Sequence record: OQ828465.1
DNA length: 64,000 nucleotides
Direction: 5' to 3' (one strand)
The notes under the pieces: generated by a model
Databases searched by the model: none
Told to the model about the DNA's origin: nothing
The model's input: only the letters and a program-made list of their open reading frames with translations
Shown here: piece by piece, positions 1-64,000 of the stretch
Position numbering within the stretch: position 1 is the first letter of the stretch
How the letters are laid out: each line of letters starts with the position of its first letter
Program-made: the position numbers and the translations under genes

Positions 1-746
1 ACTCCAATGAAGAACTGATCAAAGTATTTAAATTACGTTTTGAAGAAGTATTTGATCAGACTCGTCCACCTAGTATTAAAAGAATTCGGGTTAACTATCA
101 AAATAATGAACTATATAGCTTTAGTGAAGTTATTTCTGTTCGTAACTACAATCCAAATATGATGGAAATGTATCCATTCCTAGATCGATCTCCAGCTGAA
201 ATCTGGACTGAATTCGCTGCATCTGAATCTAATGTTCTACTATTGATTGGTCCTCCTGGTACTGGTAAGTCTAATTATATCAATGAGATTATTCGGGCTC
301 GTGGTTATAATGATCGTAATGTGTATCTAGCTGATCAAGATGATGTACTTGGCCACGCCGGTTTGACTAATTTTATTCGTGGTGTTGAGGATAATTCACT
401 CATTATTACAGAAGACTCTGATAAAATGGTGGCTAAACGTGTAGATGGTAATAGTAATATGTCAGGGCTATTAAATGCTACAGCTGGTCTAGTATCTACT
501 AAGACCAAGATTATCATTTCTACTAATCTTCCGACTCTTCGTGATGTTGATGAAGCTTTAGTTCGACCTGGCCGTGCTTTCGATATTCTTACCTTCAAAA
601 CACTTACTGCTGAACAAGCGAATGCAGCTCGTTTAGCTAATGGTCTAGATCCAGTTGAGTTTGTCGGTAATAATCTTACTTTAGCTGAAGCATTGAATAC
701 TAGTTCTTGCAGTAGCCCACGCAAAGCAAGTCGTGTAGGTTTCTAA
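1..746 (+). CDS. AAA+ ATPase, 5' partial (frame is open back to the window start)
   Basis: Walker A GPPGTGKS, Walker B IIITEDSD, sensor-1 STN, SRH DEALVRPGRAFD; no stop upstream of 159 in this frame. Confidence 0.9.
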   Translation, partial: SNEELIKVFKLRFEEVFDQTRPPSIKRIRVNYQNNELYSFSEVISVRNYNPNMMEMYPFLDRSPAEIWTEFAASESNVLLLIGPPGTGKSNYINEIIRARGYNDRNVYLADQDDVLGHAGLTNFIRGVEDNSLIITEDSDKMVAKRVDGNSNMSGLLNATAGLVSTKTKIIISTNLPTLRDVDEALVRPGRAFDILTFKTLTAEQANAARLANGLDPVEFVGNNLTLAEALNTSSCSSPRKASRVGF

Positions 747-853
747 GGAAAAGTAAGCTGCTTTTAAACTAGCGAAGAAACATGAATTCCAACGTGTTAT
801 TTATAATCCTGATGACCTTAAAGTAAAGCATTATTTCACATACGGAGATCAGC

Positions 854-1456
854 ATGCAGCGCAATAATGACCCGCAGCAAGTAATCATGTCGATTGAGAT
901 GTACAATAGCCTACTGGCTATGGCTAATGATTCACCTCATTACACGACAAAACTTATCCAACGTCACGTGCGAAAGATGAATCCTTTTTTACAACCTGCA
1001 CATCTAAAGAATGTCAGAACTAAGGAAGCTATTCGGTCCCAACGTATTCGTGAAGCTCGGGCTTTCTTCGAAGCCAATCATAGAAAAATTCTGTACGCAA
1101 AGGTTGATATGGGTAACTGTAAAAAAGGAGATGATCCGGTTTACTTCCCATGCATATCTGAACGTATTGCCAAGAATAGACAACTAATCCAAGTTCGTCA
1201 TGCCAATGAAGTTGGTTATGGACGGTGCATCCGGTTGGTAGAGGCTAAATATCTCACAACCATTATTCCTGATGGATATATCCAAGGAACTGGGCCGTAT
1301 AAAAAATATCTTGTTAAAGAGAATGGTCCTTACGATATCCGTGAACAAGAAGAAAAACGTAAACAAGCTTTTTCGAGTGAGATAGCTAAGAAGTTTGAGT
1401 TCAAACATGATTCTTACGATATGGATAATCTCAAAAAGAATTATTATACACAATGA
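854..1456 (+). CDS. hypothetical protein, paralog of 25821..26204
   Basis: 200 aa ORF, GGAG RBS; N-terminal 80 aa align by eye with 25821 ORF. Confidence 0.8.
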   Translation: MQRNNDPQQVIMSIEMYNSLLAMANDSPHYTTKLIQRHVRKMNPFLQPAHLKNVRTKEAIRSQRIREARAFFEANHRKILYAKVDMGNCKKGDDPVYFPCISERIAKNRQLIQVRHANEVGYGRCIRLVEAKYLTTIIPDGYIQGTGPYKKYLVKENGPYDIREQEEKRKQAFSSEIAKKFEFKHDSYDMDNLKKNYYTQ

Positions 1457-1583
1457 GATTAGTATAAATGGACATTAGTTTATCTCCAGTATGAGTATTC
1501 CAACTTCTTAAATATTACTAAAGAGCAGACTATGAATATATCAGTGTTTGCTCTTTGGAGGTAATTACTCTGGAGCATCTAAT

Positions 1584-1916
1584 ATGTGTGCAATTCCTGT
1601 AATACCTGTATCAAATGACATCACTGTTATTAAGCCAGGTGATACAGTTTGGTCAACAGGTGTTCTCGGTATGAAAGCATCCTGTGAGCATCCACCAGCG
1701 CTATTCTGTATACGGGGTGATGAACTTGAAGTTCTAGAAATTAGCCCTCCCACGGAATATGAGAAAAAAGCAATGTATAAGTGCCGCTTAAAAAGAGGCA
1801 CTGGTCATTTCTGGATCTATCGTAGTGGGTTTACTAAAATAAAGCCATTTAATCACAATATGACTGGTTATGAGTTTTGGGATGGTGAGAAAATTAGAGA
1901 ATATGGTGGGCATTAG
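1584..1916 (+). CDS. small SH3-like beta-barrel protein (paralog family)
   Basis: ATG 1584 after GGAG; motif KPGDTV...LFCIRGDELEV shared with 34445, 34756, 36831. Confidence 0.65.
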   Translation: MCAIPVIPVSNDITVIKPGDTVWSTGVLGMKASCEHPPALFCIRGDELEVLEISPPTEYEKKAMYKCRLKRGTGHFWIYRSGFTKIKPFNHNMTGYEFWDGEKIREYGGH

Positions 1917-1927
1917 AGTAAAAGAAA

Positions 1928-2053
1928 ATGGCTAGCGAAAATAATAAATCAGACATGCAACATGAACAAGAAGAACCACCCATATTCAAAATGCTTTTTC
2001 TAAGTGCAGTTATAGGTGGATCATTATGGGAAATAATTAGACAGTGGTTTTAG
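1928..2053 (+). CDS. 41 aa membrane microprotein
   Basis: read by hand: MASENNKSDMQHEQEEPPIFKMLFLSAVIGGSLWEIIRQWF; followed by hairpin. Confidence 0.55.
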   Translation: MASENNKSDMQHEQEEPPIFKMLFLSAVIGGSLWEIIRQWF

Positions 2054-2178
2054 CCACTGTCTTTATAATGTATTTTGAGTTATAAAAATGTCCATAGAAA
2101 AAGCCTATTCCAATTTAATAGCTTCAATTAAAACAGTTAGAAAACATTTTCCTAAATTAATTCAAGAGAAGAATTTAG

Positions 2179-2436
2179 ATGAGGAATTACGACGGGAGTT
2201 TACGACTCCTATTCAATTCGACCCGACTAAGAAATCGGGAAACTCCTTTTGATAACGAACAGTCAGAAATGGATAAGTTAAAACCAATCGATGACTTTTG
2301 GAAAACTAAAACAATTAAACCATCAGATGCTTATTTAGAAAGAAAGAATGAGCAACTAAAGATGATTAATCCGCATAAAGTTTATAATCCATTCAATGAA
2401 AAAGATACGGTATTAAAACCTATTTCTAAATTATAA
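2179..2436 (+). CDS. hypothetical protein (start may be ATG 2269)
   Basis: ORF in operon orientation. Confidence 0.5.
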   Translation: MRNYDGSLRLLFNSTRLRNRETPFDNEQSEMDKLKPIDDFWKTKTIKPSDAYLERKNEQLKMINPHKVYNPFNEKDTVLKPISKL

Positions 2437-2448
2437 AAAGGATTTACT

Positions 2449-2868
2449 ATGAAACAAGATCATCAATTCTGGCATGATAAACCATTTTCAGAAAATGAAG
2501 TTAGGAAGAAACTTGGCGGATCGCCATTATCCAAACTAAGTACAGAACAGATTTTAGAAGAGTGGCGAACAGAACATATTGAACGTAATACTCCTTTAAG
2601 TAAAAGGCTATATGACATTCGTAATAAAGCCATCAATGATTACTCACTTACTGATAATCAACAAGTTAATAATTTGTTGCAATGTGCAGTGGATCAAGTC
2701 TTAGCAGATGTGATCATTATGTTAGATGGTTCAGTGCCACATAAGCAATTTCAAATTTCTGAATATGAAATTGAAATGGACAGTAAGGAATTATCGATTA
2801 AAGAACATACTCGTCCAATAACTGAAGATCTACTAAAAAATTATTTTGAATTGGTGAATGGCAAATGA
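2449..2868 (+). CDS. hypothetical protein
   Basis: 139 aa ORF, AAGGA RBS. Confidence 0.8.
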   Translation: MKQDHQFWHDKPFSENEVRKKLGGSPLSKLSTEQILEEWRTEHIERNTPLSKRLYDIRNKAINDYSLTDNQQVNNLLQCAVDQVLADVIIMLDGSVPHKQFQISEYEIEMDSKELSIKEHTRPITEDLLKNYFELVNGK

Positions 2869-3209
2869 CTGAACGTATTCATTACTCAGATCGTAAGTTA
2901 CCGCTGTGTTTTAAAGGTGTTTATGACATTCCAGTTGTAACCATCGAAAACTATTGTAAGTGGTATGGTCTTAATATTGTCTATCCAGATGGGCGTGTTG
3001 AATGGGTTGACACTGATTTACTTGCTGAAATAGAACGGGAAAGCAAGTTCGCAGTAATGGGTGATCACAACTATCATCCAATTCTGCTGGACAAAGTAGC
3101 TGAGAAGATTGGCGGGGCGGCATGTGATGTTGCACGTGAGTTGATGACTGGCCGTTGGGTACTAGAGGTTATGGACGGTGAAATCCCTGGTCAAGAAAAA
3201 TTCTGTTAA
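2865..3209 (+). CDS. hypothetical protein
   Basis: 114 aa ORF, ATGA overlap with upstream stop. Confidence 0.8.
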   Translation: MTERIHYSDRKLPLCFKGVYDIPVVTIENYCKWYGLNIVYPDGRVEWVDTDLLAEIERESKFAVMGDHNYHPILLDKVAEKIGGAACDVARELMTGRWVLEVMDGEIPGQEKFC

Positions 3210-3762
3210 ATGGATGATTAAAATGGGTATTGATGTTTTCCCTGTAGTTACCAAACGTTCCACACGTTCTTCAGATGGTGCACGTGTACTTAAATTCATT
3301 GACATGCATACATGCGAGGCTCTTAACTTTAGCCGTTGCTATTATCTTTGGGATTGGTTAACCGATAATAATGAGTATACCAACCGATTCTGTCGACCGA
3401 CTCTTAAAGGCTGTGGATTTGGTACACTCGTCAGTGATGACTCGCATCCAGTATGGAACAACTTTGAAGGTCGCCTTTCACAAATTGTCAATTCCAAACA
3501 GGACAATCTAACACCGTACGCCTATTATAGTGAAGATGGTTGGTACCCACTTACAATGATCTTCAATATGGAAGACCTCTGGAACTTCGATTATGATCAG
3601 AAGCCAACGATGTTCGATCAAGATGTTAATGGTGAAGTCATTTCGGAAAAAACCTATCGCCAGCTATTTTTGAGCAATGGTGTGGATGATGGTTATTTCA
3701 AGTTCCTGGAAGAAACTAAAAAGATGGAGTGTGTTCACTTCATCGCCCGATTCTGGGGATGA
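3178..3762 (+). CDS. hypothetical protein (start probably a later ATG near 3214-3223)
   Basis: 194 aa ORF in operon. Confidence 0.75.
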   Translation: MKSLVKKNSVKWMIKMGIDVFPVVTKRSTRSSDGARVLKFIDMHTCEALNFSRCYYLWDWLTDNNEYTNRFCRPTLKGCGFGTLVSDDSHPVWNNFEGRLSQIVNSKQDNLTPYAYYSEDGWYPLTMIFNMEDLWNFDYDQKPTMFDQDVNGEVISEKTYRQLFLSNGVDDGYFKFLEETKKMECVHFIARFWG

Positions 3763-3785
3763 TTACTTAACAGGAAAAGTTAAAA

Positions 3786-4355
3786 ATGGCTATTCTATCT
3801 GATAAAACAATCACTGACTTATCTAAAGGTCGTGAACCAATGATTACGGATTTCATTGGTCACCAGGTCCGTGAAAAAGATGGTAAAAAGATTATTAGTT
3901 ATGGGCTTAGTTCATATGGGTACGATGTAAGGCTAGCCCGTAATTTTAAGATCTTTTCTAATGTAACAAGTGCAGTTATTGACCCATTAGACCCTAGTGA
4001 TGGATTCTTAGTAGATTGGACTGGTGATTATTGTATTATTCCACCTAACAGTTATATTCTTGGTCATACTGTAGAATCGTTTAATATTCCAGATGATGTC
4101 CTAGCTATTTGCACAGGTAAATCAACCTATGCACGACTAGGTGCAATTGTTAATGTCACTCCTATTGAACCAGGTTTCAAAGGACAAGTCGTTATTGAGA
4201 TTGCAAACTGCACTACACTACCTCTAAAAATTTATGCTGATATGGGTATTGCTCAGTTTATGTTCTTTAGAGGTGATGCCCCATGTGAAGTTAGTTATGC
4301 AAAACGTAATGGTAAATATCAAAATCAAATTGGTATCACAACAGCGAGACTTTAA
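3786..4355 (+). CDS. dcd: dCTP deaminase
   Basis: SYGYDVRL, GKSTYARLG, PIEPGFKG, IAQFMFF, Y..RNGKYQNQ motifs. Confidence 0.96.
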   Translation: MAILSDKTITDLSKGREPMITDFIGHQVREKDGKKIISYGLSSYGYDVRLARNFKIFSNVTSAVIDPLDPSDGFLVDWTGDYCIIPPNSYILGHTVESFNIPDDVLAICTGKSTYARLGAIVNVTPIEPGFKGQVVIEIANCTTLPLKIYADMGIAQFMFFRGDAPCEVSYAKRNGKYQNQIGITTARL

Positions 4356-4357
4356 TA

Positions 4358-4594
4358 ATGCTTAGTCCTAACCAAGAAAAGTTTGTCAGTCGGCTAACTG
4401 AAATTACAAAGGCATCTGATTCAGAACTTTGTGCAGTTAATGATACAATCTCATTTGATATTTCAACTGATAACATGCATGCTGAATTCTTTAATTTGGT
4501 TGCTGAACTGCATTTTAAGATTGTTCATATGTTTCCAATTAACCAATATAACACTCGTTATCGGGTTGTTATTCATGAACCATTCTATCTATGA
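4358..4594 (+). CDS. hypothetical protein
   Basis: 78 aa ORF directly after dcd. Confidence 0.7.
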   Translation: MLSPNQEKFVSRLTEITKASDSELCAVNDTISFDISTDNMHAEFFNLVAELHFKIVHMFPINQYNTRYRVVIHEPFYL

Positions 4595-4621
4595 TTGACC
4601 AACATAGTGGTTTATACATTC

Positions 4622-4655
4622 AAAGCATTTTAAACAGTATATCACAAATGTGATA
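4622..4655 (+). promoter_or_regulatory. phiKZ-type early promoter
   Basis: aaagcattttaaacagTATATCACaaatgtgata; 33/34 identical to 30232..30265. Confidence 0.75.
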
Positions 4656-4684
4656 TAATCAACATATATAGGAGATTCTAATAC

Positions 4685-5161
4685 ATGTCACGCAATACTA
4701 TTTCTTCCTGGAGTGAACTTGGTTCAATGCTGGGTGTACAGCCGAAGCCGGTTCAGAAGAAACAGAAAAATCGAGCTAAAAAGAATCATGAAGCTGCGGT
4801 TCGTAAAAATTCTAGGGAAACCTTTATGGACATTGCTGCAAAACAAACTAAATCAAGTCCTAACTTCCGTAAGAACAAACAAAAAGATGTTCGTCATTGC
4901 AGTGTATGTGATAATATTAAACTAAAAGAAAATGGTATCGAAGAAGGGCGGGCCAAACCAATTGGTATGACCGAATTAGCTAAGTTCAAAGTTGAGCTAG
5001 CAAAAAATGGTCTTGAGCTATTCGGTTGTGAAGTACGTAAGCAAGAATCTTTTGCAGATGCATTTTATGGTAATAATACCATTTGTGAAGAAACTGCAAA
5101 GCTGATTAAAGCATACCAGGAAGAGTTTGATTCAGTCTTCCGCCGCGCTATTACTGCCTAA
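4685..5161 (+). CDS. basic hypothetical early protein with CxxC
   Basis: 158 aa, Lys/Arg-rich N-half, CSVC, AGGAG RBS, own early promoter. Confidence 0.85.
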   Translation: MSRNTISSWSELGSMLGVQPKPVQKKQKNRAKKNHEAAVRKNSRETFMDIAAKQTKSSPNFRKNKQKDVRHCSVCDNIKLKENGIEEGRAKPIGMTELAKFKVELAKNGLELFGCEVRKQESFADAFYGNNTICEETAKLIKAYQEEFDSVFRRAITA

Positions 5162-5167
5162 CGATAT

Positions 5168-5186
5168 AGGGGACCTTCTGGTCCCC
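5168..5186 (+). terminator. intrinsic terminator
   Basis: ggggacc-ttct-ggtcccc then T-rich run. Confidence 0.7.
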
Positions 5187-5218
5187 TTAGTCATTATTAT
5201 TTTTTTTGGATTTTAGCT

Positions 5219-5410
5219 ATGGATGATATTGAAAAGAAAATAGCCAAAATGGAAGCTCTATTTAGGTACCATGGTATTACCGTTGATATTAACCATAAGT
5301 TGAAACCTAATGCTAAGACAAAATTAACTCGTGCGGAAATTAACCGATTACAAATACAATATGATAAGCTTTTAGCTGAACGCGAAGAAGCTTTAAAAGC
5401 AATTCCTTAA
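5219..5410 (+). CDS. hypothetical coiled-coil protein
   Basis: 63 aa ORF. Confidence 0.65.
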   Translation: MDDIEKKIAKMEALFRYHGITVDINHKLKPNAKTKLTRAEINRLQIQYDKLLAEREEALKAIP

Positions 5411-5429
5411 ATTATTGAGGATTTATAAA

Positions 5430-5645
5430 ATGTTCAAGCGCGTTATGAGATATATTCGTGTTTTGAAATTAATTGTTATTTTCTATGTTAGGCGACAACT
5501 GGGTTTACACGATTATTGTACACGAAAAAATACAATTGCATTAGATCGTGAAAATAATAAACGTGTTCAAATAAATGCTATTTCTCGTAAAGTCGAAGAA
5601 GCATTATTTAAAGTTGAACTAGCTGCGATAATGAGTAAGCGGTAA
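5430..5645 (+). CDS. hypothetical protein
   Basis: ATG 5430 after GAGG. Confidence 0.7.
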   Translation: MFKRVMRYIRVLKLIVIFYVRRQLGLHDYCTRKNTIALDRENNKRVQINAISRKVEEALFKVELAAIMSKR

Positions 5646-5657
5646 TGTTGTCATAAA

Positions 5658-5715
5658 GCCCTCCCTTCGGGGAGGGCTATTGCACTAAATTTTATTTGAG
5701 ATCTACATTATAGAT
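5658..5715 (+). repeat. terminator + early promoter cassette (copy of 20779..20835)
   Basis: 45 bp gccctcccttcggggagggctattgcactaaattttatttgagat identical at 5658 and 20779. Confidence 0.85.
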
Positions 5716-5755
5716 TAGCATATACTAATGGAAACATCTACATGAGGTAATTATC

Positions 5756-6055
5756 GTGAACGAAGCTATTATTTCACTGGACCGCAGAGGAGCCCATCAT
5801 TTAGGATCTCGCGGTTATCCAATTAGATCAATTGGAGATGTTACAGTATTTGATTTGAATCATAATCAACTATATCCCAAAATCCATTCTCTTAAAGATC
5901 AAAATCATGATGGATGGCACTCCATTAGTGTTGATGATGAAAATGGAGTAACAGCATATACGTTTGTTTTGAATATGGATCTTAATCTAGGATGGCTAAG
6001 ACCTAAGCAGCCTAATGTTGGTGGTGGATATATCAAAATCAAATTTGAACAATAA
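5756..6055 (+). CDS. hypothetical protein
   Basis: GTG start after GAGG, 99 aa. Confidence 0.75.
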   Translation: MNEAIISLDRRGAHHLGSRGYPIRSIGDVTVFDLNHNQLYPKIHSLKDQNHDGWHSISVDDENGVTAYTFVLNMDLNLGWLRPKQPNVGGGYIKIKFEQ

Positions 6056-6104
6056 GCGGTGTGTACACCGCTTTTATTCCGTGTTTATACTCAAAAGGTA
6101 ATTT

Positions 6105-7238
6105 ATGATTATGTTTAAGTACTTAAAAAATGTTATTGATATTTTTAACAAACCAAAAAAGGTAGATACATTAGAACAAAAGATAGCTAATCTAAATGAT
6201 AAATACATCAGAGAAAATGTAGATGTTGATCAAATTGATATTCTGTCAGGTTATTTCACAGGAATGCTATCTGGGAAATTACATGATCGAAGTTTAGTAT
6301 GGGGTTATTATACCAAAGAAACTAAGACATGGATGATTTATTTTGTTGAACAAAATTTTGATTCATTCATGTATAAAGTAACTAATAATTCATTAGATAT
6401 TATTAATCTAACTGATATAGAAGATCTTAAATTATTCTATTTCTCTAATGAACAATACATACCTGTAAATACACCAATCAATAGTGATCTAAATGTGGCT
6501 GTAATTTTCACATCAAAACCACTCACTAAGGATTTCATTGATCCATCTTTAATAGATCAAGTTAAATCAGTTAATAGTAATTACAAGATTGTGATGGATG
6601 GGTTATCTGATAATTCCAAATTTGATAGTAACCCAATAACTCTAATTGTAGAGTCTTATGAAGCAGATGGTGATATCGTCGTAGTTGAACTAACTAATGG
6701 TACAACTGTGGCCATCAATAGAAAACTACTTAATATGTTTATGTATCAGTCAAGAATAGTTGATACATGTAATAACTCAAAAGTGCTTATAGATTTCAAT
6801 GGACGGCTAAAGTTCACACCTATGGAGAATCATTTAGGTGGTATAAATAGTGCAATGCATTATTGGTCAAGTAATGGAATTATCAAAATTAGGTGTGACT
6901 ATAGTATCATATTAGATCTAGATAAGTTTCCAGAGATTGTTAATCATATTGGAAACTGGATACATATTGAAGCTAAAACAATTGCAAAAGTAATTGACTC
7001 GGTTGTGGTACCATACTTAACAAATGGGGAGCTTAGTACGCTCATTGTTGATTTAGATAATGTCGATATTCAGTATCGTGGTTTAACATTATCTGGTAAT
7101 ATCAGCTTGCGTGATCGTTTAGATAAATGCAAAATCAAACTGATAAATCCATCAACTGATCCATATGAGATACCTAGTCTAAATGGTAAACGTGATGTCC
7201 ATGGTTTTTATAGAGTAGATGGAAGTTTATTAAAATGA
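6105..7238 (+). CDS. hypothetical protein
   Basis: 377 aa ORF, AAAGG RBS. Confidence 0.85.
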   Translation: MIMFKYLKNVIDIFNKPKKVDTLEQKIANLNDKYIRENVDVDQIDILSGYFTGMLSGKLHDRSLVWGYYTKETKTWMIYFVEQNFDSFMYKVTNNSLDIINLTDIEDLKLFYFSNEQYIPVNTPINSDLNVAVIFTSKPLTKDFIDPSLIDQVKSVNSNYKIVMDGLSDNSKFDSNPITLIVESYEADGDIVVVELTNGTTVAINRKLLNMFMYQSRIVDTCNNSKVLIDFNGRLKFTPMENHLGGINSAMHYWSSNGIIKIRCDYSIILDLDKFPEIVNHIGNWIHIEAKTIAKVIDSVVVPYLTNGELSTLIVDLDNVDIQYRGLTLSGNISLRDRLDKCKIKLINPSTDPYEIPSLNGKRDVHGFYRVDGSLLK

Positions 7239-7705
7239 TTAAATTAGTGATTAGTCTTTTTTATAAAATAGTTAATGAAAAGATGTCACCCACATATAAG
7301 AAATTAGTTACATTAGATAGAAATGGATACATTTTCAATAATAAACAAGATCTGTATTCGATTAATCTTTCACTCTATCTTGAACTTATTCATTCAGTGA
7401 CGAATGACTATATTGTTCAAGAAATTATAATGTGTCTAAGTTCTAAGCCACAAGCAGTGAAAGAACTATTCCTTGAAGACCTAAGTACTAATAATCAACT
7501 ACATTATTCATTGTTAGCTTGTAAAATAATGAATGAGAGGAAAATCATTAATAAGAATATTAATAAAGCGTGTGCTAAAAATATGGCTACTTTTTTAAAG
7601 GGCTATTTCCCAAGAGACTACTTCACTTGGTATAGTTGTCTCTATTTAGCGCTATCGGCTAAAAGTAAAGCTGAGAATAACAAAGTATCTGTTATTAATG
7701 AGTAA
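7235..7705 (+). CDS. hypothetical protein
   Basis: 156 aa, ATGA overlap. Confidence 0.75.
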   Translation: MIKLVISLFYKIVNEKMSPTYKKLVTLDRNGYIFNNKQDLYSINLSLYLELIHSVTNDYIVQEIIMCLSSKPQAVKELFLEDLSTNNQLHYSLLACKIMNERKIINKNINKACAKNMATFLKGYFPRDYFTWYSCLYLALSAKSKAENNKVSVINE

Positions 7706-7807
7706 ATACAATACTATGTAGTAGTATTTCTATTACGTACCTTTCGAGGCATATACTCCATGACTTATGTTGTGGGGTATATGTGTTATAATGTTTAAGA
7801 GGTTAAA

Positions 7808-8155
7808 ATGCAAAAGCAACTAAATTCTGATGATCTAGATGTTCTTGACTCCTTTAATGCAGCATGGGAAATTGTTAAGGAAGAACATACTGATCTATTC
7901 TCACGTATAGCGATGATGGCTATTAATAAGTTAACTGATGATGATATCTCAGTCAATGATACTAAAGTAAGTATTCAACAAGTAGTTAATTTCCATGAGC
8001 GAATTCGAGATATCATTCCTAGCTCTGAGATTGTTAATCTTACGATTGTTAAAACTATCTTAGGTGAAATGAATGGTTGGTTAGAATTTGATGAACTTAA
8101 TGAAGAACTATTTACAGCTTTAGGCAAAGCTTATAGCACTGTTAACTTTAATTGA
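7808..8155 (+). CDS. hypothetical acidic helical protein, probably late
   Basis: 115 aa, GAGG RBS, TATGTAG motif at 7715 upstream. Confidence 0.8.
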   Translation: MQKQLNSDDLDVLDSFNAAWEIVKEEHTDLFSRIAMMAINKLTDDDISVNDTKVSIQQVVNFHERIRDIIPSSEIVNLTIVKTILGEMNGWLEFDELNEELFTALGKAYSTVNFN

Positions 8156-8223
8156 TCATTAATATGAAAATTAAAACAATATAAGTGAGGCATGTGCCTC
8201 ACTACATAGTAGAGGACTAACAC

Positions 8224-8556
8224 ATGCAGATTCAATTAGATCCATTAATGGTTTACCATGGTAGCACTAGATCTTTATTTAATGAAGATTCTAGTTTAAA
8301 TGTTGTTGATGTAAGGGGCATTCAATTAAATGCTGAAGGGATAGCTGATAACAAAAATTACTATTTTGATTATGGACGTAAGAAAGATGATGATGGTGAA
8401 ATACTCACTATTTACGTACATGATCGAAATGTAGCTAAAGATTTTATTGTACTGTACGTTGAATTCCATTTAGGCACACATAAATTTCATACGTATGTAC
8501 ATCCACAATATCGGCATAAATTTCCAGTATTAGTACTGGAGTTATTATTCGTTTAA
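8224..8556 (+). CDS. hypothetical protein
   Basis: 110 aa, GAGGA RBS; terminator hairpin at 8561-8584. Confidence 0.75.
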   Translation: MQIQLDPLMVYHGSTRSLFNEDSSLNVVDVRGIQLNAEGIADNKNYYFDYGRKKDDDGEILTIYVHDRNVAKDFIVLYVEFHLGTHKFHTYVHPQYRHKFPVLVLELLFV

Positions 8557-8744
8557 TATTAAGGGACTCTTAATGAGAGTCCCTATTTATTTTGCGTAAG
8601 TGTATATATGAAAAAGAAAGCATTTATTGAAACTAGTCTAAAATATTCAAACACCAAATATAACAAAGCGATCATCTGTAATGAAATAAAATTCAAACGG
8701 TACTAAACATACTAACCCTATGAATTAAAACGCACGGTGGTTGT

Positions 8745-9143
8745 ATGAAAATCTATGGTTCTTCTTTTCATGAGGTCACACTAGAATATGGAAAACCCTT
8801 TATACGCAATGGGGTTTTAAAACATTTACCTGATCTAGGTACACCAGACTTAGGATGGACTGATTTTAATATCCTTGAAATTATTCCAGGACCAGGTTAT
8901 ATCGATAAGAATACTCTAAACTTTTATAAAGAAAGAGATTGCTTATTTCCAGCAATCGTCAGGTTTACTGTATTTGAAGAAGAGCGTAATCGTATTATAT
9001 CAACAATTAATGTTGATCTGGCGAAAAAGGAATTAGAGTGGAATAAGACTGATCGTTTTTGGGAAATCGAAAACTTTGCAATTAGATTCCAATTAACTCA
9101 AAATCCTTATTCAGTTTTATGGGCATCCAATGGATCACTATAG
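8745..9143 (+). CDS. hypothetical protein
   Basis: 132 aa ORF. Confidence 0.75.
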   Translation: MKIYGSSFHEVTLEYGKPFIRNGVLKHLPDLGTPDLGWTDFNILEIIPGPGYIDKNTLNFYKERDCLFPAIVRFTVFEEERNRIISTINVDLAKKELEWNKTDRFWEIENFAIRFQLTQNPYSVLWASNGSL

Positions 9144-9564
9144 GTGTCATATGCTTACAATGGTTCCGTTATACCCTGGTGTGAGAGGATATCTTGAAGA
9201 CTCGGTATTTTCAAAGAATGGGATTAATGATATTGGTTATCATAAATGGCTATCCCCTAAACGAGTGGTAGGTCCAGATGGGCTAATCATTAGTGAGGTA
9301 AAGATAACTCCACGTATAGCCAGAATGGAAGGCGAAGTAATTCTTAAAGTATGGGATAAATGGCGAAGAGCCCAGCCTAAGCTAGTTGCTACTGTGTATA
9401 TTGATCCTAAAGATAATTCATACAGGGTAGAAGTAGAGCCTTTTTATGCATGTCGTCGGATATTACTTGAAGTGGATTTATGGGCTCAAGTAATACCTGG
9501 TGACCGTGCACCATTTGTAAATGACTCTGTAGATGGTACATGGGCATCAAGAGATATTATTTAA
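9130..9564 (+). CDS. hypothetical protein
   Basis: 144 aa ORF overlapping upstream stop. Confidence 0.75.
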   Translation: MDHYRCHMLTMVPLYPGVRGYLEDSVFSKNGINDIGYHKWLSPKRVVGPDGLIISEVKITPRIARMEGEVILKVWDKWRRAQPKLVATVYIDPKDNSYRVEVEPFYACRRILLEVDLWAQVIPGDRAPFVNDSVDGTWASRDII

Positions 9565-9881
9565 TGCTTATACCAATTAAACTTCGTAAGACATTTAAAA
9601 GACTGGGCAAAAGACATTCTAAAAGAGTGTTGGCTGCCCAGTCATCTTTTCTGCCGTTTGGTGAATTAACGTTGAGGAAGCAAAGAATGCCTAAGAAAAA
9701 TAAAGAATATATTCTTGATGTTATTGATACTAATACTAAAGAACTACAGGCACAGATTAATACGTTAAGTGAACTTGTATGTGAACAACAGAAACAAATT
9801 AGTTTATTAAACAGAACACTAGTTGAGTTACAAGATAATTTGAAAAAAAAAAAGATATGGATTAAAAATGAATGTAGTTGA
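9540..9881 (+). CDS. coiled-coil protein (likely start ATG 9687) ending across an A11 run
   Basis: GAGGA RBS before 9687; heptad-like LQAQINTLSELVCEQQKQISLLNRTLVELQ. Confidence 0.65.
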   Translation: MGIKRYYLMLIPIKLRKTFKRLGKRHSKRVLAAQSSFLPFGELTLRKQRMPKKNKEYILDVIDTNTKELQAQINTLSELVCEQQKQISLLNRTLVELQDNLKKKKIWIKNECS

Positions 9882-10197
9882 TGAGTACCTACTTTTGACC
9901 TTATTCTGGATAGTTGTTTTATTTTCATTTATCCATGTATCGCAACGTTATAAACGAATTAAAGAAAAACGAAGAGTTGATTTTCTAGTTAAAAGAGAAT
10001 TAGTATATAATTATTTCAAAGTAACAGATCCTTCTGAATTAACTAATGATTCTATAGAAAGTATTATACTTAAATTAATTGGTGATAATTATAGAAAATT
10101 AACAGATATGCAGAAATTAGTAATTAGGGCAGCAGCAGGTCGTGGTTATATGTATAACCCTAACAGACCAATTGGCAAACATTTGAAATATATGTGA
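9868..10197 (+). CDS. membrane protein, N-terminal TM helix
   Basis: YLLLTLFWIVVLFSFIHV followed by basic stretch. Confidence 0.75.
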   Translation: MNVVDEYLLLTLFWIVVLFSFIHVSQRYKRIKEKRRVDFLVKRELVYNYFKVTDPSELTNDSIESIILKLIGDNYRKLTDMQKLVIRAAAGRGYMYNPNRPIGKHLKYM

Positions 10198-10206
10198 GTT
10201 ATAAAA

Positions 10207-10722
10207 ATGTCAGAAAACCGCCCGTTATATATAGCTGCTATTAAAAAAGATCTTTTAAAAACAACAGGTTTGTATAAACCTTATAATGATTCACCAATAG
10301 CTGTGGTTAGTAATGAAACCAGTAAGTGGCATGTAATGCTAAATATATTACGACATGGTTGGGAATGGATTGAAATACCTGAAGGTGAGATTAAACAACC
10401 GGAAAGTTACCATGACTATGTTATTCTAGCATTAACCACTGTATTAACTGATACTTTAGATTATAAAAATGATCCAAACTCTGATAAATATATCAAACAA
10501 ATAATCTGTACTGATATAGCACTAAAAGTTGAATATGATAAATTAATCAATGTGCTAGAGACAAGTAACGAGTTAGATTTAGCTGATGAATACACCTTTA
10601 CTAAACAAGGTAATCTCAGAGGATATTTCCATTATGATGAGTATTATGGTTTAGATGTACTGGCATGTGCATCTTATGTGATCTGTTCACATATCGAACT
10701 AACACCTAGAAATGTTAAATAA
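10207..10722 (+). CDS. hypothetical protein
   Basis: 171 aa ORF. Confidence 0.8.
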   Translation: MSENRPLYIAAIKKDLLKTTGLYKPYNDSPIAVVSNETSKWHVMLNILRHGWEWIEIPEGEIKQPESYHDYVILALTTVLTDTLDYKNDPNSDKYIKQIICTDIALKVEYDKLINVLETSNELDLADEYTFTKQGNLRGYFHYDEYYGLDVLACASYVICSHIELTPRNVK

Positions 10723-10734
10723 TAGGAACTACTG

Positions 10735-11334
10735 ATGAAAAAACGTACCGCTTATATCGATCGTGCTAAATTCCGAGATTTTCTAGCCGAGAAAAAAATT
10801 AGCGTAAGTAGCCGACAGTGGATTGAAAAGAGCCACCCAGATCATAAAGAATATTACAAGGCAATCCTAGATTACGTCGTATCTAATGTAAAATTCAAAG
10901 AAGAACGTTATATTGAAAAGGCAAATGAGGTTATTATTAATGGGTGTATTCGATATCATCTACCCATTCACGCTCAACGTGCACTAACTGTAGTTGAAGA
11001 AGAATTCATTAATAATGCTAGTCTTCAATTTACTTATCTGAATGATAATGATACTAATATTGCCAATATTAACTTTGAAGAAGTTCTTGATGCACAAGTA
11101 ACTGAGAATGAAACTGAACTAAGACAAAGTTGGGAATATGTCAATTGTGATATCAACCCATCAGAATACTTTATTGATGTTGTTGATGTACCAGAAGAAC
11201 TAATTCTTCGTCTATCTGTATTCCGTTTTGTACACAGTATCAAGAAACTGGAAGTAAAGGATAAGTTAGATCTTGCCGATGTTGTAGGTAAAGATCTAGT
11301 TATTGAAGATGGTAACGTTAGGGTTGTAGAATGA
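10735..11334 (+). CDS. hypothetical protein
   Basis: 199 aa, AGGA RBS. Confidence 0.85.
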   Translation: MKKRTAYIDRAKFRDFLAEKKISVSSRQWIEKSHPDHKEYYKAILDYVVSNVKFKEERYIEKANEVIINGCIRYHLPIHAQRALTVVEEEFINNASLQFTYLNDNDTNIANINFEEVLDAQVTENETELRQSWEYVNCDINPSEYFIDVVDVPEELILRLSVFRFVHSIKKLEVKDKLDLADVVGKDLVIEDGNVRVVE

Positions 11335-11387
11335 TTTAAGGCTATTTTAGTAGCTTTATATTCTGATCTTAGCAACCTAGGTACAAC

Positions 11388-11756
11388 GTGATGCAATGTT
11401 TAACACACGTAATGAAGTTAGTGGCCGTATTAAGTACGTTGTTATACGTATCAAACCCACTAGCTGCATCGTTGGTAGTTGACGAGAATTACTGTAATGG
11501 TGTTGCACTTATAGCACATGCCACAGCAGAAGCACGTCAGCGTAAAACACCCATTTTACAATGGGAAGAAAACCTACGATCCCTAAAAGGGTACGGCGTG
11601 AAGAACAAAGATAACGTTCTTTACAATGTTCTCCCAGCAGCAATTAAAGAGGTGCACGTTGTGTATTCACGTAGACAAAGCCCACGTGATGCATACGTTA
11701 CATCATTTAAAACCTGTATGGATAACAACTACGGTAAAGCTGTGGTTGTAAAATAA
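11388..11756 (+). CDS. secreted Cys-pair protein (signal peptide)
   Basis: MKLVAVLSTLLYVSNPLAA signal, one Cys near each end; terminator 11762-11782. Confidence 0.75.
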   Translation: MMQCLTHVMKLVAVLSTLLYVSNPLAASLVVDENYCNGVALIAHATAEARQRKTPILQWEENLRSLKGYGVKNKDNVLYNVLPAAIKEVHVVYSRRQSPRDAYVTSFKTCMDNNYGKAVVVK

Positions 11757-11791
11757 ATACCAGCCCTTCGGGGCTGGTTTATTTCATCTAG

Positions 11792-12109
11792 ATGAGAATC
11801 TGTGGGTTGCAAATGTATAAAGTATTTGTTATATCAATGATAACACTAACGGCTATATCAACATGTGTAACTTTCATTATTAATATAAAAAATCATTATA
11901 TTCACTGGATGGGTGTTTATAAGGTTAGATATGTATTAGATAAAATGCCCAATGGCATAAGTTATTTTTTCTATCAAAATGCTGTCCAAGACATTATAGA
12001 TAAAGAATCATCTAAAATAACAAATCAACATATTTTTACATCTTTTATTTACGATATCAACTCATTGATTATATTAAAATGTAATAATAGGGAAACAGCA
12101 AATGAATGA
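11792..12109 (+). CDS. membrane protein, paralog of 12102..12392
   Basis: N-terminal TM then LDKMPNGISYFFYQNAV. Confidence 0.7.
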   Translation: MRICGLQMYKVFVISMITLTAISTCVTFIINIKNHYIHWMGVYKVRYVLDKMPNGISYFFYQNAVQDIIDKESSKITNQHIFTSFIYDINSLIILKCNNRETANE

Positions 12110-12392
12110 TATCATGACAGTAATTATAGGTATTTTGTTTCTGATTATAATGATGGCTTTAATTAACTGGGGTTATTATGCCATCAAACACACGATAAAG
12201 TGTAACAGGCTTTATAAAGAAGCACTATCAATTATTGACAATATGAGTGATGGTTTATCTGAATACCAGTATACAGTAGCTATTGGACGTTTACGTAAAA
12301 AGGCATACTCTATCGACCATTTAACTGCTGTTAAAATGTTTGAAGCATTAGACTTAGTTATTAAAGATAAGTCAAGAAAGAAAAATAAATAA
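12102..12392 (+). CDS. membrane protein, paralog of 11792..12109
   Basis: N-terminal TM then IDNMSDGLSEYQYTVAI. Confidence 0.75.
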   Translation: MNDIMTVIIGILFLIIMMALINWGYYAIKHTIKCNRLYKEALSIIDNMSDGLSEYQYTVAIGRLRKKAYSIDHLTAVKMFEALDLVIKDKSRKKNK

Positions 12393-12400
12393 GCATAAAT

Positions 12401-12465
12401 AGGAGAGCTATTTAGCTCTCCTTTATTGCATTAAATTTTTTTTGAAATCTATATTACATATTTGG
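12401..12465 (+). promoter_or_regulatory. terminator + early promoter cassette
   Basis: aggagagct/agctctcct hairpin then attgcattaaattttttttgaaatcTATATTAC (12450-12457). Confidence 0.75.
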
Positions 12466-12493
12466 TCAAGTCATATCAAAATAGGTAGTTATA

Positions 12494-12667
12494 ATGCTAG
12501 CATTACATTCACTACTATTATTAGTTATAGTGATTTGTTATATAATTCATAAGTGGTTGTGGTATACTTTCAATATGTTTAAACTAAAAGACATTATTAA
12601 AAATAAAGACAATTTAACTAATGATGAACTATTAAAATTACTCATTGATAAAATAAAGGCAACCTAA
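12494..12667 (+). CDS. 57 aa membrane microprotein
   Basis: read by hand: MLALHSLLLLVIVICYIIHKWLW...; AGGT RBS; TAATG coupling to next gene. Confidence 0.6.
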   Translation: MLALHSLLLLVIVICYIIHKWLWYTFNMFKLKDIIKNKDNLTNDELLKLLIDKIKAT

Positions 12668-13134
12668 TGTATCCATTCTTTACAGGTAATGAGAAAGTTA
12701 CTGTAGATGTTCTTGATGATAAACATAATCTACATAGAAGTTGGACTGATTATAAACATCCCATCACGACGCGTGTGGACGGTAAACTAACCAATGTGTG
12801 GTATAAAGTTGAACCACCGATGAGTGCTAAGGATATTGAAAATAACTTTACAATTGACAAAGATAAAGTTAAATTATCTAATCGTTTGCACCAAGCTTTA
12901 GATGCAACGTTGATTAAAAATGAATTAGAAGAGTTTAACAAATTAATTGATCTATGCGTAAAACATGTTAATTCAGTTAGTATTCATCTAGGTCTTACTA
13001 TTTGGAAATTAGCAGATACTGTAAAATATGAAAAAGCAGATTTAAAGAAACTATTTAATGCACATTATACCAAATCTACTGAACTTGTAAAAGAAAAGAA
13101 TATAGTGCCCTCAGTAGAAGATATCTTCCTATAA
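12667..13134 (+). CDS. hypothetical protein
   Basis: 155 aa ORF. Confidence 0.8.
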   Translation: MYPFFTGNEKVTVDVLDDKHNLHRSWTDYKHPITTRVDGKLTNVWYKVEPPMSAKDIENNFTIDKDKVKLSNRLHQALDATLIKNELEEFNKLIDLCVKHVNSVSIHLGLTIWKLADTVKYEKADLKKLFNAHYTKSTELVKEKNIVPSVEDIFL

Positions 13135-13156
13135 TTTATTTAAAGGTAATACAAAT

Positions 13157-14065
13157 ATGCTAAAGGTAAAATCATTACTTACTGGCCATATTCTTCGAGC
13201 TACCTATGATTGGTTTCTTGAGAATAACTTCAGAGATATTCTAATTGTAGCACATACTCAATTAGTACCTGATTTATCTGAGGTAGCTCTAAAGCATGCG
13301 AAAGAAGATCACACTATCACTTTCAATATCCATCCACGCTGTGCAAAGAATTTTTATATCAGTGACGAATATATCTCTTTCAATGTAACAGTAAATGGAG
13401 TTGGGGTCAGTATTAAACTTCCTCTTTATGCAGTATTGGGTGTAGTTACACCTATTGATGATAATTCTAACGCATTCTTTGAAATGCCGCTAGTGGATAG
13501 ATATCTCAATGCAGATACTATTCGTGCAACATTAGAAGGAACTGTTAATAATGTAGTTGACAAAAACCCAGTATTAACTACCGTAGGTAATGTCACTGAG
13601 GTTAATTTTAAAAATAAAGCCGATACCACTAATGGTAAGTTAGTTGTAAGGAATACATCTGAGAATGAGCATGATCAGATGATTGAAAGCGCCATTAACA
13701 GAGTAACTGAATTTAGTAATCCAGAATTAGATGCACATATTAGAGTAGCGGTAACTGCAATTAAACAGAATGCACCAGAATTAATTATGGATTGGTGTGA
13801 GCGGGTTATTAATTGTACACGTAATGAAAACTATCAGGATAACATCAATGTACTTATGATGGAACTCCTCAGTTACCCTATTTCAAATGTGGTTAGTGAA
13901 TCAACTGTGGACTCGGGTGATAATACATCTAATTCATTTGACAATGATGTAAATAAGATGGTTGAGGATTTCAATAATTCTTCCAATTCGCAGATTATTA
14001 TTAATAAACCTTCTCGTCCTACTGGTCCACCAAAACTCACTGTTATTAAAGGTGGTAAGAAATGA
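13157..14065 (+). CDS. sspB: SspB-like ClpXP adaptor protein with long insertion
   Basis: ILRATYDWFLEN, ITFNIHPRCAKNF..SDEYISFNVTVNG, IKLPLYAVLGV match the SspB core; C-terminal RPTGPPKLTVIK resembles the ClpX-binding tail. Confidence 0.8.
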   Translation: MLKVKSLLTGHILRATYDWFLENNFRDILIVAHTQLVPDLSEVALKHAKEDHTITFNIHPRCAKNFYISDEYISFNVTVNGVGVSIKLPLYAVLGVVTPIDDNSNAFFEMPLVDRYLNADTIRATLEGTVNNVVDKNPVLTTVGNVTEVNFKNKADTTNGKLVVRNTSENEHDQMIESAINRVTEFSNPELDAHIRVAVTAIKQNAPELIMDWCERVINCTRNENYQDNINVLMMELLSYPISNVVSESTVDSGDNTSNSFDNDVNKMVEDFNNSSNSQIIINKPSRPTGPPKLTVIKGGKK

Positions 14066-14319
14066 ATGCAACTTTAGCAATTCTTTTTAGTAGTATCAGT
14101 ATCGCTGGTTATCAAGCCAATGGTGCATCGCAGTCAACCACTGAGTTCTCTGACATGACTACTTGTTTTAGCGCGATTGAGCGTATTCAAAAACTAGCTA
14201 AAGCAAGTGCTATTCGTAATAATGTAGAGACTGTAAAAATCAGCGATGGTGTTCTATTACGTTATTTTTCTTCTAGTACCAGTAAAGTAGAACATACTCT
14301 AATCTGTGTAAATAAATAG
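14062..14319 (+). CDS. small exported Cys-pair protein, similar to 56102..56323
   Basis: hydrophobic N-terminus, EFSDMTTCFSAI ... LICVNK. Confidence 0.7.
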   Translation: MNATLAILFSSISIAGYQANGASQSTTEFSDMTTCFSAIERIQKLAKASAIRNNVETVKISDGVLLRYFSSSTSKVEHTLICVNK

Positions 14320-14327
14320 GTACGGAT

Positions 14328-15035
14328 ATGTCTGAGAAAATGTATTTATCTTTTTCTGGAATTGGACACAATGACGTAATCAAACAAGATCTTAATGGAT
14401 TCATTCCAATGGATGTATCAACTATTGATACTGAAGTGGCTGATCGATTATTTTATACTCCATTCAATAGTTCTGAACCAGATACGTCATTACCTAATGT
14501 TGCTAATGTGGTATTCAAGGTATTACCTATCCATATCGAGGATAACACTATCTGTGTTTTAGATAGTTGTTCTAGTACCGAATACTCATTGAATGACTTA
14601 GTTGATACCAGTGTCTCATCATTAGAAACATATGGTCCATTAATAGATTTACGTAGTAGTGATCCAATTGAGACATATGCTAATCAGGCAGTGTATACTT
14701 GGTTAAATAAGAATATCTGTGATATCGAATTTGAAGTACATGGCGGGCTGCAAGTGCAACTAACTGCTGACCAAGTGCGTTCCAATGTTAATGCATTTGT
14801 AGCAGGTATTGATCTTGACATCGACGATAAATTGATGGTATATGTGGTGATTAAAATCAATGATCGTTTATACGATGCTTGGTCTAGTCAACATGTGGTG
14901 GAACCATTAACAATGTATCATGTACAAGGTGGTCATGAGCCTATTGTCTATAGTGAAACCCATATTGAAAATAGCCTATTGCGATATGCTAAAGAGAAAG
15001 GTTGGGCTGAAATTTTGACTCGTATTGGTCTGTAA
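14328..15035 (+). CDS. hypothetical protein
   Basis: 235 aa ORF. Confidence 0.85.
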   Translation: MSEKMYLSFSGIGHNDVIKQDLNGFIPMDVSTIDTEVADRLFYTPFNSSEPDTSLPNVANVVFKVLPIHIEDNTICVLDSCSSTEYSLNDLVDTSVSSLETYGPLIDLRSSDPIETYANQAVYTWLNKNICDIEFEVHGGLQVQLTADQVRSNVNAFVAGIDLDIDDKLMVYVVIKINDRLYDAWSSQHVVEPLTMYHVQGGHEPIVYSETHIENSLLRYAKEKGWAEILTRIGL

Positions 15036-15140
15036 TAAAAATACTTTTAATAGACTAATATTATAGGCAAAATACTGGCCGATTGGTTAGTTGCGCTTAG
15101 GGGGTCCTTCGGGACTCCCGTATGCCGTCTAGGAGGTTTT

Positions 15141-15434
15141 ATGTATACAGTTACACTTGAACAAGTAGGACACCGTATACAGTCTAGTTTAAGTGCTTTT
15201 GTAATTAGACCGTTTGAAAATACCATTACGCATAATGATACGTCTTATTACTTGATTATGGGTAAAGATGATTTCGATAACATGCACATGGAATGGCGAG
15301 ATGTAGCTGTAGCTGATAGTCAAGCCGTTATAATTGCTACATACACTCCATCAAAAAACTCATTTAATCTTGTAAAAAATGAATTAGGTATTCCGGTTGA
15401 AATCAAATACAAACGGATAGAGGTTGATCTGTGA
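15141..15434 (+). CDS. hypothetical protein
   Basis: 97 aa, AGGAGG RBS. Confidence 0.8.
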   Translation: MYTVTLEQVGHRIQSSLSAFVIRPFENTITHNDTSYYLIMGKDDFDNMHMEWRDVAVADSQAVIIATYTPSKNSFNLVKNELGIPVEIKYKRIEVDL

Positions 15435-15461
15435 TTATTAGTAAGACTAGAGGAATAAAGT

Positions 15462-15662
15462 ATGGATCGTCTTGATGAAAGAATCGCATTCAGTGTAAAG
15501 TCGTACAAAATTTTCAATGCTCTCACCCATGGTCGAGTTCGGGCATTGATTATTAACTTTAAAGATGGTAAGGGTACGATCGTATCTATTAGTGATGAGC
15601 GCCGCCATGATAAACATCTCTGGTTCAACTGTGGACTAGTAGACAATCCGAGGATCAAGTAA
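15462..15662 (+). CDS. hypothetical protein
   Basis: 66 aa, GAGGA RBS, TAATG coupling to thyA. Confidence 0.75.
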   Translation: MDRLDERIAFSVKSYKIFNALTHGRVRALIINFKDGKGTIVSISDERRHDKHLWFNCGLVDNPRIK

Positions 15663-17128
15663 TGGAACAATATCTTAATTCAATCCGTTTAGTTAAAGAA
15701 CACGGTGTACATAAAGGTGACCGTACTGGTACTGGTACTCAGAGCATGTTTGGTCAACAAGAACGTTATAGTCTGCGTAATAATCAGCTACCAGTTGTAA
15801 CCACCAAGAAGATTCATCTAGCTTCTGTAATTCATGAATTGTTCTGGATGCTGTCAGGTGATACTAAGGTGGATTACCTGATCGCTAATGGTGTACGCAT
15901 CTGGAACGAGTGGGTTAAACCTGAAACCGCAGTATATGAGCCGATGACCGATGAGGCCGTTCTTAAAGCAGTAACTGCCCTCATTGGTGCCCCATTCGTA
16001 ATGTACTTACATTGTATGAACGATGACTCTACTCCATTCATTGAGACTGTAGCGGAATTCGAGTCGGGTATGACTCCAGAGACTATTCAGGCCTTCTGGG
16101 ATGAATATCCAGTTAACCGTGAGGAAATCCAATACATCATTGGAGTTAGCGTAACGTCGTGGAATAGGTTCGCTACTGAAGGGTTCGATGAAGCCAAAAA
16201 TCCTGAAGGTATTCGTGCTGAATATAACAAGCGACTGTATCGTGCTTTGATGCATAAAGAACCAGAGCGTCTGGTCGGCGGCGATCTAGGTGCTGTTTAC
16301 GGTAAGACATGGCGTAATCTTGAAGACACTCGTGTAATCCCTAAATATGAGTGGTTTGATTATGAGAAGCGTGGTTTTGACTTCGTGGCGGATATCCCAG
16401 GTACAACCATGGAAACCGATAGATGCGTGGTTACTCGACGTATCGACCAAATCCAAGACATCATCGATCAACTTCGCACCAACCCGGATTCTCGTCGGAT
16501 CATTGTTTGTGCATGGGCGCCACATCTTATTGATGAGCAGGCACTCCCACCTTGCCACGCATTTATTCAGTTCTGGACCCGTGAACTGACCGTAGATGAA
16601 CGAGTGCAAGCTCTAGACCAAACCCAGTTCGAAGCTGATGCTTATCATGATAAGATTAGTGGTGAGATTACTCGTGGTCAACCTCCATTCGATAGTGCTG
16701 AGCAGGTTAAAGCACTTCTGCGTGTCTGTCGTGGTTATGAAAAGGCTACAGATGAAGCAGTAGTAGAATGGCTGGATCAACATGGTGCTCCGAAACGAGC
16801 CATCAGTTGTCAACTCTATCAAAGATCTTGTGATACTTTCTTAGGAAAACCCTTTAACATCACATTCTATAGTCTGCTGACTCACATGTTAGCTAACCAA
16901 ATGAATATGATTGCTGAAGAGTTTATCTGGACTGGTGGTGATGTACATATTTACTCTAATCACCAAGAACAGACTGATCTTCAATTAACTCGTGAACCGA
17001 AGGTTCTACCAACTATTCGTTTCAAACAAGAAGCTATTGGTAAAGATATTCGGGAAATTGGTGTAGATGATTTTGTTATCGAAAACTACGAATATCATTC
17101 ACACATTGCTGGTAAAGTTGCTGTCTAA
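15662..17128 (+). CDS. thyA: thymidylate synthase with two large insertions
   Basis: GDRTGTGT, VTTKK, HELFW, IWNEW, GDLGAVYG, SRRIIVCAW, ALPPCH, LYQRSCD..LG.PFNI, GGDVHIY. Confidence 0.97.
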   Translation: MEQYLNSIRLVKEHGVHKGDRTGTGTQSMFGQQERYSLRNNQLPVVTTKKIHLASVIHELFWMLSGDTKVDYLIANGVRIWNEWVKPETAVYEPMTDEAVLKAVTALIGAPFVMYLHCMNDDSTPFIETVAEFESGMTPETIQAFWDEYPVNREEIQYIIGVSVTSWNRFATEGFDEAKNPEGIRAEYNKRLYRALMHKEPERLVGGDLGAVYGKTWRNLEDTRVIPKYEWFDYEKRGFDFVADIPGTTMETDRCVVTRRIDQIQDIIDQLRTNPDSRRIIVCAWAPHLIDEQALPPCHAFIQFWTRELTVDERVQALDQTQFEADAYHDKISGEITRGQPPFDSAEQVKALLRVCRGYEKATDEAVVEWLDQHGAPKRAISCQLYQRSCDTFLGKPFNITFYSLLTHMLANQMNMIAEEFIWTGGDVHIYSNHQEQTDLQLTREPKVLPTIRFKQEAIGKDIREIGVDDFVIENYEYHSHIAGKVAV

Positions 17129-17133
17129 CATAA

Positions 17134-17153
17134 ATGCCTCCCTTTGGGGAGGC
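17134..17153 (+). terminator. intrinsic terminator
   Basis: gcctccc-tttg-gggaggc-tttattt. Confidence 0.8.
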
Positions 17154-17261
17154 TTTATTTCCCTATGGTTCATTTGGGATATTCAGCGAATACTACTATG
17201 CACAGACTCCTGCCTAGTGGACCGATGTAGTACGTAAATACAATACAAAGGAATTTGTCCT

Positions 17262-17669
17262 ATGAACAACACTGAACTGAAGCGTCAACTTGAAATGGTT
17301 ATTGAACTGATGGGGGTCTTTCCTGATCCTCTCACGATCGGTATCGCCGGTAATAGAGTAACCAAAGAAACTCGCTGTAGCCTTTTTAACGGAAAAGATC
17401 CAGGTGAAGAGTTTAGTATTGGTCTTGGTATCAGTAGTCGCAAGCAATGGTTGAAGCTTGCAGATCATGCACTGATTCTTACTAAGCCCGAGAAAGAGCC
17501 TATTGTCATCCCGTACGAGGCTATATGCGAACTATCGGCACCACTGAAATTCGAAGAGGAACTTGTGAGCAAAGGTTGGTTTGTATACAACTTGCTGGGT
17601 ACATCGATGTTCATGTATCTGGACACAGGTAAAGAAGAAAAACTCAAATTTGAAAAGGTTGGTGGATAA
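17262..17669 (+). CDS. hypothetical protein
   Basis: 135 aa, AAGGA RBS. Confidence 0.8.
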   Translation: MNNTELKRQLEMVIELMGVFPDPLTIGIAGNRVTKETRCSLFNGKDPGEEFSIGLGISSRKQWLKLADHALILTKPEKEPIVIPYEAICELSAPLKFEEELVSKGWFVYNLLGTSMFMYLDTGKEEKLKFEKVGG

Positions 17670-18502
17670 TGGATCAACGTCATCCAGTTAACGATGAGAT
17701 GCGGGTAACGATTAATGTAGAACTAGACCGTATCGAAAAGAAATATGGTGTAAAGATTATTTATGCTTGTGAGTCCGGTAGTCGTGGATGGGGCTTTGCT
17801 TCAACTAATAGTGACTATGACGTTCGTTTCATTTACGTTAACCATCCGAGTCATTATGTTCGTGTGGATAATGAAGCACGTGATACTATTGAAGAGATGG
17901 TGTCTAAAGAACTAGACCTAGCTGGTTGGAGTATCACTAAGACTCTTCAGCTTGCTTACAAGTCTAACCCCACTCTCTTGGAATGGCTAAACTCCCCAAT
18001 CGTTTACCGTAAGGTTGATCGGGACTACAAGTTAATCCGTGATGCTGCGCTAAAGCACTTCATCCCTGAATCGAGTTACATGCACTATATCTCGATGGCC
18101 AAACAAACCAAAATGCGTTGGTTGTCAGATGAGAAGATCCGGATGAAGAAATACTTCTATTCTCTTCGTCCTCTGTTGGCTGCAATGTGGGTCCGTGAAA
18201 GTCTGGAACATCCGCCGATGGTATTCCATGACCTACTGCCTCTTCTGTCAGATCCTATCCTTTATAAACGTATCCAAGAACTGGTTAATGATAAGGTTGG
18301 GTCTATTGAACAGGATCTGATAGATCGTTGCCCTATATTAGATCAGTTCATCGATTTTCAATTGAGTCGTGAGAAACCAGACTTCGGTAAATACGAACGT
18401 CCGGACATCTATACACTTACCGATCTAGCCTGGCATTTTGTTGACCAATACAAGCTCGACACATTCGCGAAACTACAGGATATCGAACGAAGAAAATATT
18501 AG
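17669..18502 (+). CDS. DNA polymerase beta-superfamily nucleotidyltransferase (RlaP/YcgL-like)
   Basis: ESGSRGWGFASTNSDYDVRFIY, DLAGW, SNPTLLEWLNSPIVY, KKYFYSLRPLLA. Confidence 0.9.
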   Translation: MDQRHPVNDEMRVTINVELDRIEKKYGVKIIYACESGSRGWGFASTNSDYDVRFIYVNHPSHYVRVDNEARDTIEEMVSKELDLAGWSITKTLQLAYKSNPTLLEWLNSPIVYRKVDRDYKLIRDAALKHFIPESSYMHYISMAKQTKMRWLSDEKIRMKKYFYSLRPLLAAMWVRESLEHPPMVFHDLLPLLSDPILYKRIQELVNDKVGSIEQDLIDRCPILDQFIDFQLSREKPDFGKYERPDIYTLTDLAWHFVDQYKLDTFAKLQDIERRKY

Positions 18503-18551
18503 TCAATAAAGAAAAAAGTTTAATACCATCTTATTAAAAGGAAAATATTTT

Positions 18552-19052
18552 ATGCTATTTAAAGATGAACTATGCATCGAAAATATCTTAGTAAAAGAAA
18601 AACTATATCTAGTTAGAAATATTGGTAGGAATCGTGAGGTATATCCTAATCCAAAAGTAACATATAAATATATTAAGGAATTCACTAAAATGTATGGTGT
18701 GATTCCAATGCAATTCTTAGGGCCGCTACTTCATGAAATCGTTGAACGAGAAGATTTCGCCTTAAAAGGAAAAGAAGCACAGAAATTCATTGATGATAAT
18801 CCTTATACTTTAATTGAATATGGTAGCAGTTTTCATATTTACTACATTATTCGTAATTATATTATCCCAACTACTACTGATCCAGATTGTAATAAATTCA
18901 CTATTAATCTTTATAAGTATAAAGAATTTCTAGAAGAGGTTACTAATAGGTTAAACATGCCACCTTTTTTGGACACCAGTGAACCTTATCGTAATTTCTT
19001 ACTGACAATGCAAGAAAGTCTACGTACCATCCAGGATATTGTGGAAAATTAA
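18552..19052 (+). CDS. hypothetical protein
   Basis: 166 aa, AAGGA RBS. Confidence 0.8.
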   Translation: MLFKDELCIENILVKEKLYLVRNIGRNREVYPNPKVTYKYIKEFTKMYGVIPMQFLGPLLHEIVEREDFALKGKEAQKFIDDNPYTLIEYGSSFHIYYIIRNYIIPTTTDPDCNKFTINLYKYKEFLEEVTNRLNMPPFLDTSEPYRNFLLTMQESLRTIQDIVEN

Positions 19053-19151
19053 TGAAGTTTAGAATGTTAAAAGTTAATGTATTAAATTTACTCTACTACA
19101 TACTTTACCCTACTCCATATTGGGGTAGGGGTATTAAGGTGGAGTATAAAT

Positions 19152-19445
19152 ATGTCAAGCAACAAACTATCTGCACAACTTAATCGTCATCACAATACTC
19201 GTATAGTTAATTATTATGTTTCACTAGCCGAGAGTCGTTATAATGACACTAATCCTTCAGCAAAGGCTAAAGGTAAATGGCGTAAACATAATCCGTTTAA
19301 CTGCGGTAGGTCTCGTTGTATGCTATGTGGTAATCCGCGTAAACATTGGAATAGGATTACTCTTAATGAATTAAAAATAAATATTTCATTAAAAGAGCAA
19401 CTCAATGATCTTTATGTAGATTATACTACGCTGACTGAGGATTAA
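19152..19445 (+). CDS. basic protein with putative Zn-binding motif
   Basis: CGRSRCMLCGNPRK; GGAG RBS. Confidence 0.75.
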   Translation: MSSNKLSAQLNRHHNTRIVNYYVSLAESRYNDTNPSAKAKGKWRKHNPFNCGRSRCMLCGNPRKHWNRITLNELKINISLKEQLNDLYVDYTTLTED

Positions 19446-19516
19446 ATTATGCATGAAGAATATGAAGCAATTTAATAGTTTAGATTAACCATTTGAAATA
19501 AATTTGGAATTAGCAA

Positions 19517-19639
19517 ATGAAAGTTAAAAATAAGCAACAGCCTAAGTTTGTCAATCTAGCTACTATGCAAGCTGCTTGGCGGCTTAATAATGCAGAACTC
19601 AAAGCTAAACGTGAAGCTAAAGAAAAGCAAAAAGAATAA
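19517..19639 (+). CDS. 40 aa basic microprotein
   Basis: read by hand: MKVKNKQQPKFVNLATMQAAWRLNNAELKAKREAKEKQKE; terminator 19657-19685 follows. Confidence 0.55.
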   Translation: MKVKNKQQPKFVNLATMQAAWRLNNAELKAKREAKEKQKE

Positions 19640-19825
19640 AACTATTTAGTTGCATAAAGAGAGAGGAATTTATCCTCTCTCTTTTTATGTTGTTTTATAA
19701 TTTGTATACTACAGGTATATTTCAATATGGAATCTTACTTACACGTACCATTCTAGATAGAAATATCCTAACTGATATGTTTGTTCTTTATTCTCGGATC
19801 ACTGAACCTAAAGAGGATTTTTAAG

Positions 19826-20308
19826 ATGGTTGAGCATTTAAATAAAGATAACTTCTTTTCATGGGGTGCTGTAGTAGGTGGTGCGCTATTACAGTATTTT
19901 GAAAATGGTAAACTTGAAGGTGGGTATGATATATTTAAATTCAGTGATGATGTCAACGGCCTAGTTATTACAGGTGGTATAACGCATCGAAAAAATATCG
20001 GGATCCTGAATGGTCAAGGTGATGATGAAGATCTGTTTTTAGTATTTGTCATAAGTAATACCAATAATCCATATGTCGTATGGTATTATGATATTTATAA
20101 AGATAATGAAGGTATTTGTTTTACGAATGCTTCACCTACCAGTGGTCGTATTTTTAAATCAGATACTGATGAAAATAATGACCTGTCGATAAGTCAATTA
20201 CTTAAAGTAGTTAAATACCTAGTAGATGAACGAGTTCGTTTAAATAAAAATATAGTTAATTTACCAGGTTATGAAATCATTGAAGAAGATAAAGACTTTC
20301 AACTATAA
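19826..20308 (+). CDS. hypothetical protein
   Basis: ATG 19826 after GAGGA (ORF track starts 19781). Confidence 0.8.
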   Translation: MVEHLNKDNFFSWGAVVGGALLQYFENGKLEGGYDIFKFSDDVNGLVITGGITHRKNIGILNGQGDDEDLFLVFVISNTNNPYVVWYYDIYKDNEGICFTNASPTSGRIFKSDTDENNDLSISQLLKVVKYLVDERVRLNKNIVNLPGYEIIEEDKDFQL

Positions 20309-20335
20309 TAAGTCTTTTACAAAGTCACCATAAAG

Positions 20336-20410
20336 TCCTCCCTTCGGGGAGGCTTTATATTTTATTTTTTGTATTCAAACATATTTTAACAGTATATTAC
20401 TAATGTGAAT
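20336..20410 (+). promoter_or_regulatory. terminator + early promoter cassette
   Basis: cctcccttcggggaggc, T-run, gtattcaaacatattttaacagTATATTAC (20393-20400). Confidence 0.8.
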
Positions 20411-20436
20411 TCAATCTTGAAAAAAGGAGATATGTC

Positions 20437-20766
20437 ATGAATATGTCAACTATTTCCACTGGTGTTCTGGTGCTTGGTGGTATTGCATTTGGTTACCATC
20501 TCTTTGATGGGGCACGTTCCATTTATAAAGAATGGTCGATGGAATACATTTACAAAAAGCAAATGGCTAAGGTAAAGGAGCAGCTTACCGAATATGAAAA
20601 CAAGTATGTTGAGATTCCATCAATAGCTGAAATAAATATCTATATCGAACCAGTTCTAACTGAAGCTTTAAATAAACTTGATCGGTATAGTTACAACTGC
20701 TTCTTACATGATGTCGAACAGTACATCGAGTTTATTATTGATAATTATCGTGTAGTTAATCGATAA
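20437..20766 (+). CDS. early membrane-anchored protein; syntenic with phiKZ gp241
   Basis: N-terminal hydrophobic helix then coiled coil; sixth gene after thyA (gp235 by recollection); monocistronic early unit. Confidence 0.65.
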   Translation: MNMSTISTGVLVLGGIAFGYHLFDGARSIYKEWSMEYIYKKQMAKVKEQLTEYENKYVEIPSIAEINIYIEPVLTEALNKLDRYSYNCFLHDVEQYIEFIIDNYRVVNR

Positions 20767-20778
20767 TAAGAGCATATG

Positions 20779-20835
20779 GCCCTCCCTTCGGGGAGGGCTA
20801 TTGCACTAAATTTTATTTGAGATATATATTACATG
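20779..20835 (+). repeat. terminator + early promoter cassette (copy of 5658..5715)
   Basis: 45 bp identity with 5658; TATATTAC 20825-20832. Confidence 0.85.
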
Positions 20836-20877
20836 TGTGTATTACAAAATCAAATTAATGTGTCGAGGTTTTAATAG

Positions 20878-21315
20878 ATGGACGTAGTTACTAACATTTG
20901 GGAGGACGTTCTTACGAACGTGCATCACAAACTAAAGGTAATGGCCACTACTGCTGGCGATGTCATTCATATAGTGGAACCCAAATTAAATGAAATGATT
21001 AAATCGAATATTAATCAACTACAGACAGAAAGGTATAGTCTTAGTTTAAACAAAACTAAAGACAATAAATACTACGCAAAATACCATGATAATCATCATG
21101 GCTGGGATGTTTATTTATTTGTTGAACAAACTAGGTATGGGGCTATTGTTGGTAGTGGATTACGCCATCGTGCTAAAGAAGCTTGGGGTCTTAATAAATT
21201 CAGAGAATATAATCTTATCAAAGTAAGGTGTACTCGACAAAATAGTGTTGTTGATAGTATTGTCTTCTTCGACGATCCATCTGAATATTTTCTTAGAACT
21301 GTAAATAAATTTTAA
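20878..21315 (+). CDS. hypothetical early protein
   Basis: 145 aa, GAGG RBS. Confidence 0.8.
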   Translation: MDVVTNIWEDVLTNVHHKLKVMATTAGDVIHIVEPKLNEMIKSNINQLQTERYSLSLNKTKDNKYYAKYHDNHHGWDVYLFVEQTRYGAIVGSGLRHRAKEAWGLNKFREYNLIKVRCTRQNSVVDSIVFFDDPSEYFLRTVNKF

Positions 21316-21335
21316 ATTAACTAAAAGGTAAAAAA

Positions 21336-22235
21336 ATGAATAATCTACAAGTTAATACCACTATTAAAGAATTACATAAACTTCTAATCTGTAATATTAT
21401 TGATGGTAAACTAATTGAATATAATGACATTGTGAAAGAACTGAAAATTACTAATGATGAATTAGATAATCTACTAATAGCTATTTCAAAGCTATCTGAT
21501 ACACCAATTAATAATATCTTTAAATCACTTTCACTAGCAATTGATCTACGTACAATTACATCCGTCATTGAAAAACTTAGTAATTCTACGAAACTATCTA
21601 AAAAAGAAATCCAGCTAGATCTGTTAACTAGGTTAGGAATAAAAGATAATTATTTTTCGAATAGTTTTACTAATGTGTATCATGAACTAAGTGATATTAT
21701 CAAAAAGCTTGAATATAGTGATAAACTATATCAATCAGATTATCAAAACTTTATTATTGATAAAGTAACTAGTCATTTTAAAGATGTATTATATTCAGCT
21801 GGTTATGCAATCAATGATATTTATAAGTACACTGATTCTAAAGTAGTTAATGTAGATAAAAATGGACTATTGGTAGGTATGAGTATTACCAATTATAGCT
21901 TCCATAATAAGGATGAACCAATTAGGACTATTGGTTTTTCATTAATTGATAAAACCGAGCGTTGTGTTGGAAAATCTGAAACTATTAAAAAGTTTGATGT
22001 TGAAGATTTTCTTAATACAATGGATACTATCAATATTAATCATAATGATATTATGTTTTTCTCAAAGCAGTATCGAGAAAAAGACTTAGCCATTCATAAT
22101 GCGATCATGAATGAATTTAAGGTGAACAAGATTTCAAATGATACACGTGATAATATAATATCTTATCATATTGCCATGATGGGACATAACTGTATTATCT
22201 CATTTAATCACAGTGGGCTCCTATTAAAAATTTAA
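21336..22235 (+). CDS. hypothetical protein
   Basis: 299 aa ORF. Confidence 0.85.
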
Positions 22236-22292
22236 TAGAATATCAATTAAAAATTATCTTATGTAGTTTATCTAATTAAGGAAACAAAAAGA

Positions 22293-22649
22293 ATGCCAAC
22301 TTATATTGAATTAATCAATATTGTCAATGATGATACTCCTGTAGATGATGCAGTTATTAGTGATCTGATGAGTCAAATGAATGATAAACAAACTGTTCTT
22401 GACAGTTGTCGTATCAATCATAAAGGCTATGCTTATTTTAAGTTCCATGTTAAGGGATCAATTAGTAAGGATAAACTTAAGGCTCTAAATGAAACTTTAA
22501 AAGATTCTAATCTTGTTGTGACTGATGCTAGTACACAACGTGGTTTCATGCCACCTAATAAGTTTGATGATATCACTTATACTGAAGAGAGTGTTGGTTA
22601 TAGGGCAATGGTCTGGACAAGCTTCACTATTGAAAAGCTACTTGTATAA
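22293..22649 (+). CDS. probable virion protein (syntenic with phiKZ gp244)
   Basis: monocistronic: TATGTAG late motif at 22260 and UUCG terminator at 22651-22671. Confidence 0.55.
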   Translation: MPTYIELINIVNDDTPVDDAVISDLMSQMNDKQTVLDSCRINHKGYAYFKFHVKGSISKDKLKALNETLKDSNLVVTDASTQRGFMPPNKFDDITYTEESVGYRAMVWTSFTIEKLLV

Positions 22650-22699
22650 TAAGAGCCCTTCGGGGCTCTTTCTATTTCGCAATTAGGTATCTGTATTAA

Positions 22700-23134
22700 A
22701 TGGATAAGTATCCTATTCTACAAGCTATGTCTAAAGAAGAGGCATTTAGACTTTTAGACATACAAGGTGAGTTTAGAAAAACTCAAATGAAAGAAAGGTA
22801 TTGGAATGAGGAAACTGGTCTATGGTGGTGGGAACAACATCCCGATGTGAAATTAAGGATAGTTGCCGCCTGCAATAGATGGAAGGATGTTTATTTCATT
22901 GCAGCGAGGCATTCATCAATCATAATGACTCAACAACAGCTAATGTATGGTGGTCTTAAGGTATTGCATGAATATGCAGGAGATGATCATGAACAAGGTT
23001 TTATTGATCAGTATGAAAACTTCCACTCTAGGGAAGAAGCAGTAATTATCGCTAAGAATAATAATCAGTTATATCGAGCTGAATTAGAAAATAGATTAGT
23101 AACTAAATATTTATTTAGTGAAGACCTATATTAG
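22700..23134 (+). CDS. conserved phage hypothetical protein
   Basis: QGFIDQY..F.SREEA..IA ... LFSEDLY signature. Confidence 0.8.
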   Translation: MDKYPILQAMSKEEAFRLLDIQGEFRKTQMKERYWNEETGLWWWEQHPDVKLRIVAACNRWKDVYFIAARHSSIIMTQQQLMYGGLKVLHEYAGDDHEQGFIDQYENFHSREEAVIIAKNNNQLYRAELENRLVTKYLFSEDLY

Positions 23135-23164
23135 GTTTCCAATAATTTAAATAGGAATATAGCT

Positions 23165-23821
23165 ATGCTAATGAATGAAATTATCGATATTCTAGAAGGA
23201 GGGAAAGAGAATATTCTCTTAACTAACCATCTAGGTAATGGCAAATATTCCAATGCGGGTAATGCAATGGCTGCATCATATGCCATTGCGGCACATACTG
23301 CTGTTGGTCAATTGCGAGATGGTTCAGGAAAACCTTACTGGCATCATTTATTACAAGTAGCTGAGATGGCGCAATTATTCGACCTATCTCACGCTGCTTA
23401 TAAAGCAGCATGGTTACATGATGTAATTGAGGATACTGCTGTAACTGCTTCTGATCTAACTAAACTATTCTCAATCCCTGTTGTTAATTTAGTAACTGAA
23501 CTAACAAATGTAACTTACGAAGGTAATCGTAAAACTAGGATTAGTTTACAACATGAAAGACTTTCTCGCATTTCATGGAGTGGTCAATCTCTTAAGTTAC
23601 TAGATTCCATTTCAAACATGTGGTCGATTGTTAATGATAAGCCTGATTTTGCTGAACTGTATCTGACTGAGAAAGCTCAACTAATCAGTAAGTTAAATAA
23701 TTGTCACCCCGCTATTAAAGATCTGGCTATATCTGTTCTCTATGGCAGGTGTACTATGGTTGGTGGGGATGCACTAAAAGAATATAATAAACTATTTTCT
23801 GATAATGAAATTGTATGTTAA
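23165..23821 (+). CDS. HD-domain hydrolase, Mesh1/SpoT (p)ppGpp hydrolase-like
   Basis: AH..Q.R..SGKPYWHH, AAWLHDVIEDT, V.ELTN, KLLD..SN. Confidence 0.85.
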   Translation: MLMNEIIDILEGGKENILLTNHLGNGKYSNAGNAMAASYAIAAHTAVGQLRDGSGKPYWHHLLQVAEMAQLFDLSHAAYKAAWLHDVIEDTAVTASDLTKLFSIPVVNLVTELTNVTYEGNRKTRISLQHERLSRISWSGQSLKLLDSISNMWSIVNDKPDFAELYLTEKAQLISKLNNCHPAIKDLAISVLYGRCTMVGGDALKEYNKLFSDNEIVC

Positions 23822-23839
23822 AATAATTACTTAATATAC

Positions 23840-23915
23840 ACCCTCCCTTCGGGGAGGGTTTTATTTATCTTTTTTTGTATTTAAACTATTTAAAAAGCTA
23901 TATTACAAATATGAA
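23840..23915 (+). promoter_or_regulatory. terminator + early promoter cassette
   Basis: accctcccttcggggagggt, T-run, TATATTAC 23899-23906. Confidence 0.8.
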
Positions 23916-23939
23916 TTTAATAACCAAGAGGGCAATACA

Positions 23940-24203
23940 ATGACTGAACGTTTGAAATCCGTATGGTGCGCTTGCAGCTTACTGCGTGAACGCTGGAGAC
24001 ACATCCAAGACATTGCTGTCGGGGATGAACATCATGTCATAGTAAAAAACGATATGCTGATGGTGTTTCGTGGTCAAGTACCGGTAGGTAGCATGTACCG
24101 GGGTGACAGTGACCCACTCATCTACGAGGGTGGTGCACTGGAAGAATTTACTAAAGTTGTATTGGATTTAGAATTCAATACTCGTGGTGAAACCAATAGT
24201 TAA
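23940..24203 (+). CDS. hypothetical early protein
   Basis: 87 aa, GAGG RBS. Confidence 0.8.
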   Translation: MTERLKSVWCACSLLRERWRHIQDIAVGDEHHVIVKNDMLMVFRGQVPVGSMYRGDSDPLIYEGGALEEFTKVVLDLEFNTRGETNS

Positions 24204-24229
24204 TAAAATTAATTTTGAGGTAATTCATT

Positions 24230-24637
24230 ATGAAATATGTAATTGTATTTATGTTGTCTATTGTAACTATCACTGCTAACTCGGCTGTCATGTACACTAA
24301 TCGTGATTCATGCATCGAGTTTGTAAAACAGGCAGATGAATTGTTTGTAAAAGGTGCATCTGTAACTGAAGTGCAAATGAAGACTTATGAAAGGATTCAT
24401 TATATCCTTAATAACACTAAAGATCTAAAGACCAACCAGTCTAAAGTTGAAGAACTCACTGGTCTATTTTACCTATGGTCTAAGGTAGATAAAATGGCAA
24501 TTGAGGCAAGTTTGCCACGTGCAACAAATGCTGCTAAAGTCTATAAGACCACTCCTGAGAAATTCATCATTGATGGTTATTTCCAGCGTTGTGTAGCGGC
24601 AGGTGCGTTTGAAGCAAAACCACTTACTCTAAAATAA
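24230..24637 (+). CDS. secreted Cys-pair protein
   Basis: signal MKYVIVFMLSIVTITANSA; C near each end. Confidence 0.8.
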   Translation: MKYVIVFMLSIVTITANSAVMYTNRDSCIEFVKQADELFVKGASVTEVQMKTYERIHYILNNTKDLKTNQSKVEELTGLFYLWSKVDKMAIEASLPRATNAAKVYKTTPEKFIIDGYFQRCVAAGAFEAKPLTLK

Positions 24638-24649
24638 TGGAGGTACAAC

Positions 24650-25009
24650 ATGCTTAAGAATTGGCTATTATTCCTTTTCCTGCCAATCCTGTCCATTGCA
24701 TGTCAGCCTGCCCACGCTGTAGAAGTGGGTATTACTAAGAAATCATGTAATGTGGCAGTAAATCTTTCACAAAAAGCAACTGAGCTTTATGATAAGAACC
24801 TATCCCAATTTGAGATAATGATGCAGTTAGATATGATCTCTCGTAAGGATATGGATGACTTAGAGTTCTATGCAGGTACCGTATATGCTAAATTAAACTT
24901 AGTTGATATTCGCGTAAATAAACGAAAAGGATTTACCAATGGAGCTATTCTAGATAGGCTAGCTGAAAACTGTGTTGAAGCAATTGGTACTAAATTTAAC
25001 TTGGAGTAG
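24650..25009 (+). CDS. secreted Cys-pair protein
   Basis: signal ending AHA; KSC ... ENC. Confidence 0.8.
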   Translation: MLKNWLLFLFLPILSIACQPAHAVEVGITKKSCNVAVNLSQKATELYDKNLSQFEIMMQLDMISRKDMDDLEFYAGTVYAKLNLVDIRVNKRKGFTNGAILDRLAENCVEAIGTKFNLE

Positions 25010-25012
25010 AAT

Positions 25013-25807
25013 ATGGTTAGTATTTATATTGTCATTATACTCATGGCTATGCTAGCTGCATTGACATGTGGTAATTTGGTAGATAGCTGGGTAAGGCCAG
25101 CTATTCTAAAGTGGTTAAATGATGATGTCGCTATTCATTTCACCAATGCTACCTGGATGGTTGGGGGGATCCCTAATAGTGTTCCAATGCAACTAGGTAA
25201 AGCTGTTTGGTTACCCAAATACGTGGGTGACGGAATACGTCTTTATATCACGGCTGATGAAATAAAATTTGGATGGAATGGTAAAGAAAAAGATGCTTTA
25301 GCACGAGCCATTGTTGAAGTTATCTTTATTGGTAAAAATCCAAATAGTAAACTTCTTGAAGTAAGTATTAAACCTATTTGGTTACACCCTTCTATCCAAA
25401 AAGAAAGTTTCTATTTAATGTTTGATTGGGAAAAGCTTTATACAAAAAATGAAGAGATGCGTATTTGTTGGAAGACAATACGTCACACTTTTTTCTATGG
25501 ATTCCTAGGTTTGCTATTTGGCGGTAGTGCCAATGCAGATAACCTTGTATTAACTGAACGTGGATGTGACCAATATGAAGCAATGGTGAGAACTATTGCA
25601 TCTAAAGCTTATATTGGATTAGATCCAGTTATGGGTAGGGAATTCATTATTAATGATCCTGATATGTTAAATGCCCGTGAGAAAGCACAACGTAATACCC
25701 GTATCATTATCGATATGGTGGAAACTGGACAAGAACCCAAAGACATTGCATTATGGATGAATACTCAATGTAAACAAGAAGCAGTGTCAAATTTAATCAA
25801 ACAGTGA
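25013..25807 (+). CDS. membrane protein fused to a secreted Cys-pair module (possible internal start 25457)
   Basis: N-terminal TM; internal MRICWKT..FFYGFLGLLFGGSANA signal-like segment then RGC ... TQC. Confidence 0.75.
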   Translation: MVSIYIVIILMAMLAALTCGNLVDSWVRPAILKWLNDDVAIHFTNATWMVGGIPNSVPMQLGKAVWLPKYVGDGIRLYITADEIKFGWNGKEKDALARAIVEVIFIGKNPNSKLLEVSIKPIWLHPSIQKESFYLMFDWEKLYTKNEEMRICWKTIRHTFFYGFLGLLFGGSANADNLVLTERGCDQYEAMVRTIASKAYIGLDPVMGREFIINDPDMLNAREKAQRNTRIIIDMVETGQEPKDIALWMNTQCKQEAVSNLIKQ

Positions 25808-25820
25808 AAAAGGCATAGAT

Positions 25821-26204
25821 ATGAAAAGAAATTTTGAAGATGATCACGTGGTAATGGCAGTGGAAGTATATGAGAAACTGAAAGAAGCTGCTGCTTATTC
25901 ATTACACTCTTCTGAAATTAGTAAGATCGAACGACATATGCGTAAGTTTAATCGTGTTCAACGCGATAAACATATTGAAAATATGCGTATGGAAATGCTT
26001 GAGAAACGCGAGGCTATTAGAAAAGCAAAATCTTTCTTTTCTCAAAATGCCGGTAAAATTGGTTGCGTAGTAGATAGGCTTGTCAAAGTATGTGAAGTGT
26101 ATAAAATGGATAAGTCTATGGTGGTTGTTGAGTTTCTCCAACATAAATCTAAAATTAAAGTTCCAGTAAATCCTGAAAAAATTACTATTCTTACCATTAA
26201 ATAA
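25821..26204 (+). CDS. hypothetical protein, paralog of 854..1456
   Basis: shared N-terminal pattern. Confidence 0.8.
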   Translation: MKRNFEDDHVVMAVEVYEKLKEAAAYSLHSSEISKIERHMRKFNRVQRDKHIENMRMEMLEKREAIRKAKSFFSQNAGKIGCVVDRLVKVCEVYKMDKSMVVVEFLQHKSKIKVPVNPEKITILTIK

Positions 26205-26221
26205 ATGAAGAAGGATTTAAA

Positions 26222-26677
26222 ATGAAAAATGTAATTGCAGCAGCTTTCGCTGGTCTCATTGCCATTACCGGTATCATGTTCAATACCGCAATGGCTGAAA
26301 TCAAGATTGGTAAAAAAGATGCTCAACTCACTGTGCAGTCGTGTGCAATGGTTGAAACCATTACTAAACAAGCTGTATTTCGAATGAGTGAAGGTCATAG
26401 CGCAGATGAAGTTGGTGTGCTTATGCTCAACAACTCTGCTAAACTCAAAGATGAGTTGGATACCAATAATTGGATTGCGTTAACATTCGTATTCAATAGT
26501 CTTAATAAAATCAATAATGACCTTAACAGTAAAGAGATCCATGATTATATCCGTAGTCAAGGTTACAATGTGACTACTCCTAATCTGGCAGCTTTTATCA
26601 GCGGGTATTATGGCAATTACTGCATGAAGCATATTGGTGAGAAATTCACTCACATGGTAATTGTTGAACTCATTTAA
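26222..26677 (+). CDS. secreted Cys-pair protein
   Basis: signal ending AMA; QSC ... NYC. Confidence 0.8.
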   Translation: MKNVIAAAFAGLIAITGIMFNTAMAEIKIGKKDAQLTVQSCAMVETITKQAVFRMSEGHSADEVGVLMLNNSAKLKDELDTNNWIALTFVFNSLNKINNDLNSKEIHDYIRSQGYNVTTPNLAAFISGYYGNYCMKHIGEKFTHMVIVELI

Positions 26678-26709
26678 TTCATATCGAATACTTTCAAAAG
26701 GAAAATAGG

Positions 26710-27087
26710 ATGAAATACGTCTTCTCGCTCATTATCACTATGGTAGCAATGTCGGTTAATGCACAACCCGTAACCGTGTCATCTTGCTACGTGCTGCACA
26801 GCTTGGCAAAGAATATGGTTCAATTCTACACTAATGGCGGTGAGCCATTGGAGATGTATGCAATACTGCAAGATGAACTATCCATTGCCATAGATAAAAA
26901 CCAGAGTGATAAGGCACTCGCTATTAATATCGCATTGGATAATGTCGATGTAATATACCAAAATCTCACTGATCCCGCACTTAAGCTTTTGGCAAAGAGC
27001 GAGGGAAGTGATCTTGGTGAGATGCTGACTGAAAAACTCAGTAATGGGTGTTTCAATATAGTCGGCGAGGAGTTGTATGATAACTAG
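26710..27087 (+). CDS. secreted Cys-pair protein
   Basis: signal ending VNA; SSC ... NGC. Confidence 0.8.
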   Translation: MKYVFSLIITMVAMSVNAQPVTVSSCYVLHSLAKNMVQFYTNGGEPLEMYAILQDELSIAIDKNQSDKALAINIALDNVDVIYQNLTDPALKLLAKSEGSDLGEMLTEKLSNGCFNIVGEELYDN

Positions 27088-27316
27088 AATCATCCTAATT
27101 GTTGCATGGGTATGGGTAATCTCTCTTATGGGAATGATTACGTATGTTCTTTATGATACGTATCAATTTCGTAAGAAATTAGAAATGCCTGTTGTAGAAT
27201 GGGAAGATAAGGCGAAGGACACTCCTGTTAAGAAGTGTCCAGATGAAGTATTATTCGCTGAAGACCCAAAGGATGGCAAACTCAAAATGGGATGCCCTGA
27301 GAGTTATAAGAAATAA
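27077..27316 (+). CDS. membrane-anchored protein with C-terminal Cys pair
   Basis: N-terminal TM; KKCPDE...MGCPE; UUCG terminator 27320-27337. Confidence 0.75.
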   Translation: MITRIILIVAWVWVISLMGMITYVLYDTYQFRKKLEMPVVEWEDKAKDTPVKKCPDEVLFAEDPKDGKLKMGCPESYKK

Positions 27317-27398
27317 TTAGAGGACCTTCGGGTCCTCTTTTTAACCGACTGGACGGTTAAAACTAGGTGGGATAAATTAAACTATTTGAGGAAATCTA

Positions 27399-27506
27399 AT
27401 GCAACTTAGTAATGAACTTTTCTATGTGGGTATGGTAGCTGTATCAATGTCAATCGGTATGCTATTTAGCTATATTTACCACACTCATAAGAAAAAATAT
27501 AAATAA
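27399..27506 (+). CDS. 35 aa membrane microprotein
   Basis: GAGGA RBS; [35 protein letters not shown]; bounded by terminators. Confidence 0.65.
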
Positions 27507-27515
27507 AGTCATAAA

Positions 27516-27575
27516 CCCTCTCCCAAAGGAGAGGGCTTTTACATTAAATTTTTTTTGAAATCTATATTACACTAA
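27516..27575 (+). promoter_or_regulatory. terminator + early promoter cassette
   Basis: ccctctcc-caaa-ggagaggg, then attaaatttttttgaaatcTATATTAC (27563-27570). Confidence 0.8.
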
Positions 27576-27609
27576 TACAACATTAAACTATTAAATAGGT
27601 AATTAAAAA

Positions 27610-27984
27610 ATGAATGAAAATATTAAACGCTCATTTATTGGTATGCCACTGTCTATCAATATTGGTAAAGATATTGATTTATCAATGTATGAACGAATTG
27701 TATTTGTATCACAAGTAGATAAAAATGATATAAAATACTTTGTTTATAAATTAAATAAATCCAAATTTAAACATGAACCAAATGTAGTTAATTACGCCGA
27801 AACAGATAAGGATATTATTATTTATCCCCCGCTTGATTTCATTCAGACAATTAATGAATATTATCGAGTATCATTGGAAAATGAATTTATGTGTCATCCT
27901 GTTATTCTAAAAGCAGATGATAGTAATAATCAAGAAGTATTTTTGAAAACTATTAAAATGGTACATGAGTATGTCGATGAATAA
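27610..27984 (+). CDS. hypothetical early protein
   Basis: 124 aa ORF. Confidence 0.8.
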   Translation: MNENIKRSFIGMPLSINIGKDIDLSMYERIVFVSQVDKNDIKYFVYKLNKSKFKHEPNVVNYAETDKDIIIYPPLDFIQTINEYYRVSLENEFMCHPVILKADDSNNQEVFLKTIKMVHEYVDE

Positions 27985-28432
27985 CTGCGCATTTATTAAT
28001 TTAAGGCAACGTTTAGTTAATGATAAACTAACCTATGTGATTCATCCCATAGTGAAGGTTTATGATTTCACTAGAAAGGCTATTAGACAATTAACTGATT
28101 TTGCTATTTTAGATAGTTATAACTTCCCAGAGGAAACTTCCAATATTAGTGTTCAGCCAACTATCACAGATGATACTAATAATAGAAATTCTTTGATACA
28201 TCTTGGGGTTATAGAAGAGCCTGATTTTGGACCAACTAGATTATACGCCATCTTAGATAGAGAAATCAAAGATGATTCTAATCTAATTGAAACAACTGAT
28301 GATGGCTGGTATACATTGGATGAGTTAATTCTAGTTGAAGACGATATGGATGAATTCGCGCGACTTATTGTTCAGTACTTGCGAACTATTCCGAGGAAGC
28401 CACAATGGTTAACTTCGACAAAAGATGTTTAG
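27965..28432 (+). CDS. hypothetical protein, possibly degenerate Nudix-like fold
   Basis: 155 aa; C-terminal HLGVI...WYTLDEL...EFARLIVQYL pattern, no Nudix box. Confidence 0.6.
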   Translation: MSMSMNNCAFINLRQRLVNDKLTYVIHPIVKVYDFTRKAIRQLTDFAILDSYNFPEETSNISVQPTITDDTNNRNSLIHLGVIEEPDFGPTRLYAILDREIKDDSNLIETTDDGWYTLDELILVEDDMDEFARLIVQYLRTIPRKPQWLTSTKDV

Positions 28433-28635
28433 AAATAGAGCCTAATCAGTTAGGTTATGTATTTACAAAGATCGGTTGGGAAATATGTGTTACTATTGGC
28501 ATACGACATATATGTGCTAAAACCTATTATACAGTGTATTCACTTAATGATAAATGCATTTATTACATTGAGCATTCAGCGCAATTTACTAAACGCATAA
28601 AACCAAACTATATACAAAGGTTTCATGTTCTATGA
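28405..28635 (+). CDS. hypothetical protein
   Basis: 76 aa filling gap in operon. Confidence 0.45.
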   Translation: MVNFDKRCLEIEPNQLGYVFTKIGWEICVTIGIRHICAKTYYTVYSLNDKCIYYIEHSAQFTKRIKPNYIQRFHVL

Positions 28636-29318
28636 TCAATACAACCGATAAAACTATAGTTGGTATAGGATTTGAAACAAAGGTTTCAGATTCACCGATT
28701 GAACAACCTGTAAAGAAAACTAAGACTCCTAAGATAAATAAACAAAAAGAATGGGAGAAAGTAGATGATCCGAGAGAATATACAAAAGAGGAACAAACTT
28801 CTCTCTTTGTAAATTGGCTTCAAAGCACACGTAATTACTGGCATAAACAGTATACCGATACTCAAAATACAGATAAGGCACTATCTATCAGAGATATGCT
28901 TGATGGATTTATATATAGCATCGCAGCTGGCCTAGATGGCAATGATCCAAATATACCCGGATTCAAACTTATACCTAATGTTACTCAAGAGGATATTGAC
29001 TACCTAATAAGTATTGGTGAGAATTATTGGCCAGTAAACCCAGTTGAAAATTTAAAAGATAATATCCGTGCAAAGTGTGATGCAGTTGATATTTCTGGTA
29101 ATCTACGTTATCAAGTTTCTAAGACATTTACGGAACCTTTCAAAGGACCACATGCACTATTGAACCATTTCCTTAGTTTAGCAGGTGAGAAACCTGTTAA
29201 GTATTACTCGGGTAATTTTACGCAAGAGCAACTTGCTATGTTAGTAGAAAAAGCTAAAGAAAAAGCGGAAAAGATACAATCACAAATAGCTGATGATATC
29301 AGTCGAATAATGCGTTAA
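28632..29318 (+). CDS. hypothetical protein, paralog of 29363..29737
   Basis: LDGNDPNIPGFKLIP ... DISGNLR. Confidence 0.85.
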   Translation: MINTTDKTIVGIGFETKVSDSPIEQPVKKTKTPKINKQKEWEKVDDPREYTKEEQTSLFVNWLQSTRNYWHKQYTDTQNTDKALSIRDMLDGFIYSIAAGLDGNDPNIPGFKLIPNVTQEDIDYLISIGENYWPVNPVENLKDNIRAKCDAVDISGNLRYQVSKTFTEPFKGPHALLNHFLSLAGEKPVKYYSGNFTQEQLAMLVEKAKEKAEKIQSQIADDISRIMR

Positions 29319-29362
29319 TGAACTAATAAATTTATAAGCTACTGATAACAAGGTATGTAATT

Positions 29363-29737
29363 ATGATCTATTTTGAAGGCGATGGTAATGTTAAACCTGT
29401 AACACAGGAACAAGTTAAAGAACTATTTATTAGTAGTGTTGTCAATATGCGTGATAATGCTATCAATAACTCTAAACTTGATCAATTTACAGAGCCAGCT
29501 GATCGGGACAGGGCTGTAGCAGATAGTGTCATTACAGGCATGCTAGATATACTAGATGGCAATAATGACGATTGCCCAGCGTTTCATTTAATTCCAGCAG
29601 TTGGTGAGGAAGAATATTTAGCGGCTGTAGAAGCAGGTGCTGATTATATCCCTTATGATGATGGTAGTGATAATTATCAACCATTAGATTTAGCTGGTGA
29701 ACTACGAGATTATTTTATCTTTGTTAATAGGGGTTAA
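29363..29737 (+). CDS. hypothetical protein, paralog of 28632..29318
   Basis: LDGNNDDCPAFHLIP ... DLAGELR. Confidence 0.85.
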   Translation: MIYFEGDGNVKPVTQEQVKELFISSVVNMRDNAINNSKLDQFTEPADRDRAVADSVITGMLDILDGNNDDCPAFHLIPAVGEEEYLAAVEAGADYIPYDDGSDNYQPLDLAGELRDYFIFVNRG

Positions 29738-29739
29738 TA

Positions 29740-30174
29740 ATGGCTGATATAGTAATTGCACTAATCCTGTCAGCAATTATTGTTTATCTAATTAATATTT
29801 TTAAACACCCAAAAATAATTTATGCCAATAGTGTAAATGATAATGTCTTCATTGTTACTGGTTGCTCTTATATATCTGAAAATAATGAAGATGGTACATT
29901 AACAACTTTTTCACCTAAATTAAATAATAGGTTAATAATTGATTTAACTAAAGGTCAACCCAATAAAGACTTTTATATTTCAGTATTAGATAACACACTT
30001 AAATTCCATCACACTGTTGATGAAATCATCACAGCTAATAAATGGGAAGCTTTATTTAAAATTAGCATAACCAAAGAGGATGTGTGTATCTCAGGAATGT
30101 CTCTTAAAAATAAACACATTAAATGTAATTTACACTGGGTTATAGTACCAGGTAAAATGGCGAATAAATTGTAA
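29740..30174 (+). CDS. membrane-anchored protein
   Basis: N-terminal TM helix. Confidence 0.75.
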   Translation: MADIVIALILSAIIVYLINIFKHPKIIYANSVNDNVFIVTGCSYISENNEDGTLTTFSPKLNNRLIIDLTKGQPNKDFYISVLDNTLKFHHTVDEIITANKWEALFKISITKEDVCISGMSLKNKHIKCNLHWVIVPGKMANKL

Positions 30175-30187
30175 TAGTTATTATATT

Positions 30188-30265
30188 GCCCTCCCATTGC
30201 GGGAGGGCTTATATTTTATTTTTTTGTATTTAAAGCATTTTAAACAGTATATTACAAATGTGATA
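30188..30265 (+). promoter_or_regulatory. terminator + early promoter cassette
   Basis: gccctccc-attgc-gggagggc, T-run, TATATTAC 30248-30255. Confidence 0.8.
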
Positions 30266-30298
30266 AAACTATCTAAATTTCAAATAGGTAAATCAATT

Positions 30299-30658
30299 AT
30301 GTTGGATTATGCTTTGGAAAAGTGTCGCGAGATCCCTTATGTAAAACATCGTCAACGTGTTTATTCAGTCATTACTGATAAGCGTGGCAGGATTATTAGT
30401 GAAAGCCAAAATATGTATGGTAAAACACATCCTGTTCAGAAACGTTATTCTCTAAAAGCAGGATTGTCTGATCTACGTTGTGAGATGCATAGTGAGTTGC
30501 GTTCTATCATCCTCTCCAAAGGAAAAGGATATAGGATCTATGTTGCGCGGGTCGGTGCTGATGGCAGGCCATTGGATGCGTATCCGTGCCCCACTTGTCA
30601 GATGGCAATTAATGACCATGGTAAATTAAAAGAGGTAATTGTATCTATTGGTAAATAA
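30299..30658 (+). CDS. Zn-dependent cytidine/dCMP deaminase-like protein
   Basis: MHSE (HxE) and PCPTC (PCxxC); ATG 30299 after AGGT, downstream of the early promoter. Confidence 0.8.
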   Translation: MLDYALEKCREIPYVKHRQRVYSVITDKRGRIISESQNMYGKTHPVQKRYSLKAGLSDLRCEMHSELRSIILSKGKGYRIYVARVGADGRPLDAYPCPTCQMAINDHGKLKEVIVSIGK

Positions 30659-30711
30659 TAAACCATCAAAACGCGTATTAAAATTTATTTAACTCACGGG
30701 GAACTGATACG

Positions 30712-31056
30712 ATGACTCTTGGTATTTCAAAATCTCTTTTGGAAAATGCAATCAAAACTCTTCAAATAGAAACTGGCAATTGCTCTATTCCGACCAAAAA
30801 TGAAATTCATGCAATGTTGGTTGAACGGCAAGCCAATGAAGTCTGTGCGGGTATTCGGAGAAAGATGCTTGAAGACCTACCTGGTTTCAACAACTTCCAT
30901 TTTATTCGCAGTTATGAAATTGTTGTCGAACATAAGGATGAAATTGCTCCATCTGTAATGAAGGTTGTTAAAGCACGATTGCGTGAAGCGGGCTGGAGAA
31001 AAGTCGAGTTCGGTGAGCACGATTGCGGTATTACAAAGATTAGGATTAAGCTATGA
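30712..31056 (+). CDS. hypothetical protein
   Basis: 114 aa ORF. Confidence 0.8.
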   Translation: MTLGISKSLLENAIKTLQIETGNCSIPTKNEIHAMLVERQANEVCAGIRRKMLEDLPGFNNFHFIRSYEIVVEHKDEIAPSVMKVVKARLREAGWRKVEFGEHDCGITKIRIKL

Positions 31057-31475
31057 AAAATACACGCTTAGTTGAAGTTGCTGAACATGCATATTGCCTG
31101 ATTGGTGGACTTCCTAAACCAGAAGAAATGGATGAAGCAGAAAAAGAGTATTGGGCATCTGTACCAAGTGAGGATATTAAATTAGCTTCATATTGGAAAA
31201 TGGTTCAACCACCACTATATGCCCTAGTGATGAAATATAGTGGAATTGATTACGAAAGATTTTATCCTTATCCTGGTGGTCCTTCTCTTAACACTGACGA
31301 GCTAAAGACTTTCAGGCTCAATGATATCGATGAAGGTGCGCTTATTTGGCGTGATGTCTGCATTACTTGGTATAAACGACCAGGACGGTGTATGTGTGTT
31401 TCACGCGACATCGCAGATGATGAACTCGTGCAACTTGAACAGGAACTCATTAAAGCTATCGCAAAACCGAAATAA
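31053..31475 (+). CDS. conserved phage hypothetical protein
   Basis: ITWYKRPGRCM motif; 140 aa. Confidence 0.8.
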   Translation: MKNTRLVEVAEHAYCLIGGLPKPEEMDEAEKEYWASVPSEDIKLASYWKMVQPPLYALVMKYSGIDYERFYPYPGGPSLNTDELKTFRLNDIDEGALIWRDVCITWYKRPGRCMCVSRDIADDELVQLEQELIKAIAKPK

Positions 31476-31526
31476 CTTATAAAAGAAGTTTAACAGATTT
31501 TTAATCCAACTAAAAGGAAATTGTAA

Positions 31527-31760
31527 ATGCAACATGTAACTGTAAAAACTATGAACTCTGGACTGAAAGTCATTGATCTGGATGGTATCCGACTCAAAGA
31601 CAAAAATATTATCCAGCTACGTTCTATTATGAATCACGATGCAGCAAAGAAATCGTCAGCTTTTATGCATCACGATAGCCAGTTCAATAATGTACGTATT
31701 GAATTTTGGCGCGAACCATCAGCGCGAATTATCTCGCTGATTAAAGATGCGGTCGCATGA
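31527..31760 (+). CDS. hypothetical protein
   Basis: 77 aa, AAGGA RBS. Confidence 0.75.
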   Translation: MQHVTVKTMNSGLKVIDLDGIRLKDKNIIQLRSIMNHDAAKKSSAFMHHDSQFNNVRIEFWREPSARIISLIKDAVA

Positions 31761-31787
31761 CCGCTTTCTTTTAAGAAGGTAACTAAT

Positions 31788-32066
31788 ATGTCTATCTCTG
31801 ATGTAGTATATGAAGCCGCTGTCAAAAGTGGTGTTAGTCTTGAACACCTTGGTAAAGAAGAGCCTATTCTAAAAATTCGCTCTGTTAAAGAAAGTGATGG
31901 ATGGGATATCATCCTCTATTATCCTGGTAAGATTACCAAGACTGTGAAACTACTATCAAGCGATGTAGCTGGGTCAGATGCATCAAAGTTTATTGAACAT
32001 GTATTTGGAGATGTTCAATTTGCTAAAGAAGCAGTACGCAATGCTGAAGGCATTGTAATAAAATAA
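31788..32066 (+). CDS. hypothetical protein
   Basis: 92 aa, AAGG RBS. Confidence 0.75.
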   Translation: MSISDVVYEAAVKSGVSLEHLGKEEPILKIRSVKESDGWDIILYYPGKITKTVKLLSSDVAGSDASKFIEHVFGDVQFAKEAVRNAEGIVIK

Positions 32067-32092
32067 TCAATCTGGAAAAAAAGGAAATATAA

Positions 32093-32512
32093 ATGTATAT
32101 TGATGAAAAGTACTGGGCTCATTCTGTAAAAGCTATGGATAACAAACATCCAGTTTTGATGAATGTGCATGGTCTTCATTGGTGTTCACCGTCTTTGGTT
32201 AATTGGAGCCTAACTGCCGTCAAACGCGATGGATCACTTTCATCAAAAGAAGTGTTTGATATCACTAGCAAATATGCCAGCCATCTCATTGATCATGAAG
32301 TTAAAATCGTTAATGATCAATTGGTCTACCTGATCAAAAATAATCTGATTAGTGGCATTACTGAGCTTGATGATGGTTTCTTTGTATTTGCAAATATTGA
32401 TGGCGAGTCATGGTCCATGCATGTTGTAATTGAATGCTTGATGGAACATGAAGAAAATTGGGAAAAACTCGCTGCCGTTAAGTGCAATGAGTTGACCATT
32501 TCTGCATTCTAA
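32093..32512 (+). CDS. hypothetical protein
   Basis: 139 aa, AAGGA RBS. Confidence 0.8.
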   Translation: MYIDEKYWAHSVKAMDNKHPVLMNVHGLHWCSPSLVNWSLTAVKRDGSLSSKEVFDITSKYASHLIDHEVKIVNDQLVYLIKNNLISGITELDDGFFVFANIDGESWSMHVVIECLMEHEENWEKLAAVKCNELTISAF

Positions 32513-32590
32513 TTAATTATGAAAATGGGGGTCTAAAGACCCCCTATCTATTTAATAGAATGAAACTAATCTTAATAATGGTGAATACTA

Positions 32591-32887
32591 ATGAATAAAT
32601 ATTACCATTTGAAGAAACAGAAGGATGCTACATGGACAATTGAATTTCTAGGAAAGATGCGTAATTTTAAATTCAACCATATAACTAAACAGAATAATAG
32701 CTGGGTTAGCATGGGTATTGAAGGTTATCCAGCACTTAAATTTAACTGTGATGGATTTGGTAGATTAGAAAGTATTCAACCCATTGATGATGATTTAACC
32801 ATCGATGAAATATTTATTCCACGTAAACATTCTGTTTCACAGTGTATCGATATAACAACACTTTACATAGGTGGTCAATGTGACTGA
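32591..32887 (+). CDS. hypothetical protein
   Basis: 98 aa ORF. Confidence 0.7.
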   Translation: MNKYYHLKKQKDATWTIEFLGKMRNFKFNHITKQNNSWVSMGIEGYPALKFNCDGFGRLESIQPIDDDLTIDEIFIPRKHSVSQCIDITTLYIGGQCD

Positions 32888-33317
32888 GATAATATTAGTT
32901 ATTTTATCATTGTTTGTTCTTTCAGTCATAACCGGCTATTGTATAACCCGGTTAGAGAAAACCGAAGATATAGCCTATTATGTTAAATCAATTACGTATT
33001 ACTTAGGTGAACCCGGTGATACATTTTTTAATAGTGAACCCAAAGTAATACAGCTGGATAACCCTGTAAAACTAGTTTTCACTAATGAACCAGTTCAAAT
33101 AAAAACACTTTATTTAGACCTAAATAAGAAAGAATTATACCTTAATCATCCCGAACATGATTGTATTGTGATGCGTGTTATTTTCTTTTTAAATTATCAT
33201 AACCAGAAAAAACTCATAGGTTATTCAGATGAATACTATCATGACAATGAGTATGTTGATAGTGAGTTTGATATGACCATAAAGAAAATTAGCGTAGAAT
33301 GCTATAAAGGTTTATAA
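32871..33317 (+). CDS. membrane-anchored protein
   Basis: N-terminal TM helix, 148 aa. Confidence 0.75.
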   Translation: MVNVTEIILVILSLFVLSVITGYCITRLEKTEDIAYYVKSITYYLGEPGDTFFNSEPKVIQLDNPVKLVFTNEPVQIKTLYLDLNKKELYLNHPEHDCIVMRVIFFLNYHNQKKLIGYSDEYYHDNEYVDSEFDMTIKKISVECYKGL

Positions 33318-33350
33318 TGGTCAATTTTATAGACCGTCAATCAGGAGTTA

Positions 33351-33785
33351 ATGATGAGTGTTCTACAACCGCTAGGAAGTTTCCCAGTATATAAGAAAAC
33401 TATTGGTGAAACTCGATTTCTATTAGACCATGATGTTGCTATCAGTATGGTTACAACTGAGCAAGGTAGTTTTATGACAGCCCCACTGAAAACAGATGGG
33501 GTAGAGTTTAATCTATCTGAAGTCTTTGGTGATTACAAAAAATTTGATAATGTGATTGTAGATAAACTCTACTATCGTGATTTATCTGGTAAAATGCAGT
33601 CAAAGGTAGTGCCAACTATCCCTCAGCTTTATAAAGACATGGCTGTATTCAAAAGTGGTTATACCACTAAAATAAATAATCTCCGTTGGGGTTATTGTTT
33701 AACTATTAAAAATGATGGTACTGCAAAAATTTGGACAGATGACAATAGTCCTATTTGTGGTGTGTCAATTCGTTTCACAATGTAA
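33351..33785 (+). CDS. hypothetical protein
   Basis: 144 aa, AGGAG RBS; terminator 33796-33818. Confidence 0.8.
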   Translation: MMSVLQPLGSFPVYKKTIGETRFLLDHDVAISMVTTEQGSFMTAPLKTDGVEFNLSEVFGDYKKFDNVIVDKLYYRDLSGKMQSKVVPTIPQLYKDMAVFKSGYTTKINNLRWGYCLTIKNDGTAKIWTDDNSPICGVSIRFTM

Positions 33786-33847
33786 CGTCATAATGGCCTC
33801 CCTTCGGGGAGGCTTTTATATCCTTTTATATAAACAGGTATATTCAA

Positions 33848-34150
33848 ATGAAAATGAATGATAAGGTAATCAAATCGACTCAGTATATGTTGGATAATAC
33901 TGATAAATTCATAAGTGCTGTTTTCTCTGGTGAGGATCGATACATTGATGCATGCGCTGGTCTGGTTGCTGCACATGGGGATAAAACTGAACAGTATCGT
34001 TATATCTGGGAAGAAGCTGGATTGGACTTTAACAAAGCCCAAGTAATATATTTTCTAACGTACACCAAATTACTAGGTGATACTCCTAAACATATGTCAT
34101 GCCAATGGGTTATCGATAACTATAATAAATATAATAAACTATTACCTTAA
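33848..34150 (+). CDS. conserved phage hypothetical protein
   Basis: 100 aa ORF. Confidence 0.8.
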   Translation: MKMNDKVIKSTQYMLDNTDKFISAVFSGEDRYIDACAGLVAAHGDKTEQYRYIWEEAGLDFNKAQVIYFLTYTKLLGDTPKHMSCQWVIDNYNKYNKLLP

Positions 34151-34235
34151 TACGGGGTAATAGTTTATTATAATAAAATTTAAAGTTATATAACAACCAT
34201 GCCAAATAAAATAAATATTATCTGAGGTATCACAA

Positions 34236-34388
34236 ATGGAAGGAATGAAATATGTAGTATTGTTTTTAGTTATAGCGGTTTTAGGTAGTACGCTAATTGG
34301 TATTAATAAAATTATCAATATAGGTGATATCGATGGATACCGATCAGAAAAAGAAAGAATCACCGAAATTCAATCCTATCATAAATAG
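34236..34388 (+). CDS. 50 aa membrane microprotein
   Basis: GAGG RBS; MEGMKYVVLFLVIAVLGSTLIGINKII... Confidence 0.6.
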   Translation: MEGMKYVVLFLVIAVLGSTLIGINKIINIGDIDGYRSEKERITEIQSYHK

Positions 34389-34444
34389 CATCTTTAACAA
34401 GTCATGGCTGACTGAAGAGAAGAGTTGTAAAGAGGTAAAAAGAA

Positions 34445-34747
34445 ATGAGTTCAACAGTGAGCTGTCTAGCAAACGCGCTAGCTAATGGTATTAGTCTTAT
34501 CGCTAAGAATAAAGTTCAAGTTGGTATGATTCTACAAGCAACACAGGATATTTGGATCATGCGTACTTGTAAAAAGAATGGTTATCTAGAATGGAAGTTT
34601 GCCGATGAAGGAGATGACCTAACCGTATTAGGCGTTGATGAGGGTAATCCCGAAGGCGGCTTTAGAGTTTTAAATGCCGACAATTATAATCAAATTGAAA
34701 CTGTACAATGTACAGATATGGATGATATTCTTCACGCATATAACTGA
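34445..34747 (+). CDS. small SH3-like protein (paralog family)
   Basis: VQVGMILQATQDI...FADEGDDLTV. Confidence 0.75.
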   Translation: MSSTVSCLANALANGISLIAKNKVQVGMILQATQDIWIMRTCKKNGYLEWKFADEGDDLTVLGVDEGNPEGGFRVLNADNYNQIETVQCTDMDDILHAYN

Positions 34748-34755
34748 GGTGGTAT

Positions 34756-34968
34756 ATGTCAAATTCATTTAAAGCCGGTGACAAAGTTGTAGTCAATACA
34801 GATATTATTAATAGCACCGGTGAATGCGGTTATGATCTTACACTATGTAAAGCTGGTACTGTAGTTATAATCGAATCTGTTAATGGAGACCATCTGTTAG
34901 TTTATCCATCTAATAGTGGTCCTAGTAATGGATTTTATGTTCATCTACATCAGGTTAATGCACAATGA
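34756..34968 (+). CDS. small SH3-like protein (paralog family)
   Basis: FKAGDKVVVNTDI...LCKAGTVVII. Confidence 0.75.
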   Translation: MSNSFKAGDKVVVNTDIINSTGECGYDLTLCKAGTVVIIESVNGDHLLVYPSNSGPSNGFYVHLHQVNAQ

Positions 34969-35342
34969 AACTTGAATGCATAAGAGATACTGCACAGATC
35001 TTCTACAGTAAAAGAGCTTTTATAAAAGGTGATTATATTGGTAGCGAATATCATATTTACCAATTACTAACCCATCTTCATCATCGTATCGTTAATACAC
35101 TTATTGAAATATATGATGATGATTCACTAGCTGATGTGCTAAATAAAAGTCCTGATGATATTATCATCATGTTCTCTAAACATGCGACTAATGCGTATCA
35201 GCATTACAAAGTTCTTCGCCAAAATATAAATGCTAAGATTGAAGAAGTAAATGCATCACGAAATAGGTATACCCTGTGGTCTAACTTAGTAGAGGATATT
35301 CTTAAGTTTAGACTATATTGCAGTAAACTAAAGGTTGGTTGA
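34965..35342 (+). CDS. hypothetical protein
   Basis: 125 aa, ATGA overlap. Confidence 0.75.
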   Translation: MKLECIRDTAQIFYSKRAFIKGDYIGSEYHIYQLLTHLHHRIVNTLIEIYDDDSLADVLNKSPDDIIIMFSKHATNAYQHYKVLRQNINAKIEEVNASRNRYTLWSNLVEDILKFRLYCSKLKVG

Positions 35343-35706
35343 GATGATTGAATTTAATGCGACTGAAGTGGAAATGCTTGTTAAAACAGTTACTGGTGAT
35401 TTATTTAACATCACCTATGGCGCACATCCTGCTGAAATTAATTGGATGCTTAAAGCAGATGTTGCAATGTTGGATGCATGGTTTGCTAAGGTTTATCAGT
35501 TTGGTATGTCAAAGCAAATCCCATATGCCAGTATCCCATTTACCAATCTAGTGGATGTGTCAATTGAGTGGCTATTCCAATACATGGCCAATCTGGCAGC
35601 TAACCTAGGTGATTTTGAAGAGGTCCAAGAACCTATTTTCAATATCATCAATAAGATCCATTCAATGTGGTTAGTTTATGATAAGTATTCATGGACTGGT
35701 AGCTAA
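35335..35706 (+). CDS. hypothetical protein
   Basis: 123 aa ORF. Confidence 0.75.
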   Translation: MVEMIEFNATEVEMLVKTVTGDLFNITYGAHPAEINWMLKADVAMLDAWFAKVYQFGMSKQIPYASIPFTNLVDVSIEWLFQYMANLAANLGDFEEVQEPIFNIINKIHSMWLVYDKYSWTGS

Positions 35707-35749
35707 TACTTGACCGTCCAATTAGATAGTTATAGGACGGGAATTAACC

Positions 35750-36085
35750 ATGTTTATAGTTGATGATAAGTGTTATAGTTGGTCAAGTACTTCGCACGGT
35801 CGTGGGAAAAGAAGCGAAATAGTTGGAGCAGGTGTTTATGTTATTGAACACATTGCAACTGGGAAGTATTTGGTAGGGCTTTCAAAGACTGTTAGTAATG
35901 AAGTTGATAAACATATCGCTGCATTACGTAATAATAGTCATCAAAATAAGGCAATGTTAGGTTTAGTACATCGGGACATGGATTTACGTTTATTAGAATA
36001 TCCCATTAGTAAGGTTAGTGATCAAAAAGCACTTATTGCTAAGATCCGAGCCACTACTGAACCTAAATATTTAATGCTTAATTAG
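35750..36085 (+). CDS. GIY-YIG-like domain protein, degenerate
   Basis: GVYVIEHIATGKYLVGLS ... H...LRNNSHQN; no Arg at the usual catalytic position. Confidence 0.7.
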   Translation: MFIVDDKCYSWSSTSHGRGKRSEIVGAGVYVIEHIATGKYLVGLSKTVSNEVDKHIAALRNNSHQNKAMLGLVHRDMDLRLLEYPISKVSDQKALIAKIRATTEPKYLMLN

Positions 36086-36131
36086 GGAGGGTAATACCTC
36101 CCTTTTCTTATATAAGAAAAGGAAATATACA

Positions 36132-36818
36132 ATGAGTAATCCATTAGTTATCAAATCGGCAAGTGATCTAGTAGAACCAAAAGAGATAGATTACAAAGCA
36201 CCTATTTTTAAGGCCAGTCACGAATATGAATCTATTCGTGAGAATAGCAGACAGTTAATTGAAAAGCAAATGAAACTATCCAAAAAACCTTTTGCCGTGG
36301 TTGAACGAGAAGGTGATATTGGTTCCAATGTTGTTTATTACACGTGTGGATGTAATAAAGAAGATCCACTCTTTCCTGAACTGGTGATCACTGCCTGCAT
36401 TACTAAGGAATCGGCAGTAAATACCTTTTACGCCATTTTTGAAAAATTAAAAGAAGTGAAACAGATCACGGGTGGCGTAGAGATTGCAGATTTACTGAGT
36501 GCATTTGAAGAAGATCAACGGATGGGACGCCAACCTAAATTTGGTATTCGCCTAATTGATACTCGTCAATTTGTATATGGTTTTGGTGGTAAACTCCACG
36601 CATACTACAATATGGATGACTATTATAACCAATTGCCCATCTGGCAAATTCTCATCAGTGATATTGAAGGATTCCTACCCACTGATAGTGGTTATCTACA
36701 AACAGTTTGTCCGCAGTTTCTTCTAGCCGATAAACCTTTCGGACAAGCTGGTAATATCTATCCTACTGACATTTTTAAAACTATGAAATGTCGTCCTTCT
36801 GCAACAGTTATTCATTAA
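36132..36818 (+). CDS. hypothetical protein
   Basis: 228 aa, AAGGA RBS. Confidence 0.85.
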   Translation: MSNPLVIKSASDLVEPKEIDYKAPIFKASHEYESIRENSRQLIEKQMKLSKKPFAVVEREGDIGSNVVYYTCGCNKEDPLFPELVITACITKESAVNTFYAIFEKLKEVKQITGGVEIADLLSAFEEDQRMGRQPKFGIRLIDTRQFVYGFGGKLHAYYNMDDYYNQLPIWQILISDIEGFLPTDSGYLQTVCPQFLLADKPFGQAGNIYPTDIFKTMKCRPSATVIH

Positions 36819-36830
36819 GAGGTTAATATA

Positions 36831-37070
36831 ATGCGTGAGTTTCGTACTGGTCAATATTGTATTACTAAAATTGATATTCCTCATCCAAAACCCAATGCAT
36901 TAACTGGCCCAACTTATTTAACAGCTGGACAGCAGTGCCAAATTATCGTTTATGATCCATCGAAAACACCTTCTACTGGTATTCGTAAAGAAGGTGAAAA
37001 CTTTGCAATGGTTTATGTAGACGAATCTGCACTAATTGCTGATCCATCAAAACCGGTTCCAACTCTATGA
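36831..37070 (+). CDS. small SH3-like protein (paralog family)
   Basis: FRTGQYCITKIDI...YLTAGQQCQI. Confidence 0.75.
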   Translation: MREFRTGQYCITKIDIPHPKPNALTGPTYLTAGQQCQIIVYDPSKTPSTGIRKEGENFAMVYVDESALIADPSKPVPTL

Positions 37071-37426
37071 TATTTAAATTCTTTGATGTTAATGGAGAAT
37101 ATGATCCACGTAACTTATGGTTACCCGCTGCACGTCAGCTATACATCTCTATTATTAATCCAGAGGGCCATGATGTACTCTGGTATGCTAGAAAGCCAGG
37201 CACCAATGTTGCCATTTGGACACCAAAGCGAGATGATTATGAGTTAGTTAATTGCTCAGAAATCATAAAAGCTAGACAGGTGCTATTAGCCAATCATGAG
37301 GCAGGTTCAGTAGAAAAGGCATTACATGAATATGACTTACCTGTTAAAGGTAAATATAAATTAGCAAGTCGTACATGGGAATGTAGTGAACTATTCACTC
37401 TCCAATTTATTGAATATAATTTTTAA
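37067..37426 (+). CDS. hypothetical protein
   Basis: 119 aa ORF. Confidence 0.75.
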   Translation: MIFKFFDVNGEYDPRNLWLPAARQLYISIINPEGHDVLWYARKPGTNVAIWTPKRDDYELVNCSEIIKARQVLLANHEAGSVEKALHEYDLPVKGKYKLASRTWECSELFTLQFIEYNF

Positions 37427-37440
37427 ACAGGTAATTATAA

Positions 37441-37962
37441 ATGGCTCTTATTTGTGGATATGGTGAAAATGCCGTACTATTCGGCGGTGATGTTGATGTA
37501 GTCGATTATGCAATGTCTCAAAGAAAATATACCTTAGATAATAAATTCATTATCCGTGGTATCGCTGTTATGAGTGCTGATAAAGAAGCACGACATAGTT
37601 TCTGCCGAGCTAATAGAGAGCTATTTCTTAGTCATCGCACAAAAGACTATAATGTAATCACACAACAATTCCAAGAATCGGTTAATAATTATAAAGTGAT
37701 GGTTTACATTGTATTCGATGACGAACTAGCCGTCTTTGTACCGAATACACCAATCACTGTACTGAATTATAAAAATAACCCAGATGGAGTTACTGTGATT
37801 AATAAAGGTTTCCGCTATAAACAGAGGGAGAGGCTTAAAGTTCTCATTAAAACATATCACAATGATCTACTGCTATTGGCTAAGAATATTGCAGATAATT
37901 CATTGAAAGATGTTAATCAACTAACTGTCTTTAAAGACGGAACTACCCAACGGTTTATTTGA
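37441..37962 (+). CDS. hypothetical protein
   Basis: 173 aa ORF. Confidence 0.8.
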   Translation: MALICGYGENAVLFGGDVDVVDYAMSQRKYTLDNKFIIRGIAVMSADKEARHSFCRANRELFLSHRTKDYNVITQQFQESVNNYKVMVYIVFDDELAVFVPNTPITVLNYKNNPDGVTVINKGFRYKQRERLKVLIKTYHNDLLLLAKNIADNSLKDVNQLTVFKDGTTQRFI

Positions 37963-38273
37963 GGTATCTTTACATGACCACTAAACAGCAGCGCATTACC
38001 TATCACTATCATTGTAAAGGTCTTAAACAGACATATCACCCAGTCATTGGTAAAGATGGGGAATTGAAACTGTCTGTACTTACACCTGATAATATTTATA
38101 GTCAATATCCATTATACGAGGATGTAGAAGATGAAGCTATCGATAAATTATGCGATCAGGTAGAACTACTACTGAGAAAAGAACTTGTGGGTGTAATTGC
38201 TATTAAATATAATGTCGATTATCTAGCTACCCCTGGTGAGAAATTAAAAGAAGTATATAGACTCGTAATTTAA
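37959..38273 (+). CDS. hypothetical protein
   Basis: 104 aa; terminator 38287-38306. Confidence 0.75.
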   Translation: MRYLYMTTKQQRITYHYHCKGLKQTYHPVIGKDGELKLSVLTPDNIYSQYPLYEDVEDEAIDKLCDQVELLLRKELVGVIAIKYNVDYLATPGEKLKEVYRLVI

Positions 38274-38331
38274 TAATGGTATAATTGCCCTCCTTCGGGA
38301 GGGCTTCTATTTCGTAAAAAGGAAAATACAA

Positions 38332-38772
38332 ATGAAAGCGTTCATCCCAAAATGGCGCCAAGACCCAAATAACGTTGACCATAAGTATGGTTATGAACTG
38401 AATGCGTACACCTCTGTTTCTGGTACTCGCGTCTTCATCGAACGTCGTGTTGAATACTACAATAAGAAAAAGAAACAATGGTGCGATGAAACAATTCAAG
38501 TAATTCATCTTGGTAAACTGAATTGTTATATTTGGAAACACTATCCAGTTATCAGTTTCAGAGATGTTGGTGTAATCTACGGTCGGTTAGAATTTGATGA
38601 ACTAAAGAAAGTAAATAAACTTATTCAGAGTTCAAATTCCGTATCTATTGAACTGATGGAATCTATTTCAAAAGAATATCAGGTTTATATCACAGCTGTA
38701 ATTAATAACATCAAATATGTGTTCAGCCCTGAACGTACTTATGTATCTGATGAGGGTTACGTAGATGACTAA
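38332..38772 (+). CDS. hypothetical protein
   Basis: 146 aa, AAGGA RBS. Confidence 0.8.
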   Translation: MKAFIPKWRQDPNNVDHKYGYELNAYTSVSGTRVFIERRVEYYNKKKKQWCDETIQVIHLGKLNCYIWKHYPVISFRDVGVIYGRLEFDELKKVNKLIQSSNSVSIELMESISKEYQVYITAVINNIKYVFSPERTYVSDEGYVDD

Positions 38773-39226
38773 AGCAACTACTAATATCGTAATACAAGAG
38801 AAGCTTAAAGAACTCCGTCATAATAGTGATTGGATGTATTACATGACTTCCCAGTTCACTAACTGGATGTCAATGACTCCAGGTGCACTGAATTATAAAA
38901 ACAACATGACCCCAGATGAGTATTACGAGCATCTGGTAACTTGGCGGGTGATGACTGAGGATCTAATCCGAGTTCGTAAATCAATTGGTATCAGTATGTC
39001 AGGTATGATTAGTGATACACTAACACATCTTGATGTAAATGAAGTAATGTGTGAGTTCAGTGTATCAGCTAAACTACGTGTTCATCGCAATCATTGGAAA
39101 ACCAATATGCTTTACTTGGGTCTTGACTGCGGTGATCATCTATGGCGTCCTAAAGAACGAGTATTCGTAGTTGGTCAAACGGAATGGTCTCGTTTCCGCG
39201 ATGCTATTGTCAATGGTGTTTACTAA
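38765..39226 (+). CDS. hypothetical protein
   Basis: 153 aa ORF. Confidence 0.8.
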   Translation: MTKATTNIVIQEKLKELRHNSDWMYYMTSQFTNWMSMTPGALNYKNNMTPDEYYEHLVTWRVMTEDLIRVRKSIGISMSGMISDTLTHLDVNEVMCEFSVSAKLRVHRNHWKTNMLYLGLDCGDHLWRPKERVFVVGQTEWSRFRDAIVNGVY

Positions 39227-39258
39227 GTGATTCCTTTATGTATTTAGGATAATTAAAA

Positions 39259-39771
39259 ATGGCAAAAACACTCCGTGTAGTACGTGTCCGTGATGGGATC
39301 GTTGATAGTCTTAATAACGATGGTCTATGGGTTAACAAACATACCTTTTGTATGGAAGAGGTATGGGAAGCCCACAAACAAACAACCCAATTCCAGTCTT
39401 ACAACTGGGGGACTATGTACTTCGTTAGTGAAAATGATGTAGCATGTAATCCATATCCTCATCATCAATACCGTGAAGTATGGATCTGTCAACGAGGTGT
39501 GCAACAAAAACTAGAACTATGTGAGGATTTAGAATCCGGTATAGTTGGGGATGATCATGTTGTAGTTATTATGACTACCACGGATGGATTAGATTATAGT
39601 TTTGTGAGTGGTGTGTATGGCGACCGTATTAACTACAGTCCTTACTATGGTGATGCCATTTCTATACCTTGTACCAATAATCAAGAAGCAGACGATGTCT
39701 ATCATATTCTAGCTAAAATGGCTAATGGCATAAGTCTATCTGTTCCTCTAGTAATGAAGCTGATTAAATAA
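39259..39771 (+). CDS. hypothetical protein
   Basis: 170 aa, AGGA RBS. Confidence 0.8.
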   Translation: MAKTLRVVRVRDGIVDSLNNDGLWVNKHTFCMEEVWEAHKQTTQFQSYNWGTMYFVSENDVACNPYPHHQYREVWICQRGVQQKLELCEDLESGIVGDDHVVVIMTTTDGLDYSFVSGVYGDRINYSPYYGDAISIPCTNNQEADDVYHILAKMANGISLSVPLVMKLIK

Positions 39772-39778
39772 AGGAGTA

Positions 39779-40144
39779 ATGATTATGGATTATAAATGGC
39801 ATGATAAGTTCATTATAGAAATTATTAGTAAAAGTTGTAAAAAAGATGGAATTGGTAAAAGTTACTTAGTGCGTAAAGATTGGAGAGATGTTAATCAGCG
39901 TGATTACGCCATTCTATCACGTATTGGTTTCCATGATGCACTTTTGCTTGATGAACATGAAGTCGAATACTATTTGAACAATGTAGCATTTGATATCGCA
40001 AAGGCCGTATGGGAGTCTGAAGGTAAACCAAAAGATACTGATATGCATATTCGGGCATTGCGCGTAGATATGGATAGCCTATCTAATAGATTCAAGATAT
40101 ATACTGATATAAAACTAGATATGGATAAGCACCGGAAATCGTAA
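39779..40144 (+). CDS. hypothetical protein
   Basis: 121 aa, AAGGAG RBS. Confidence 0.8.
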   Translation: MIMDYKWHDKFIIEIISKSCKKDGIGKSYLVRKDWRDVNQRDYAILSRIGFHDALLLDEHEVEYYLNNVAFDIAKAVWESEGKPKDTDMHIRALRVDMDSLSNRFKIYTDIKLDMDKHRKS

Positions 40145-40184
40145 AAGATATCCATCGTATACATTTATTAATAGGAACCTACAA

Positions 40185-40541
40185 ATGCAACTAGATAAAG
40201 ACAAATTGAAAGAATTGGTAAATATCATTGAAGAGAATACACGCCTTAAAGGTAAAGTATTCCACCAGGAAACCTACTCCAGTATTCATGGTGAAATAGA
40301 GGTTCGCAGTTACGCTGGTAATTTCATTTTCTATAAAAATCATACTACTGAACAATATGCAATGTTCAATGTAGAGTTTGACACACATGGTAAGGTAGTT
40401 AGATTCATAGCACCTGCACTATTACGTGCGACTATTATTTGGGAATTGAACGAAGAACCAGAATACTACAAAATCAACATCGAGCAAATGCTGATCGAAG
40501 CAGTAACCAATCACTTCAATACTGCCACACTACTACCTTGA
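40185..40541 (+). CDS. hypothetical protein
   Basis: 118 aa, AGGA RBS. Confidence 0.8.
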   Translation: MQLDKDKLKELVNIIEENTRLKGKVFHQETYSSIHGEIEVRSYAGNFIFYKNHTTEQYAMFNVEFDTHGKVVRFIAPALLRATIIWELNEEPEYYKINIEQMLIEAVTNHFNTATLLP

Positions 40542-40574
40542 AGTTAATTGATAACCATAACCCTTATAAAGCAC

Positions 40575-40627
40575 AGTGGATTTTATATTGTGGATATTAT
40601 TTATAGTGTCCACAATATAGATTCACT
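40575..40627 (+). promoter_or_regulatory. long G-U-rich RNA hairpin directly upstream of RBS
   Basis: about 23 bp stem, four G-U wobbles and one bulge on the + strand. Confidence 0.65.
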
Positions 40628-40641
40628 AAAAGGAATTTATT

Positions 40642-41157
40642 ATGAATAAACCAGAATTACTTTACCATGGTTCTCTGTATAAACAAGACGAATTAATGCC
40701 AGGATTTAAAAGATCTGGTGAACTTGTTATGTGGGATGGTATTGAGTCTAACCAATACCTATATGCAACGTCATCTGAAAAAGATGCATCTTATTTAGGT
40801 ATTGGTAGCGCTATCGAAAAGTTATTTGATAGTGATAGATATGCTACTGTTGATAGGGATATTACGATCTATTGTCAAAATAATATCGATAAAAGCGATA
40901 TTTTAAAAATGGTTGTGTATGTTTATACCATTCCATTTAGGGACTCTGACAAATGGATTAAGAATAATAATCCTCACAATAGCATTGATACTGAGTGGAT
41001 TACGAAAAACACTATCCATGATGTTACTGTAAAGAAACTAGATATTGGTGAATTTTTAAAAGGTGCTCGCTTAACTGTCACTAAAGCACCAGTGGATGTT
41101 GATCCATTAAACATCATGTCACAATACCGTTCAGTAACAGAGCGTTATCTGTTTTAA
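40642..41157 (+). CDS. ADP-ribosyltransferase-like protein
   Basis: LYHGS, LYATS, VYVYTIP, DTEWIT (H-Y-E-like layout). Confidence 0.6.
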   Translation: MNKPELLYHGSLYKQDELMPGFKRSGELVMWDGIESNQYLYATSSEKDASYLGIGSAIEKLFDSDRYATVDRDITIYCQNNIDKSDILKMVVYVYTIPFRDSDKWIKNNNPHNSIDTEWITKNTIHDVTVKKLDIGEFLKGARLTVTKAPVDVDPLNIMSQYRSVTERYLF

Positions 41158-41172
41158 TTAAATAGGTTAATT

Positions 41173-41637
41173 ATGTATCACATATCGACAATATACCTTG
41201 GGGATTATGTTTTATTAAGGCCATATATTCCAAGTAATAGAGCTGATGGCGAAGACAGTGTAACCAACCGTATATGTGTGGCTCCATCAGTTATTGAATG
41301 TATTGCAGCTAAAAGCGGGAGTTATGATATCGATCTTAATTTACTTGGTTCTAAATAAACTATTTACGCATACCGAAGTAATTCTACTGACTACATTATA
41401 GGAAATGTACCTGATCAAAAACAATATAGGGAACACTGGTATTTAAAACCAACTTTATTTGCGTATGTTGGCTCTCTGCAATTATTAGAGACTGGGGTGA
41501 TTAATGTAAGTAGTGAAGTCGATATGCATTCTAAATTAATGGTATCACATCGGTTAAACTACTTCAATAATATTATTAGTAAAGAAGAACTAATACACCA
41601 TTGGCATATAGAGGCTTTATCTATTTTAAATGGTTAG
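41173..41637 (+). pseudogene. second ART-like gene interrupted by an in-frame TAA at 41356-41358
   Basis: same frame stays open after the TAA for 92 sense codons (TIYAY...NVPDQKQYREHWYLKP...ILNG), completing the YHIS/RICVAP/VPD/EHW pattern. Confidence 0.7.
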
Positions 41638-41642
41638 ATCAT

Positions 41643-41675
41643 AATTTATTTAAGATCTATATTACAAGTGTACTA
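41643..41675 (+). promoter_or_regulatory. early promoter
   Basis: aatttatttaagatcTATATTAC (41658-41665). Confidence 0.7.
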
Positions 41676-41692
41676 TCAATAAACTAATAGGA

Positions 41693-42055
41693 GTGATACA
41701 AGTGGATTTTATAATTGAAATTATCGATAATCCCAATAGTGATACTGCGTTGTATGTTTATGATTATTGGGGTACCCTAACTACGGTTGTGGGTAATGCA
41801 AAAACCCTGGCAGAAGCATATAGTTTTAAATATTCATCCATTGACAGCATTGAAAAATTAAAAGCTGTCATTGGTAAAAATATCGAATGCATTTTTAAAG
41901 AAATGCATGATCAATCGAATAAGGTAATTCGTGTTAATATCGTAAAAGTAGATCTAGAGAATAAGATTATTAGTAAGCGCATCGAAATTGTAAAAAGCTA
42001 TAGTGTTATCAATAGTGATGGTGAACTTATTCTAATCACAGATGTAGTACGGTAA
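41693..42055 (+). CDS. hypothetical early protein
   Basis: GTG start after AGGA, 120 aa. Confidence 0.7.
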   Translation: MIQVDFIIEIIDNPNSDTALYVYDYWGTLTTVVGNAKTLAEAYSFKYSSIDSIEKLKAVIGKNIECIFKEMHDQSNKVIRVNIVKVDLENKIISKRIEIVKSYSVINSDGELILITDVVR

Positions 42056-42096
42056 TTGAATAAATAATTCATTAATTTAACATAGGTGATATAACC

Positions 42097-42969
42097 ATGG
42101 CACGTCGTTCTAATAAAATTCGTATTGGTTTTAACGTATCGCTTAAAGCGCTTGAACGAAATGGATCTGATGTAATTAAACTACATGATGACATCATATC
42201 TTGTTTTAGTGAACTATATCAAAATTACGTAAAAATTGATACAACTACTGACAAAGATGACAAATCACTAAAACAAGGCATTATTGATGTCGTGGTGTAT
42301 GTCGATCTAAATACAGCGAACCAAGCCATTCGTTTTAAAGGTATTAGTGATCTGGTAAACCATCTACAGTTTAATGTAATGGCGAATGATGTTATCGTCG
42401 ATACAAGTGAATATATTCAGCCTAGCCATATGTCATATATCGAAGATGGTCACCTGAATATGTTAGTGCGTCGAGAAGGTAAAGAGGTTATCAAAACCAT
42501 TTTCACTGATGAATATGGTGTTGATCCACTAGTTAATAATGGATCAATAGGAGATGGATGTAGTGTTTCCGGGATCTATCTAATCGGTGAAGAAAATCGG
42601 GTTAATAAACTGGCACGTATTGTTTCTAACAACATTCGCAACGGAGAGTTTAATTTCAAGACCGAAATAGGTATCCGTAAATTCTATTGGAGTGTACTCG
42701 GAAAACCAAGTGCGCAATTTAAGTATATCCACAGTGTGGTATTTAAGTACATCCACAATGAAATATGGAACCGTAATAGTTTCTATGTGGATACACTGAT
42801 TAAGCTAACCAATGGCAAAGTTTATAGCTATGCTAAGAATGGTTTTGTTGGTGGACCTACTGAACTAGAATTCCATTATTATGGTGTAACTGATCGAGAA
42901 AATTGGGATAATGCGTCAGACAATTTCCTATATCAGGAATTCGAGCAAAGTTGGTCTGTAAAAATCTAA
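42097..42969 (+). CDS. hypothetical protein, paralog of 43026..43811
   Basis: 290 aa; CSVSGIYLIGEENRVNKLARIV; terminator 42976-42996. Confidence 0.85.
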   Translation: MARRSNKIRIGFNVSLKALERNGSDVIKLHDDIISCFSELYQNYVKIDTTTDKDDKSLKQGIIDVVVYVDLNTANQAIRFKGISDLVNHLQFNVMANDVIVDTSEYIQPSHMSYIEDGHLNMLVRREGKEVIKTIFTDEYGVDPLVNNGSIGDGCSVSGIYLIGEENRVNKLARIVSNNIRNGEFNFKTEIGIRKFYWSVLGKPSAQFKYIHSVVFKYIHNEIWNRNSFYVDTLIKLTNGKVYSYAKNGFVGGPTELEFHYYGVTDRENWDNASDNFLYQEFEQSWSVKI

Positions 42970-43025
42970 TACATAAAGGGCTCTTCGGAGCCCTTTATTT
43001 TTTCTTTATTTGGCAGGAATATAAA

Positions 43026-43811
43026 ATGCATCGTCGAACTATGTACAGATTTAGCTTATCATATTCCAATAAACTTATTAATAATAACCCACTTGGTTTT
43101 ACAGTCGAGAGTTATCTTGAAAGCTGGTTTGACAAACTCAAGTGTCGATTAACTAAAGATTATACCAAAAGCCATGCTATTCATTTTCGTGGAAGTTGGA
43201 AATACTTTGAATTAGATCAATATAAGAACAATGCTTTCTTCAATCAATATCACATGGTGATGCAGTCACTAGAAGATCTAGAAAGAAAGATTAGTGGAGT
43301 GATTGGGTTAAGTATCAAAATCACTAAACCAGAACGACATTTATTTCATGTTCTATTTAACCATGAAAAGATTATTCTATCCCCTAATGGCATTATCTTT
43401 GATGTACGTGTTCCAAAACACACCGTGATAGCTAATCCTGATGTTATGGGATATCGTAATTGCAATGTAGATAAACTGACGGTATTTGGCGAGCGCTCTA
43501 AAGTTAACTATGTGGTTAAACAAGTACGTTATGCCTTAAAGCAGAAAGGGGTGACAACTGTTGCCAATAGTTCAATGACTCGTTTTTTATATGACCTATT
43601 TCATCCAAAATACAGAGACAATCAAATTTATAACTACGGCATGACTATGTCTGATGTTTATGTAATGGCCGTATTCAAAAATGGGTATACGGAAATCTAT
43701 GGTAAAGATGTAGGTGAAATATTTGAAAGTCATACTCTAGATTTTCTAGAACGTGAATACATGATCTGTGGACAATATTTTCCTAAGCTATCCAGAGGGA
43801 TGCTAGTATGA
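43026..43811 (+). CDS. hypothetical protein, paralog of 42097..42969
   Basis: ATG 43026 after AGGA, downstream of terminator; CNVDKLTVFGERSKVNYVVKQV. Confidence 0.85.
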   Translation: MHRRTMYRFSLSYSNKLINNNPLGFTVESYLESWFDKLKCRLTKDYTKSHAIHFRGSWKYFELDQYKNNAFFNQYHMVMQSLEDLERKISGVIGLSIKITKPERHLFHVLFNHEKIILSPNGIIFDVRVPKHTVIANPDVMGYRNCNVDKLTVFGERSKVNYVVKQVRYALKQKGVTTVANSSMTRFLYDLFHPKYRDNQIYNYGMTMSDVYVMAVFKNGYTEIYGKDVGEIFESHTLDFLEREYMICGQYFPKLSRGMLV

Positions 43812-45334
43812 TTATAGAAACCTTATTGCAATATTACGCCATGTTCATCGATATCTCTCAGAAGAATATGGTTATGGGTGGAGCTATCGGAATGGCAATT
43901 GGTGGTTTATTCTGGACCACTCTAAGAGGCTTACCAAGTAAACTAGCTATGTTCGCATTAAATCAGTTTACAGTTAGTCTACATATTACCAACATGGGTA
44001 ATGGGCTGAACGAGAAGAACTTTGATTGTTTCATGGAATGGTATATTAAGCAGCCATTAGCTGGATTTAATCGACGTTTTTCAACTAATGTTGATGAGCA
44101 AAGTTATAGTGCAACTAAACAGAAAATTGGTGTTGGTTTTGGCTTACATTTCTTTCTGTTTAAAGGTAGGTTATTCTGGTTTGTAAAAGCACGCCGGGAT
44201 AGTCAAAATGCCAGTCGAGATCAAATGGATATTACTATCCGTGGATTATCTAGGAGTAGTAAACTAATTATTGATTTAGTAGATGCTTACCATTGGCGCC
44301 CAAATGAAAGGGGTCTGACTATTTCACATTGGGATGGTAACCGTTGGGGCAATGAGATTGAAGTTACTAAACGCGATATCAACACGGTGATTTTGCGTAA
44401 AGAGATCAAAGAAGAATTCCTTAATAAGATTGAAGAATTCTATTCTGATCGGAAATGGTACGATGATCGTGGACTACCCTATAAATTCACTTGTGTTCTA
44501 ACAGGTCCTCCTGGTACTGGTAAAACCTCAATCAGTAAAGCGATTGCCTCACATTTTAATAAAAATGTTAGTGCACTGTCATTAGCCTCTATGACCAATG
44601 ATAGTCTTAGGCGGGCATTTACTACACTACCTAAAGGTAATATTCTTCTAATTGAAGATTTCGATGATACCCCGGCAGTTAAAGATCGTGTTTTAAATGA
44701 TCCTGTAAAACTAGATAAAGAGATAAAGGAATTAGAGAGGAAATATTCTTTTATTGATTTAATTGAAAAATATCCGTCTGCATGGGTTGATCTTAAAGAT
44801 GACTATGAAGGATACTCTGTAGTTGGGTTTAATGACACCATCTATATCTTTGATGAAAATAGCGATGATCAAGGTTTTGGGATAAGTGCTTATGCTATGG
44901 CTGAACTGGGTGTTTCAAAATGGGCCGATGAAAAAGATCCATTATTTACCACAATTCGCCGATGGTGGAAATTAAAGAAGTGCATGAAGAATGGAATCAC
45001 GTATGAACAACCAGCTAGCGGATTAACTTTGTCAGCTCTATTAAATGGGCTAGATGGCATTGTTCCACTAGATGAGACTATGACCATTCTAACTACAAAC
45101 CATCCTGAGAATATTGATAAAGCACTTCTAAGGAAAGGTCGCGTTGATTACATGGTGGAGATTCCATATCTACGAGATCAAGAGGTTAGGGAGTATATTA
45201 AACTAATGTTCCCTGACTTCGATATTCCTGAAGATATCAGATTTAAAGATCAGCCAGGGTGTGATGTAATGGCGGCTTTTTCAAATAACCGTTATGACCC
45301 TAATGCTTTTATCAATAGTCTATTGAAATATTAA
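43808..45334 (+). CDS. BCS1-like membrane-anchored AAA+ ATPase
   Basis: N-terminal TM, BCS1_N-like middle region, WYDDRGLPYK, GPPGTGKT, LLIEDFD, LTLSALLNGLDG, TTNHPENIDKALLRKGRVD. Confidence 0.88.
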   Translation: MIIETLLQYYAMFIDISQKNMVMGGAIGMAIGGLFWTTLRGLPSKLAMFALNQFTVSLHITNMGNGLNEKNFDCFMEWYIKQPLAGFNRRFSTNVDEQSYSATKQKIGVGFGLHFFLFKGRLFWFVKARRDSQNASRDQMDITIRGLSRSSKLIIDLVDAYHWRPNERGLTISHWDGNRWGNEIEVTKRDINTVILRKEIKEEFLNKIEEFYSDRKWYDDRGLPYKFTCVLTGPPGTGKTSISKAIASHFNKNVSALSLASMTNDSLRRAFTTLPKGNILLIEDFDDTPAVKDRVLNDPVKLDKEIKELERKYSFIDLIEKYPSAWVDLKDDYEGYSVVGFNDTIYIFDENSDDQGFGISAYAMAELGVSKWADEKDPLFTTIRRWWKLKKCMKNGITYEQPASGLTLSALLNGLDGIVPLDETMTILTTNHPENIDKALLRKGRVDYMVEIPYLRDQEVREYIKLMFPDFDIPEDIRFKDQPGCDVMAAFSNNRYDPNAFINSLLKY

Positions 45335-45358
45335 TATACTAAAAAAGGGATCTGTAAA

Positions 45359-45757
45359 ATGAGTCTACTTAACATTTTAAATACCGTTGCAGCGGTCAAT
45401 GGTTTGGCGCATAACTTTCTAGAATGTGATGATAGTTATAAAAAGGTAGTTGATAAACTGCCTTCTAAACTACATCAGCTTATTCAACGTTGTGAAAACC
45501 ACCGTATCACCATTACGCCCTATCAAGTATTACTTACAGAGCTTAGTAAGCTTGATAGGGAAGTAGATGATTTTAATATCACTTATTTAAACGATACGGA
45601 TGTGTCATTTAGCTATACTTCATTTCGATATCAGTATGTTGATGAGGATCGTATTACACATATTTTCATTGTTTCTGAAAAAATCGAACAGGTTCGCTCA
45701 TTCGTATTGCTGGCAAAACTAACTGGTTACAATGTAACTGTAAATACATGTATTTAA
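45359..45757 (+). CDS. hypothetical protein
   Basis: 132 aa ORF. Confidence 0.75.
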   Translation: MSLLNILNTVAAVNGLAHNFLECDDSYKKVVDKLPSKLHQLIQRCENHRITITPYQVLLTELSKLDREVDDFNITYLNDTDVSFSYTSFRYQYVDEDRITHIFIVSEKIEQVRSFVLLAKLTGYNVTVNTCI

Positions 45758-45849
45758 TTTTGAAAACATACTGGAGTTATTGATGTATTGAGTTGAAACT
45801 CAAAAAATAACTCCTACTTTAATTTAAAGAATACAAAAGGAATATTTCC

Positions 45850-46503
45850 ATGGCGTCAATCATTAGTCTACCTTTTATCAAACTAGTAATCAGCCGTAAT
45901 AATAATTACACTGTTAACCATCAGTCAGGTGCTGATAATGTACCTCATCTATGTGTTAAAGTAAAACATTCTAACGGTTATGCCTGGTTCGGTATTATCA
46001 TTGTTGATTATGAAAAACGTACCAATGGTTGGACTGAAGAAGAATTCAATGCAGTTGTAACTCGTTTTCATGAAGCAATGAATTCTCAATGTGATATCCA
46101 ACGATTAGAAACAGACATTAACCGACTAATGGATTCCATCCAAGATGTTGTTACCGGTCGGAAACGACCAACCCTATTTGGTGGCGATGGTAATGACTTC
46201 ATTCAAATGCATCTTCAAAATAATATCCAACTTGATATTTATCGGAATGAAATTAACGAAGATACTCTAACCTATGGTGGGTATCGTGGTAAAGTAAGTC
46301 TTCGCCATGGTTATGATGAATACAGCTTCTTCCTGTATCATCGTGGTATTATTCTAAACCATTACATCGATGCAGAGATTGCTAAAGAGCTAATTGAAGA
46401 TGCTCTTAATAAGACTTTCCCGGAGATTACTTATCTACCGCGAGCCACTGTCGAACCTACAGCAGTGGAACGCACTCGTAATAGACATCTGGATAAAAGC
46501 TAA
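45850..46503 (+). CDS. hypothetical protein
   Basis: 217 aa, AAGGA RBS. Confidence 0.85.
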   Translation: MASIISLPFIKLVISRNNNYTVNHQSGADNVPHLCVKVKHSNGYAWFGIIIVDYEKRTNGWTEEEFNAVVTRFHEAMNSQCDIQRLETDINRLMDSIQDVVTGRKRPTLFGGDGNDFIQMHLQNNIQLDIYRNEINEDTLTYGGYRGKVSLRHGYDEYSFFLYHRGIILNHYIDAEIAKELIEDALNKTFPEITYLPRATVEPTAVERTRNRHLDKS

Positions 46504-46505
46504 AT

Positions 46506-46919
46506 ATGGCTAGTCAACTTATCGTAGTTGATTTACAAAATCCTAGAAATAAACATATATACAGTGAACTAACTCATGAACATCCTAGAACAATAACATC
46601 ACATCTAGTTGAAGAATTAGATGATTTTGATGTTCATCAATATTCATACCAAGCGGAGTATAAGTCTGGGATTGATCTTAGATTAATATTCTTTTGGGAT
46701 GGACCATACACTGAACCAAGAGAAGAAGGTTATGAACCAACTGATCTAGAGAAAAAGTGTGTGAAGTTGTGTAGGCAATATGAGGTTGCGATTAACGGGC
46801 AATTATCTGTAGTTGATCACTCTCGGTTCCGGACGGTGTGTACCTTCAGATCAGATAATAGTTTACCAACAACTTTAGACTGGATTCATAAAGAACCCCC
46901 ATCTAAAGAGGTTGTGTAA
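46506..46919 (+). CDS. hypothetical protein
   Basis: 137 aa ORF. Confidence 0.8.
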   Translation: MASQLIVVDLQNPRNKHIYSELTHEHPRTITSHLVEELDDFDVHQYSYQAEYKSGIDLRLIFFWDGPYTEPREEGYEPTDLEKKCVKLCRQYEVAINGQLSVVDHSRFRTVCTFRSDNSLPTTLDWIHKEPPSKEVV

Positions 46920-46948
46920 AAAATAGTAAAAGAAATACACTATTCTAT

Positions 46949-47050
46949 GTAGTTCCTTTACGATTGCTCTTTTATCTTAGTTTCAGTTTTGCTGAAGAAG
47001 TACCAATGAGATACCCTCCCCTGATCGGGGAGGGTTTTTGACATCTAAGA
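46949..47050 (+). ncRNA. candidate late sRNA, 5' end complementary to the nrdB RBS
   Basis: TATGTAG at 46946, U-rich non-coding body, terminator ccctcccc-tgatc-ggggaggg-ttttt. Confidence 0.45.
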
Positions 47051-47060
47051 GGAAAATATA

Positions 47061-47441
47061 ATGTGCAAACAACATCGTGTAGTATCTATGAAAGTTACAT
47101 GCACGCAAGCTCGCTATCCGATCGGTCTGCGCGATCTCGGATTTGATAATGCTGCTGATGCTCGGCAATATCTACTAGATGTCGTTGAGTACAATATGGA
47201 TCGTCTCCACCCGCAACATGCTAATACATTCCAGCTACAAAATCTACAAGACGGGTTCGTAGTATCCTACGATATCGAAAAAGATGGATCCGTTTATCTT
47301 CGGTTAACACTGGCGGCTGTAGCTTATCAATCAATCGATCTTGAGTTGGGGGTTACCGTTAAAGAAAATGAAGGGATCAGTGTTGTAATCAAAAATTGGA
47401 TCAATGGTGATTATACTGCGGGGAACAAATACTTGCAGTAA
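47061..47441 (+). CDS. hypothetical protein
   Basis: 126 aa, GAGGA RBS. Confidence 0.8.
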   Translation: MCKQHRVVSMKVTCTQARYPIGLRDLGFDNAADARQYLLDVVEYNMDRLHPQHANTFQLQNLQDGFVVSYDIEKDGSVYLRLTLAAVAYQSIDLELGVTVKENEGISVVIKNWINGDYTAGNKYLQ

Positions 47442-47449
47442 TACCATAT

Positions 47450-47570
47450 GTAAAGAATACCCAAATCGGGATCTCCCGGACTATCTCCCTTCAGCGTTCC
47501 CGTCCGCAAATGAAGGTGCCGCCGAGATCCCACCTATTGATAATGCCCTCCCTTCGGGGAGGGCTTTATT
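47450..47570 (+). ncRNA. candidate structured GC-rich ncRNA
   Basis: TAC-N14-TATGTA promoter as for tRNAs, nested stems 47468-47531, UUCG terminator 47545-47564. Confidence 0.6.
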
Positions 47571-47607
47571 TCGCTTAAGCCTATTTATTTTATTATAAGG
47601 AGTGAAA

Positions 47608-48339
47608 ATGACATATATCGTAAATGATGGTAAAGTCATGATTGCAGACTGCCTATTAATTGAGCGGAATAATGCAACTGATAGCATTGGGCGACTTCCA
47701 GTATTAGATAACGGTTATATTGATCTAACTGCTAAAGCTGAAGGTGTAGATGTATATTACAATGATTGCCACAAGATAATTTTTCATCCGACTGTTACTT
47801 GGCAAGGCAAACGTGTTAAAACTATGGCTTTTGCTGGAACTATAGATAATGTTTATGATCTATTGAATGCCCTTACCGCAGGTGTTGATTTAGCTGATTG
47901 GTTTAAAGTTGAAGTAAATATCTTGCCAGTCATAGAACGCAGGTTGTTTAATGGTAATACTTCTATGATGTTCACTATGGAGAATGGTGACATATATACA
48001 GTTATTCTTAAAGACATGGGTATCAACATCACCAAGAAAGATTGGGCTCATTTGGGTAGTGGTGTAGATGCAGTTAATAGTGTACTTGAGTTTATCCCTA
48101 ATTGTAATGATAATGGATCAACCAAACTAACTGCACTTGAAGCATTTGCTATTGCATGTGCACATACTACTACTGTAAGTCGTAAATTTGATTATTACAT
48201 CCATGCTACAGGTGAGTACAAGCAAAATCAAGAACTATCAACTAAACAACTAAAATGGATACTAGCGCGCATTCAAAAGCGGATGGATCTTACCCGCATT
48301 TTCAATGACCGCGAATATGCCAATAACATATGGGGTTGA
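47608..48339 (+). CDS. Ntn-hydrolase (HslV/proteasome beta-like) protein
   Basis: M-T start; TYIVNDGKVMIAD, MAFAG, HLGSG, ALEAFAIA. Confidence 0.55.
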   Translation: MTYIVNDGKVMIADCLLIERNNATDSIGRLPVLDNGYIDLTAKAEGVDVYYNDCHKIIFHPTVTWQGKRVKTMAFAGTIDNVYDLLNALTAGVDLADWFKVEVNILPVIERRLFNGNTSMMFTMENGDIYTVILKDMGINITKKDWAHLGSGVDAVNSVLEFIPNCNDNGSTKLTALEAFAIACAHTTTVSRKFDYYIHATGEYKQNQELSTKQLKWILARIQKRMDLTRIFNDREYANNIWG

Positions 48340-48860
48340 TTTGTATGAGTAATTCTAATATGGATATGCTATATTACACTAATGTAAATTGGGAGCAATA
48401 TTTTCATCATGTGAAACAACGTGCAGATGATACTGTTAAAGTAATGTATAAACCTGAATATGAAGATCTTATTGATGAAGCATGTAGGCCATTAATTAAA
48501 TGGTTTAATCAATTTACCAATGTTGCAACTATTTATTGCTGTTCAGGCCATGTTGATGAAGAAACTGGTGGTAGCCCTGGATACATTAGTCTTTTATTTA
48601 AAGATACCAATGCAGAGAATTCTGCAATGCGTTTATTGCGTGAAGCAATGTGTAAGGGGCGTGAGTGTAAGATCCCATTCGAAATTGAACTGGGGGCTTA
48701 TTTCGGGCATCTACATGAGACCATTGATCAGAATCACTGGGTCGCCAATCTAGTCATCCGCACCAATAGCTACAAACGTAAAAATACGTATGATCGCTAT
48801 TGGCATCGTCTTTACAATATCATAACAACATGTAATACTGAGGGTTTATACACCGTCTAA
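48330..48860 (+). CDS. TYW3-like domain protein
   Basis: LIDEACRPLIKWFN...TIYCCSGH...PGYISLLF. Confidence 0.6.
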   Translation: MGLICMSNSNMDMLYYTNVNWEQYFHHVKQRADDTVKVMYKPEYEDLIDEACRPLIKWFNQFTNVATIYCCSGHVDEETGGSPGYISLLFKDTNAENSAMRLLREAMCKGRECKIPFEIELGAYFGHLHETIDQNHWVANLVIRTNSYKRKNTYDRYWHRLYNIITTCNTEGLYTV

Positions 48861-48878
48861 AAAATCTGAGATAATTTA

Positions 48879-49028
48879 ATGAATGATATTAAAAATACAT
48901 TATTAGTTAGATTAGAGAGGAAACAAAAAGCTAAGCGTATAGATAAATTACAAAGACTAGGTTTATGGTTTATTCTATTGCTATGTGTATCTAATCTATT
49001 TGTCCAATTAATAAAAGGTATATTCTAA
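48879..49028 (+). CDS. 49 aa membrane microprotein
   Basis: read by hand; basic N-half and C-terminal LGLWFILLLCVSNLFVQLIKGIF. Confidence 0.55.
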   Translation: MNDIKNTLLVRLERKQKAKRIDKLQRLGLWFILLLCVSNLFVQLIKGIF

Positions 49029-49709
49029 ATGGCAGAAAAGCTCAGTTTTGCTGATATATTTAAGATGGCTAAAGAGGAAAATGTTAAGCTTGAATTGCAT
49101 TGTCTAATTGGTACTCGACCAGTTAGGGGTCTTATTAAAAGTTTAAACTTTAATTCAATCAGACCTGATATATGTGAATCTGTTAATTTATATGTAAATG
49201 TATTTTCTAAAGTAGTAGAGGCTAGAGTAGATCTATCAAGTACTACTGCTGATTATGGTTGCTGGAGAATGACGCCAGAAACTAAGAATTATGTAGATAG
49301 TAAATATAACTTACCAGAAAAAATTGATATCACTAATCCAGATATCGTTAGGAGTAATATTAATTATTACCTCAGTTTACCTACTAAGGAACGCACTGAG
49401 TTATTTAATAAAATAAATAATCCTAATGTCATTGAGGCAATAAACAAAGAATGGTCTAAAATGGTTGTAGAGTATTATCAATTTGAGATCGATTCGTTTA
49501 TTGGATTAATTGATTTCGATCATGTCCTTATCAGTAAGTTCATGGTATTTAACTGGATGGATGATCTGTTTGAATATGCTTTAAATATCCCATTAAAACA
49601 AACCAATACAGTAAATGAAGGCACCTGTTGCTTACTGGTTCACAAAGATAAAAAGGCAACATATACCCATTTTACTGATATTAAAAATCTTATCAAAGTA
49701 AGTGTATAA
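49029..49709 (+). CDS. hypothetical protein
   Basis: 226 aa ORF. Confidence 0.85.
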   Translation: MAEKLSFADIFKMAKEENVKLELHCLIGTRPVRGLIKSLNFNSIRPDICESVNLYVNVFSKVVEARVDLSSTTADYGCWRMTPETKNYVDSKYNLPEKIDITNPDIVRSNINYYLSLPTKERTELFNKINNPNVIEAINKEWSKMVVEYYQFEIDSFIGLIDFDHVLISKFMVFNWMDDLFEYALNIPLKQTNTVNEGTCCLLVHKDKKATYTHFTDIKNLIKVSV

Positions 49710-49718
49710 TTACGGCAT

Positions 49719-49760
49719 AAACCCCTCTCCATACGGAGAGGGGATATGTCTTTATTTTTT
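49719..49760. terminator. terminator at the convergent strand switch
   Basis: cccctctcc-atac-ggagagggg between converging genes. Confidence 0.75.
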
Positions 49761-49769
49761 TATTTAAAC

Positions 49770-50159
49770 TCACTTAGAAAAATCTTCTACTGGAATATCA
49801 TCCAGCCAATCATTAAGTAGTTTAAATTGATGAGGGTGTTGCATCTTAGTAACTTTACCATACTTAACACTAACTGCTTTACCAGTAGACACGGCAAGAT
49901 CAACTAGTTTCTTTTCATATGCATTAAACTCATCATACCACCGAGTATGAATAAGTTTTGCTAGGCGATCGTAAGCCGTCTTTCGATAATGATCTTCTTG
50001 TTCGCGACGCTGTTCGTCAAGTAGTTCTTTTTGACGTTGTTCTTGCTGACGCTTTTCTTCTTCCTTTTTCTCTTTCTCTAGTCGTTTCTTCTCAGCAAAA
50101 TATGATAGAACCGGTAGTTTGAAAAGTAGGCTTAGAAGTAGTTGAAAGAATTGTTTCAT
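49770..50159 (-). CDS. charged coiled-coil protein with amphipathic N-terminus
   Basis: ATG 50159 after GAGGA; own TAC-N14-TATGTA promoter (+1 about 50217). Confidence 0.8.
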   Translation of the reverse strand: MKQFFQLLLSLLFKLPVLSYFAEKKRLEKEKKEEEKRQQEQRQKELLDEQRREQEDHYRKTAYDRLAKLIHTRWYDEFNAYEKKLVDLAVSTGKAVSVKYGKVTKMQHPHQFKLLNDWLDDIPVEDFSK

Positions 50160-50239
50160 TAGTATTTCCTCAGTTTGATTAAATAGATAATTTACAAATG
50201 GCAATCCGCCTAGTTACATACTAGATAGCTGTAAGTATT

Positions 50240-50650
50240 TTAATCCGTTACAATGTCTGGATAACGTTCATCAATTAATGATTTTCTATATGCAAACTCA
50301 CGCACCTCTGCTTCTAATTTTTCTTTAGTTGCATCTGTAGCACCGATCACAATAATTGAATCATTATTAATTGATAACTCTACGTCATTATCTTTTCCAA
50401 ATACTAATTTAAAAACAGTATTTAATTCATCTAATTGATCTTGAACGGTTACTGTATCATCATGGATTGCCCTAGACGGTTCCTCTAATAGACCCTCTAG
50501 CACTTTATAAGACTTTATAAAAAGAGTATCATTAAAATCTTCTTTTAACCATGTTAATTCAAGTGTATATAAATCAACCACTCTATTAAGATTTGAAGTA
50601 GTTATATCTGTTTTCCATTCATAACCTAGATAGTTAGTTTCATTACTCAT
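50240..50650 (-). CDS. hypothetical protein
   Basis: 136 aa, AGGAG RBS. Confidence 0.8.
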   Translation of the reverse strand: MSNETNYLGYEWKTDITTSNLNRVVDLYTLELTWLKEDFNDTLFIKSYKVLEGLLEEPSRAIHDDTVTVQDQLDELNTVFKLVFGKDNDVELSINNDSIIVIGATDATKEKLEAEVREFAYRKSLIDERYPDIVTD

Positions 50651-50692
50651 TATAAACTCCTTTGATTAATACATATTAAATAATCTGGAGTA

Positions 50693-50869
50693 TTATTTCT
50701 TTGTAATGCGATAACCAACTGACCATAAATCTATACGGACGAAACCTTTTCCCTCATGTTGACCGTATAAACATACACGTAACATTCTATTACCTGGCTT
50801 CATATCAATTCGTGTTACCTCAAATTTATTAGTAATGTATTCTTGGATGATAAATAATAGATGACTCAT
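50693..50869 (-). CDS. 58 aa hypothetical protein
   Basis: read by hand: MSHLLFIIQEYITNKFEVTRIDMKPGNRMLRVCLYG...; AGGA RBS. Confidence 0.6.
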   Translation of the reverse strand: MSHLLFIIQEYITNKFEVTRIDMKPGNRMLRVCLYGQHEGKGFVRIDLWSVGYRITKK

Positions 50870-50998
50870 TTTATATTTTCCTGATTAATGACAAACATAA
50901 GCCCCTCCATATGGAGGGGCAATATGATTTACTGAGTCTTTCGCGTTCAATCCCATCCTAACTAATATATTTAAGAATAGTTTAAACCTCAGTAAATT

Positions 50999-51075
50999 TG
51001 GTGCCGCCACTCCGAATCGAACGGAGGACCTACGCATTACAAGTGCGTTGCTCTACCTAGCTGAGCTATAGCGGC
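50999..51075 (-). tRNA. tRNA-Thr(TGT)
   Basis: cloverleaf GCCGCTA...TGT...GTTCGA...CCA encoded. Confidence 0.95.
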
Positions 51076-51222
51076 GGAATCTTCTACATATAGTGTATAT
51101 GAAAGTATTATTTTATTTATTATAATAAATAAAGTTATATTCAAACATATTTAAACAGTATATCATTAACTTGATATTACTAAAAGTAATATTTTCTATT
51201 AATTGTAAATAGGATACTAAAT

Positions 51223-51360
51223 ATGAATATTGATCCAAAAACTCTTGGCATTATTATTAGCACCACTATTGGCACCGTAGGTGCTCTTATTCTTACGTAT
51301 GGTATTGCGAGAGCAGTACGTTGGAATAATAAACCTGATGTAAAAGATGTAGCAGAGTAA
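51223..51360 (+). CDS. 45 aa membrane microprotein in an inverted early cassette
   Basis: AGGA RBS, TM LGIIISTTIGTVGALILTYGIA; early-type promoter 51141-51166; hairpin 51373-51395. Confidence 0.7.
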   Translation: MNIDPKTLGIIISTTIGTVGALILTYGIARAVRWNNKPDVKDVAE

Positions 51361-51417
51361 GATAACATAAAGCTAGCCCATTAGGGGCTAGCTCTTATAT
51401 TTATTTTTTTATTTGTT

Positions 51418-52047
51418 TTAACTTAGAGTACTATAATAAATAAATTTAGTTAATTCATCTTGTTGCTCTTTGATTATATTATTTTTCGTTTGTTTAACAT
51501 TAATGTAATATTCAATAAATAACCAACGTCTATCATGTTTGGCTAAGTCTTTGAATTCAATTTTCTCAAATCGCCATGACTGTACAGTAGTCCTAATGAG
51601 ATTACCGGATTTATTGATAATATACCCTTGCATGGTGTTAATTTGATCATCGATAGTAGGCGTTGGTAAAAATATCAAATAAACACCATCTGTATTTTTA
51701 GTGTGCATACTTTTTAATTTATACATCATTGGGTTAAAGTATTCATCACTTTTATGATAATCGCTTAATTCTAACACAGCATCAATCATCATTTTAGCGC
51801 TTTCAGTAACACCAACATTTAGTAAATAATCATTAAGCTCTTTTAATGAATTATCTGTAAGTGATGCATCTATGTGTTCTTCACTTATAGGTTCATTATA
51901 AACTAGTTTATTAATAGTTGAATTAACAATATTTAGCCTATCGATATCATAAACTGCTAGTGTTTGTTTACCAACATTTATTTTTAAGTCTTTACCTGAT
52001 TCATTGATAAAATCATTTAAATCTACTTCAGTAAAATGAAAAGCCAT
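51418..52047 (-). CDS. hypothetical protein
   Basis: 209 aa, AAGG RBS. Confidence 0.85.
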   Translation of the reverse strand: MAFHFTEVDLNDFINESGKDLKINVGKQTLAVYDIDRLNIVNSTINKLVYNEPISEEHIDASLTDNSLKELNDYLLNVGVTESAKMMIDAVLELSDYHKSDEYFNPMMYKLKSMHTKNTDGVYLIFLPTPTIDDQINTMQGYIINKSGNLIRTTVQSWRFEKIEFKDLAKHDRRWLFIEYYINVKQTKNNIIKEQQDELTKFIYYSTLS

Positions 52048-52206
52048 TTTTATACACCTTTATGTTTTCCGTAGTGTTAAATTTTATTAACACCCGGTTT
52101 CAAGTTGAGTTATGTGTAGAACTAATCTACAAATAATATTAACTCTATGTATAATTTTACTTATAAATAGACCACTCTATATAGAGGGGTATTAAGTCAT
52201 ATAAAG

Positions 52207-52302
52207 TTATTTTAGTGTGGGTCTAAATACAAACATTACGTCTACTTCATCAGTTGGGTCGACATCATATTCTGTCCCAGTATTATCAATCGCAACCAAC
52301 AT
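52207..52302 (-). CDS. 31 aa acidic microprotein
   Basis: GAGGA 8 nt upstream; MLVAIDNTGTEYDVDPTDEVDVMFVFRPTLK; hairpin 52172-52191 follows. Confidence 0.5.
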   Translation of the reverse strand: MLVAIDNTGTEYDVDPTDEVDVMFVFRPTLK

Positions 52303-52518
52303 TCTCACATTCCTCGGTAAAGGGCTTTATGTGATTTAGATAGGCGAGTGATAAAATACCTAAATGCACTGAGATATTCTCTGATAAATCCTTTACCTTT
52401 ATTAAAATTATCACCTACATGGACCATTCAATCACTTTTATGTAGCTTGATTTCAATCAATTAAAGGGTATAACGAATGTAATGTATTTATACACGAATA
52501 TAGTTATCATAAGCTCAA

Positions 52519-52809
52519 CTACTTGGGGTAAAAGAGTGGACGGAGATCAGTCTCATGGTATTCATCTTTGATATGGGAAAAGTACTTATTGAAATTATCC
52601 ACACTATACGAAGTTCTAAGCCCATTTGGCCAAATCACTAACATGTCACCAACTTCGAATGCCGTGATCATAGCCTCAAAGTCTTTTATGTTTACATGAT
52701 CATTACCAAGTTTCACGAATCGACATGCACGGAAACCACATTCCCAGTCAGACGACATCCATTGACCAGCCTCAGTAATCAGCTTTGCACGAACTAATGT
52801 CTTAGCCAT
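52519..52809 (-). CDS. hypothetical protein
   Basis: 96 aa ORF. Confidence 0.75.
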   Translation of the reverse strand: MAKTLVRAKLITEAGQWMSSDWECGFRACRFVKLGNDHVNIKDFEAMITAFEVGDMLVIWPNGLRTSYSVDNFNKYFSHIKDEYHETDLRPLFYPK

Positions 52810-52987
52810 ACTTGGTACCCCAGTTTATCGTTTTGTCGAGAAGAGCTTGACTAGGTCGTTTATTACGAATCTGATTCTTAATAGACTCATTTAGCTCTTC
52901 CATCGTTTTCCGAACTTTAACTAATCGTTCCTTTTGTTCATTTGTAGGAACACTACTAACTATATCTTGCAATGCTTTAAGTGACAT
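52802..52987 (-). CDS. hypothetical protein
   Basis: 61 aa, AGGG RBS. Confidence 0.7.
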   Translation of the reverse strand: MSLKALQDIVSSVPTNEQKERLVKVRKTMEELNESIKNQIRNKRPSQALLDKTINWGTKYG

Positions 52988-53118
52988 GTCTTTACCCTAT
53001 TTGTATTCAGCTATAAGATTCAACTACTGGGTACTTTTACAAGACGACATAAAGGCAGCATTAGCTGCCTTTATAGTTTACATAGTAGTGAAATATAACT
53101 AAATCTAAAACTATGAAT

Positions 53119-53194
<76 letters not shown>

Positions 53195-53355
53195 AGAATT
53201 ATGGCGATTTTATATTAGAGATGAGTTACTGACAACCTAATATAGATATGTAATAACTACATATTATTACAATCTGAGTATTATTTATTTCTTGTTATGA
53301 CATTATGTAAATAACGTGTAGTTAATCTTATTAGAAACTATCAAAGTTACTAATT

Positions 53356-53868
53356 CTAACTAAAACGAACCACCATTACCTCTGTACCAAAAGTATCTGC
53401 AACCCACTGGTTAAATTCTTTATCAGTGATACCGCGTAGGTTCAGATTAAATGAGGCATTGTCAACAAGAATATATTTTACAGACGATATTAATTCTTCT
53501 TTAATATCTTTTTGAATAGATGATTCCTCAGGTTGATGAATATATTTACGGAGTTGGTGTGTAATTAAACAAGAAACAATATTATCTTTAGCATTCTGGA
53601 ACTTAGCCAGTACAGCCTGTTTAATTTTATCTTCTACAAATACAGCTAGACATTCGCCAGGATGACGATTAGCAAACTCAATCAATGCAGTTGTACTACC
53701 ACATTGCCGACCTACAAATAATCCAACAGTCCTGTATTCACGAATAACAATATGACCAATAGAATTAGATCGATAATTAACCCAGTTCTCATTCGTTTTT
53801 TGAATTAAAGCATCTAGGATATCTTGGTACTTTACAATAGTTCTTACAAACTGATTAGAGTTAGTCAT
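53356..53868 (-). CDS. degenerate P-loop NTPase-like protein
   Basis: GRQCGSTT (Walker A-like, Lys replaced by Ser), YILVDNA (Walker B-like). Confidence 0.6.
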   Translation of the reverse strand: MTNSNQFVRTIVKYQDILDALIQKTNENWVNYRSNSIGHIVIREYRTVGLFVGRQCGSTTALIEFANRHPGECLAVFVEDKIKQAVLAKFQNAKDNIVSCLITHQLRKYIHQPEESSIQKDIKEELISSVKYILVDNASFNLNLRGITDKEFNQWVADTFGTEVMVVRFS

Positions 53869-54100
53869 AATAGACTCCTTTATTACAATGTAGCATAGAT
53901 TCAGTTTTTTAACTGGAATTAAATGCCGATTTTGAAAAGGTGATAAAACCTTTTCTCATCTATAAATGAATTTATAATAGTAACAATGAATATAACCAGG
54001 GGTGGCAAACCCCTGGCATTTAGACACACTCTATAATAAGTTCTACCACCGAGTGTGTTTAGTGGATAGATTTAAGAATACTTTATTATAGTACTCTTAC
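53869..54100 (-). ncRNA. structured 230 nt leader or ncRNA
   Basis: TAC-N14-TATGTA promoter (+1 54100) and at least five hairpins. Confidence 0.45.
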
Positions 54101-54152
54101 ATAATATCATCGTGCCAGTATAATTATCTAAATAGTTATAAATATTATTATT

Positions 54153-55160
54153 TTAATCAATGATTAATGGTGCTAGTTTTACCTGATAGATACCTGATAA
54201 CAATTGGCTTTTCAACATATATGCTCCACCACCAACTGGCATTTTAGATCCACCTACAATGATCATGCTATTATCCGGACCTTTAGCTATAGATGAAATA
54301 TTAAGGAATCCGATACCTAGTTCAAATGGTTCAGCCCATTTCCGGCGCCTAATATTAAAACGTTGTGCAAACATTTTAGTTACACCGCCGACATCAACAG
54401 CGTTAAGGTAATTAAAATAGTCCCCATCTACATAACCATTACCTTGCCAGATTGTTCCTTTATCAGCAGGTATAATCATCCAAGGTGTTTGCTCCCATAT
54501 TAAGGTAGTTGCATTATATCGATAAACTTCAAGATTAGGTATGTTCTTTGTATTATCCCAACCACCAAAATGGTAAAAGTAACCATTATAAAAGAATAAC
54601 TGTTGACCTGAACGAGCACCACCTGAATAGTCTTGCCCGCTAAGCCAAGACTTACTTGATGGTTTTAATCGCATTGCGTTTACGCCAATTGGGTTAACGC
54701 ATAGAATAAGATCATTACCATCTGATGCGGAGGCTGTGCCCCAAAGTGGTACGGGACCACTATATCGCTCAACCCTATTGCCTGTAGCTATATCAAAATG
54801 TTGTATAAAGTTAGATGTTCCCGTACCACCATTACCAGCCGAGTTCCATCCAGTAATACCGCCATAAACAATAAAGTTATTCTTATGTAATGTCCCAAAT
54901 CCTAAAGATACCCCTGGTAAGAATGTTCCAGAAGCAGTTGCACCTATATCGGCAAATGGCGATATGGTAAAACGTCTGAACACAGTTGCAGCTGTTTGTC
55001 CTTCAGTATGATGACCAGATCCAACATACAGTGTATTTCCATCCACATATGACATTGTACCAGCTAACGCTACAGGTAGATCACCTAATTTAATAATTTC
55101 ATTAAATCCAACCAAGGGTAACTCTTCGCCTATATCTGGTGATAATAGTAATTCAAACAT
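54153..55160 (-). CDS. Kelch-like beta-propeller protein, probably virion-associated
   Basis: repeated LYVGSG, FIVYGG, FYHFGG, MIIVGG blades; MFELLL N-terminus. Confidence 0.75.
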   Translation of the reverse strand: MFELLLSPDIGEELPLVGFNEIIKLGDLPVALAGTMSYVDGNTLYVGSGHHTEGQTAATVFRRFTISPFADIGATASGTFLPGVSLGFGTLHKNNFIVYGGITGWNSAGNGGTGTSNFIQHFDIATGNRVERYSGPVPLWGTASASDGNDLILCVNPIGVNAMRLKPSSKSWLSGQDYSGGARSGQQLFFYNGYFYHFGGWDNTKNIPNLEVYRYNATTLIWEQTPWMIIPADKGTIWQGNGYVDGDYFNYLNAVDVGGVTKMFAQRFNIRRRKWAEPFELGIGFLNISSIAKGPDNSMIIVGGSKMPVGGGAYMLKSQLLSGIYQVKLAPLIID

Positions 55161-55244
55161 GAGTGTGCTCTCAAGTAAATCATTTTAATTCATAAGATAA
55201 CCCATGGCAACATAAAAGAGTAGCCGAAGCTACTCTTTAGAATA

Positions 55245-55320
<76 letters not shown>

Positions 55321-55326
55321 ATTAAA

Positions 55327-55403
55327 TGGCGCGCCCAAGGGGACTCGAACCCCTGACCACCCGCGTGACAGGCGGGTATTCTAACCAACTGAACTATGAG
55401 CGC
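55327..55403 (-). tRNA. tRNA-Asp(GTC)
   Basis: 77 nt cloverleaf with CCA. Confidence 0.95.
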
Positions 55404-55455
55404 AAACGTATGGACATGACTTCCTACATAGTATTACATAACCAGTAATATTTTA

Positions 55456-55803
55456 TTACGGGCGATCAGTCCAGTGCTTGAAATAGTTACCATCCTTGGG
55501 ACGATCGTACTTAGCAAGAATATTTTTAAGTTCTTCGCCGGACAACTTAATACTATCGCCTACTGGGCTATCCAGTTCAGGGCAAGGTTCAGTTTTACGT
55601 GTAATGATTAAATTATCAGTCCCATCTTTGAAGATAAAGATAAACTGCGTTTCATTAGCACTAATCTTTTTCTTAACGCAATGCTTTACTTCTGGATGTT
55701 TCTTGTGGATCGCTACAAAAGATTCAACAAGAGTTAGCTTTATAAACTCAGGGCTAATAAATGTGAAATATACAGCGCTCTGCGTTGGGGTTAGATGATC
55801 CAT
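55456..55803 (-). CDS. hypothetical protein
   Basis: 115 aa ORF. Confidence 0.8.
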   Translation of the reverse strand: MDHLTPTQSAVYFTFISPEFIKLTLVESFVAIHKKHPEVKHCVKKKISANETQFIFIFKDGTDNLIITRKTEPCPELDSPVGDSIKLSGEELKNILAKYDRPKDGNYFKHWTDRP

Positions 55804-55805
55804 AT

Positions 55806-56093
55806 TTACTCCGTATGTTTGAGATAGGCTTTAACTGCTTTAAGACCTTTATTAAAGAACATAGCTTCAACATAAGTAATGTTACTTACATCCTCGCCGA
55901 TAAGTTCCCATTTGATGCAACGTGTAACAGCGTTGATTGTAATATCTAATCCGTTTGGGAATAGGGTTACTTCATCGGTCAGGTGAATCCAATCGGGAGC
56001 CTTCGCTCCATTACGTAAACGGGGACTAAAAGTAAGATTATAAAGTGTTTGTAATGGTTGTCTCAATAGTTCTTTTTGTTCTTGATGTTCCAT
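55806..56093 (-). CDS. hypothetical protein
   Basis: ATG 56093 after AGGA. Confidence 0.75.
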   Translation of the reverse strand: MEHQEQKELLRQPLQTLYNLTFSPRLRNGAKAPDWIHLTDEVTLFPNGLDITINAVTRCIKWELIGEDVSNITYVEAMFFNKGLKAVKAYLKHTE

Positions 56094-56101
56094 GTATTTT
56101 C

Positions 56102-56323
56102 CTAGAGACATTTAAAAATATAAATAGAATGGTTATCTCTTTCGGTTATCTTTAGAGTATTCTCATTTCGAATAACTTCAAGAGACTTGTATTTATGTTC
56201 CAGAATATCCAGATGAGAAATACACTGTTCCCTATTTTCAAATAGGATATTACTTTCATTAGTCGAAATGAAACCAAATAATCCAACTTTGATAGATAAT
56301 ACCAACATTATTACTGTATTCAT
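56102..56323 (-). CDS. small exported Cys-pair protein, similar to 14062..14319
   Basis: ATG 56323 after GAGGA; hydrophobic N-terminus, LFENREQCISHL ... IFKCL. Confidence 0.7.
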   Translation of the reverse strand: MNTVIMLVLSIKVGLFGFISTNESNILFENREQCISHLDILEHKYKSLEVIRNENTLKITERDNHSIYIFKCL

Positions 56324-56375
56324 GTTTTCCTCAATGAGACAGTATAAAACCTCCCCCAAGTGGGAGGCTAGTGTA

Positions 56376-56452
56376 TGGTGGGCCCAGCAGGACTTGAACC
56401 TGCGACCAAGCGATTATGAGTCGCCTGCTCTAACCAACTGAGCTATAGGCCC
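56376..56452 (-). tRNA. tRNA with CAT anticodon, most likely tRNA-Ile2 (lysidine type)
   Basis: 77 nt; anticodon arm GGCGACTCATAATCGCT matches recalled E. coli ileX; paired 1:72. Confidence 0.85.
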
Positions 56453-56458
56453 TTTTAT

Positions 56459-56752
56459 TTATTCTGGTAGGAATGTTCCGTCTTTTTGACGGACTAATAC
56501 ACCTGACCATTTGAATGTATTTGTATCACTAACAGGGCACTCTCTAATTACATTGGTTCTAAATGTGCCATGTGGATAGGTTACAGTGAATGTAATATGG
56601 TTATTACAAACATGTAATACAGAAGACTTTGCTTCTGTTAGATAGTGTAAGCCTTGAGCTAATTGAATATTAGTTAATTCAGGGTCACTAAGAATAGCGT
56701 AAAGAGCTGTTCCTATAATTTGATGTTCCCATGATATCCATTTATTATCCAT
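56459..56752 (-). CDS. hypothetical protein between tRNA genes
   Basis: 97 aa ORF. Confidence 0.75.
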   Translation of the reverse strand: MDNKWISWEHQIIGTALYAILSDPELTNIQLAQGLHYLTEAKSSVLHVCNNHITFTVTYPHGTFRTNVIRECPVSDTNTFKWSGVLVRQKDGTFLPE

Positions 56753-56773
56753 CCTATTTACCTATTATTAAAA

Positions 56774-56849
56774 TGGTCGGAGTGGGGAGACTCGAACTCC
56801 CGACATCCTGCTCCCAAAGCAGGCGCGCTACCAACTGCGCTACACTCCG
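56774..56849 (-). tRNA. tRNA-Pro(TGG)
   Basis: 76 nt cloverleaf with CCA. Confidence 0.95.
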
Positions 56850-56858
56850 TATTTAAAT

Positions 56859-56943
56859 TGGTGCCCGAAGTCGGATTCGAACCGACAAGACCGTAGCCGG
56901 AAGATTTTAAGTCTTCTGTGTTTACCAATTTCACCATTCGGGC
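56859..56943 (-). tRNA. tRNA-Leu(TAA)
   Basis: 85 nt with long variable arm and CCA. Confidence 0.95.
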
Positions 56944-56957
56944 ATTGTGCTTCAATA

Positions 56958-56985
56958 CATAACATGTAATGCTAGGTATTTTATT
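56958..56985 (-). promoter_or_regulatory. nvRNAP-type promoter of the Leu-Pro-ORF-Ile2 unit
   Basis: aaaaTAC-ctagcattacatgt-TATGta; same spacing at 47430, 50237, 51107, 53280, 54120, 55447. Confidence 0.7.
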
Positions 56986-57001
56986 ACAACTTATTTTAAA
57001 T

Positions 57002-57454
57002 TCAACGTGGCCATTGTAAAGAAGTTATCTTATTACCATTAATGTAGACATCGGTCACTTCGCACCAATCATTAATTCTGTGTTCAATAATTGGAACATC
57101 ATTTCGGCCAGCCACTCCAATCATATTCCATTTAACATAAATATTCATTAGATCAATTGTTAATTTCTCTTTTATGAGTTTAGGAGAAATTAATTTAATA
57201 TTATTAATGTTAAAGAAGTAATTATTAACTTCTTCTAAATATTCATTAGTATTAGTAGTACTAACTTTGCCTTCATGTTCAAGTGAGGATGGTTTATTCT
57301 GATTTACAATATTGCTCACTAGACTTCTTAAAACGGCACTTGCCCTACCAGCTTCGCGTCTTTTATACTTATCATAGTCTTTTACATTAGCTGCAATTTT
57401 ATCAAATTCTTTTTGGGCATAGATTAGCCCTGGTAAAAGTTCATTTTTGATCAT
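57002..57454 (-). CDS. hypothetical protein
   Basis: 150 aa ORF. Confidence 0.8.
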   Translation of the reverse strand: MIKNELLPGLIYAQKEFDKIAANVKDYDKYKRREAGRASAVLRSLVSNIVNQNKPSSLEHEGKVSTTNTNEYLEEVNNYFFNINNIKLISPKLIKEKLTIDLMNIYVKWNMIGVAGRNDVPIIEHRINDWCEVTDVYINGNKITSLQWPR

Positions 57455-57509
57455 TTTATAATTACTCTATGTTGTTTATACATATTTTAATATACATACG
57501 TAAAAACAA

Positions 57510-57652
57510 AATATAAAGCCTCCCCGAAGGGAGGCGATATATCGTCATTAATGCCCAGCAAAGAGTTTTACTCTCTGGGAGCCAGTTGGAAGGGGGACTG
57601 GCTCCGATCTATTATGACTAATGTAGAAACAAGGGGGAGGGATTATTTCTAC
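57510..57652 (-). ncRNA. candidate late sRNA with C-rich hairpin loops
   Basis: TATGTAG start, three hairpins, UUCG terminator 57518-57535 with U-tract on the - strand. Confidence 0.55.
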
Positions 57653-57667
57653 ATAATATTAGATACA

Positions 57668-59608
57668 TTACTGGTAGTTTTCATTACCCATTGCTAACCT
57701 ACCTTTTATAGACCGATCTACCCATTTTGCGGCGGCCTCCATGATATCAATGAATGAGTGGTATTGCCGCATTTTATTAACTTCCATCACATCATCATCA
57801 ATCCCAGGGCCAAAGCATGCGAATAACAAATCATTCCAATCATAGTAATCGATACCAGCTATTGGACTAGGGTTATCCAACATATCGTAGATTAGTCCTT
57901 CCAGTGGATCTGGTAAATCAGGGAACTTGAAGCTAAGAGTTATCTGACGTTCCAATGCCGATATAATTAAGTTCATGGCCTTAGCTGCTTCTTCTTCAGT
58001 AAGAGCTTTGAGTTTACTATCAGTAGATGGATATTTCGCGACCACGGTGCGAGGTGAATTATAGGTACCCTTACCTGTAATAGTACCGGCAGGCCATTTA
58101 ACACTAGTCTTGAATCCAGCACGTGCCTTGTCTACGATAGCCTTTGCTTCTTTGTATACGTTAGCGTCTAGGTTATGTGCATTCTTAATGAGTAGATCCA
58201 ATGCAGGTTTAGTCTTCTGCCTGTAAGACTCCATTTCGCGATTAGACTTTTCTTCGAGTTTGAAGAATGGTTCTACTGCACGAATGGCATCCTCGATACT
58301 GACTTTACCATTAATACTCAGTACGTTAGCTATACCATTACTATTGATATCGCCAGTAACGAATACCTGCTTATTAAGCCATTGTGGATTGCCAAATGTA
58401 GATTCTAGTTGTTCCAGAAATCCTCTTGCACTGGACGATGAACGCCAGATACGTTTCTGATCACCTCGATTAGAAATGCCAAGAACTTTTTTGATTGAAT
58501 CGATAAGACCTTCATTTGAGACTTGTATAAAACCGGGAGTATTAATGATGGACTTCTCTACATACCCGCCACGAATAACCCGATTTATAAAACCATTAAG
58601 ACCACTACCAGTTTCGGCCATATCTTTCATGATTTCTATATTCGTTTCACCGGCACTTTGGGCATTGTATAAATAATAAGAACCATCTTTGAATTTCAGT
58701 ATAATCCAGTCATCCCCAGTTAGATATGAATCAATATTACTATCATTCATACTTTGATATTTAATGAATTCTGGATTAGTACTTAATACTTCTTCAATGA
58801 ATTCTTCTAATGCCGCAGAATTATTAATAGCATCAACCGGTAGAATTTCACCATCAATGGGTTCAGTAGTTGGACCAGTAACAATGGCAGGTAACGGATC
58901 CTCCTCTACAATAACAGTTTCTTCCACTGGTAGAGCACCGCAAGATAAATCAATTAGTTTATTAAAACTACTAATGATCTCACCAAGTGCTACAAGAACT
59001 GCTGGCTGTTCAACTTGTTCAACTTTAGCAATACCAGTTTCTGTAAATTCTTCAGTAATTCGGTTATAGACTTCCACTAATTGATTAGTAAGCTCTGCTA
59101 CTTTTGGCAGAGTCTGCTTAGACAGAGGTTCAACTACAGTTGTATCTGCTTCAACAAAAATAGAGTCATCTTCTTCTAAACGGCTAGTATTAGCTGAGCC
59201 AGCTGTGAAGTTATAAGGCATATCTTGAATTACTTCATTAATTTCAGATGCCTCCATATCTTCATTTAGACGACCACTATAAGTACGCATCATACCTTCT
59301 GCTTCTTTAATAGTGGAATGCGCTAAGCGTCCCCAATCACCACGCATAATACCGCGCTCGGTAAGACCGCGTGCAGCTGAACCAAGATCAATAGGTTCTT
59401 CAATAAATGATTGTTCTTCAACCCACTCCTCATTACTGTAACATTCTTTTAGAATGGTTTTAAATTTAGTACTAAAGGGTTGTAGAATCTTTTTATCTAC
59501 TTGTTCAACATTTGTTTTAAAGTGTTCTAGACTTGGTGTAGCTTTTGAAGATACTTTTTCAGTACCGCTATATAGCGTACGGTTTAGGAAGTTTAGCATT
59601 TTATTCAT
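57668..59608 (-). CDS. internal head protein (phiKZ gp303-like) with KTSC-like module
   Basis: 646 aa; S/A/G-x-E processing-like motifs (ASE, SNEGLIDSIKK, GNE); position next to nrdB. Confidence 0.7.
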   Translation of the reverse strand: MNKMLNFLNRTLYSGTEKVSSKATPSLEHFKTNVEQVDKKILQPFSTKFKTILKECYSNEEWVEEQSFIEEPIDLGSAARGLTERGIMRGDWGRLAHSTIKEAEGMMRTYSGRLNEDMEASEINEVIQDMPYNFTAGSANTSRLEEDDSIFVEADTTVVEPLSKQTLPKVAELTNQLVEVYNRITEEFTETGIAKVEQVEQPAVLVALGEIISSFNKLIDLSCGALPVEETVIVEEDPLPAIVTGPTTEPIDGEILPVDAINNSAALEEFIEEVLSTNPEFIKYQSMNDSNIDSYLTGDDWIILKFKDGSYYLYNAQSAGETNIEIMKDMAETGSGLNGFINRVIRGGYVEKSIINTPGFIQVSNEGLIDSIKKVLGISNRGDQKRIWRSSSSARGFLEQLESTFGNPQWLNKQVFVTGDINSNGIANVLSINGKVSIEDAIRAVEPFFKLEEKSNREMESYRQKTKPALDLLIKNAHNLDANVYKEAKAIVDKARAGFKTSVKWPAGTITGKGTYNSPRTVVAKYPSTDSKLKALTEEEAAKAMNLIISALERQITLSFKFPDLPDPLEGLIYDMLDNPSPIAGIDYYDWNDLLFACFGPGIDDDVMEVNKMRQYHSFIDIMEAAAKWVDRSIKGRLAMGNENYQ

Positions 59609-59663
59609 GTCTACTCTCTCGTTGATGACTGTTAATAAGAGTGCTATAGAATTGTTAGCATAA

Positions 59664-59685
59664 ACCCTCCCAATTAAGGGAGGGT
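59664..59685 (-). terminator. terminator, identical to 61338..61359
   Basis: accctcccaattaagggagggt. Confidence 0.8.
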
Positions 59686-59693
59686 CATTATGT

Positions 59694-60107
59694 CTACATT
59701 ATATCTCGTGTACCATCATTCATTTCAACAACAGTGACTTTATCACCAACCTTTGGTTTTTCATTGGTAACTGTTTGAACCATGTACTGCTTGCCATCTG
59801 TATTAACAATCAGTTTACATTGAAATGTTTCAGTAGCACTAACATTATTACCGACTGCGCCGCCTGCGGCACCACCGATTAAACCACCTACCCAACCTCC
59901 AGATTTACCAAAGATTGCTCGACCTAATACAGCGCCTGCGGTGGCTCCAACCGCACCTCCAACAGTAGTGCCGACAACACTACTATCTTTAGCAACTAGC
60001 TGACATTCTGAATGTGCAATAATACCATCTGTAGTTGATTTTACTTCAGTTGCTGCAAATAGGACAGTGGACCACATTAAAACTACGAATGCGATAATCT
60101 TAATCAT
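59694..60107 (-). CDS. glycine-zipper 2TM domain protein (YcfJ/SlyB-like)
   Basis: signal peptide, GTTVGGAVGATAGAVLG...GGLIGGAAGGAVGN, C-terminal KVGDKV. Confidence 0.9.
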   Translation of the reverse strand: MIKIIAFVVLMWSTVLFAATEVKSTTDGIIAHSECQLVAKDSSVVGTTVGGAVGATAGAVLGRAIFGKSGGWVGGLIGGAAGGAVGNNVSATETFQCKLIVNTDGKQYMVQTVTNEKPKVGDKVTVVEMNDGTRDIM

Positions 60108-61267
60108 AAGAAGTCAACCTCAAATTCTTCTTCTTCACCAACATCATTTACAACGTTGACCATGTAATCAGGCTTCTCTTCTTCCTGAGGAGATGCTTGG
60201 GTTGATGAAATATCTAGGTAGTCTTCCATATAAAGAAGTGGGTTCTTCTCTGGCCAAACAAAATCAAATCCAGCTGATTCTTTAAACTCCACTTGATACT
60301 GTTCTACAACATCATTTTCAATACTTAGGAATGTTGCTGCGGCATTAGCATTGAAAAGTACCCAGTTAATAAGTTTAGTCGCATTAACACCAGTTAGTTC
60401 ACGACCTTCAGAGAATAGATAATTAACCCAGGTAACTTCAGTCTTTACAATTTCCCATAGTAGTTCAATGATTTTATCTTTACATTGACTGTAAGCGAGT
60501 TTACCGCGTTCAGTTGCCAGTAGTGCACGAATAACTTCTTGTCCATATTGTGCATGGATTTCGAATTCGTCTTGGGCAATTTTCTTAACAGCGGCTGCAA
60601 TTTGCTGGAATGCACCAGTACGACCAATAGCAAAGGTTACTGCAAAGGATGCCATGAACTGGATACGTTCTAGGAAATATAGAGCGATGAAGAACATGAA
60701 TACTTTATTGTAAAGTTCTTGATCATTGGGTACCTGATTAAGAGCATACGCATGAACTGCGTCATGTGCTTCACCCATAGTGCGGGCTACTGCAACCATT
60801 CGTTCTTGTGCTTCTTCTACCCTAAGAATTTCGTCTAGAATAACTTTAGGATCTTTAAAGCTATTACGTACAATTTCAGAATAAGTTAAAGCATGTACGT
60901 CTTCATTATCATTAATACGTACATATCCCGCCCATACTCGTGAATCTGTCATGACAGGTGATAGAATATTAACAATGGAACGACTGGCTACAGAGTCAGC
61001 TTCCCATTGCCAGGCCAGTGTCTTAATCATCATGTCATAAGTTGATTTATCACACGTTTCAAATTCTACTAGACAAGTGGAAAAGTCAAATTCTAGCTCA
61101 TCCCAATCAAGCATCTTTAGACGCTTATATAGCTCCCACATTTTAGGATAATGAGTGTGGATTGAATCTAGTAGACCTGGATCATCTCCAAGAATAATTT
61201 CCGGTAGATGATAATCACTCTTAGCAACATTGAAGATTTTCTTTGGTAGTTGAGATTTAGTAGACAT
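60104..61267 (-). CDS. nrdB: ribonucleotide reductase class Ia beta subunit
   Basis: DSVASR, NEDVHALTYS (radical Tyr), LERIQFMASF, QDEFEIH. Confidence 0.96.
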   Translation of the reverse strand: MSTKSQLPKKIFNVAKSDYHLPEIILGDDPGLLDSIHTHYPKMWELYKRLKMLDWDELEFDFSTCLVEFETCDKSTYDMMIKTLAWQWEADSVASRSIVNILSPVMTDSRVWAGYVRINDNEDVHALTYSEIVRNSFKDPKVILDEILRVEEAQERMVAVARTMGEAHDAVHAYALNQVPNDQELYNKVFMFFIALYFLERIQFMASFAVTFAIGRTGAFQQIAAAVKKIAQDEFEIHAQYGQEVIRALLATERGKLAYSQCKDKIIELLWEIVKTEVTWVNYLFSEGRELTGVNATKLINWVLFNANAAATFLSIENDVVEQYQVEFKESAGFDFVWPEKNPLLYMEDYLDISSTQASPQEEEKPDYMVNVVNDVGEEEEFEVDFL

Positions 61268-61337
61268 ATCAGTTCCTTTACAATTTAAAAATATTTCTTA
61301 CAATAAATAATAGAGGTTAGTATAAATTGGGAATAAC

Positions 61338-61359
61338 ACCCTCCCAATTAAGGGAGGGT
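61338..61359 (-). terminator. terminator after nrdA, identical to 59664..59685
   Basis: accctcccaattaagggagggt. Confidence 0.75.
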
Positions 61360-61367
61360 GTATACAC

Positions 61368-63656
61368 TTAAAGAGTGCACGAACCGCCTGCACACCCAAC
61401 TTCAGTATTAGTTACCTCAACAGCACGTTCAAGTGATTTAATATCAAGTCCTGCTGCTGTTTCTAGATTTACATAATACCGGGTTTTCATTCCACGTTTC
61501 ACCATGTAGAAGTGATTACCTAGCATTTCATTAGAAGAGATCTTTTCAGAACCTACAATGCGTCGGTAGAGGTCCGCACTGATTGTTTGATCAGTCCACT
61601 TTTGAATAATGGCATAGCAATCAATAAGATCTTTAGTGGGGATATCATAAGCTGATTCATACACATAGGAGTCATCATCTCCATATGGAGCAGCCCATAG
61701 CACACGTGCACCATTATCAGTCTTATTAAGAATTAGGCGACGTACCGGGTATGGACCATTAGTTGACCCTAGTGCCTTAGATGATGCTTCACCAGGCATG
61801 TATGCAGCTAGTACGGAGTGTGCAATACCACCATTCTCCTTAATTTCTTTCTCTAGCTCATCCCATGGATAAAGTTCTTCAAAGCCACCTTCAATGATAG
61901 TATCCACTGACTTATTATAAGTCTTACGTGGAGTCCATCCCTCTGGCCATTTAGTCTTATGAATCCAAGGCGCATTCCCGCGTTCTTTAGAAATCTTAAG
62001 TGACGCCTTGATAAGGAAGTACATATGCCGTTCAGCAATGAAGTGGATTTCAGCTTTACCAGCATCGCTGCTATATTTAAGGCCAGCACGTGCCATATGT
62101 GTGGCTAGACCCATGATACCAACACCAGCACTCATTCGATTCTTAGCGGTTAGTGCAAGGTGTGGGAAAGCATACTCTGCATTAAGGATACAATAGTCAA
62201 TCATCTTAAGTGCGTAGTAAGCCGCCATTTCATAAGTTTGCTTATCAGGAACGTTATCCACTGCAATAGCAGCCAGTGAACAAGTAGCAATCTCACCGCG
62301 CCCGTGATCCTCACTAGAATAAAGATCTTCCATTCGATAGTAAGGCTTAGTGGGTTCTGCGATTTCAAGGCATAGGTTAGAACTGTAAATAGGTTCTTTA
62401 AATGGTGTATGATGATTGAGTTCATCAATTTGAGCTGAATAGATGGTTCCAGTCTCATATGCTTCAACTAGCATTGATTTGAGAAGATCCCGAGCATTTA
62501 CATAAGTTTTCTCAAATTTAGGATCCGCTTCATATTTTTCATAAAGCTTAATAAACTTATCAATATCACCACTATAGAAAGCATCATGTAGATCTGGAGC
62601 AGTAAATGGATTGAATACAAAGATCATGCCATCTTTCTGAGCCGCTTTCTTAGCAAAGAACTTATTACTTAGGAATGCATAGTGAAGATCACGGTTCTTC
62701 CTATCCTCAGTAGAACGTGGATTACGTAGCTGAGTAATCATATCTGCTTCAGGATCGAAAGCACTGTAGTAACACGTAACAGCACCACCTCGACCATTTT
62801 GTAGGTTAGCCCTTACTGCTTTACCAATTACATCGATGTATGGTTTCTTACCTTGGTGAATGATTAGGCCATTACGGATAGGATCACCAATTGACCTAGT
62901 CATTAAGTTAACACCAATGCCTGCTGATGATTGGGTCATGATGTTAGCAATATAATCACCCATTGCCAGTGATACACCATTATCACCAGAAGCAAATAGG
63001 CAACATGATGCAAAACCACGAAGCTTAGTACCTAGGTTAACGTAGTTAGGTGTTGGCGCACTAAGAATTTTATTAGAAAGTAGTTTATAGTAATTCTCCA
63101 CATGAGTCATGCGAGTTTCAGCTGGCTCTTTTTCAGCTAGAGCCATTGCCATTCGCATATATACAAACTGGGCAGTCTCATATTCTTGACCAGTTTTACG
63201 ATTACGTAGAGCATACTTTCCACGAATGTGATGAAGTGAAAAATGCGGACAAAGTAGGTCAAGATCGTGATCAATGATCTTTTCAATCTGAGCGTATTCT
63301 TTACTACTATAATCTAATTTAACAATGATACCATCTTTACGCATCCTGGTTTGAAGCGCTTTAACAGTTGGGATGCCATTTAGACCATAGAACTTCTTAC
63401 GAAGATAAATCGCATATAGTCTACCAGCCATTAGATAATAAGACCATGTCTTACGATTTAAACATTCTTCAATAAGTTGTAATTGTAGTTCTTGTGATGA
63501 AGTTTTATCACCAAGAGCTTGAACAGCATCCATCACAACACTACTCCAATCCACCTTATCGCCAAGATGTTGGGCTGCCCATTCACCCCAACCATTAATC
63601 TTAGCAGGTGAGTATGCTTCTTCAGTACCGTCTAGTTTAATGATAGTTTTTAACAT
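61368..63656 (-). CDS. nrdA: ribonucleotide reductase class Ia alpha subunit
   Basis: N-terminal ATP-cone-like region, SAPTPN, ASCCLF, SSNLCLEI, CSLAA, MPGEASS, TRYY, C-terminal CAGGSC; likely ATG 63656. Confidence 0.97.
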   Translation of the reverse strand: MLKTIIKLDGTEEAYSPAKINGWGEWAAQHLGDKVDWSSVVMDAVQALGDKTSSQELQLQLIEECLNRKTWSYYLMAGRLYAIYLRKKFYGLNGIPTVKALQTRMRKDGIIVKLDYSSKEYAQIEKIIDHDLDLLCPHFSLHHIRGKYALRNRKTGQEYETAQFVYMRMAMALAEKEPAETRMTHVENYYKLLSNKILSAPTPNYVNLGTKLRGFASCCLFASGDNGVSLAMGDYIANIMTQSSAGIGVNLMTRSIGDPIRNGLIIHQGKKPYIDVIGKAVRANLQNGRGGAVTCYYSAFDPEADMITQLRNPRSTEDRKNRDLHYAFLSNKFFAKKAAQKDGMIFVFNPFTAPDLHDAFYSGDIDKFIKLYEKYEADPKFEKTYVNARDLLKSMLVEAYETGTIYSAQIDELNHHTPFKEPIYSSNLCLEIAEPTKPYYRMEDLYSSEDHGRGEIATCSLAAIAVDNVPDKQTYEMAAYYALKMIDYCILNAEYAFPHLALTAKNRMSAGVGIMGLATHMARAGLKYSSDAGKAEIHFIAERHMYFLIKASLKISKERGNAPWIHKTKWPEGWTPRKTYNKSVDTIIEGGFEELYPWDELEKEIKENGGIAHSVLAAYMPGEASSKALGSTNGPYPVRRLILNKTDNGARVLWAAPYGDDDSYVYESAYDIPTKDLIDCYAIIQKWTDQTISADLYRRIVGSEKISSNEMLGNHFYMVKRGMKTRYYVNLETAAGLDIKSLERAVEVTNTEVGCAGGSCTL

Positions 63657-64000
63657 TGTTAATTTCCAATTGTGAGTCGTAAGTTCATGTGAAAAAGTAT
63701 TCAACATATCTTTAGATCAACTAAGTATTTTTACGACCCATTTTAAATGAATTTAGTTGATCTATTGTAAAAGCATATTATGGTACATTGGATATCTTTA
63801 TCTTAAAAACCTCTGTAGCCTTAGTGCCTTAAGGGTTACAGCTATATAGTCCAATATCGTTCTACCATGCTATTTAAGAGCTTTAAATAATAACCCACTA
63901 TGTACCCTTAGGTTTTATTTTATCAACAATATAGCTTAAAATAGAAATATACCTAAGTGCTTTTTACTATACTACTATTATTTATCGGAGTTAATTAAGA

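Follow-up and report, generated by a model that had tools for sequence, protein, structure and literature searches.

The gp232 gene and its transcription unit

The window analysed here is the whole stretch of 64,000 nucleotides from sequence record OQ828465.1, numbered from its first letter, and on its + strand it carries a gene for a 302-aa protein, called gp232 below, that terminates in RPTGPPKLTVIKGGKK. The gene is the orthologue of PHIKZ232 of phage phiKZ (99% identity), which bears no product name in the reference record, and the region 12600-14400 is matched at 99-100% identity by 47 phiKZ-type Pseudomonas aeruginosa jumbo phages. Its frame is intact and its identity amounts to 97.7-100% across 47 full-length phage records. 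The Churi and Bobae records label the gene 'stringent starvation protein B', and gp232, whose own PHROG is 25970, matches PHROG 8945 'SspB-like' with E=6e-4. The SspB-likeness of this gene or its relatives is already public, by annotation (PhiPA3 gp270, Churi, Bobae, Moabite, RAY gp039) and through one paper. New here are the clade-wide VIxGGK signature together with the KPLLDFG motif, the four-helix insert of the phiKZ lineage that is predicted to fold, and a count showing that half of the positions conserved in bacteria are lost. The gene and its surroundings comprise the following features.

12401..12422, + strand: GC-rich hairpin, terminator of the preceding unit and first half of a terminator-plus-early-promoter cassette
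12430..12457, + strand: AT-rich early-promoter-like element ending in TATATTAC (12450-12457), near-identical to the copy at 27535-27570
12494..12667, + strand: PHIKZ230.2 orthologue, first ORF of the unit, 57 aa, hydrophobic N-terminus, own PHROG only
12667..13134, + strand: PHIKZ231 orthologue, 155 aa, not SspB-like
13157..14065, + strand: gp232 CDS, 302 aa, ATG start, 33.8 kDa, pI 5.2
14062..14319, + strand: 85-aa ORF (PHROG 32080) with its ATG overlapping the gp232 stop (ATGA), a signal-peptide-like N-terminus and two Cys
20340-20400, 20780-20832, 23850-23906, 27510-27570, 30200-30255, 41610-41665: further cassette copies, a hairpin followed by an AT-rich stretch with TATATTAC

The cassette of hairpin and AT-rich stretch with TATATTAC thus recurs at six more sites in the window (20393, 20825, 23899, 27563, 30248 and 41658). 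Early promoters of phiKZ have an AT-rich consensus and are read by the virion RNA polymerase (PMC10914365), and we infer that the element at 12430-12457 is such a promoter. The unit that follows it consists of gp230.2, gp231, gp232, the overlapping 85-aa ORF and gp233, and no terminator-like sites were found on the + strand from 12422 to 15700. The phiKZ reference record splits the stretch of the 85-aa ORF into PHIKZ232.1 (23 aa) and PHIKZ232.2 (54 aa), which points to a frame-breaking difference in either the reference or this genome. The 85-aa product could be a member of a putative family of exported helical proteins with two cysteines that the window encodes elsewhere. Contigs from the RNA libraries of four studies cover the gp232 gene, one nanopore cDNA contig spanning 12395-14995; such contigs cannot show transcript starts, ends or levels. 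Further downstream, at 15026-15100, directly upstream of the gp234 orthologue (15141-15434), the summed contig depth of a nanopore cDNA library rises from about 20 to more than 6000, suggesting that a strong promoter lies here or that a short transcript is very abundant.

Neither gp231 nor gp233, nor the 85-aa ORF or other ORFs nearby, matches a Pfam family, and the only PHROGs to which they belong are orphans. A second gene with an SspB fold adjoining gp232 was considered and found no support, the hhalign probability against the SspB alignment being 1.2% for gp231 and 0.2% for the 85-aa ORF. For gp233 this probability is 9.5% over only 27 residues of the N-terminal helix; its residues 113-139 (window 14664-14744), PIETYANQAVYTWLNKN, weakly resemble the motif A-x-Y-x-W-x3-N of the SspB N-terminal helix. 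In RVTF4, PhiPA3 and a metagenomic relative, the genes that follow the SspB-like gene showed no detectable relationship to gp233. The next gene in PhiPA3, gp271 (L003 4614-5366), carries a macro-domain-like annotation (histone macroH2A1 C-terminal domain) and is unrelated to phiKZ gp233 by BLASTP.

An SspB-type domain and an XB-like tail

Along the chain of gp232, six parts can be told apart.

13157..13537, + strand: residues 1-127, SspB-type substrate-binding domain with an N-terminal helix (8-22) and a beta core, assigned by sequence and fold
13538..13660, + strand: residues 128-168, Asn/Thr/Val-rich low-confidence segment with a possible beta-hairpin at 139-150, from the model and the composition; varies in relatives
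13661..13876, + strand: residues 169-240, predicted four-helix domain with the motifs NAPELIxDWCERVIxC and ELxSYP, phiKZ lineage only
13877..14011, + strand: residues 241-285, disordered acidic Asn/Ser-rich linker with KMVEDFNN, from the model and the composition
14027..14050, + strand: residues 291-298, PPKLTVIK, XB-like putative ClpX N-domain docking motif by matrix score
14051..14062, + strand: residues 299-302, GGKK C-terminal extension, its GG invariant in all jumbo-phage homologues examined

Residues 8-127 of gp232 form a genuine SspB substrate-binding domain. Using phmmer against the PDB, the SspB proteins of E. coli and H. influenzae were matched at E=1.4e-8 to 5e-7 over residues 10-113, the match at E=1.4e-8 covering residues 11-108. 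The AlphaFold2 model, which rests on an alignment of 88 sequences, reaches a pLDDT of 93-97 across residues 11-120, and with this model Foldseek retrieved 13 SspB chains (E=1.7e-8 to 4e-7, target TM 0.73-0.83), among them the SspB of the ClpXP delivery complex 8ET3. An initial sequence-only reading had placed an SspB-like core at about residues 10-100, and these results bear it out. The HMM comparison that it had proposed came out in its favour in part: the NCBIfam models of the ClpXP specificity-enhancing factor match with E=8e-13, but far below their equivalog cut-offs (135-319 bits), and the Pfam SspB model (PF04386) gives 24 bits, just below its cut-off of 27. Since the equivalog cut-offs are far from reached, gp232 is to be regarded as a member of the SspB family and not as an equivalog.

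To describe the groove, 25 domain positions were compared that are at least 70% conserved in a panel of 78 bacterial SspB sequences. Of these positions gp232 keeps 13 (52%), against a bacterial leave-one-out mean of 81% and a 5th percentile of 50%. A homologue search for the SspB of P. aeruginosa gave other gammaproteobacteria only, so that the bacterial panel serves for comparison. The other phage SspB homologues keep 36-56%. Retained positions include A15, Y17, W19, N23, I54, N57, P60, F75, G81, P89, A92 and F108. The N-terminal helix (8-22) is predicted with pLDDT >95 and keeps four of its seven conserved positions (A15, Y17, W19, N23); the dimer helix is probably preserved. The beta core retains 9 of 18 (bacterial mean 82%), and conserved residues are substituted by A77V, R78T and F79V (ARF to VTV), E100I, G105N, P27D and P44A. 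The fold is thus preserved, and judged from these residues the groove appears remodelled. High conservation in SspB is restricted to the dimer interface and the ssrA-binding groove (PMC9963277), and recognition of ssrA may therefore be lost in gp232; with only 13 of the 25 positions kept and a remodelled groove, it is not to be assumed. A literature search for SspB groove mutants returned none.

At the other end of the protein, the tail RPTGPPKLTVIKGGKK, as quoted in the sequence-only reading, proved to be XB-like, resembling the ClpX-binding (XB) consensus of bacterial SspB far more closely than chance would give. A scoring matrix was derived from the 61 of 78 bacterial SspB representatives that carry an exact C-terminal P-x-L-[RKT]-[VI]-[VI]-K. 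On it PPKLTVIK reaches 18.1 bits, which is also the average for the 61 bacterial tails, and one in 5000 shuffles of gp232 attains this score. It is also the best score among the 141 ORFs of the window, where the runners-up reach ~11 bits, none of them C-terminal, and no other C-terminal XB-like motif was found among these ORFs. A second ClpX-docking motif within gp232 was rejected, the next-best matrix score being -5 bits. The motif sits four residues before the C-terminus and not at the C-terminal end. The XB peptide is reported to bind the ClpX zinc-binding domain at any position of a polypeptide, with nanomolar affinity when fused (PMC12373786). Since it works at internal positions, the GGKK extension need not block docking. 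The earlier proposal that GGKK alters the engagement of ClpX finds no support, given this independence of position and given that the jumbo-phage clade as a whole carries the GGK extension as its signature.

The spacer and the jumbo-phage relatives

Between the SspB domain and the tail lies a spacer of 163 residues (128-290), which the sequence-only reading had described as about 180 aa of extra, partly acidic linker. The extra residues (~175) and an acidic linker (241-285) are there, but residues 169-240 are a predicted folded four-helix domain, with a pLDDT of 85-91 in the whole-protein model. Folded alone together with two relatives, residues 163-244 gave a mean pLDDT of 85 and a pTM of 0.75. 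The spacer is hence not a flexible disordered linker of the SspB type; only residues 241-285 are linker-like, with a net charge of -5 and 44% Asn/Ser/Thr. The last 17 residues of gp232 are basic, and the AlphaFold2 confidence rises slightly over the tail after the disordered stretch.

Searches with the four-helix insert returned little. Foldseek against the PDB gave nothing below E=1.6, the ESM Atlas gave no match, and with VIA-align the best Z was 8.0, followed by 7.5 for the ribosome-binding four-helix bundle of Zuotin, both below the level that is meaningful for helical bundles. As modelled, the insert matches only generic helical bundles, none of them specific. The motifs NAPELIxDWCERVIxC and ELxSYP lie within its helices and are the best conserved between gp232 and P0002, a metagenomic relative described below. 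C214 and C220 (window 13796-13816) form a CxxxxxC pair (WCERVINC) within the insert, invariant between gp232 and P0002, and could, in a gp232 dimer, form a four-Cys metal or disulfide site. Residues 130-197 (window 13544-13747) locally resemble the superantigen-like protein SSL7 of Staphylococcus aureus (3KLS chain X, residues 106-171, PDB E=1.8e-4) and match NCBIfam PRK13346 with E=5e-6. The SSL7 and Fur matches, found at residues 115-198, are probably fortuitous. The region differs in the closest relative, and its structure prediction is poor.

When 1.84 billion representatives were searched exhaustively and without a profile, only 93 matched at E<=0.001. The single full-length relative outside the phiKZ species is P0002, an environmental protein of 318 aa with 61-64% identity, encoded on a 1.8-kb contig. 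Next closest, after P0002 and fragments, are six proteins of 201-265 aa that have in common with gp232 a distinctive C-terminal module, made up of KPLLDFG, then about 15 residues, then PSRYKGKPKLTVIKGGKK. The KPLLDFG-type motif (K-P-L-L-D/E-F-G/P), some 25 residues ahead of the docking motif, occurs in the tails of P0026, P0073, P0086, P0007, P0008, P0097, P0099 and P0220 and does not occur in bacterial SspB tails; the copy in gp232 is degenerate, KMVEDFNN, at residues 267-274 (window 13955-13978). By tblastn, relatives were located in PhiPA3, PA1C/PS119XW-type phages, Psa21, D6 and RVTF4, and also in the Serratia phages Moabite and Kodama, Pectobacterium phage vB_ParM-25 and Klebsiella FBKp24-type phages. 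Several are annotated accordingly: PhiPA3 gp270 carries the GenBank note 'similar to stringent starvation protein B', the RVTF4 protein is a 'stringent starvation protein B', Moabite gp200 a 'stringent starvation protein B family protein' and the Kodama protein an 'SspB-like protein'.

All 13 jumbo-phage (chimallivirus) SspB-like proteins compared (gp232 and 12 others, including those of PhiPA3, PA1C-type phages, Psa21, D6, RVTF4, Moabite, FBKp24 and metagenomic contigs) end in [LF][TSRM][VL][IL]-x-G-G-[KR]-x, the two Gly being invariant. Their domains share only 21-29% identity and their middle regions are unalignable, so that the tail, as the best-conserved part, appears to be under selection. 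As XB motifs, the Pseudomonas-phage tails score about 8-21 bits. Two enterobacterial jumbo-phage tails, PFSVIKGGKE and PFSVIDGGKE, score 0.9 and -4.4 bits while their GGK is still invariant; the conserved unit may therefore be VIxGGK and not XB proper, and its partner may accordingly be other than ClpX. On the domain tree the phage rows cluster, with 3 label changes against 10.5 expected, a value that none of 500 shuffles matched or undercut; this is compatible with monophyly. At least 8 jumbo-phage lineages conserve both domain and tail, and in the three loci compared (phiKZ, PhiPA3 and the metagenomic P0007 contig) thymidylate synthase is encoded a few genes downstream of the SspB-like gene. 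Another short metagenomic contig, which codes for a protein of 148 aa with the comparable tail LSLVQGGKD, looks phage-like too.

Possible roles of gp232 and comparison with known systems

Published data show that PHIKZ232 is made during infection. The protein was found by co-fractionation proteomics in infected PAO1 cells and was absent from virions; it was enriched in the shell-enriched sample and present in high-molecular-weight SEC peak groups, and its mNeonGreen-tagged form gave a diffuse cytoplasmic signal that spared the phage nucleus (PMC10449902). The main text of this SEC-MS study and those of its supplements that were examined contain no link between PHIKZ232 and ClpX. [quoted passage not shown] By phage TnSeq, 22 and 43 insertion sites were recorded in PHIKZ232 (PMC12676376 supplements), which lies within the orf184-304 block, most of which is reported as non-essential and for which interaction with the host has been proposed (PMC12676376). 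Because 22-43 insertion sites are tolerated, the gene is non-essential in the laboratory and any role of gp232 must be conditional.

Taking domain and tail together, a phage protein that engages the ClpXP of its host would be the most economical reading of an SspB core followed by an XB-like tail. With moderate confidence, we consider gp232 to be an SspB-family protein whose tail would dock on the N-domain of ClpX and whose remodelled groove would hold a peptide ligand. It would then be an accessory protein of phiKZ-type jumbo phages, cytoplasmic, non-essential and presumably expressed early, that probably dimerises via its N-terminal helix. Through its PKLTVIK tail it would attach to the zinc-binding domain at the N-terminus of host ClpX, and the cargo held in the groove would be delivered to ClpXP for degradation, or the substrate choice of ClpXP would otherwise be re-programmed during infection. 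That gp232 may bind a ligand, instead of being a bare docking peptide, is suggested by the complete substrate-binding domain in which W19, N57, F75, G81 and P89 are retained.

An alternative that we hold to be rather unlikely is that gp232 acts as an anti-adaptor or decoy, docking on the N-domains of ClpX, possibly as a heterodimer with host SspB, and mainly blocking host adaptors and N-domain-dependent substrates. Such an effect would protect phage proteins or prevent the protease-triggered activation of toxin-antitoxin or abortive-infection responses; T4 PinA and T7 gp4.5, inhibitors of Lon, offer a parallel. The strong XB-like tail beside a diverged groove suits this possibility, as do residues A15, Y17, W19 and N23 kept in the N-terminal helix and the behaviour of the free XB peptide, which is reported to alter ClpX activity and to bind the zinc-binding domain of ClpX (KD about 35-80 nM; PMC12373786). 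Yet for blocking the tail alone would suffice, while every homologue keeps the full substrate-binding domain and lineages add domains to it. Because the full domain and the lineage-specific inserts are kept, we favour the binding of cargo over a pure decoy, although sequence alone does not tell delivery of cargo from competition with the adaptors of the host.

It is quite unlikely, in our estimation, that gp232 is an SspB fold working independently of ClpX, with its hydrophobic-x-hydrophobic-I-x-G-G-K tail and KPLLDFG motif docking on a different partner, e.g. an AAA+ machine other than ClpX or a phage assembly such as the nuclear shell, and with the beta domain as a generic peptide clamp. The invariance of GG where XB-likeness lapses, as in Moabite-type and FBKp24-type homologues, and a second conserved tail motif without counterpart in bacterial SspB would fit this explanation. 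The presence of PHIKZ232 in the shell-enriched fraction and its co-elution with high-mass phage peak groups (PMC10449902) would fit as well, but an adaptor bound to ClpXP would likewise run at high mass, the tagged protein does not sit at the shell but is spread diffusely through the cytoplasm, and the Pseudomonas-phage tails are indistinguishable from bacterial XB by score. Finally, the gene could be a decaying captured host gene without current function, given that it is dispensable in laboratory TnSeq and scores under the curated family cut-offs. This we regard as very improbable, since the frame is intact at 97.7-100% identity across 47 full-length records, the protein is expressed, and domain, tail and the position upstream of thymidylate synthase are conserved, domain and tail in at least 8 jumbo-phage lineages.

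A broader version of the ClpXP reading can be formulated, which as a whole is unlikely. In it, the VIxGGK tail and KPLLDFG would together make up a docking module of jumbo phages, and the SspB scaffold would have been turned into a re-programmer of ClpXP with a new cargo groove, acting either as degrader of a host factor (e.g. a defence or stress regulator) or as anti-adaptor against protease-triggered abortive-infection or toxin-antitoxin responses in nucleus-forming phages, with the lineage-specific inserts (the four-helix domain and its CxxxxxC pair) giving target specificity. Recruitment of defence proteins by the insert, as the sequence-only reading had suggested, is pure speculation.

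At present gp232 is an annotated homologue of putative function that is dispensable in the laboratory. The literature searched holds no functionally characterised phage-encoded ClpXP adaptor, and two recent jumbo-phage reviews within it do not mention SspB. Should gp232 and its relatives indeed dock on ClpX, nucleus-forming phages would possess a conserved means, acting in the cytoplasm, of steering the proteolysis of their hosts, which would bear on host takeover, counter-defence and the choice of strains for phage therapy. The natural tail variants could moreover guide the engineering of bacterial protein degraders based on the XB peptide.

Compared with bacterial SspB (E. coli, H. influenzae; PDB 1OX9, 1OU8, 8ET3), gp232 has in common the fold of the substrate-binding domain with the N-terminal helix, the near-invariant W, N, F, G and P of the family, and a spacer followed by a P-x-L-x-V/I-V/I-K motif near the C-terminus. 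It differs in being twice as long, with a four-helix domain in its spacer, in the replacement of about half of the conserved residues (ARF by VTV, Glu by Ile), in the GGKK that follows the motif where the bacterial chain ends, and in being encoded by a phage gene that is apparently expressed early. The annotated jumbo-phage SspB-like proteins (PhiPA3 gp270, RAY gp039, Moabite gp200, those of RVTF4 and Kodama, PHROG 8945) belong to the same clade as gp232; the VIxGGK-type tail is common to them and the KPLLDFG motif is present in most. Next to these named relatives (144-262 aa), gp232 with its 302 aa is the longest but one, its four-helix insert is found again only in P0002 (318 aa), and its KPLLDFG is degenerate. 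Among phage modulators of host AAA+ proteases, ClpS homologues are known from jumbo phages (PMC7824862). Common to gp232, these ClpS homologues, T4 PinA and T7 gp4.5 would be the concept of a phage accessory protein by which an ATP-dependent protease of the host is redirected or blocked, while the protease and the mechanism are different and there is no sequence relationship.

Follow-up and report, generated by a model that had tools for sequence, protein, structure and literature searches.

Genetic neighborhood and transcription of the locus

The DNA analyzed here (the window, 64,000 nt in full) covers the last 64 kb, at the right end, of the PA_ZH1 record and belongs to a Pseudomonas phage of the phiKZ type. 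Over the region, identity is 100% with Pseudomonas phages PaZh_1, PA_ZH1, and KEN19 and 98.7% with phiKZ. The homologs of PHIKZ287.1 and PHIKZ288 flank a gap of 141 nt, which has the same sequence in phiKZ, with no difference. Proteins gp287, gp287.1, gp288, and gp289 carry no Pfam domain, and their PHROGs matches are all of unknown function. The features of the gap, its neighbors, and a distant site proposed as its pairing partner are as follows.

46506-46919: PHIKZ287.1 homolog, the 5' neighbor of the gap
46920-47060: intergenic gap, 141 nt, between the PHIKZ287.1 and PHIKZ288 homologs
46920-46948, plus strand: promoter region, ACACTAT...TATG up to the start site, with TATG at 46946-46949
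46949-47039, plus strand: small noncoding RNA, terminated form, 89 to 91 nt, published as the PHIKZ288 5'UTR-derived ncRNA candidate
46950-46965, plus strand: proposed seed, UAGUUCCUUUACGAUU, which includes the anti-Shine-Dalgarno-like UUCCUUUA (46953-46960)
46965-46972, plus strand: boxA-like core, UGCUCUUU, the same as nucleotides 1 to 8 of the E. coli rrn boxA
46981-46997, plus strand: small internal hairpin, UUUCAGU-UUU-GCUGAAG, in both the minimum-free-energy and centroid folds
47013-47039, plus strand: intrinsic terminator T118, a 9-bp G+C-rich stem (47013-47021/47027-47035) with loop UGAUC and a U-run to 47039
47047-47063, plus strand: Shine-Dalgarno AAGAGGAAAA and ATG (47061) of gene 288, served by the 621-nt read-through form (TU197)
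47061-47441: PHIKZ288 homolog, the 3' neighbor of the gap
61270-61285, minus strand: proposed target in the nrdB (PHIKZ305) 5' UTR, spanning the Shine-Dalgarno AAGGAA and ending 2 nt before the ATG at 61267

A sequence-only reading of this DNA had proposed that the gap holds a noncoding unit of its own, set between a TATG-containing motif and a terminator. Published transcript maps of phiKZ bear this out. ONT-cappable-seq (Putzeys et al., microLife 2024; bioRxiv 10.1101/2023.10.13.562163) places start site P129 at phiKZ position 262671 on the plus strand, which is window position 46950, and the intrinsic terminator T118 (-17.8 kcal/mol) at phiKZ 262760, or approximately window position 47039. 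The same study reports TU196, which is 89 nt long and gene-free, and TU197, a 621-nt read-through unit carrying PHIKZ288. Transcription in phiKZ commonly terminates prematurely within 5' UTRs, and the RNA at 262671-262760 is among the 17 "5'UTR-derived" ncRNA candidates given in Table S7 of that work. The unit is a discrete small primary transcript of ~90 nt: transcription starts at 46949/46950 from a phage promoter ending in TATG, and while some transcripts end at the terminator at 47013-47039, others read into gene 288.

The timing of this promoter is less straightforward. The late motif of the phiKZ nvRNAP is TATG with G as +1, and the TATG of the unit carries this signature, yet P129 was filed as "early" by the published motif classing (Putzeys et al. 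2024); it is missing from earlier phiKZ promoter lists.

The predicted fold of the small RNA has an energy of -28 kcal/mol (z = -3.3 relative to shuffles). In the predicted fold, a weak 5' hairpin (loop CCUUUAC) takes up part of the seed, and the first four seed bases are paired. An Rfam scan of the window returned seven tRNAs only and no family at the RNA locus. We also note an 11-codon open reading frame, MRYPPLIGEGF (window 47007-47042, plus strand), which crosses the terminator hairpin and has only a weak GAAGAAG ahead of it; separately, an ATG-TAG lies right at the start site (46947-46952).

The transcript itself has been published, whereas its conservation across genera and its boxA core, described below, appear to be new, as we found no mention of either in the literature searched. 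The published entry proposes no motif, target, or family for the RNA (Putzeys et al. 2024).

Conservation of the gap within Phikzvirus

The 46-nt 5' segment of the RNA is identical in all Phikzvirus genomes compared (46/46). Relative to phage T2P, the intergenic region shows 0 differences, whereas the rate is 3.4 per 100 nt in gp287.1 and 18.1 in gp288, which argues that the gap is under constraint. The gene 288 protein (47061-47441, compared with the T2P locus) is just 81% identical in the group formed by T2P, U5, U1B, and phi9_PA9. With the gap identical and gene 288 diverged in the T2P group, a sharp divergence boundary falls directly after the RNA unit.

A related RNA follows gp287.1 in other jumbo phages

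No homologs of gp288 were found outside Phikzvirus, which makes this protein unusable as an anchor for locating relatives. Homologs of gp287/gp287.1, with 22 to 56% identity, are present in PA1C, HPP-Temi, phiPA3, RVTF4, D6, Psa21, and several IMG/VR jumbo-phage contigs; gp287.1 itself is 22 to 41% identical in the six named phages. In each relative, gp287.1 is followed by a 170- to 200-nt noncoding unit consisting of a TATG-type promoter, a 5' block, hairpins, and an intrinsic terminator, after which comes a gene that starts 22 to 41 nt past the terminator in the seven annotated lineages. The (G/A)YAC(T/A)A..TATG arrangement of the promoter likewise occurs upstream of this RNA in six further lineages. 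The genes downstream have no BLASTP similarity between lineages, indicating that the RNA has no fixed link to gene 288 or to any one conserved gene.

Judged by alignment, the 5' block is conserved across genera. The phiKZ-type block, UUCCUUUACGAUUGCUCUUUUA, matches that of PA1C, AUCCUUUACGAUAGCUCUUUUA, at 20 of 22 positions, and CCUUUACGAU is common to the window, PA1C, HPP-Temi, phiPA3, and an IMG/VR locus (L024). This shared stretch is absent from Phabio/L035, where UCCUUU, the anti-Shine-Dalgarno part of the block, is wholly missing. When an nhmmer profile of twelve relatives was run against the whole genome, the top match was 46945-46973, with a genome-wide E value of 0.21 that becomes ~5e-5 when rescaled to the syntenic gap alone. 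The window locus thus fits the layout of the family in its synteny, TATG promoter, GCUCUUU-containing 5' block, and terminal intrinsic terminator.

Three elements make up the consensus fold of the family, namely, a T-loop-type hairpin, a second hairpin whose loop is conserved, and the terminator; the 5' block is left unpaired. Compensatory changes are seen at 13 of the 18 predicted pairs and also in the terminator stem across the family. The central domain, made up of the T-loop-type hairpin and hairpin H3 (loop AUCGNC), is present with compensatory changes in the 12 other members. The Phikzvirus RNA is a short form that has neither the T-loop hairpin nor H3 nor hairpin H4, and its internal hairpin at 46981-46997 sits where the relatives carry a 100-nt structured domain.

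Structured RNAs of 140 to 200 nt in the relatives (PA1C, HPP-Temi, phiPA3, RVTF4, D6, Psa21, Phabio, and IMG/VR contigs) lie at L004:1347-1525, L005:1332-1533, L006:1364-1535, L008:961-1136, L009:964-1134, L035:5073-5215, and other loci. Their parts are boxA, the T-loop-type hairpin (GGGUUAGAUUCCC), the hairpin with the conserved loop CAUCGACUGA, and the terminator, and they have no Rfam or tRNA match. ARAGORN reported no tRNA or tmRNA at L001 or L004 to L006, and permissive Rfam scans of the relatives' loci and of the corresponding 201phi2-1 gap gave no match. A tRNA-like reading was set aside: PA1C has T-arm- and D-arm-like pieces but no acceptor stem, and the arrangement differs in the D6 clade. 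Pattern scans of IMG/VR with the 5' block or with the T-loop/H3 combination returned mostly chance matches in coding sequence.

In 201phi2-1, the equivalent gap follows gp424 (L150:2650-3098), is 449 nt long, and is richer in G+C. It contains no canonical boxA, only a degenerate CACUGCUCUGG, together with a T-loop-like hairpin. This gap may hold a larger, diverged RNA.

The invariant core of the 5' block matches boxA

The longest invariant block of the 13-member alignment is GCUCUUU, present in all 13 members and corresponding to positions 2 to 8 of the boxA-like core. In sequence, this invariant core is identical to boxA. The E. coli rrn boxA is UGCUCUUUA and that of lambda is CGCUCUUA (core CGCUCUU-A), and in the NusB-NusE crystal structure, nucleotides 1 to 8 of boxA are contacted and no others. 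Position 1 of the core varies among U, C, and A in the phage family and likewise varies between the rrn and lambda elements.

The match extends further in the relatives than in the window. Nine relatives carry GCUCUUUAACA, an exact instance of the gammaproteobacterial boxA consensus GYTCTTTAANA, and PA1C and HPP-Temi have one mismatch. The relatives with the full GCUCUUUAACAA agree with this consensus, with the E. coli rrsH leader, the sequence of which was inspected directly for this comparison, and with the rrn leaders of Pseudomonas; those of the host read (U/C)GCUCUUUAACA. In RVTF4, CAC-GCUCUUUAACAAUUUAUC can be set beside CAC-UGCUCUUUAACAAUUUAUC of the E. coli rrn leader. The corresponding window sequence, GCTCTTTTATC, departs from the consensus at two positions, and its tail has drifted to UUAUCU in place of AACAA. 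A more extended mimicry of the host rrn leader was considered and rejected, as the shared part is the ~12-nt boxA only and the flanks differ.

Several points bear on how this likeness is to be read. The bare 8-mer TGCTCTTT occurs five times in the window, where 2.7 occurrences are expected; with an 8-mer that is not rare and two mismatches to the consensus, the boxA reading rests on homology with the relatives and not on the window sequence alone. Since boxA was recognized after the alignment had been seen, any significance given to it is post hoc. A pattern that required boxA supplied six of the 13 members, and a boxA-free pattern (T-loop plus second hairpin) recovered boxA-positive members only. 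Across the family, the motif lies 17 to ~42 nt from the start site, and this variability favors an element acting at the RNA level over a promoter element.

The family consensus fold leaves boxA unpaired. In the short form of the window, U17 to C19 fall in the weak predicted 5' hairpin, with an unpaired probability of 0.2 to 0.4, and the remainder of the core is mostly open. There are nine NGCTCTTTNA sites in the genome, and only the copy at the RNA locus lies at a mapped RNA 5' end. No report linking boxA to phiKZ or to jumbo phages was found in the literature searched.

The sole exact boxA consensus in the window (GTTCTTTAATA) is elsewhere, at 55850-55860 on the minus strand, inside an open reading frame at 55806-56093. 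This is the strand of the tRNA cluster, seven genes of which occupy window 51002-56943.

A proposed boxA-bearing leader or small RNA

Our best explanation, to which we would give somewhat less than an even chance, is that the locus encodes a conserved boxA-bearing leader or small RNA and that its pairing with nrdB, treated in the next section, is incidental. The unit would be the Phikzvirus version of a conserved RNA or leader that follows the gp287-gp287.1 pair in Pseudomonas jumbo phages, and its functional part would be the largely unpaired, pyrimidine-rich 5' block. The core may serve as a protein-binding site, with host NusB-S10 or an analogous phage protein as the most plausible ligand. 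Two consequences can be envisaged. In one, the core would work in cis like a nut element and modulate termination and read-through at the terminator that follows it; in the other, the short RNA, if abundant, would titrate NusB-S10 in the cytoplasm.

Development of phiKZ is independent of the host RNA polymerase and uses enzymes of its own, so the textbook tethering of Nus factors cannot simply be assumed. A bolder proposal, which we regard as rather unlikely, is that nucleus-forming jumbo phages with their own polymerases keep an RNA with a host rrn-type boxA which either sponges NusB-S10 or recruits Nus-type factors. As a sponge, it would hinder host ribosomal RNA synthesis or divert S10; through recruitment, it would let a noncanonical phage polymerase read through terminators. 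Either form would be a new use of boxA.

The strongest competitor is that the element acts in cis only, as a leader of gene 288, with the terminator attenuating transcription, UUCCUUU masking the Shine-Dalgarno in the read-through form, and the short RNA a functionless by-product. The mapping of both terminated and read-through forms fits this reading, as do the 22 to 41 nt between terminator and gene in the seven annotated lineages and the frequency of premature 5' UTR termination among the phiKZ transcripts. Moreover, a fold of the read-through leader exists in which UUCCUUU is paired with AGAGGAA. However, this duplex is only 7 bp long (-9.6 kcal/mol) and gives way to other pairings once the fold takes in more of the downstream sequence. 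The RNA is conserved while the gene behind it differs from lineage to lineage, and a leader dedicated to gene 288 leaves unexplained both the invariant GCUCUUU and the conserved structured domain of the relatives. We consider a purely cis-acting leader possible, though not probable.

Alternatively, the window RNA could be a decayed remnant of an ancestral 170- to 200-nt RNA gene that has lost its central domain, with the promoter and terminator left to punctuate transcription between 287.1 and 288. The T-loop hairpin, H3, and H4, found in all other lineages, are indeed missing here, and the drift of the boxA tail is in keeping with decay. Yet the gap shows no difference where the flanking genes of the compared genomes differ by 3 to 18 per 100 nt, 46 genomes share an identical 5' block that PA1C nearly matches, and the 8-nt core is intact, all of which makes decay quite unlikely.

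Complementarity to the nrdB leader

The sequence-only reading assigned the RNA a different role, in which its 5' end covers the ribosome-binding site of nrdB in trans and shuts off ribonucleotide reductase. The pairing on which this was built is confirmed: UAGUUCCUUUACGAUU (46950-46965) and AAUUGUAAAGGAACUG (61285-61270, minus strand) form 16 uninterrupted pairs over the Shine-Dalgarno, 14 Watson-Crick and 2 G-U, with an energy of -18.9 kcal/mol. The gene after the target encodes the ribonucleotide reductase small chain (PF00268, E = 2e-25), and the large chain lies just upstream. Start site P146 of the nrdB mRNA maps to phiKZ 277797 on the minus strand, approximately window position 61300, at a "middle" promoter seen also by dRNA-seq (bioRxiv 10.1101/2023.10.13.562163), which puts the target site within the 33-nt 5' UTR.

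To rank this match, genes were called over the whole PA_ZH1 genome (L049 to L053 plus the window), yielding 386 initiation regions from -30 to +10. The nrdB region is first of the 386 for the 27-nt 5' end of the RNA (RNAduplex energy of -20.8, followed by -19.4 and -18.9). When dinucleotide shuffles of the 27-mer were run against the same regions, an energy of -20.8 or better was reached in 31% of trials and an uninterrupted run of 16 or more in 8.8%, but at least 14 Watson-Crick pairs within one run in just 1.8%. Across the whole genome on both strands, a run as good as that of nrdB is attained by 34 to 41% of shuffles, making it typical, and in an unrestricted energy scan of the genome, nrdB is tenth. 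With the nrdB leader alone as the target, 0/1000 shuffles equaled the energy, in what is a post hoc test. The match thus exists and is well positioned, but its statistical weight is modest, even before allowing for choice among many gaps. The earlier reading itself conceded that an AT-rich ribosome-binding site might be matched by chance, and the match lies within reach of composition-matched shuffles (P = 0.018 to 0.31).

The seed is pyrimidine-rich and resembles an anti-Shine-Dalgarno sequence (UUCCUUU), so that generic pairing is to be expected with the 17 of 386 leaders in which AAAGGAA is present. As such sequences meet good-looking partners at ribosome-binding sites by chance, the prediction of nrdB as a target is to be treated with caution.

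Both pairing sites are invariant within the genus, the 16-nt target being identical in 47 Phikzvirus genomes, with a T>C change at -1 in 13 as the sole nearby difference, and hence there is no covariation to read at that level. The comparison was accordingly made across lineages: the 5' block of each was matched to its own nrdB leader, which was ranked among the annotated initiation regions of the loci examined. The leader ranks 10/26 in PA1C, 18/18 in phiPA3, 3/18 in Psa21, 5/6 in D6, and 11/16 in RVTF4, all of which keep the 5' block; the Psa21 match is fair (P = 0.01). Thus, across five other jumbo-phage lineages, presence of the RNA is not accompanied by preferred pairing with nrdB. Independent divergence of the two sites in relatives had been named beforehand as the outcome that would count against nrdB, and this is what is seen at the family level, with ranks from 3/18 to 18/18. 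Complementarity between seed and target that both exceeds chance and is conserved in relatives was not found. It is possible that an nrdB interaction arose solely within the genus Phikzvirus.

As a target, then, nrdB is not supported: shuffles do as well (P = 0.02 to 0.3), and five lineages keep the 5' block with no preference for nrdB. A short RNA that blocks the nrdB ribosome-binding site in trans, perhaps with Hfq and perhaps at other AAAGGAA sites, would accord with the terminator and U-tail of the transcript, the genus-wide invariance of both sites, the first rank of nrdB, and the match in Psa21, but given the ordinary statistics, the ranks in the other four lineages, the absence of the anti-Shine-Dalgarno part from Phabio/L035, and the pairing of the first four seed bases in the predicted fold, we hold it to be very unlikely. 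With a boxA core within it, the conservation of the 5' block is explicable otherwise. If the RNA is a boxA-bearing leader, as we prefer, the 16-nt match would be a by-product, in which a few A-U and G-U pairs lengthen an anti-Shine-Dalgarno-like stretch, and not the reason why the sequence has been kept.

Three other pairings or copies were encountered. A 19-bp run with 20565-20583 was rejected because it falls at an internal codon position with no start there. The 5' 32-mer of the RNA can form a gapped duplex of ~23 bp (-29.6 kcal/mol) with a coding site at L050 ~3326 (PA_ZH1 +53226), and a near-copy of the 5' block (TTCTTTACGATT..TGCTCTTTTA) lies at L049 26220-26290 on the minus strand, antisense to codons 16 to 27 of PAZH1_41. 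The L050 duplex site and the L049 near-copy are probably due to chance.

Comparison with known systems

In its 8-nt core UGCUCUUU, the window RNA is identical to rrn-type boxA/nut elements such as those of the E. coli and Pseudomonas rrn leaders, lambda nutL/nutR, and the suhB 5' UTR, and like the rrn leaders, the phage relatives carry the full GCUCUUUAACAA(UUUAUC). The arrangement is also similar, in that the phage motif lies near the 5' end of the transcript, ahead of a terminator and a gene, and terminated and read-through products coexist. There are differences as well. Unlike transcripts with the rrn or lambda boxA, the phage RNA is made by phage-encoded noncanonical polymerases, and the host enzyme is not needed. 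It has neither boxB nor boxC, and no N-like protein is known. Finally, the complexes formed at rrn boxA mainly counter Rho, whereas the phage terminator is intrinsic; the likeness to rrn boxA is one of sequence.

With Hfq-type small RNAs that occlude ribosome-binding sites, the window RNA shares a short primary transcript, a 5' seed, an intrinsic terminator with a U-tail, and complementarity to a Shine-Dalgarno. Unlike them, it shows no conserved target pairing in relatives, its seed is partly structured, and its match is statistically ordinary.

Dozens of jumbo-phage small RNAs have been catalogued, and we know of none with a known function. Counterparts of the window RNA occur in five or more other lineages, and the invariant core equals in sequence a well-understood protein-binding signal. 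If the motif works, phages regarded as not depending on host transcription would be tied to elongation or ribosomal factors of the host, and this would bear on the suspicion, raised earlier for 201phi2-1, of antitermination in these phages. In having counterparts in other jumbo-phage genera, the window RNA resembles sRNA005 of 201phi2-1.

The RNA also resembles the other phiKZ 5'UTR-derived ncRNA candidates (Putzeys et al. 2024, Table S7) in arising through premature termination close behind a promoter. Another of these published candidates occupies the very next gap, upstream of PHIKZ289 (window 47451-47571, plus strand; phiKZ 263172-263292, 120 nt, terminator T119). It has a TATG start at approximately 47448-47451 and a terminator at 47545-47564, and it overlaps a 64-amino-acid open reading frame annotated in some records.

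Follow-up and report, generated by a model that had tools for sequence, protein, structure and literature searches.

What are the three short non-coding stretches found between positions 46,949 and 57,652 of the window, the 64,000 nucleotides of record OQ828465.1 that we analysed, and do they act together? The window represents the right end of a Pseudomonas jumbo phage of the phiKZ type, with 100% identity to PA_ZH1 and 99.4% to phiKZ. The original prediction had described three non-coding units, each bounded by a TATGTA start motif and an intrinsic terminator, and had taken them for a coordinated late set of anti-Shine-Dalgarno (anti-SD)-like RNAs for which it knew of no described system, while advising that phiKZ transcriptome studies be checked first.

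The units match mapped phiKZ transcripts

All three units carry a TATG-type phage promoter at the 5' end and an intrinsic terminator at the 3' end, and they match to the base transcripts mapped in phiKZ by ONT-cappable-seq (Putzeys et al. 2024, Table S7). When window positions were converted to phiKZ coordinates (46950 = 262671, 47451 = 263172, 57651 = 274148), the starts coincided with the primary 5' ends P129, P130 and P144. The ends coincided with the mapped terminators T118 (262760), T119 (263292) and T131 (274007), which are located less than 250 nt 3' of the starts and before the next gene, and whose hairpins are present in the window. Unit 1 (46950-47039, plus strand, ~89-90 nt) corresponds to 262671-262760 (89 nt; P129/T118, TU196), unit 2 (47451-47572, plus strand, ~120 nt) to 263172-263292 (120 nt; P130/T119, TU198), and unit 3 (57651-57510, minus strand, 141-142 nt) to 274148-274007 (141 nt; P144/T131, TU237), the latter confirmed by northern blot (JVO-21409) and used as the example of Figure 6B in Putzeys et al. 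2024. The decisive evidence for the three units is these experimental phiKZ features, by which the transcripts and their ends are established.

The advice to look at phiKZ transcriptomes was well placed, and a description of each unit already existed: they had been catalogued before among the 17 5'UTR-derived ncRNA candidates of this phage (Putzeys et al. 2024, microLife). Loci, starts, ends, lengths and sequences are the same and there is no structural difference, the window coming from a 99.4%-identical relative of the PA_ZH1 type. Putzeys et al. 2024 screened their candidates for ORFs preceded by an SD and put forward no function or targets for them. New here are the conservation islands, the structure-preserving changes in both units 2 and 3, and the pyrimidine motifs, most of them unpaired by prediction.

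Layout of the transcription units

The TATGTA motifs of units 1 (46946-46951, plus strand; TSS 46949/46950), 2 (47447-47452, plus strand) and 3 (57655-57650, minus strand) lie 27, 6 and 13 nt after upstream stop codons, those of gp288 for unit 2 and gp303 for unit 3. In the phiKZ map, all three unit terminators also end the mRNAs of upstream genes: TU194/195 start at the upstream promoter P128 and terminate at T118/T119, and TU238 extends from P145 to T131, covering gp303-304 (Putzeys et al. 2024). The terminator of unit 1 (T118; 47013-47040, plus strand; CCCUCCCC-UGAUC-GGGGAGGG plus U-run) has a nine-pair G+C stem and is listed as intrinsic with a TTS at 262760 and -17.8 kcal/mol (Putzeys et al. 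2024); that of unit 2 (T119; 47545-47564, plus strand) is given by the fold and by the phiKZ TTS, and that of unit 3 (T131; 57535-57518, minus strand) is common to the gp303-304 operon. Read-through into the downstream gene is likewise established for each of them. TU196 is the short form of unit 1 and TU197, from P129 to T119 and covering gp288, its read-through form; TU198 continues into PHIKZ289, and TU233 extends from P144 to T127, covering gp302 plus tRNAs (Putzeys et al. 2024). Unit 2 doubles as 3'UTR of gp288 and 5' leader of gp289, while unit 3 is a free-standing unit and also the 3'UTR of gp303. An outcome that the original prediction had named as speaking against it, namely that the units are only UTRs of neighbouring mRNAs, was found in part, as units 1 and 2 carry the sole mapped promoters of gp288 and gp289 and the terminators serve upstream genes. 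Downstream of the unit 3 terminator, gp302 has its own TATGT promoter (P143; 57480-57484, minus strand), which is kept in all variants and whose TSS (273977) was seen earlier by Wicke et al.; therefore, read-through of the unit 3 terminator is not needed there.

We propose that the phage's own RNA polymerase would initiate at a TATG-type promoter a few bases past the upstream stop codon and would reach, ~90-140 nt further on, an intrinsic terminator that also ends the upstream mRNA. The majority of transcripts would end at this point, so building up a pool of small structured RNA, and the remaining ones would read through into gp288, gp289, or gp302 plus the tRNA cluster. Each stretch would thus combine the properties of a 3'UTR, of a terminated 5' leader and of a small RNA.

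Premature-termination leaders and attenuators of the term-seq type, reportedly described by Dar and colleagues in 2016, likewise combine a terminator in the 5'UTR with short and read-through isoforms, but the three units differ from them in lacking an alternative antiterminator pairing and an Rfam riboswitch match. On folding of the nascent RNAs of the three units no antiterminator formed, the 5' half of the terminator being fully unpaired in units 1 and 2 and engaged in no more than a weak 4-bp pairing in unit 3, and no Rfam family matched any of them at E up to 1. Both results speak against a riboswitch-type switch.

DapZ and MicL of enterobacteria are type I 3'UTR-derived small RNAs, which have their own promoter and a terminator in common with the mRNA. 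The units of the window also have a promoter to themselves, just past the stop codon that closes the upstream gene, together with a terminator common with the upstream mRNA (TU194/195, TU238), and both groups have a seed in a free 5' part or in a loop. However, here the phage RNA polymerase transcribes, inside the phage nucleus, and units 1 and 2 double as leaders for the next gene. We know of no function for PAK_P3 ncRNA1/2, the phiKZ 5'UTR_gp40 and 3'UTR_PHIKZ298 RNAs or 201phi2-1 sRNA005, from virulent Pseudomonas phages, which are also abundant, UTR-associated and structured, but which belong to other loci and have no sequence similarity to units 1-3; PAK_P3 ncRNA1/2, 3'UTR-derived in Table S7, are without an own start site, unlike the three units. 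The papers searched for CLIP or co-IP data (Hfq or ProQ) on the three RNAs contained none.

Conservation and structure of units 2 and 3

Predicted folding energies were -26.4 kcal/mol for unit 1 (z -2.6), -46.6 kcal/mol for unit 2 (z -4.9) and -50.1 kcal/mol for unit 3 (z -5.5). Units 2 and 3, both of them stably folded, form conservation islands. Identity of unit 3 to relatives is 93-99% versus 38-90% for its flanks, and in T2P it reaches 99% with flanks of 38% and 67%. In five of nine variants the pair A8:U21 of its hairpin 1 (57624-57651, minus strand; loop UCCCUCCCCC at 57642-57633) is replaced by G8:C21, a compensatory change, and hairpin 2 (57578-57605, minus strand; loop CCCCCUUCCA at 57596-57587) stays paired despite two single changes in PA7 (MZ444140); over the whole unit there are one compensatory pair and three pair-keeping changes. 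Unit 2 contains a conserved long irregular hairpin (47468-47531, plus strand; apical loop UUCCCGUC at 47497-47504), and its body retains 94% identity in T2P versus 78-82% for the flanking genes, with all three changes in the hairpin at unpaired positions. Conservation and predicted structure are established for both units; the C-rich loops are under selection, and a terminator role alone leaves the conservation of the three hairpins of unit 3 unexplained.

These data bear on whether the short RNAs might be functionless by-products, with short TATG promoters that readily emerge in AT-rich DNA between genes and hairpins that only stabilise the 3' ends of upstream mRNAs. TATG is the core of the late promoters used by the phiKZ non-virion RNA polymerase (nvRNAP), and this core has only 4-5 bp (PMC7618050). 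In the window, TATGTA occurs in 63 copies versus 85 expected, at a density fivefold higher in sense-strand intergenic DNA (2.41 per kb; 18 copies in 7.5 kb) than in coding DNA (0.46 per kb), and the motif by itself is no evidence for a unit. Such an origin would also agree with the three terminators serving upstream genes and with the resemblance of unit 3 hairpin 1 to a terminator minus its 3' half, nt 4-17 being identical to the 5' half of a canonical terminator. However, TATG and the RNA bodies show little or no variation even where their flanks strongly diverge, and the observed changes preserve structure. Moreover, the unit 2 hairpin is retained in T2P, where the terminator has been exchanged for a different G+C hairpin, and in KEN49, where ~280 nt separate hairpin and terminator. 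We regard functionless by-products as unlikely.

One caveat to the designation of the units as non-coding is a 64-codon ORF (47404-47598) that crosses unit 2. This ORF is annotated in several records, KEN19 and KEN49 among them, and is open in T2P too, with 72 codons, as would be expected if unit 2 coded for a small protein. Against this, its ATG precedes the mapped start of the short RNA by 47 nt and lacks a clear SD, the reading frame runs across the terminator hairpin, and two of the three T2P changes in the hairpin region are non-synonymous and one is synonymous. In addition, the candidates of Putzeys et al. had been filtered for SD-preceded ORFs, and the fold of the unit 2 RNA is strongly non-random. 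Inside the three RNAs we found only short ORFs without a clear SD (test: at least 10 codons after a canonical SD). A coding role of unit 2 appears extremely improbable.

Pyrimidine motifs and anti-SD pairing

The exposed pyrimidine-rich strands of the original prediction were recovered for four motifs, whose predicted unpaired probabilities were 0.89 (UUCCUUUAC), 0.99 (UUCCCGUC), 0.84 (CCCUCCCCCUU) and 1.00 (CCCCUUCC), but not for CUAUCUCCCUUC, which reached only 0.53 because its CCUUC half lies in a stem. The seeds were then scanned for anti-SD pairing against 367 phage ribosome-binding regions, with 130 shuffles each. The C-runs of unit 3 were outdone by 94/130 and 127/130 of their own shuffles, and pairing of the unit 2 loop with the same regions was not significant (25/130 shuffles). 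The phage SD is of the AAGGA type, present in 69/367 of the ribosome-binding regions. A run of C has no match in such an SD, and the partner of the unit 2 and 3 loops is probably of another kind.

Unit 1 behaved differently in this test. Its unstructured 5' tail UAGUUCCUUUACGAUUG (46950-46966, plus strand; unpaired probability 0.89) contains the anti-SD-like UCCUUUA and resembles the 3' end of 16S rRNA. A 16-bp duplex of -20.8 kcal/mol is predicted between this tail and AAAUUGUAAAGGAACU (61271-61286, minus strand), 4-19 nt upstream of the AUG in the ribosome-binding region of nrdB (PHIKZ305; product with Pfam Ribonuc_red_sm). None of 130 full shuffles and 3 of 250 shuffles retaining the anti-SD core reached this energy, and the tail ranked third among ~745 natural 17-mers following a TATGT. 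Across both strands of the whole genome the nrdB site is the best non-self partner of the tail, and the runner-up is another ribosome-binding region. The match is only nominally significant, with a p of ~0.004-0.012 that becomes ~0.02-0.05 after testing five seeds. Covariation between tail and nrdB site was looked for in the relatives and none was found, variation hitting only the edge of the duplex. The unit 1 TATGTA is invariant in six divergent relatives and so is the unit, but its conservation is uninformative because the whole surrounding block is broadly conserved. It is credible from these pairing predictions that unit 1 may repress by base pairing at phage ribosome-binding regions, that of nrdB being the best candidate.

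RsaE/RoxS and RNAIII of Firmicutes pair with Shine-Dalgarno sequences through C-rich or UCCC motifs. The three units likewise carry C-rich motifs, unit 1 in its free tail and the other two in hairpin loops, but there is no homology, the C-runs of unit 3 misfit the AAGGA-type SDs of the phage, and only unit 1 is anti-SD-like in silico.

Alternatively, units 2 and 3 could use their C-rich loops to dock a protein or a G-rich RNA instead of an SD, the RNAs then being sponges or modulators of termination or stability. Candidate RNA partners would be terminator 3' halves (GGGAGGG) of the phage itself. Genome-wide, unit 3 loop 1 indeed has its best partners in terminator 3' halves, including one exact 15-mer, GGGGAGGGAUUAUUU, in L023. 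Although the genome is 2.7-fold depleted of C5 runs, the unit 3 loops hold two, 41 nt from each other; these loops are nearly invariant, and hairpin 1 carries its compensatory change. On the other hand, the 3' half of a terminator needs only milliseconds after its synthesis to pair with its own 5' half, and invasion in trans is therefore kinetically unlikely; the complementarity would be trivial if loop 1 were a leftover terminator half, and no protein emerged as a candidate partner. We consider docking of this kind quite unlikely.

In the original prediction, the three RNAs were one coordinated late, trans-acting set retuning translation of phage and host mRNAs, or termination, at the early-to-late switch. 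The TATG late-type core at all three starts would fit such a set, as would the mostly unpaired pyrimidine motifs, the conservation of units 2 and 3 beyond their flanks, the match of unit 1 to phage ribosome-binding regions, and the absence of P129, P130 and P144 from earlier early-infection mapping (reference column '-' in Putzeys et al. 2024). Nevertheless, the same authors placed these promoters by motif in the early, middle and late class, respectively, and comparison of the three units revealed no sequence or structure in common apart from the terminator stems. The pairing results of the unit 2 and 3 loops with phage ribosome-binding regions, the mismatch between runs of C and the AAGGA-type SD, and the service of units 1 and 2 as leaders also argue against it. 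Furthermore, a fourth unit of like build within the same span (53990-54103, minus strand; TATGTA, ~110 nt, then a terminator), which is the northern- and Grad-seq-validated phiKZ ncRNA 270595-270485, has free regions that are A/U-rich, not pyrimidine-rich. A coordinated anti-SD set is very unlikely in our view, and only unit 1 keeps the anti-SD-like character.

We think that a phiKZ-type phage probably makes the three units as short primary transcripts, which end at leaky terminators and do not make up one coordinated class, and any function of the three RNAs in trans is one that we infer. Their architectural role would be that of a leaky terminator, which may insulate neighbouring transcription units and set the expression of the genes downstream.

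Units 1-3 correspond to catalogued phiKZ transcripts

The region shared 100% identity with Pseudomonas phages PaZh_1, PA_ZH1 and KEN19, and 99.4% with phiKZ, the window representing the final 64 kb of PA_ZH1. Window positions were converted to phiKZ coordinates by adding 215721 for unit 1 (approximately 46950-47039, + strand) and unit 2 (47451-47572, +), and 216497 for unit 3 (57651-57510, -). Neighbours of units 1 and 2 are PHIKZ288, PHIKZ289 and an ORF at 46506-46919, where the phiKZ annotation has only the shorter PHIKZ287.1; unit 3 is flanked by the gene of a head structural protein, PHIKZ303, and by PHIKZ302, which stands at the front of a tRNA cluster.

The TATGTA start motif and the intrinsic terminator noted for each unit were confirmed in all three, the terminator being a G+C hairpin with a U-run behind it. 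A terminator scan of the sequence did not list the one of unit 1, though both the fold and the published terminator T118 show it. With 63 occurrences of TATGTA in the window versus 85 expected, the hexamer alone means little, although on the sense strand of intergenic DNA it is five times as dense as in coding sequence. Being depleted window-wide yet enriched between genes fits selection against stray phage-polymerase starts within genes. TATG, from -3 to +1, has been published as the core of the late promoters used by the non-virion RNA polymerase of phiKZ (PMC7618050).

All three units are listed in the ONT-cappable-seq study of phiKZ (Putzeys et al. 2024, PMC10914365; tables in the bioRxiv supplement). 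In phiKZ coordinates, unit 1 runs from promoter P129 (TSS 262671) to T118 (TTS 262760) as transcription unit TU196 (89 nt), unit 2 from P130 (TSS 263172) to T119 (TTS 263292) as TU198 (120 nt), and unit 3 from P144 (TSS 274148) to T131 (TTS 274007) as TU237 (141 nt). Each has a row in Table S7, "5'UTR-derived ncRNA candidates", and unit 3, for which a northern blot gave confirmation, is shown as an example in a figure (PMC10914365). Mapping onto existing phiKZ data, as the original prediction had proposed, thus identifies all three as mapped transcripts; the observation was correct, but its units were already in the catalogue of ncRNA candidates. No function or target for units 1-3 was reported in the literature searched. 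In some GenBank records, small hypothetical proteins are annotated at 57551-57697 (+), antisense over unit 3, and at 47404-47598 (+), over unit 2; such annotations at RNA loci are probably over-calls.

Transcriptional architecture and structure

Terminators T118, T119 and T131 also end the upstream operons TU194, TU195 and TU238, and the sole mapped upstream promoters of gp288 and gp289 are P129 and P130, with read-through forms such as TU197 (PMC10914365). As terminators are shared and read-through continues downstream, each sequence serves at once as 3'UTR, terminated leader and small RNA. Unit 3 differs in that gp302 has a conserved TATGT promoter of its own, P143 (window 57480), located downstream of the unit 3 terminator. 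A fourth unit, built in the same way from TATGTA to terminator, lies within the span of the original prediction at 54103-53990 (-). It is the PHIKZ297/298 RNA (phiKZ 270595-270485), an ncRNA validated by Grad-seq and northern blot. As A/U-rich sequence makes up its unpaired parts, pyrimidine-rich loops do not characterise the class.

Compared with shuffled sequences, the minimum free energy folds of units 2 and 3 reached z-scores of -4.9 and -5.5, respectively, and that of unit 1 -2.6, largely from its terminator. Of the five pyrimidine-rich motifs taken as exposed single strands, four were predicted to be unpaired (0.84-1.0), while half of CUAUCUCCCUUC lies in a stem. A riboswitch-type switch is unlikely, since no antiterminator alternatives were found in the nascent RNAs of units 1-3 and Rfam returned only tRNAs and noise (gathering threshold for the window, E up to 1 for the three loci). 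When the read-through leaders were folded together with the start regions, the Shine-Dalgarno (SD) sequence of gp288 showed only low-probability pairings of a cis anti-SD kind, and that of gp289 none. Units 1-3 are best read as leaky-terminator leader and 3'UTR RNAs.

The units had been proposed to form a coordinated late set. The authors' motif classes place P129 as early, P130 as middle and P144 as late, and all three promoters are absent from earlier early-infection mapping (PMC10914365); as P129 has a late-type TATG and poorly resembles published early promoters, its 'early' class does not fix the timing of unit 1. Terminator stems are the sole feature that the three RNAs have in common. 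The analysis shows the units to be heterogeneous and not one class, and does not support the unifying interpretation in the form proposed.

Conservation

Unit 3 is 99.3% identical in phage T2P, versus 38% for the gp303 end and 67% for gp302, and 93-98% identical in four further lineages. Nine variants regained the same fold without exception; they include a compensatory A:U to G:C change in hairpin 1, three single changes that keep pairs and one lost terminal pair, the other five changes being unpaired. The analysis marks it as the best-conserved RNA that lacks an explanation. For the 3' end of gp303 (57668-58067, -), identity to most other Phikzvirus genomes is no higher than about 38%, and the identity break falls exactly at the unit 3 promoter, which points to a recombination boundary at this conserved RNA.

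The body of unit 2 is 94% identical in T2P, versus 78-82% for the adjoining genes, and all three changes in its hairpin fall at unpaired positions. Its terminator is exchanged for another in T2P and is shifted about 280 nt off by an insertion in phage KEN49. This structured insertion of about 280 nt (L014:1245-1545, in the KEN49 sequence) lies between terminator and hairpin, leaves the latter intact and contains an annotated 44-codon ORF; a mobile element was rejected, the insertion being found in that genome alone. Unit 1 is invariant, which is uninformative because the surrounding block is 96-100% identical.

Outside Phikzvirus, blastn in distant mode returned terminator-sized matches only, gp302 is restricted to the genus, and phage PA7 was the only match in IMG/VR. 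With so few distant homologues, a deep covariation test or covariance model was not worthwhile. The best reading of units 2 and 3 is that of conserved structured RNAs without known partner.

Test of anti-SD pairing for units 2 and 3

Duplex energies were calculated for the five exposed segments against 367 annotated PA_ZH1 start regions (-25 to +10). The unit 3 loops were beaten by 94 and 127 of 130 of their own shuffles, and the unit 2 loop, at 25 of 130, was unremarkable. The loops of unit 3 fail because the phage SD is of the AAGGA type (in 69 of the 367 start regions), unmatched by C-runs. Top genome partners of unit 3 were the G-rich 3' halves of phage terminators, and its nucleotides 4-17 are the same as the 5' half of a standard terminator, so that loop 1 may be one half of a terminator whose other half was lost.

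A 10-bp pairing of the unit 2 loop with the ribosome-binding region of gene 35750 (-19 kcal/mol) looked promising within the window (11/400 shuffles) but was rejected, as genome-wide it lacked significance (25/130) and stood outside the top sites. In the leader of this gene (35750-36085; leader at 35710-35752, +), ACCGUCC can pair with the gene's own GGACGGG SD region, a possible built-in anti-SD hairpin. PA_ZH1 also has an intergenic sense-strand element with two G7 runs (GUGGGGGGGACCCUUUGGGGGGG; L019:32545-32590, in the PA_ZH1 sequence), while C5/G5 runs are otherwise 2.7-fold depleted in the genome (45 versus about 121 expected). Of all TATGT-proximal 17-mers, the one with the strongest trans match lies at about 55194-55214 (-), directly behind a TATGT upstream of gene 54153-55160; its partner is the start region of the PA_ZH1 gene at 34848 (-25 kcal/mol).

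Unit 1 and nrdB

The 3' end of 16S rRNA reads ...CCUCCUUA. The unit 1 tail contains UCCUUUA, with the seed within UUCCUUUAC, and was predicted to form a 16 bp duplex with the nrdB start region (window 61286-61271) at -20.8 kcal/mol. This energy was matched by none of 130 full shuffles and by 3 of 250 shuffles retaining the anti-SD core, and the tail ranked third among about 745 natural 17-mers following a TATGT. Over both strands of the whole genome, the nrdB site was the best non-self match of unit 1; the second-best was also a start region, and chimallin was its third-best start-region match. Relatives showed no covariation of the nrdB site with unit 1, the latter being invariant and the target changing at the duplex edge only. 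Once the five seeds are allowed for, the pairing is a lead and not a finding, and an anti-SD pairing role is plausible for unit 1. Against the phage start regions, the anti-SD-like character proposed for all units holds nominally for unit 1 and is not supported for units 2 and 3, which narrows the idea to the single pairing of unit 1 with the ribosome-binding region of nrdB.

In a scenario that we consider improbable, the unit 1 tail would mimic the 16S rRNA 3' end and pair with ribosome-binding regions of certain early and middle phage genes, stopping their translation once the non-virion polymerase is active. The first candidate target would be nrdB (ribonucleotide reductase), followed by the PA_ZH1 gene at 76213 and chimallin. 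If this were true, no trans-acting RNA that represses translation would have been demonstrated before unit 1 in a nucleus-forming jumbo phage.

Jumbo phages such as phiKZ, which are candidates for phage therapy, transcribe in a protein nucleus and translate in the cytoplasm, and to our knowledge little is understood of how they time protein synthesis once mRNAs have been exported. Should any of these abundant small RNAs act in trans, control of this timing would gain an RNA layer, and phage engineering a handle.

Follow-up and report, generated by a model that had tools for sequence, protein, structure and literature searches.

The window analyzed here, 64,000 nt of sequence record OQ828465.1, is by sequence comparison a phiKZ-type phage genome: in a megablast search, positions 46900-47700 match 46 phiKZ-group Pseudomonas phages at 99-100% identity (PaZh_1 and PA_ZH1, 100%; phiKZ itself, 99.4%). 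A window position x corresponds to position x + 215721 of phiKZ NC_004629. The RNA element that we describe sits in the 166-nt gap between PHIKZ288 and PHIKZ289 (Table 1). We are all but certain that it is the product of a transcription unit, P130-T119, in which a middle-class promoter starts transcription at 47450/47451, the transcript contains a four-helix rod, and an intrinsic terminator ends it at 47571 to give a 120-nt non-coding RNA, with some read-through into PHIKZ289; the rod is the conserved core of a family of RNAs that occupy one and the same position in the genomes of Pseudomonas phiKZ-like jumbo phages.

Immediately 5′ of this unit is another short one. It consists of the early promoter P129 (TSS 262671) and the terminator T118 (262760), and has been published as an 89-nt "5′UTR-derived" ncRNA candidate of PHIKZ288. 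Further upstream, the 508-aa PHIKZ286 has a Walker-A motif, GPPGTGKT, and is probably an AAA+-type ATPase.

Table 1. Features of the P130-T119 locus and of related loci (window positions, unless a contig is named)
Feature	Position	Strand	Sequence or basis
PHIKZ286	43808-45334	+	ORF
P129-T118 unit	46950-47039	+	early promoter and terminator
T118	47013-47040		CCCTCCCCTGATCGGGGAGGG and T-run
PHIKZ288	47061-47441		ORF list and annotation
Middle-class promoter P130	47424-47450	+	AACAAATACT, 13-nt spacer, TATG
Single-stranded 5′ leader	47450-47467	+	GUAAAGAAUACCCAAAUC; unpaired in MFE and centroid folds
Rod-like core, four helices	47468-47531	+	MFE fold; RNAalifold; covariation
P1	47468-47475 with 47524-47531		GGGATCTC/GAGATCCC
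P2	47477-47479 with 47519-47521		CGG/CCG
Asymmetric internal loop (8-by-2)	47480-47487 opposite 47517-47518		ACUAUCUC opposite UG
P3	47488-47493 with 47511-47516		CCTTCA/TGAAGG
P4	47494-47496 with 47505-47507		GCG/CGC
Apical loop	47497-47504		UUCCCGUC
Conserved single-stranded 3′ tail and linker	47532-47544	+	ACCUAUU, then A/U-rich linker to terminator
Intrinsic terminator T119	47545-47571	+	GCCCUCCC-UUCG-GGGAGGGC, then UUUAUUU; 3′ end of 120-nt RNA
Ribosome-binding site and PHIKZ289	47597-48339	+	AAGGAG, start codon 47608; first gene reached by read-through
PHIKZ289	47608-48339	+	ORF list and annotation
PHIKZ290	48330-48860	+	
Long form, KEN49	L003 1140-1430		
Long form, 201phi2-1	L053 2437-2900		
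Long form, Viktualia	L052 537-1015		
Long form	L055 7192-7660		
Long form	L058 7235-7705		
Small ORF	L008 1271-1504		end overlaps hydrolase start (ATGA)
Small ORF	L009 1334-1504		end overlaps hydrolase start (ATGA)
Small ORF	L010 1286-1504		end overlaps hydrolase start (ATGA)

Promoter, mapped transcript, and terminator

The original prediction proposed a GC-rich, rod-like RNA driven by a "tRNA-type" promoter, TAC-N14-TATGTA, at 47430-47450. The motif is present, although that range spans only its TAC...TATG part: AACAAATACT occupies 47424-47433 and is followed by 13 bases and then TATGTA (47447-47452), with TATG at 47447-47450 and TAC at -20 to -18 counted from G47450. The exact pattern occurs eight times in the window against 1.31 expected, a count reached in 0 of 100 shuffles; when one mismatch is allowed the motif is not enriched in the window (43 vs 36), so the information is carried by the exact motif only. 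The seven other exact copies lie on the minus strand between 50215 and 56978, and half of the eight stand directly 5′ of a tRNA gene (tRNA-Thr, tRNA-Asn, tRNA-Asp, and tRNA-Leu). The eight aligned sites give the consensus AAAATAATACT-N13-TATGTA, and the predicted promoter type turns out to be the published phiKZ middle-promoter motif, AAanTTACc centered near -24 plus a TATG whose G is +1 (PMC4666361). P130 matches this motif both in the upstream element and in the start-site TATG, where a start has been mapped. The copy at 50215-50237 is the published P132. ARAGORN identifies seven tRNAs elsewhere in the window, with tRNA-Asn present twice (53119-53194 and 55245-55320), and no tRNA or tmRNA at 47430-47570.

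ONT-cappable-seq of phiKZ on PAO1 places the P130 TSS at 263172(+), which is window position 47451, and assigns it to the class "middle promoter" (Putzeys et al. 2024; bioRxiv 10.1101/2023.10.13.562163). The positional accuracy of the method is ~2 nt (Putzeys et al. 2024), and the start site is G47450 or T47451. In the same data the T119 TTS is at 263292, window position 47571 (class "intrinsic", ARNold energy -18.6), and TU198 is a unit of 120 nt with no gene inside, whose longest reads reach 264292 (bioRxiv 10.1101/2023.10.13.562163) and therefore cover PHIKZ289. Table S7 of that work lists an ncRNA candidate at 263172-263292(+), ended by T119, 120 nt long, assigned to PHIKZ289, "5′UTR-derived", with an RNAfold value of -46.60 and a blank validation column (bioRxiv 10.1101/2023.10.13.562163). 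The 120-nt transcript is thus already known and catalogued, and since it stands in Table S7 we do not present the RNA as a new discovery. Its TSS and TTS both lie 5′ of the first gene and the product is shorter than 250 nt, as in other 5′UTR-derived ncRNAs. Earlier dRNA-seq and Grad-seq studies, both at 10 min, make no mention of the RNA, which agrees with its expression from a middle promoter.

An independent terminator scan identifies GCCCTCCC-TTCG-GGGAGGGC at 47545-47564, followed by TTTATTT. The stem has 8 bp, seven of them G-C, is capped by a UUCG loop, and leads into the mapped 3′ end; it also carries compensatory changes in T2P and other phages. The original prediction of a UUCG terminator is therefore confirmed by both the scan and the mapped TTS, and that of a discrete RNA of about 120 nt by the published start, end, and listing. 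The prediction had staked itself on a transcript starting near 47450 and on a conserved structure; the start is mapped, and the structure, as described below, is conserved.

T119 is partly read through into PHIKZ289, as seen in the reads that extend to 264292. The next downstream start is P131 at 264056, a late promoter for PHIKZ290 (bioRxiv 10.1101/2023.10.13.562163); PHIKZ289 has no promoter of its own, and its expression therefore depends on read-through of T119. These observations would suit a cis-acting leader, in which binding of a ligand, a protein, or the transcribing phage RNA polymerase to the rod sets the level of read-through into PHIKZ289, either by riboswitch-like attenuation or by put-like processive antitermination, with the 120-nt RNA as a by-product. 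Promoter, conserved structured domain, intrinsic terminator, and ribosome-binding site follow one another in the classical order of an attenuator, the P130 reads run through PHIKZ289, and most phiKZ 5′UTR terminators have been described as working in two modes, short and read-through (Putzeys et al. 2024). We consider a cis-acting leader possible, if rather doubtful, in light of the comparative evidence presented below.

The four-helix rod and its conservation

The four nested stems of the original prediction are exactly those of the MFE and centroid folds of 47450-47575. With the terminator included this segment folds at -46.6 kcal/mol (z = -4.1; 0 of 200 shuffles as good), and the rod without the terminator has a z-score of -2.75, with 3 of 200 shuffles equally good, a moderate result when taken alone. 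On one sequence, the fold statistics go no further than moderate; covariation and the published transcript ends provide the strong support. The G+C content is 0.55-0.58 over the rod versus 0.25-0.45 in the flanks, which agrees with the predicted contrast in composition.

Several other identities for the element were considered. The sole + strand ORF, 47404-47598, begins inside PHIKZ288 and extends through the terminator. Overlapping ORFs of both strands are not kept in frame, which argues against a protein-coding function, and core lengths in relatives (80, 81, 82, and 85 nt) differ by 1-5 nt, differences that are not multiples of three; the absence of a credible + strand ORF had been predicted. 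In Rfam 15, only tRNAs reach the gathering score in the window, and the best local match has 19 bits against thresholds of at least 50. A known RNA family is likewise unsupported at gathering and permissive thresholds in the relatives, with no match over the element in five of them and none in KEN49; the matches in Viktualia are all sub-threshold, at 19 bits or less. A repeat or mobile element is not indicated either, as the rod is single-copy in every record and only the terminator type recurs elsewhere; the family covariance model finds one copy in the 64-kb window and gives a weak hit in Viktualia.

Comparison within the genus gives weak evidence for a conserved structure. The T2P group is 88% identical over 211 nt; its flanks diverge and its linker is scrambled, and the 64-nt rod differs at only two positions, neither of them paired. 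Three other isolates have single changes in the rod, all at unpaired positions. Searching with tblastn for homologues of PHIKZ289 leads to RVTF4 (74.5% amino-acid identity) and to Psa21 and D6 (39%), and 5′ of all three homologues we find TAC-N14-TAT(G/A), a short leader, a four-helix rod, a tail, a terminator, and a ribosome-binding site. A pattern composed of three shared motifs identified four more lineages of uncultivated jumbo phages in IMG/VR.

In a MAFFT alignment that is blind to structure (11 distinct sequences, with the structure written by hand), 92.2% of cells pair, compared with 36-45% in controls that slide the 3′ partners 1-3 columns, and both sides have changed in 13 of the 21 pairs. 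RNAalifold gives the same P1-P4 unaided. The covariation score of this alignment is 0.549 versus 0.21 in shuffles, a statistic that overstates significance because the sequence set is small and partly composed of close kin (~16 distinct sequences in roughly ten lineages). In a covariance-model alignment of 14 sequences, 95.7% of cells pair and both sides have changed in 16 of the 21 pairs; given that a model-based alignment leans towards structure and that the sequences are related, we regard the slid-partner control as the fair comparison. G-U pairs are found on the + strand only, in agreement with an RNA of that orientation. Compensatory changes in distant phages thus uphold the predicted structure.

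Certain unpaired bases of the rod and tail are invariant in 16 sequences: AUCUC on the 5′ side of the 8-by-2 loop and UG on its 3′ side, the apical CCCGUC, and CnCCUA in the 3′ tail. Even phages whose PHIKZ289 homologues are 25-40% identical or absent keep the loop bases unchanged. Invariant unpaired bases in a covarying scaffold resemble aptamers, a point in favor of the cis-acting leader. The leader is shorter in most relatives, ending in (G/A)ACGAAY, and the linker varies in sequence yet is A/U-rich throughout the family. Just 3′ of the terminator (e.g., L008 1236-1258), the stretch CUUUAUGCCGUCU(U/C)AAGGA, which runs to the ribosome-binding site, is near-invariant in the non-phiKZ members. 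This stretch repeats the CCGUC of the apical loop, and the leader often has a complementary GACG; no consistent pairing was found.

This pattern bears on whether the RNA has a specific function at all. A stable 5′ stem-loop and terminator might simply protect or punctuate transcripts and be conserved through neighboring signals; many leaky terminators punctuate phiKZ operons, the similar unit P129-T118 lies just 5′, and the single-sequence z-score of the rod (-2.75) is modest. However, a protective hairpin would not be expected to keep loops of 5-6 nt while every helix changes, at 25-40% protein identity, and the T2P rod is far better conserved than its flanks. We therefore consider a lack of specific function very improbable.

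The same single-stranded motifs, which are C/U-rich, conserved, and complementary to GGAG-type sequences, could be read as the seeds of a base-pairing small RNA, in which AUCUCCC, CCCGUC, or CCACCUAUU would pair with an RNA of the host or phage (a purine-rich ribosome-binding region, for instance) and alter its translation or stability. Such an RNA would have its own promoter and terminator and an A/U-rich stretch 5′ of the terminator hairpin, as this one does, and other 5′UTR-derived RNAs of phiKZ and 201phi2-1 have been proposed as regulators (PMC11512511; Putzeys et al. 2024). With respect to Hfq-type features, the A/U-rich linker is present and the terminator tail is interrupted (UUUAUUU; UUUAUG in relatives). 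Against this reading, the invariant stretches measure just 5-6 nt, and a seed would not need the full rod geometry, with its helix lengths and 8-by-2 loop, that is kept here; pairing in cis with the downstream ribosome-binding site is not conserved, the site being AAGGAG in phiKZ versus AGGAC in Psa21. A base-pairing small RNA is in our judgment unlikely, though less so than an RNA with no specific function. The apical loop may be complementary to 16S rRNA, but we make no use of this because 7-mers match by chance too easily.

Family spread, long form, and downstream genes

Judging from the sequence searches, at least ten lineages of Pseudomonas jumbo phages have the rod at this point of the genome, with members in 201phi2-1, Phabio, Psa21, D6, RVTF4, Viktualia, and uncultivated phages. 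Gene gp423 of 201phi2-1 is a homologue of PHIKZ287, which makes the locus positionally orthologous. A blastn query with the Viktualia leader matches 201phi2-1 at 75% identity over ~420 nt and Phabio over the core only, and a second pattern identified two further uncultivated contigs. When 241 million metagenome records and 185,579 species genomes were scanned with a pattern, the only hits were one phage contig known already and chance matches, of which those scored with the model reached at most 14 bits. A bacterial origin or wider spread was likewise considered, and in bacterial genomes the strict three-motif pattern gave only chance matches.

The family includes short and long forms. Phabio has the short form, whereas 201phi2-1, Viktualia, and two uncultivated contigs have a long form of ~470 nt, composed of the promoter, ~100 nt of 5′ hairpins, the core, an extension of 250-280 nt, and the terminator. 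The extension has its own invariant blocks (AACUUUCGG...CCGAAGC, AGCUGGCCAGCACACA, and CAGAUUAAACC), shows some covariation, and has no Rfam match. Core and terminator are also separated by a homologous extension in KEN49, a member of the phiKZ group; the blocks that it shares are TAATGAnCTTnCGGT, TATTGAnGG, which follows at exactly 34 nt, AACCAA, and ATTAAACCCC. These 280 nt look like an alternative long allele homologous to that of Viktualia and 201phi2-1 and not like a clean insertion; a group I intron was considered, but Rfam gives no hit and the flanks, too, are unlike those of phiKZ. Scanning IMG/VR with an extension pattern gave no match. The annotations of Viktualia and KEN49 place small hypothetical proteins in parts of the long form, and the annotated start of 201phi2-1 gp425 lies inside it. 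The corresponding segment of 201phi2-1 is 287055-287540; the published ONT-cappable-seq screen of that phage retained units shorter than 250 nt only. The two forms bear differently on the cis-acting leader: in short forms the terminator begins 13-16 nt after P1, as a leader that controls termination would suggest, whereas in long forms the core is ~270 nt from the terminator.

The genes that follow the unit differ between lineages. PHIKZ289 is probably an N-terminal-threonine hydrolase with a proteasome-beta/HslV-like Ntn fold, a reading based on a PHROG match ("peptidase HslV family", E = 5e-5) and on fold comparison. Its AlphaFold2 model (pLDDT 71) has 20S proteasome subunits or HslV as all of its top Foldseek PDB hits, with E-values down to 7e-6 and TM-scores of 0.4-0.5, and sequence searches of Pfam and PDB gave no match. 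The homologues, which are confined to some jumbo phages, all begin M-T-Y-I-V. RVTF4, Psa21, D6, and the uncultivated phages related to them have a small ORF (56-77 aa, two predicted transmembrane segments) that separates the hydrolase gene from the RNA; phiKZ has no such ORF and has an A/T-rich spacer instead. In Viktualia the hydrolase is encoded by the third gene, and in 201phi2-1 and Phabio it is absent and a small basic protein comes first. The first downstream ORF thus varies by lineage, none of these ORFs having an assigned function, and a PHIKZ289-like Ntn hydrolase follows in most lineages; a strict linkage to PHIKZ289, which held in nine of nine IMG/VR loci, is broken by 201phi2-1 and Phabio. 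Given these differences, the unit of promoter, RNA, and terminator is more constant than the genes that follow it, and the apparent incoherence of those genes, in which the proteasome-like gene can be absent and the first small ORFs differ, would argue against the cis-acting leader. PHIKZ290, which adjoins the tRNA cluster, has a weak sub-threshold Pfam match to TYW3, a tRNA-modifying methyltransferase (E = 0.0016; 18 bits vs a cutoff of 27).

Proposed role and comparison with known systems

Thermodynamic prediction also bears on the leader. When the 3′ arm of the terminator is blocked in folding, the rod stays intact and no alternative helix forms in ten of ten lineages; a mutually exclusive antiterminator is thus predicted in none of the ten, and rod and terminator are predicted to be independent modules. 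Riboswitch-type switching had been considered because the 3′ strand of P3 can be matched by eye to 4-6 bases of the terminator 5′ arm in several lineages, and constrained folding gives no such helix in any of them. Of the properties of a riboswitch or attenuator, the structured domain is present and mutually exclusive folds are not predicted, and the element matches no riboswitch or leader family in Rfam. A put-like action on the polymerase, which needs no switch, would escape the objections concerning antiterminator, distance, and gene coherence.

Because no antiterminator is predicted and the downstream genes vary, we read the RNA itself as the conserved product. The evidence leans towards a binding platform over a structural switch, and we tentatively favor, at somewhat less than even confidence, the hypothesis that the RNA is a selected product that acts in trans by binding a conserved partner. 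Of the functions suggested in the original prediction, protein decoy and base-pairing RNA, either may still apply. P130 starts the RNA at 47450/47451, and the RNA folds as a four-helix rod and ends at T119. The rigid rod would display the invariant unpaired AUCUC/UG, CCCGUC, and CnCCUA as a recognition surface, bound by a conserved partner that would most likely be a host or phage protein or protein complex, and the RNA would serve as a scaffold or decoy in the middle phase of infection. T119 would have two roles, releasing the RNA and throttling expression of the downstream genes, with a fraction of polymerases passing into PHIKZ289. The same anatomy would suit a purely cis role in read-through, as the RNA always heads an operon, and the invariant loops could equally contact a small ligand or RNA polymerase or form a short kissing-loop pairing. 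We prefer the trans reading because the RNA persists while genes change, the rod geometry is conserved, the loops are invariant, and a large multi-domain relative exists. That relative also suggests a broader view, to which we give about the same limited credence as to the cis-acting leader: the rod may be the autonomous core of an undescribed structured-RNA family, the full form of which would be a 470-nt multi-domain RNA such as that of 201phi2-1, Viktualia, KEN49, and two uncultivated phages. It would have a specific trans function, for instance as a catalytic RNA, as part of a ribonucleoprotein, or in modifying the non-canonical RNA polymerase of the phage, with phiKZ keeping a minimal version. 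On that reading, the family would belong to nucleus-forming Pseudomonas jumbo phages.

To our knowledge, very few non-coding RNAs of lytic phages have a known function. The phiKZ-like phages transcribe their genomes inside a protein-walled nucleus, and control at the RNA level is for this reason likely to matter. The rod defines which loop and helix mutants to compare and poses a choice between trans and cis action; as a prioritized, structurally defined family it is a useful lead.

The P130-T119 RNA is one of 17 5′UTR-derived ncRNA candidates reported in phiKZ (Putzeys et al. 2024), among which it stands out by its compensatory fold, three invariant loop motifs, kept position, and larger relative. 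It resembles the northern-validated RNAs 5′ of PHIKZ221 and PHIKZ302 in having a start site and a terminator in the 5′UTR and both short and read-through transcripts. For the PHIKZ289 candidate, Putzeys et al. (2024) report conservation within a genus only and give no northern, structure analysis, or function. In the literature that we consulted, the covariation-backed structure, the invariant motifs, the spread across several genera (at least ten lineages), and the long form appear to be new. The 201phi2-1 sRNA005/phiKZ gp182 sRNA is likewise 5′UTR-derived and conserved in position and predicted fold in several genera, and differs in its locus, a tail protein gene, and in its sequence and structure (PMC11512511); the single hit of the rod model in the window is not the gp182 sRNA, the region of which lies outside the window. 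Transcription-terminating riboswitches and attenuators likewise have a promoter-proximal structured domain with invariant unpaired bases, followed by a terminator and a ribosome-binding site; unlike them, the rod RNA has no predicted competing antiterminator and no Rfam match, and its downstream genes do not appear coherent. The put RNAs of phage HK022 are composed of two stem-loops, occur twice per genome, and act on host RNA polymerase, binding the transcribing enzyme without a switch. The rod RNA is similar to them as a short structured RNA just 3′ of a phage promoter and 5′ of terminators, and differs in being one rod in one copy, made by a non-canonical phage polymerase; a relation in sequence is not expected. 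The 6S RNA, of ~180 nt, is rod-like with a large central bubble and binds a protein machine; Rfam 6S models do not match the window, and what the rod RNA shares with it is the architecture of a rod with an internal loop.
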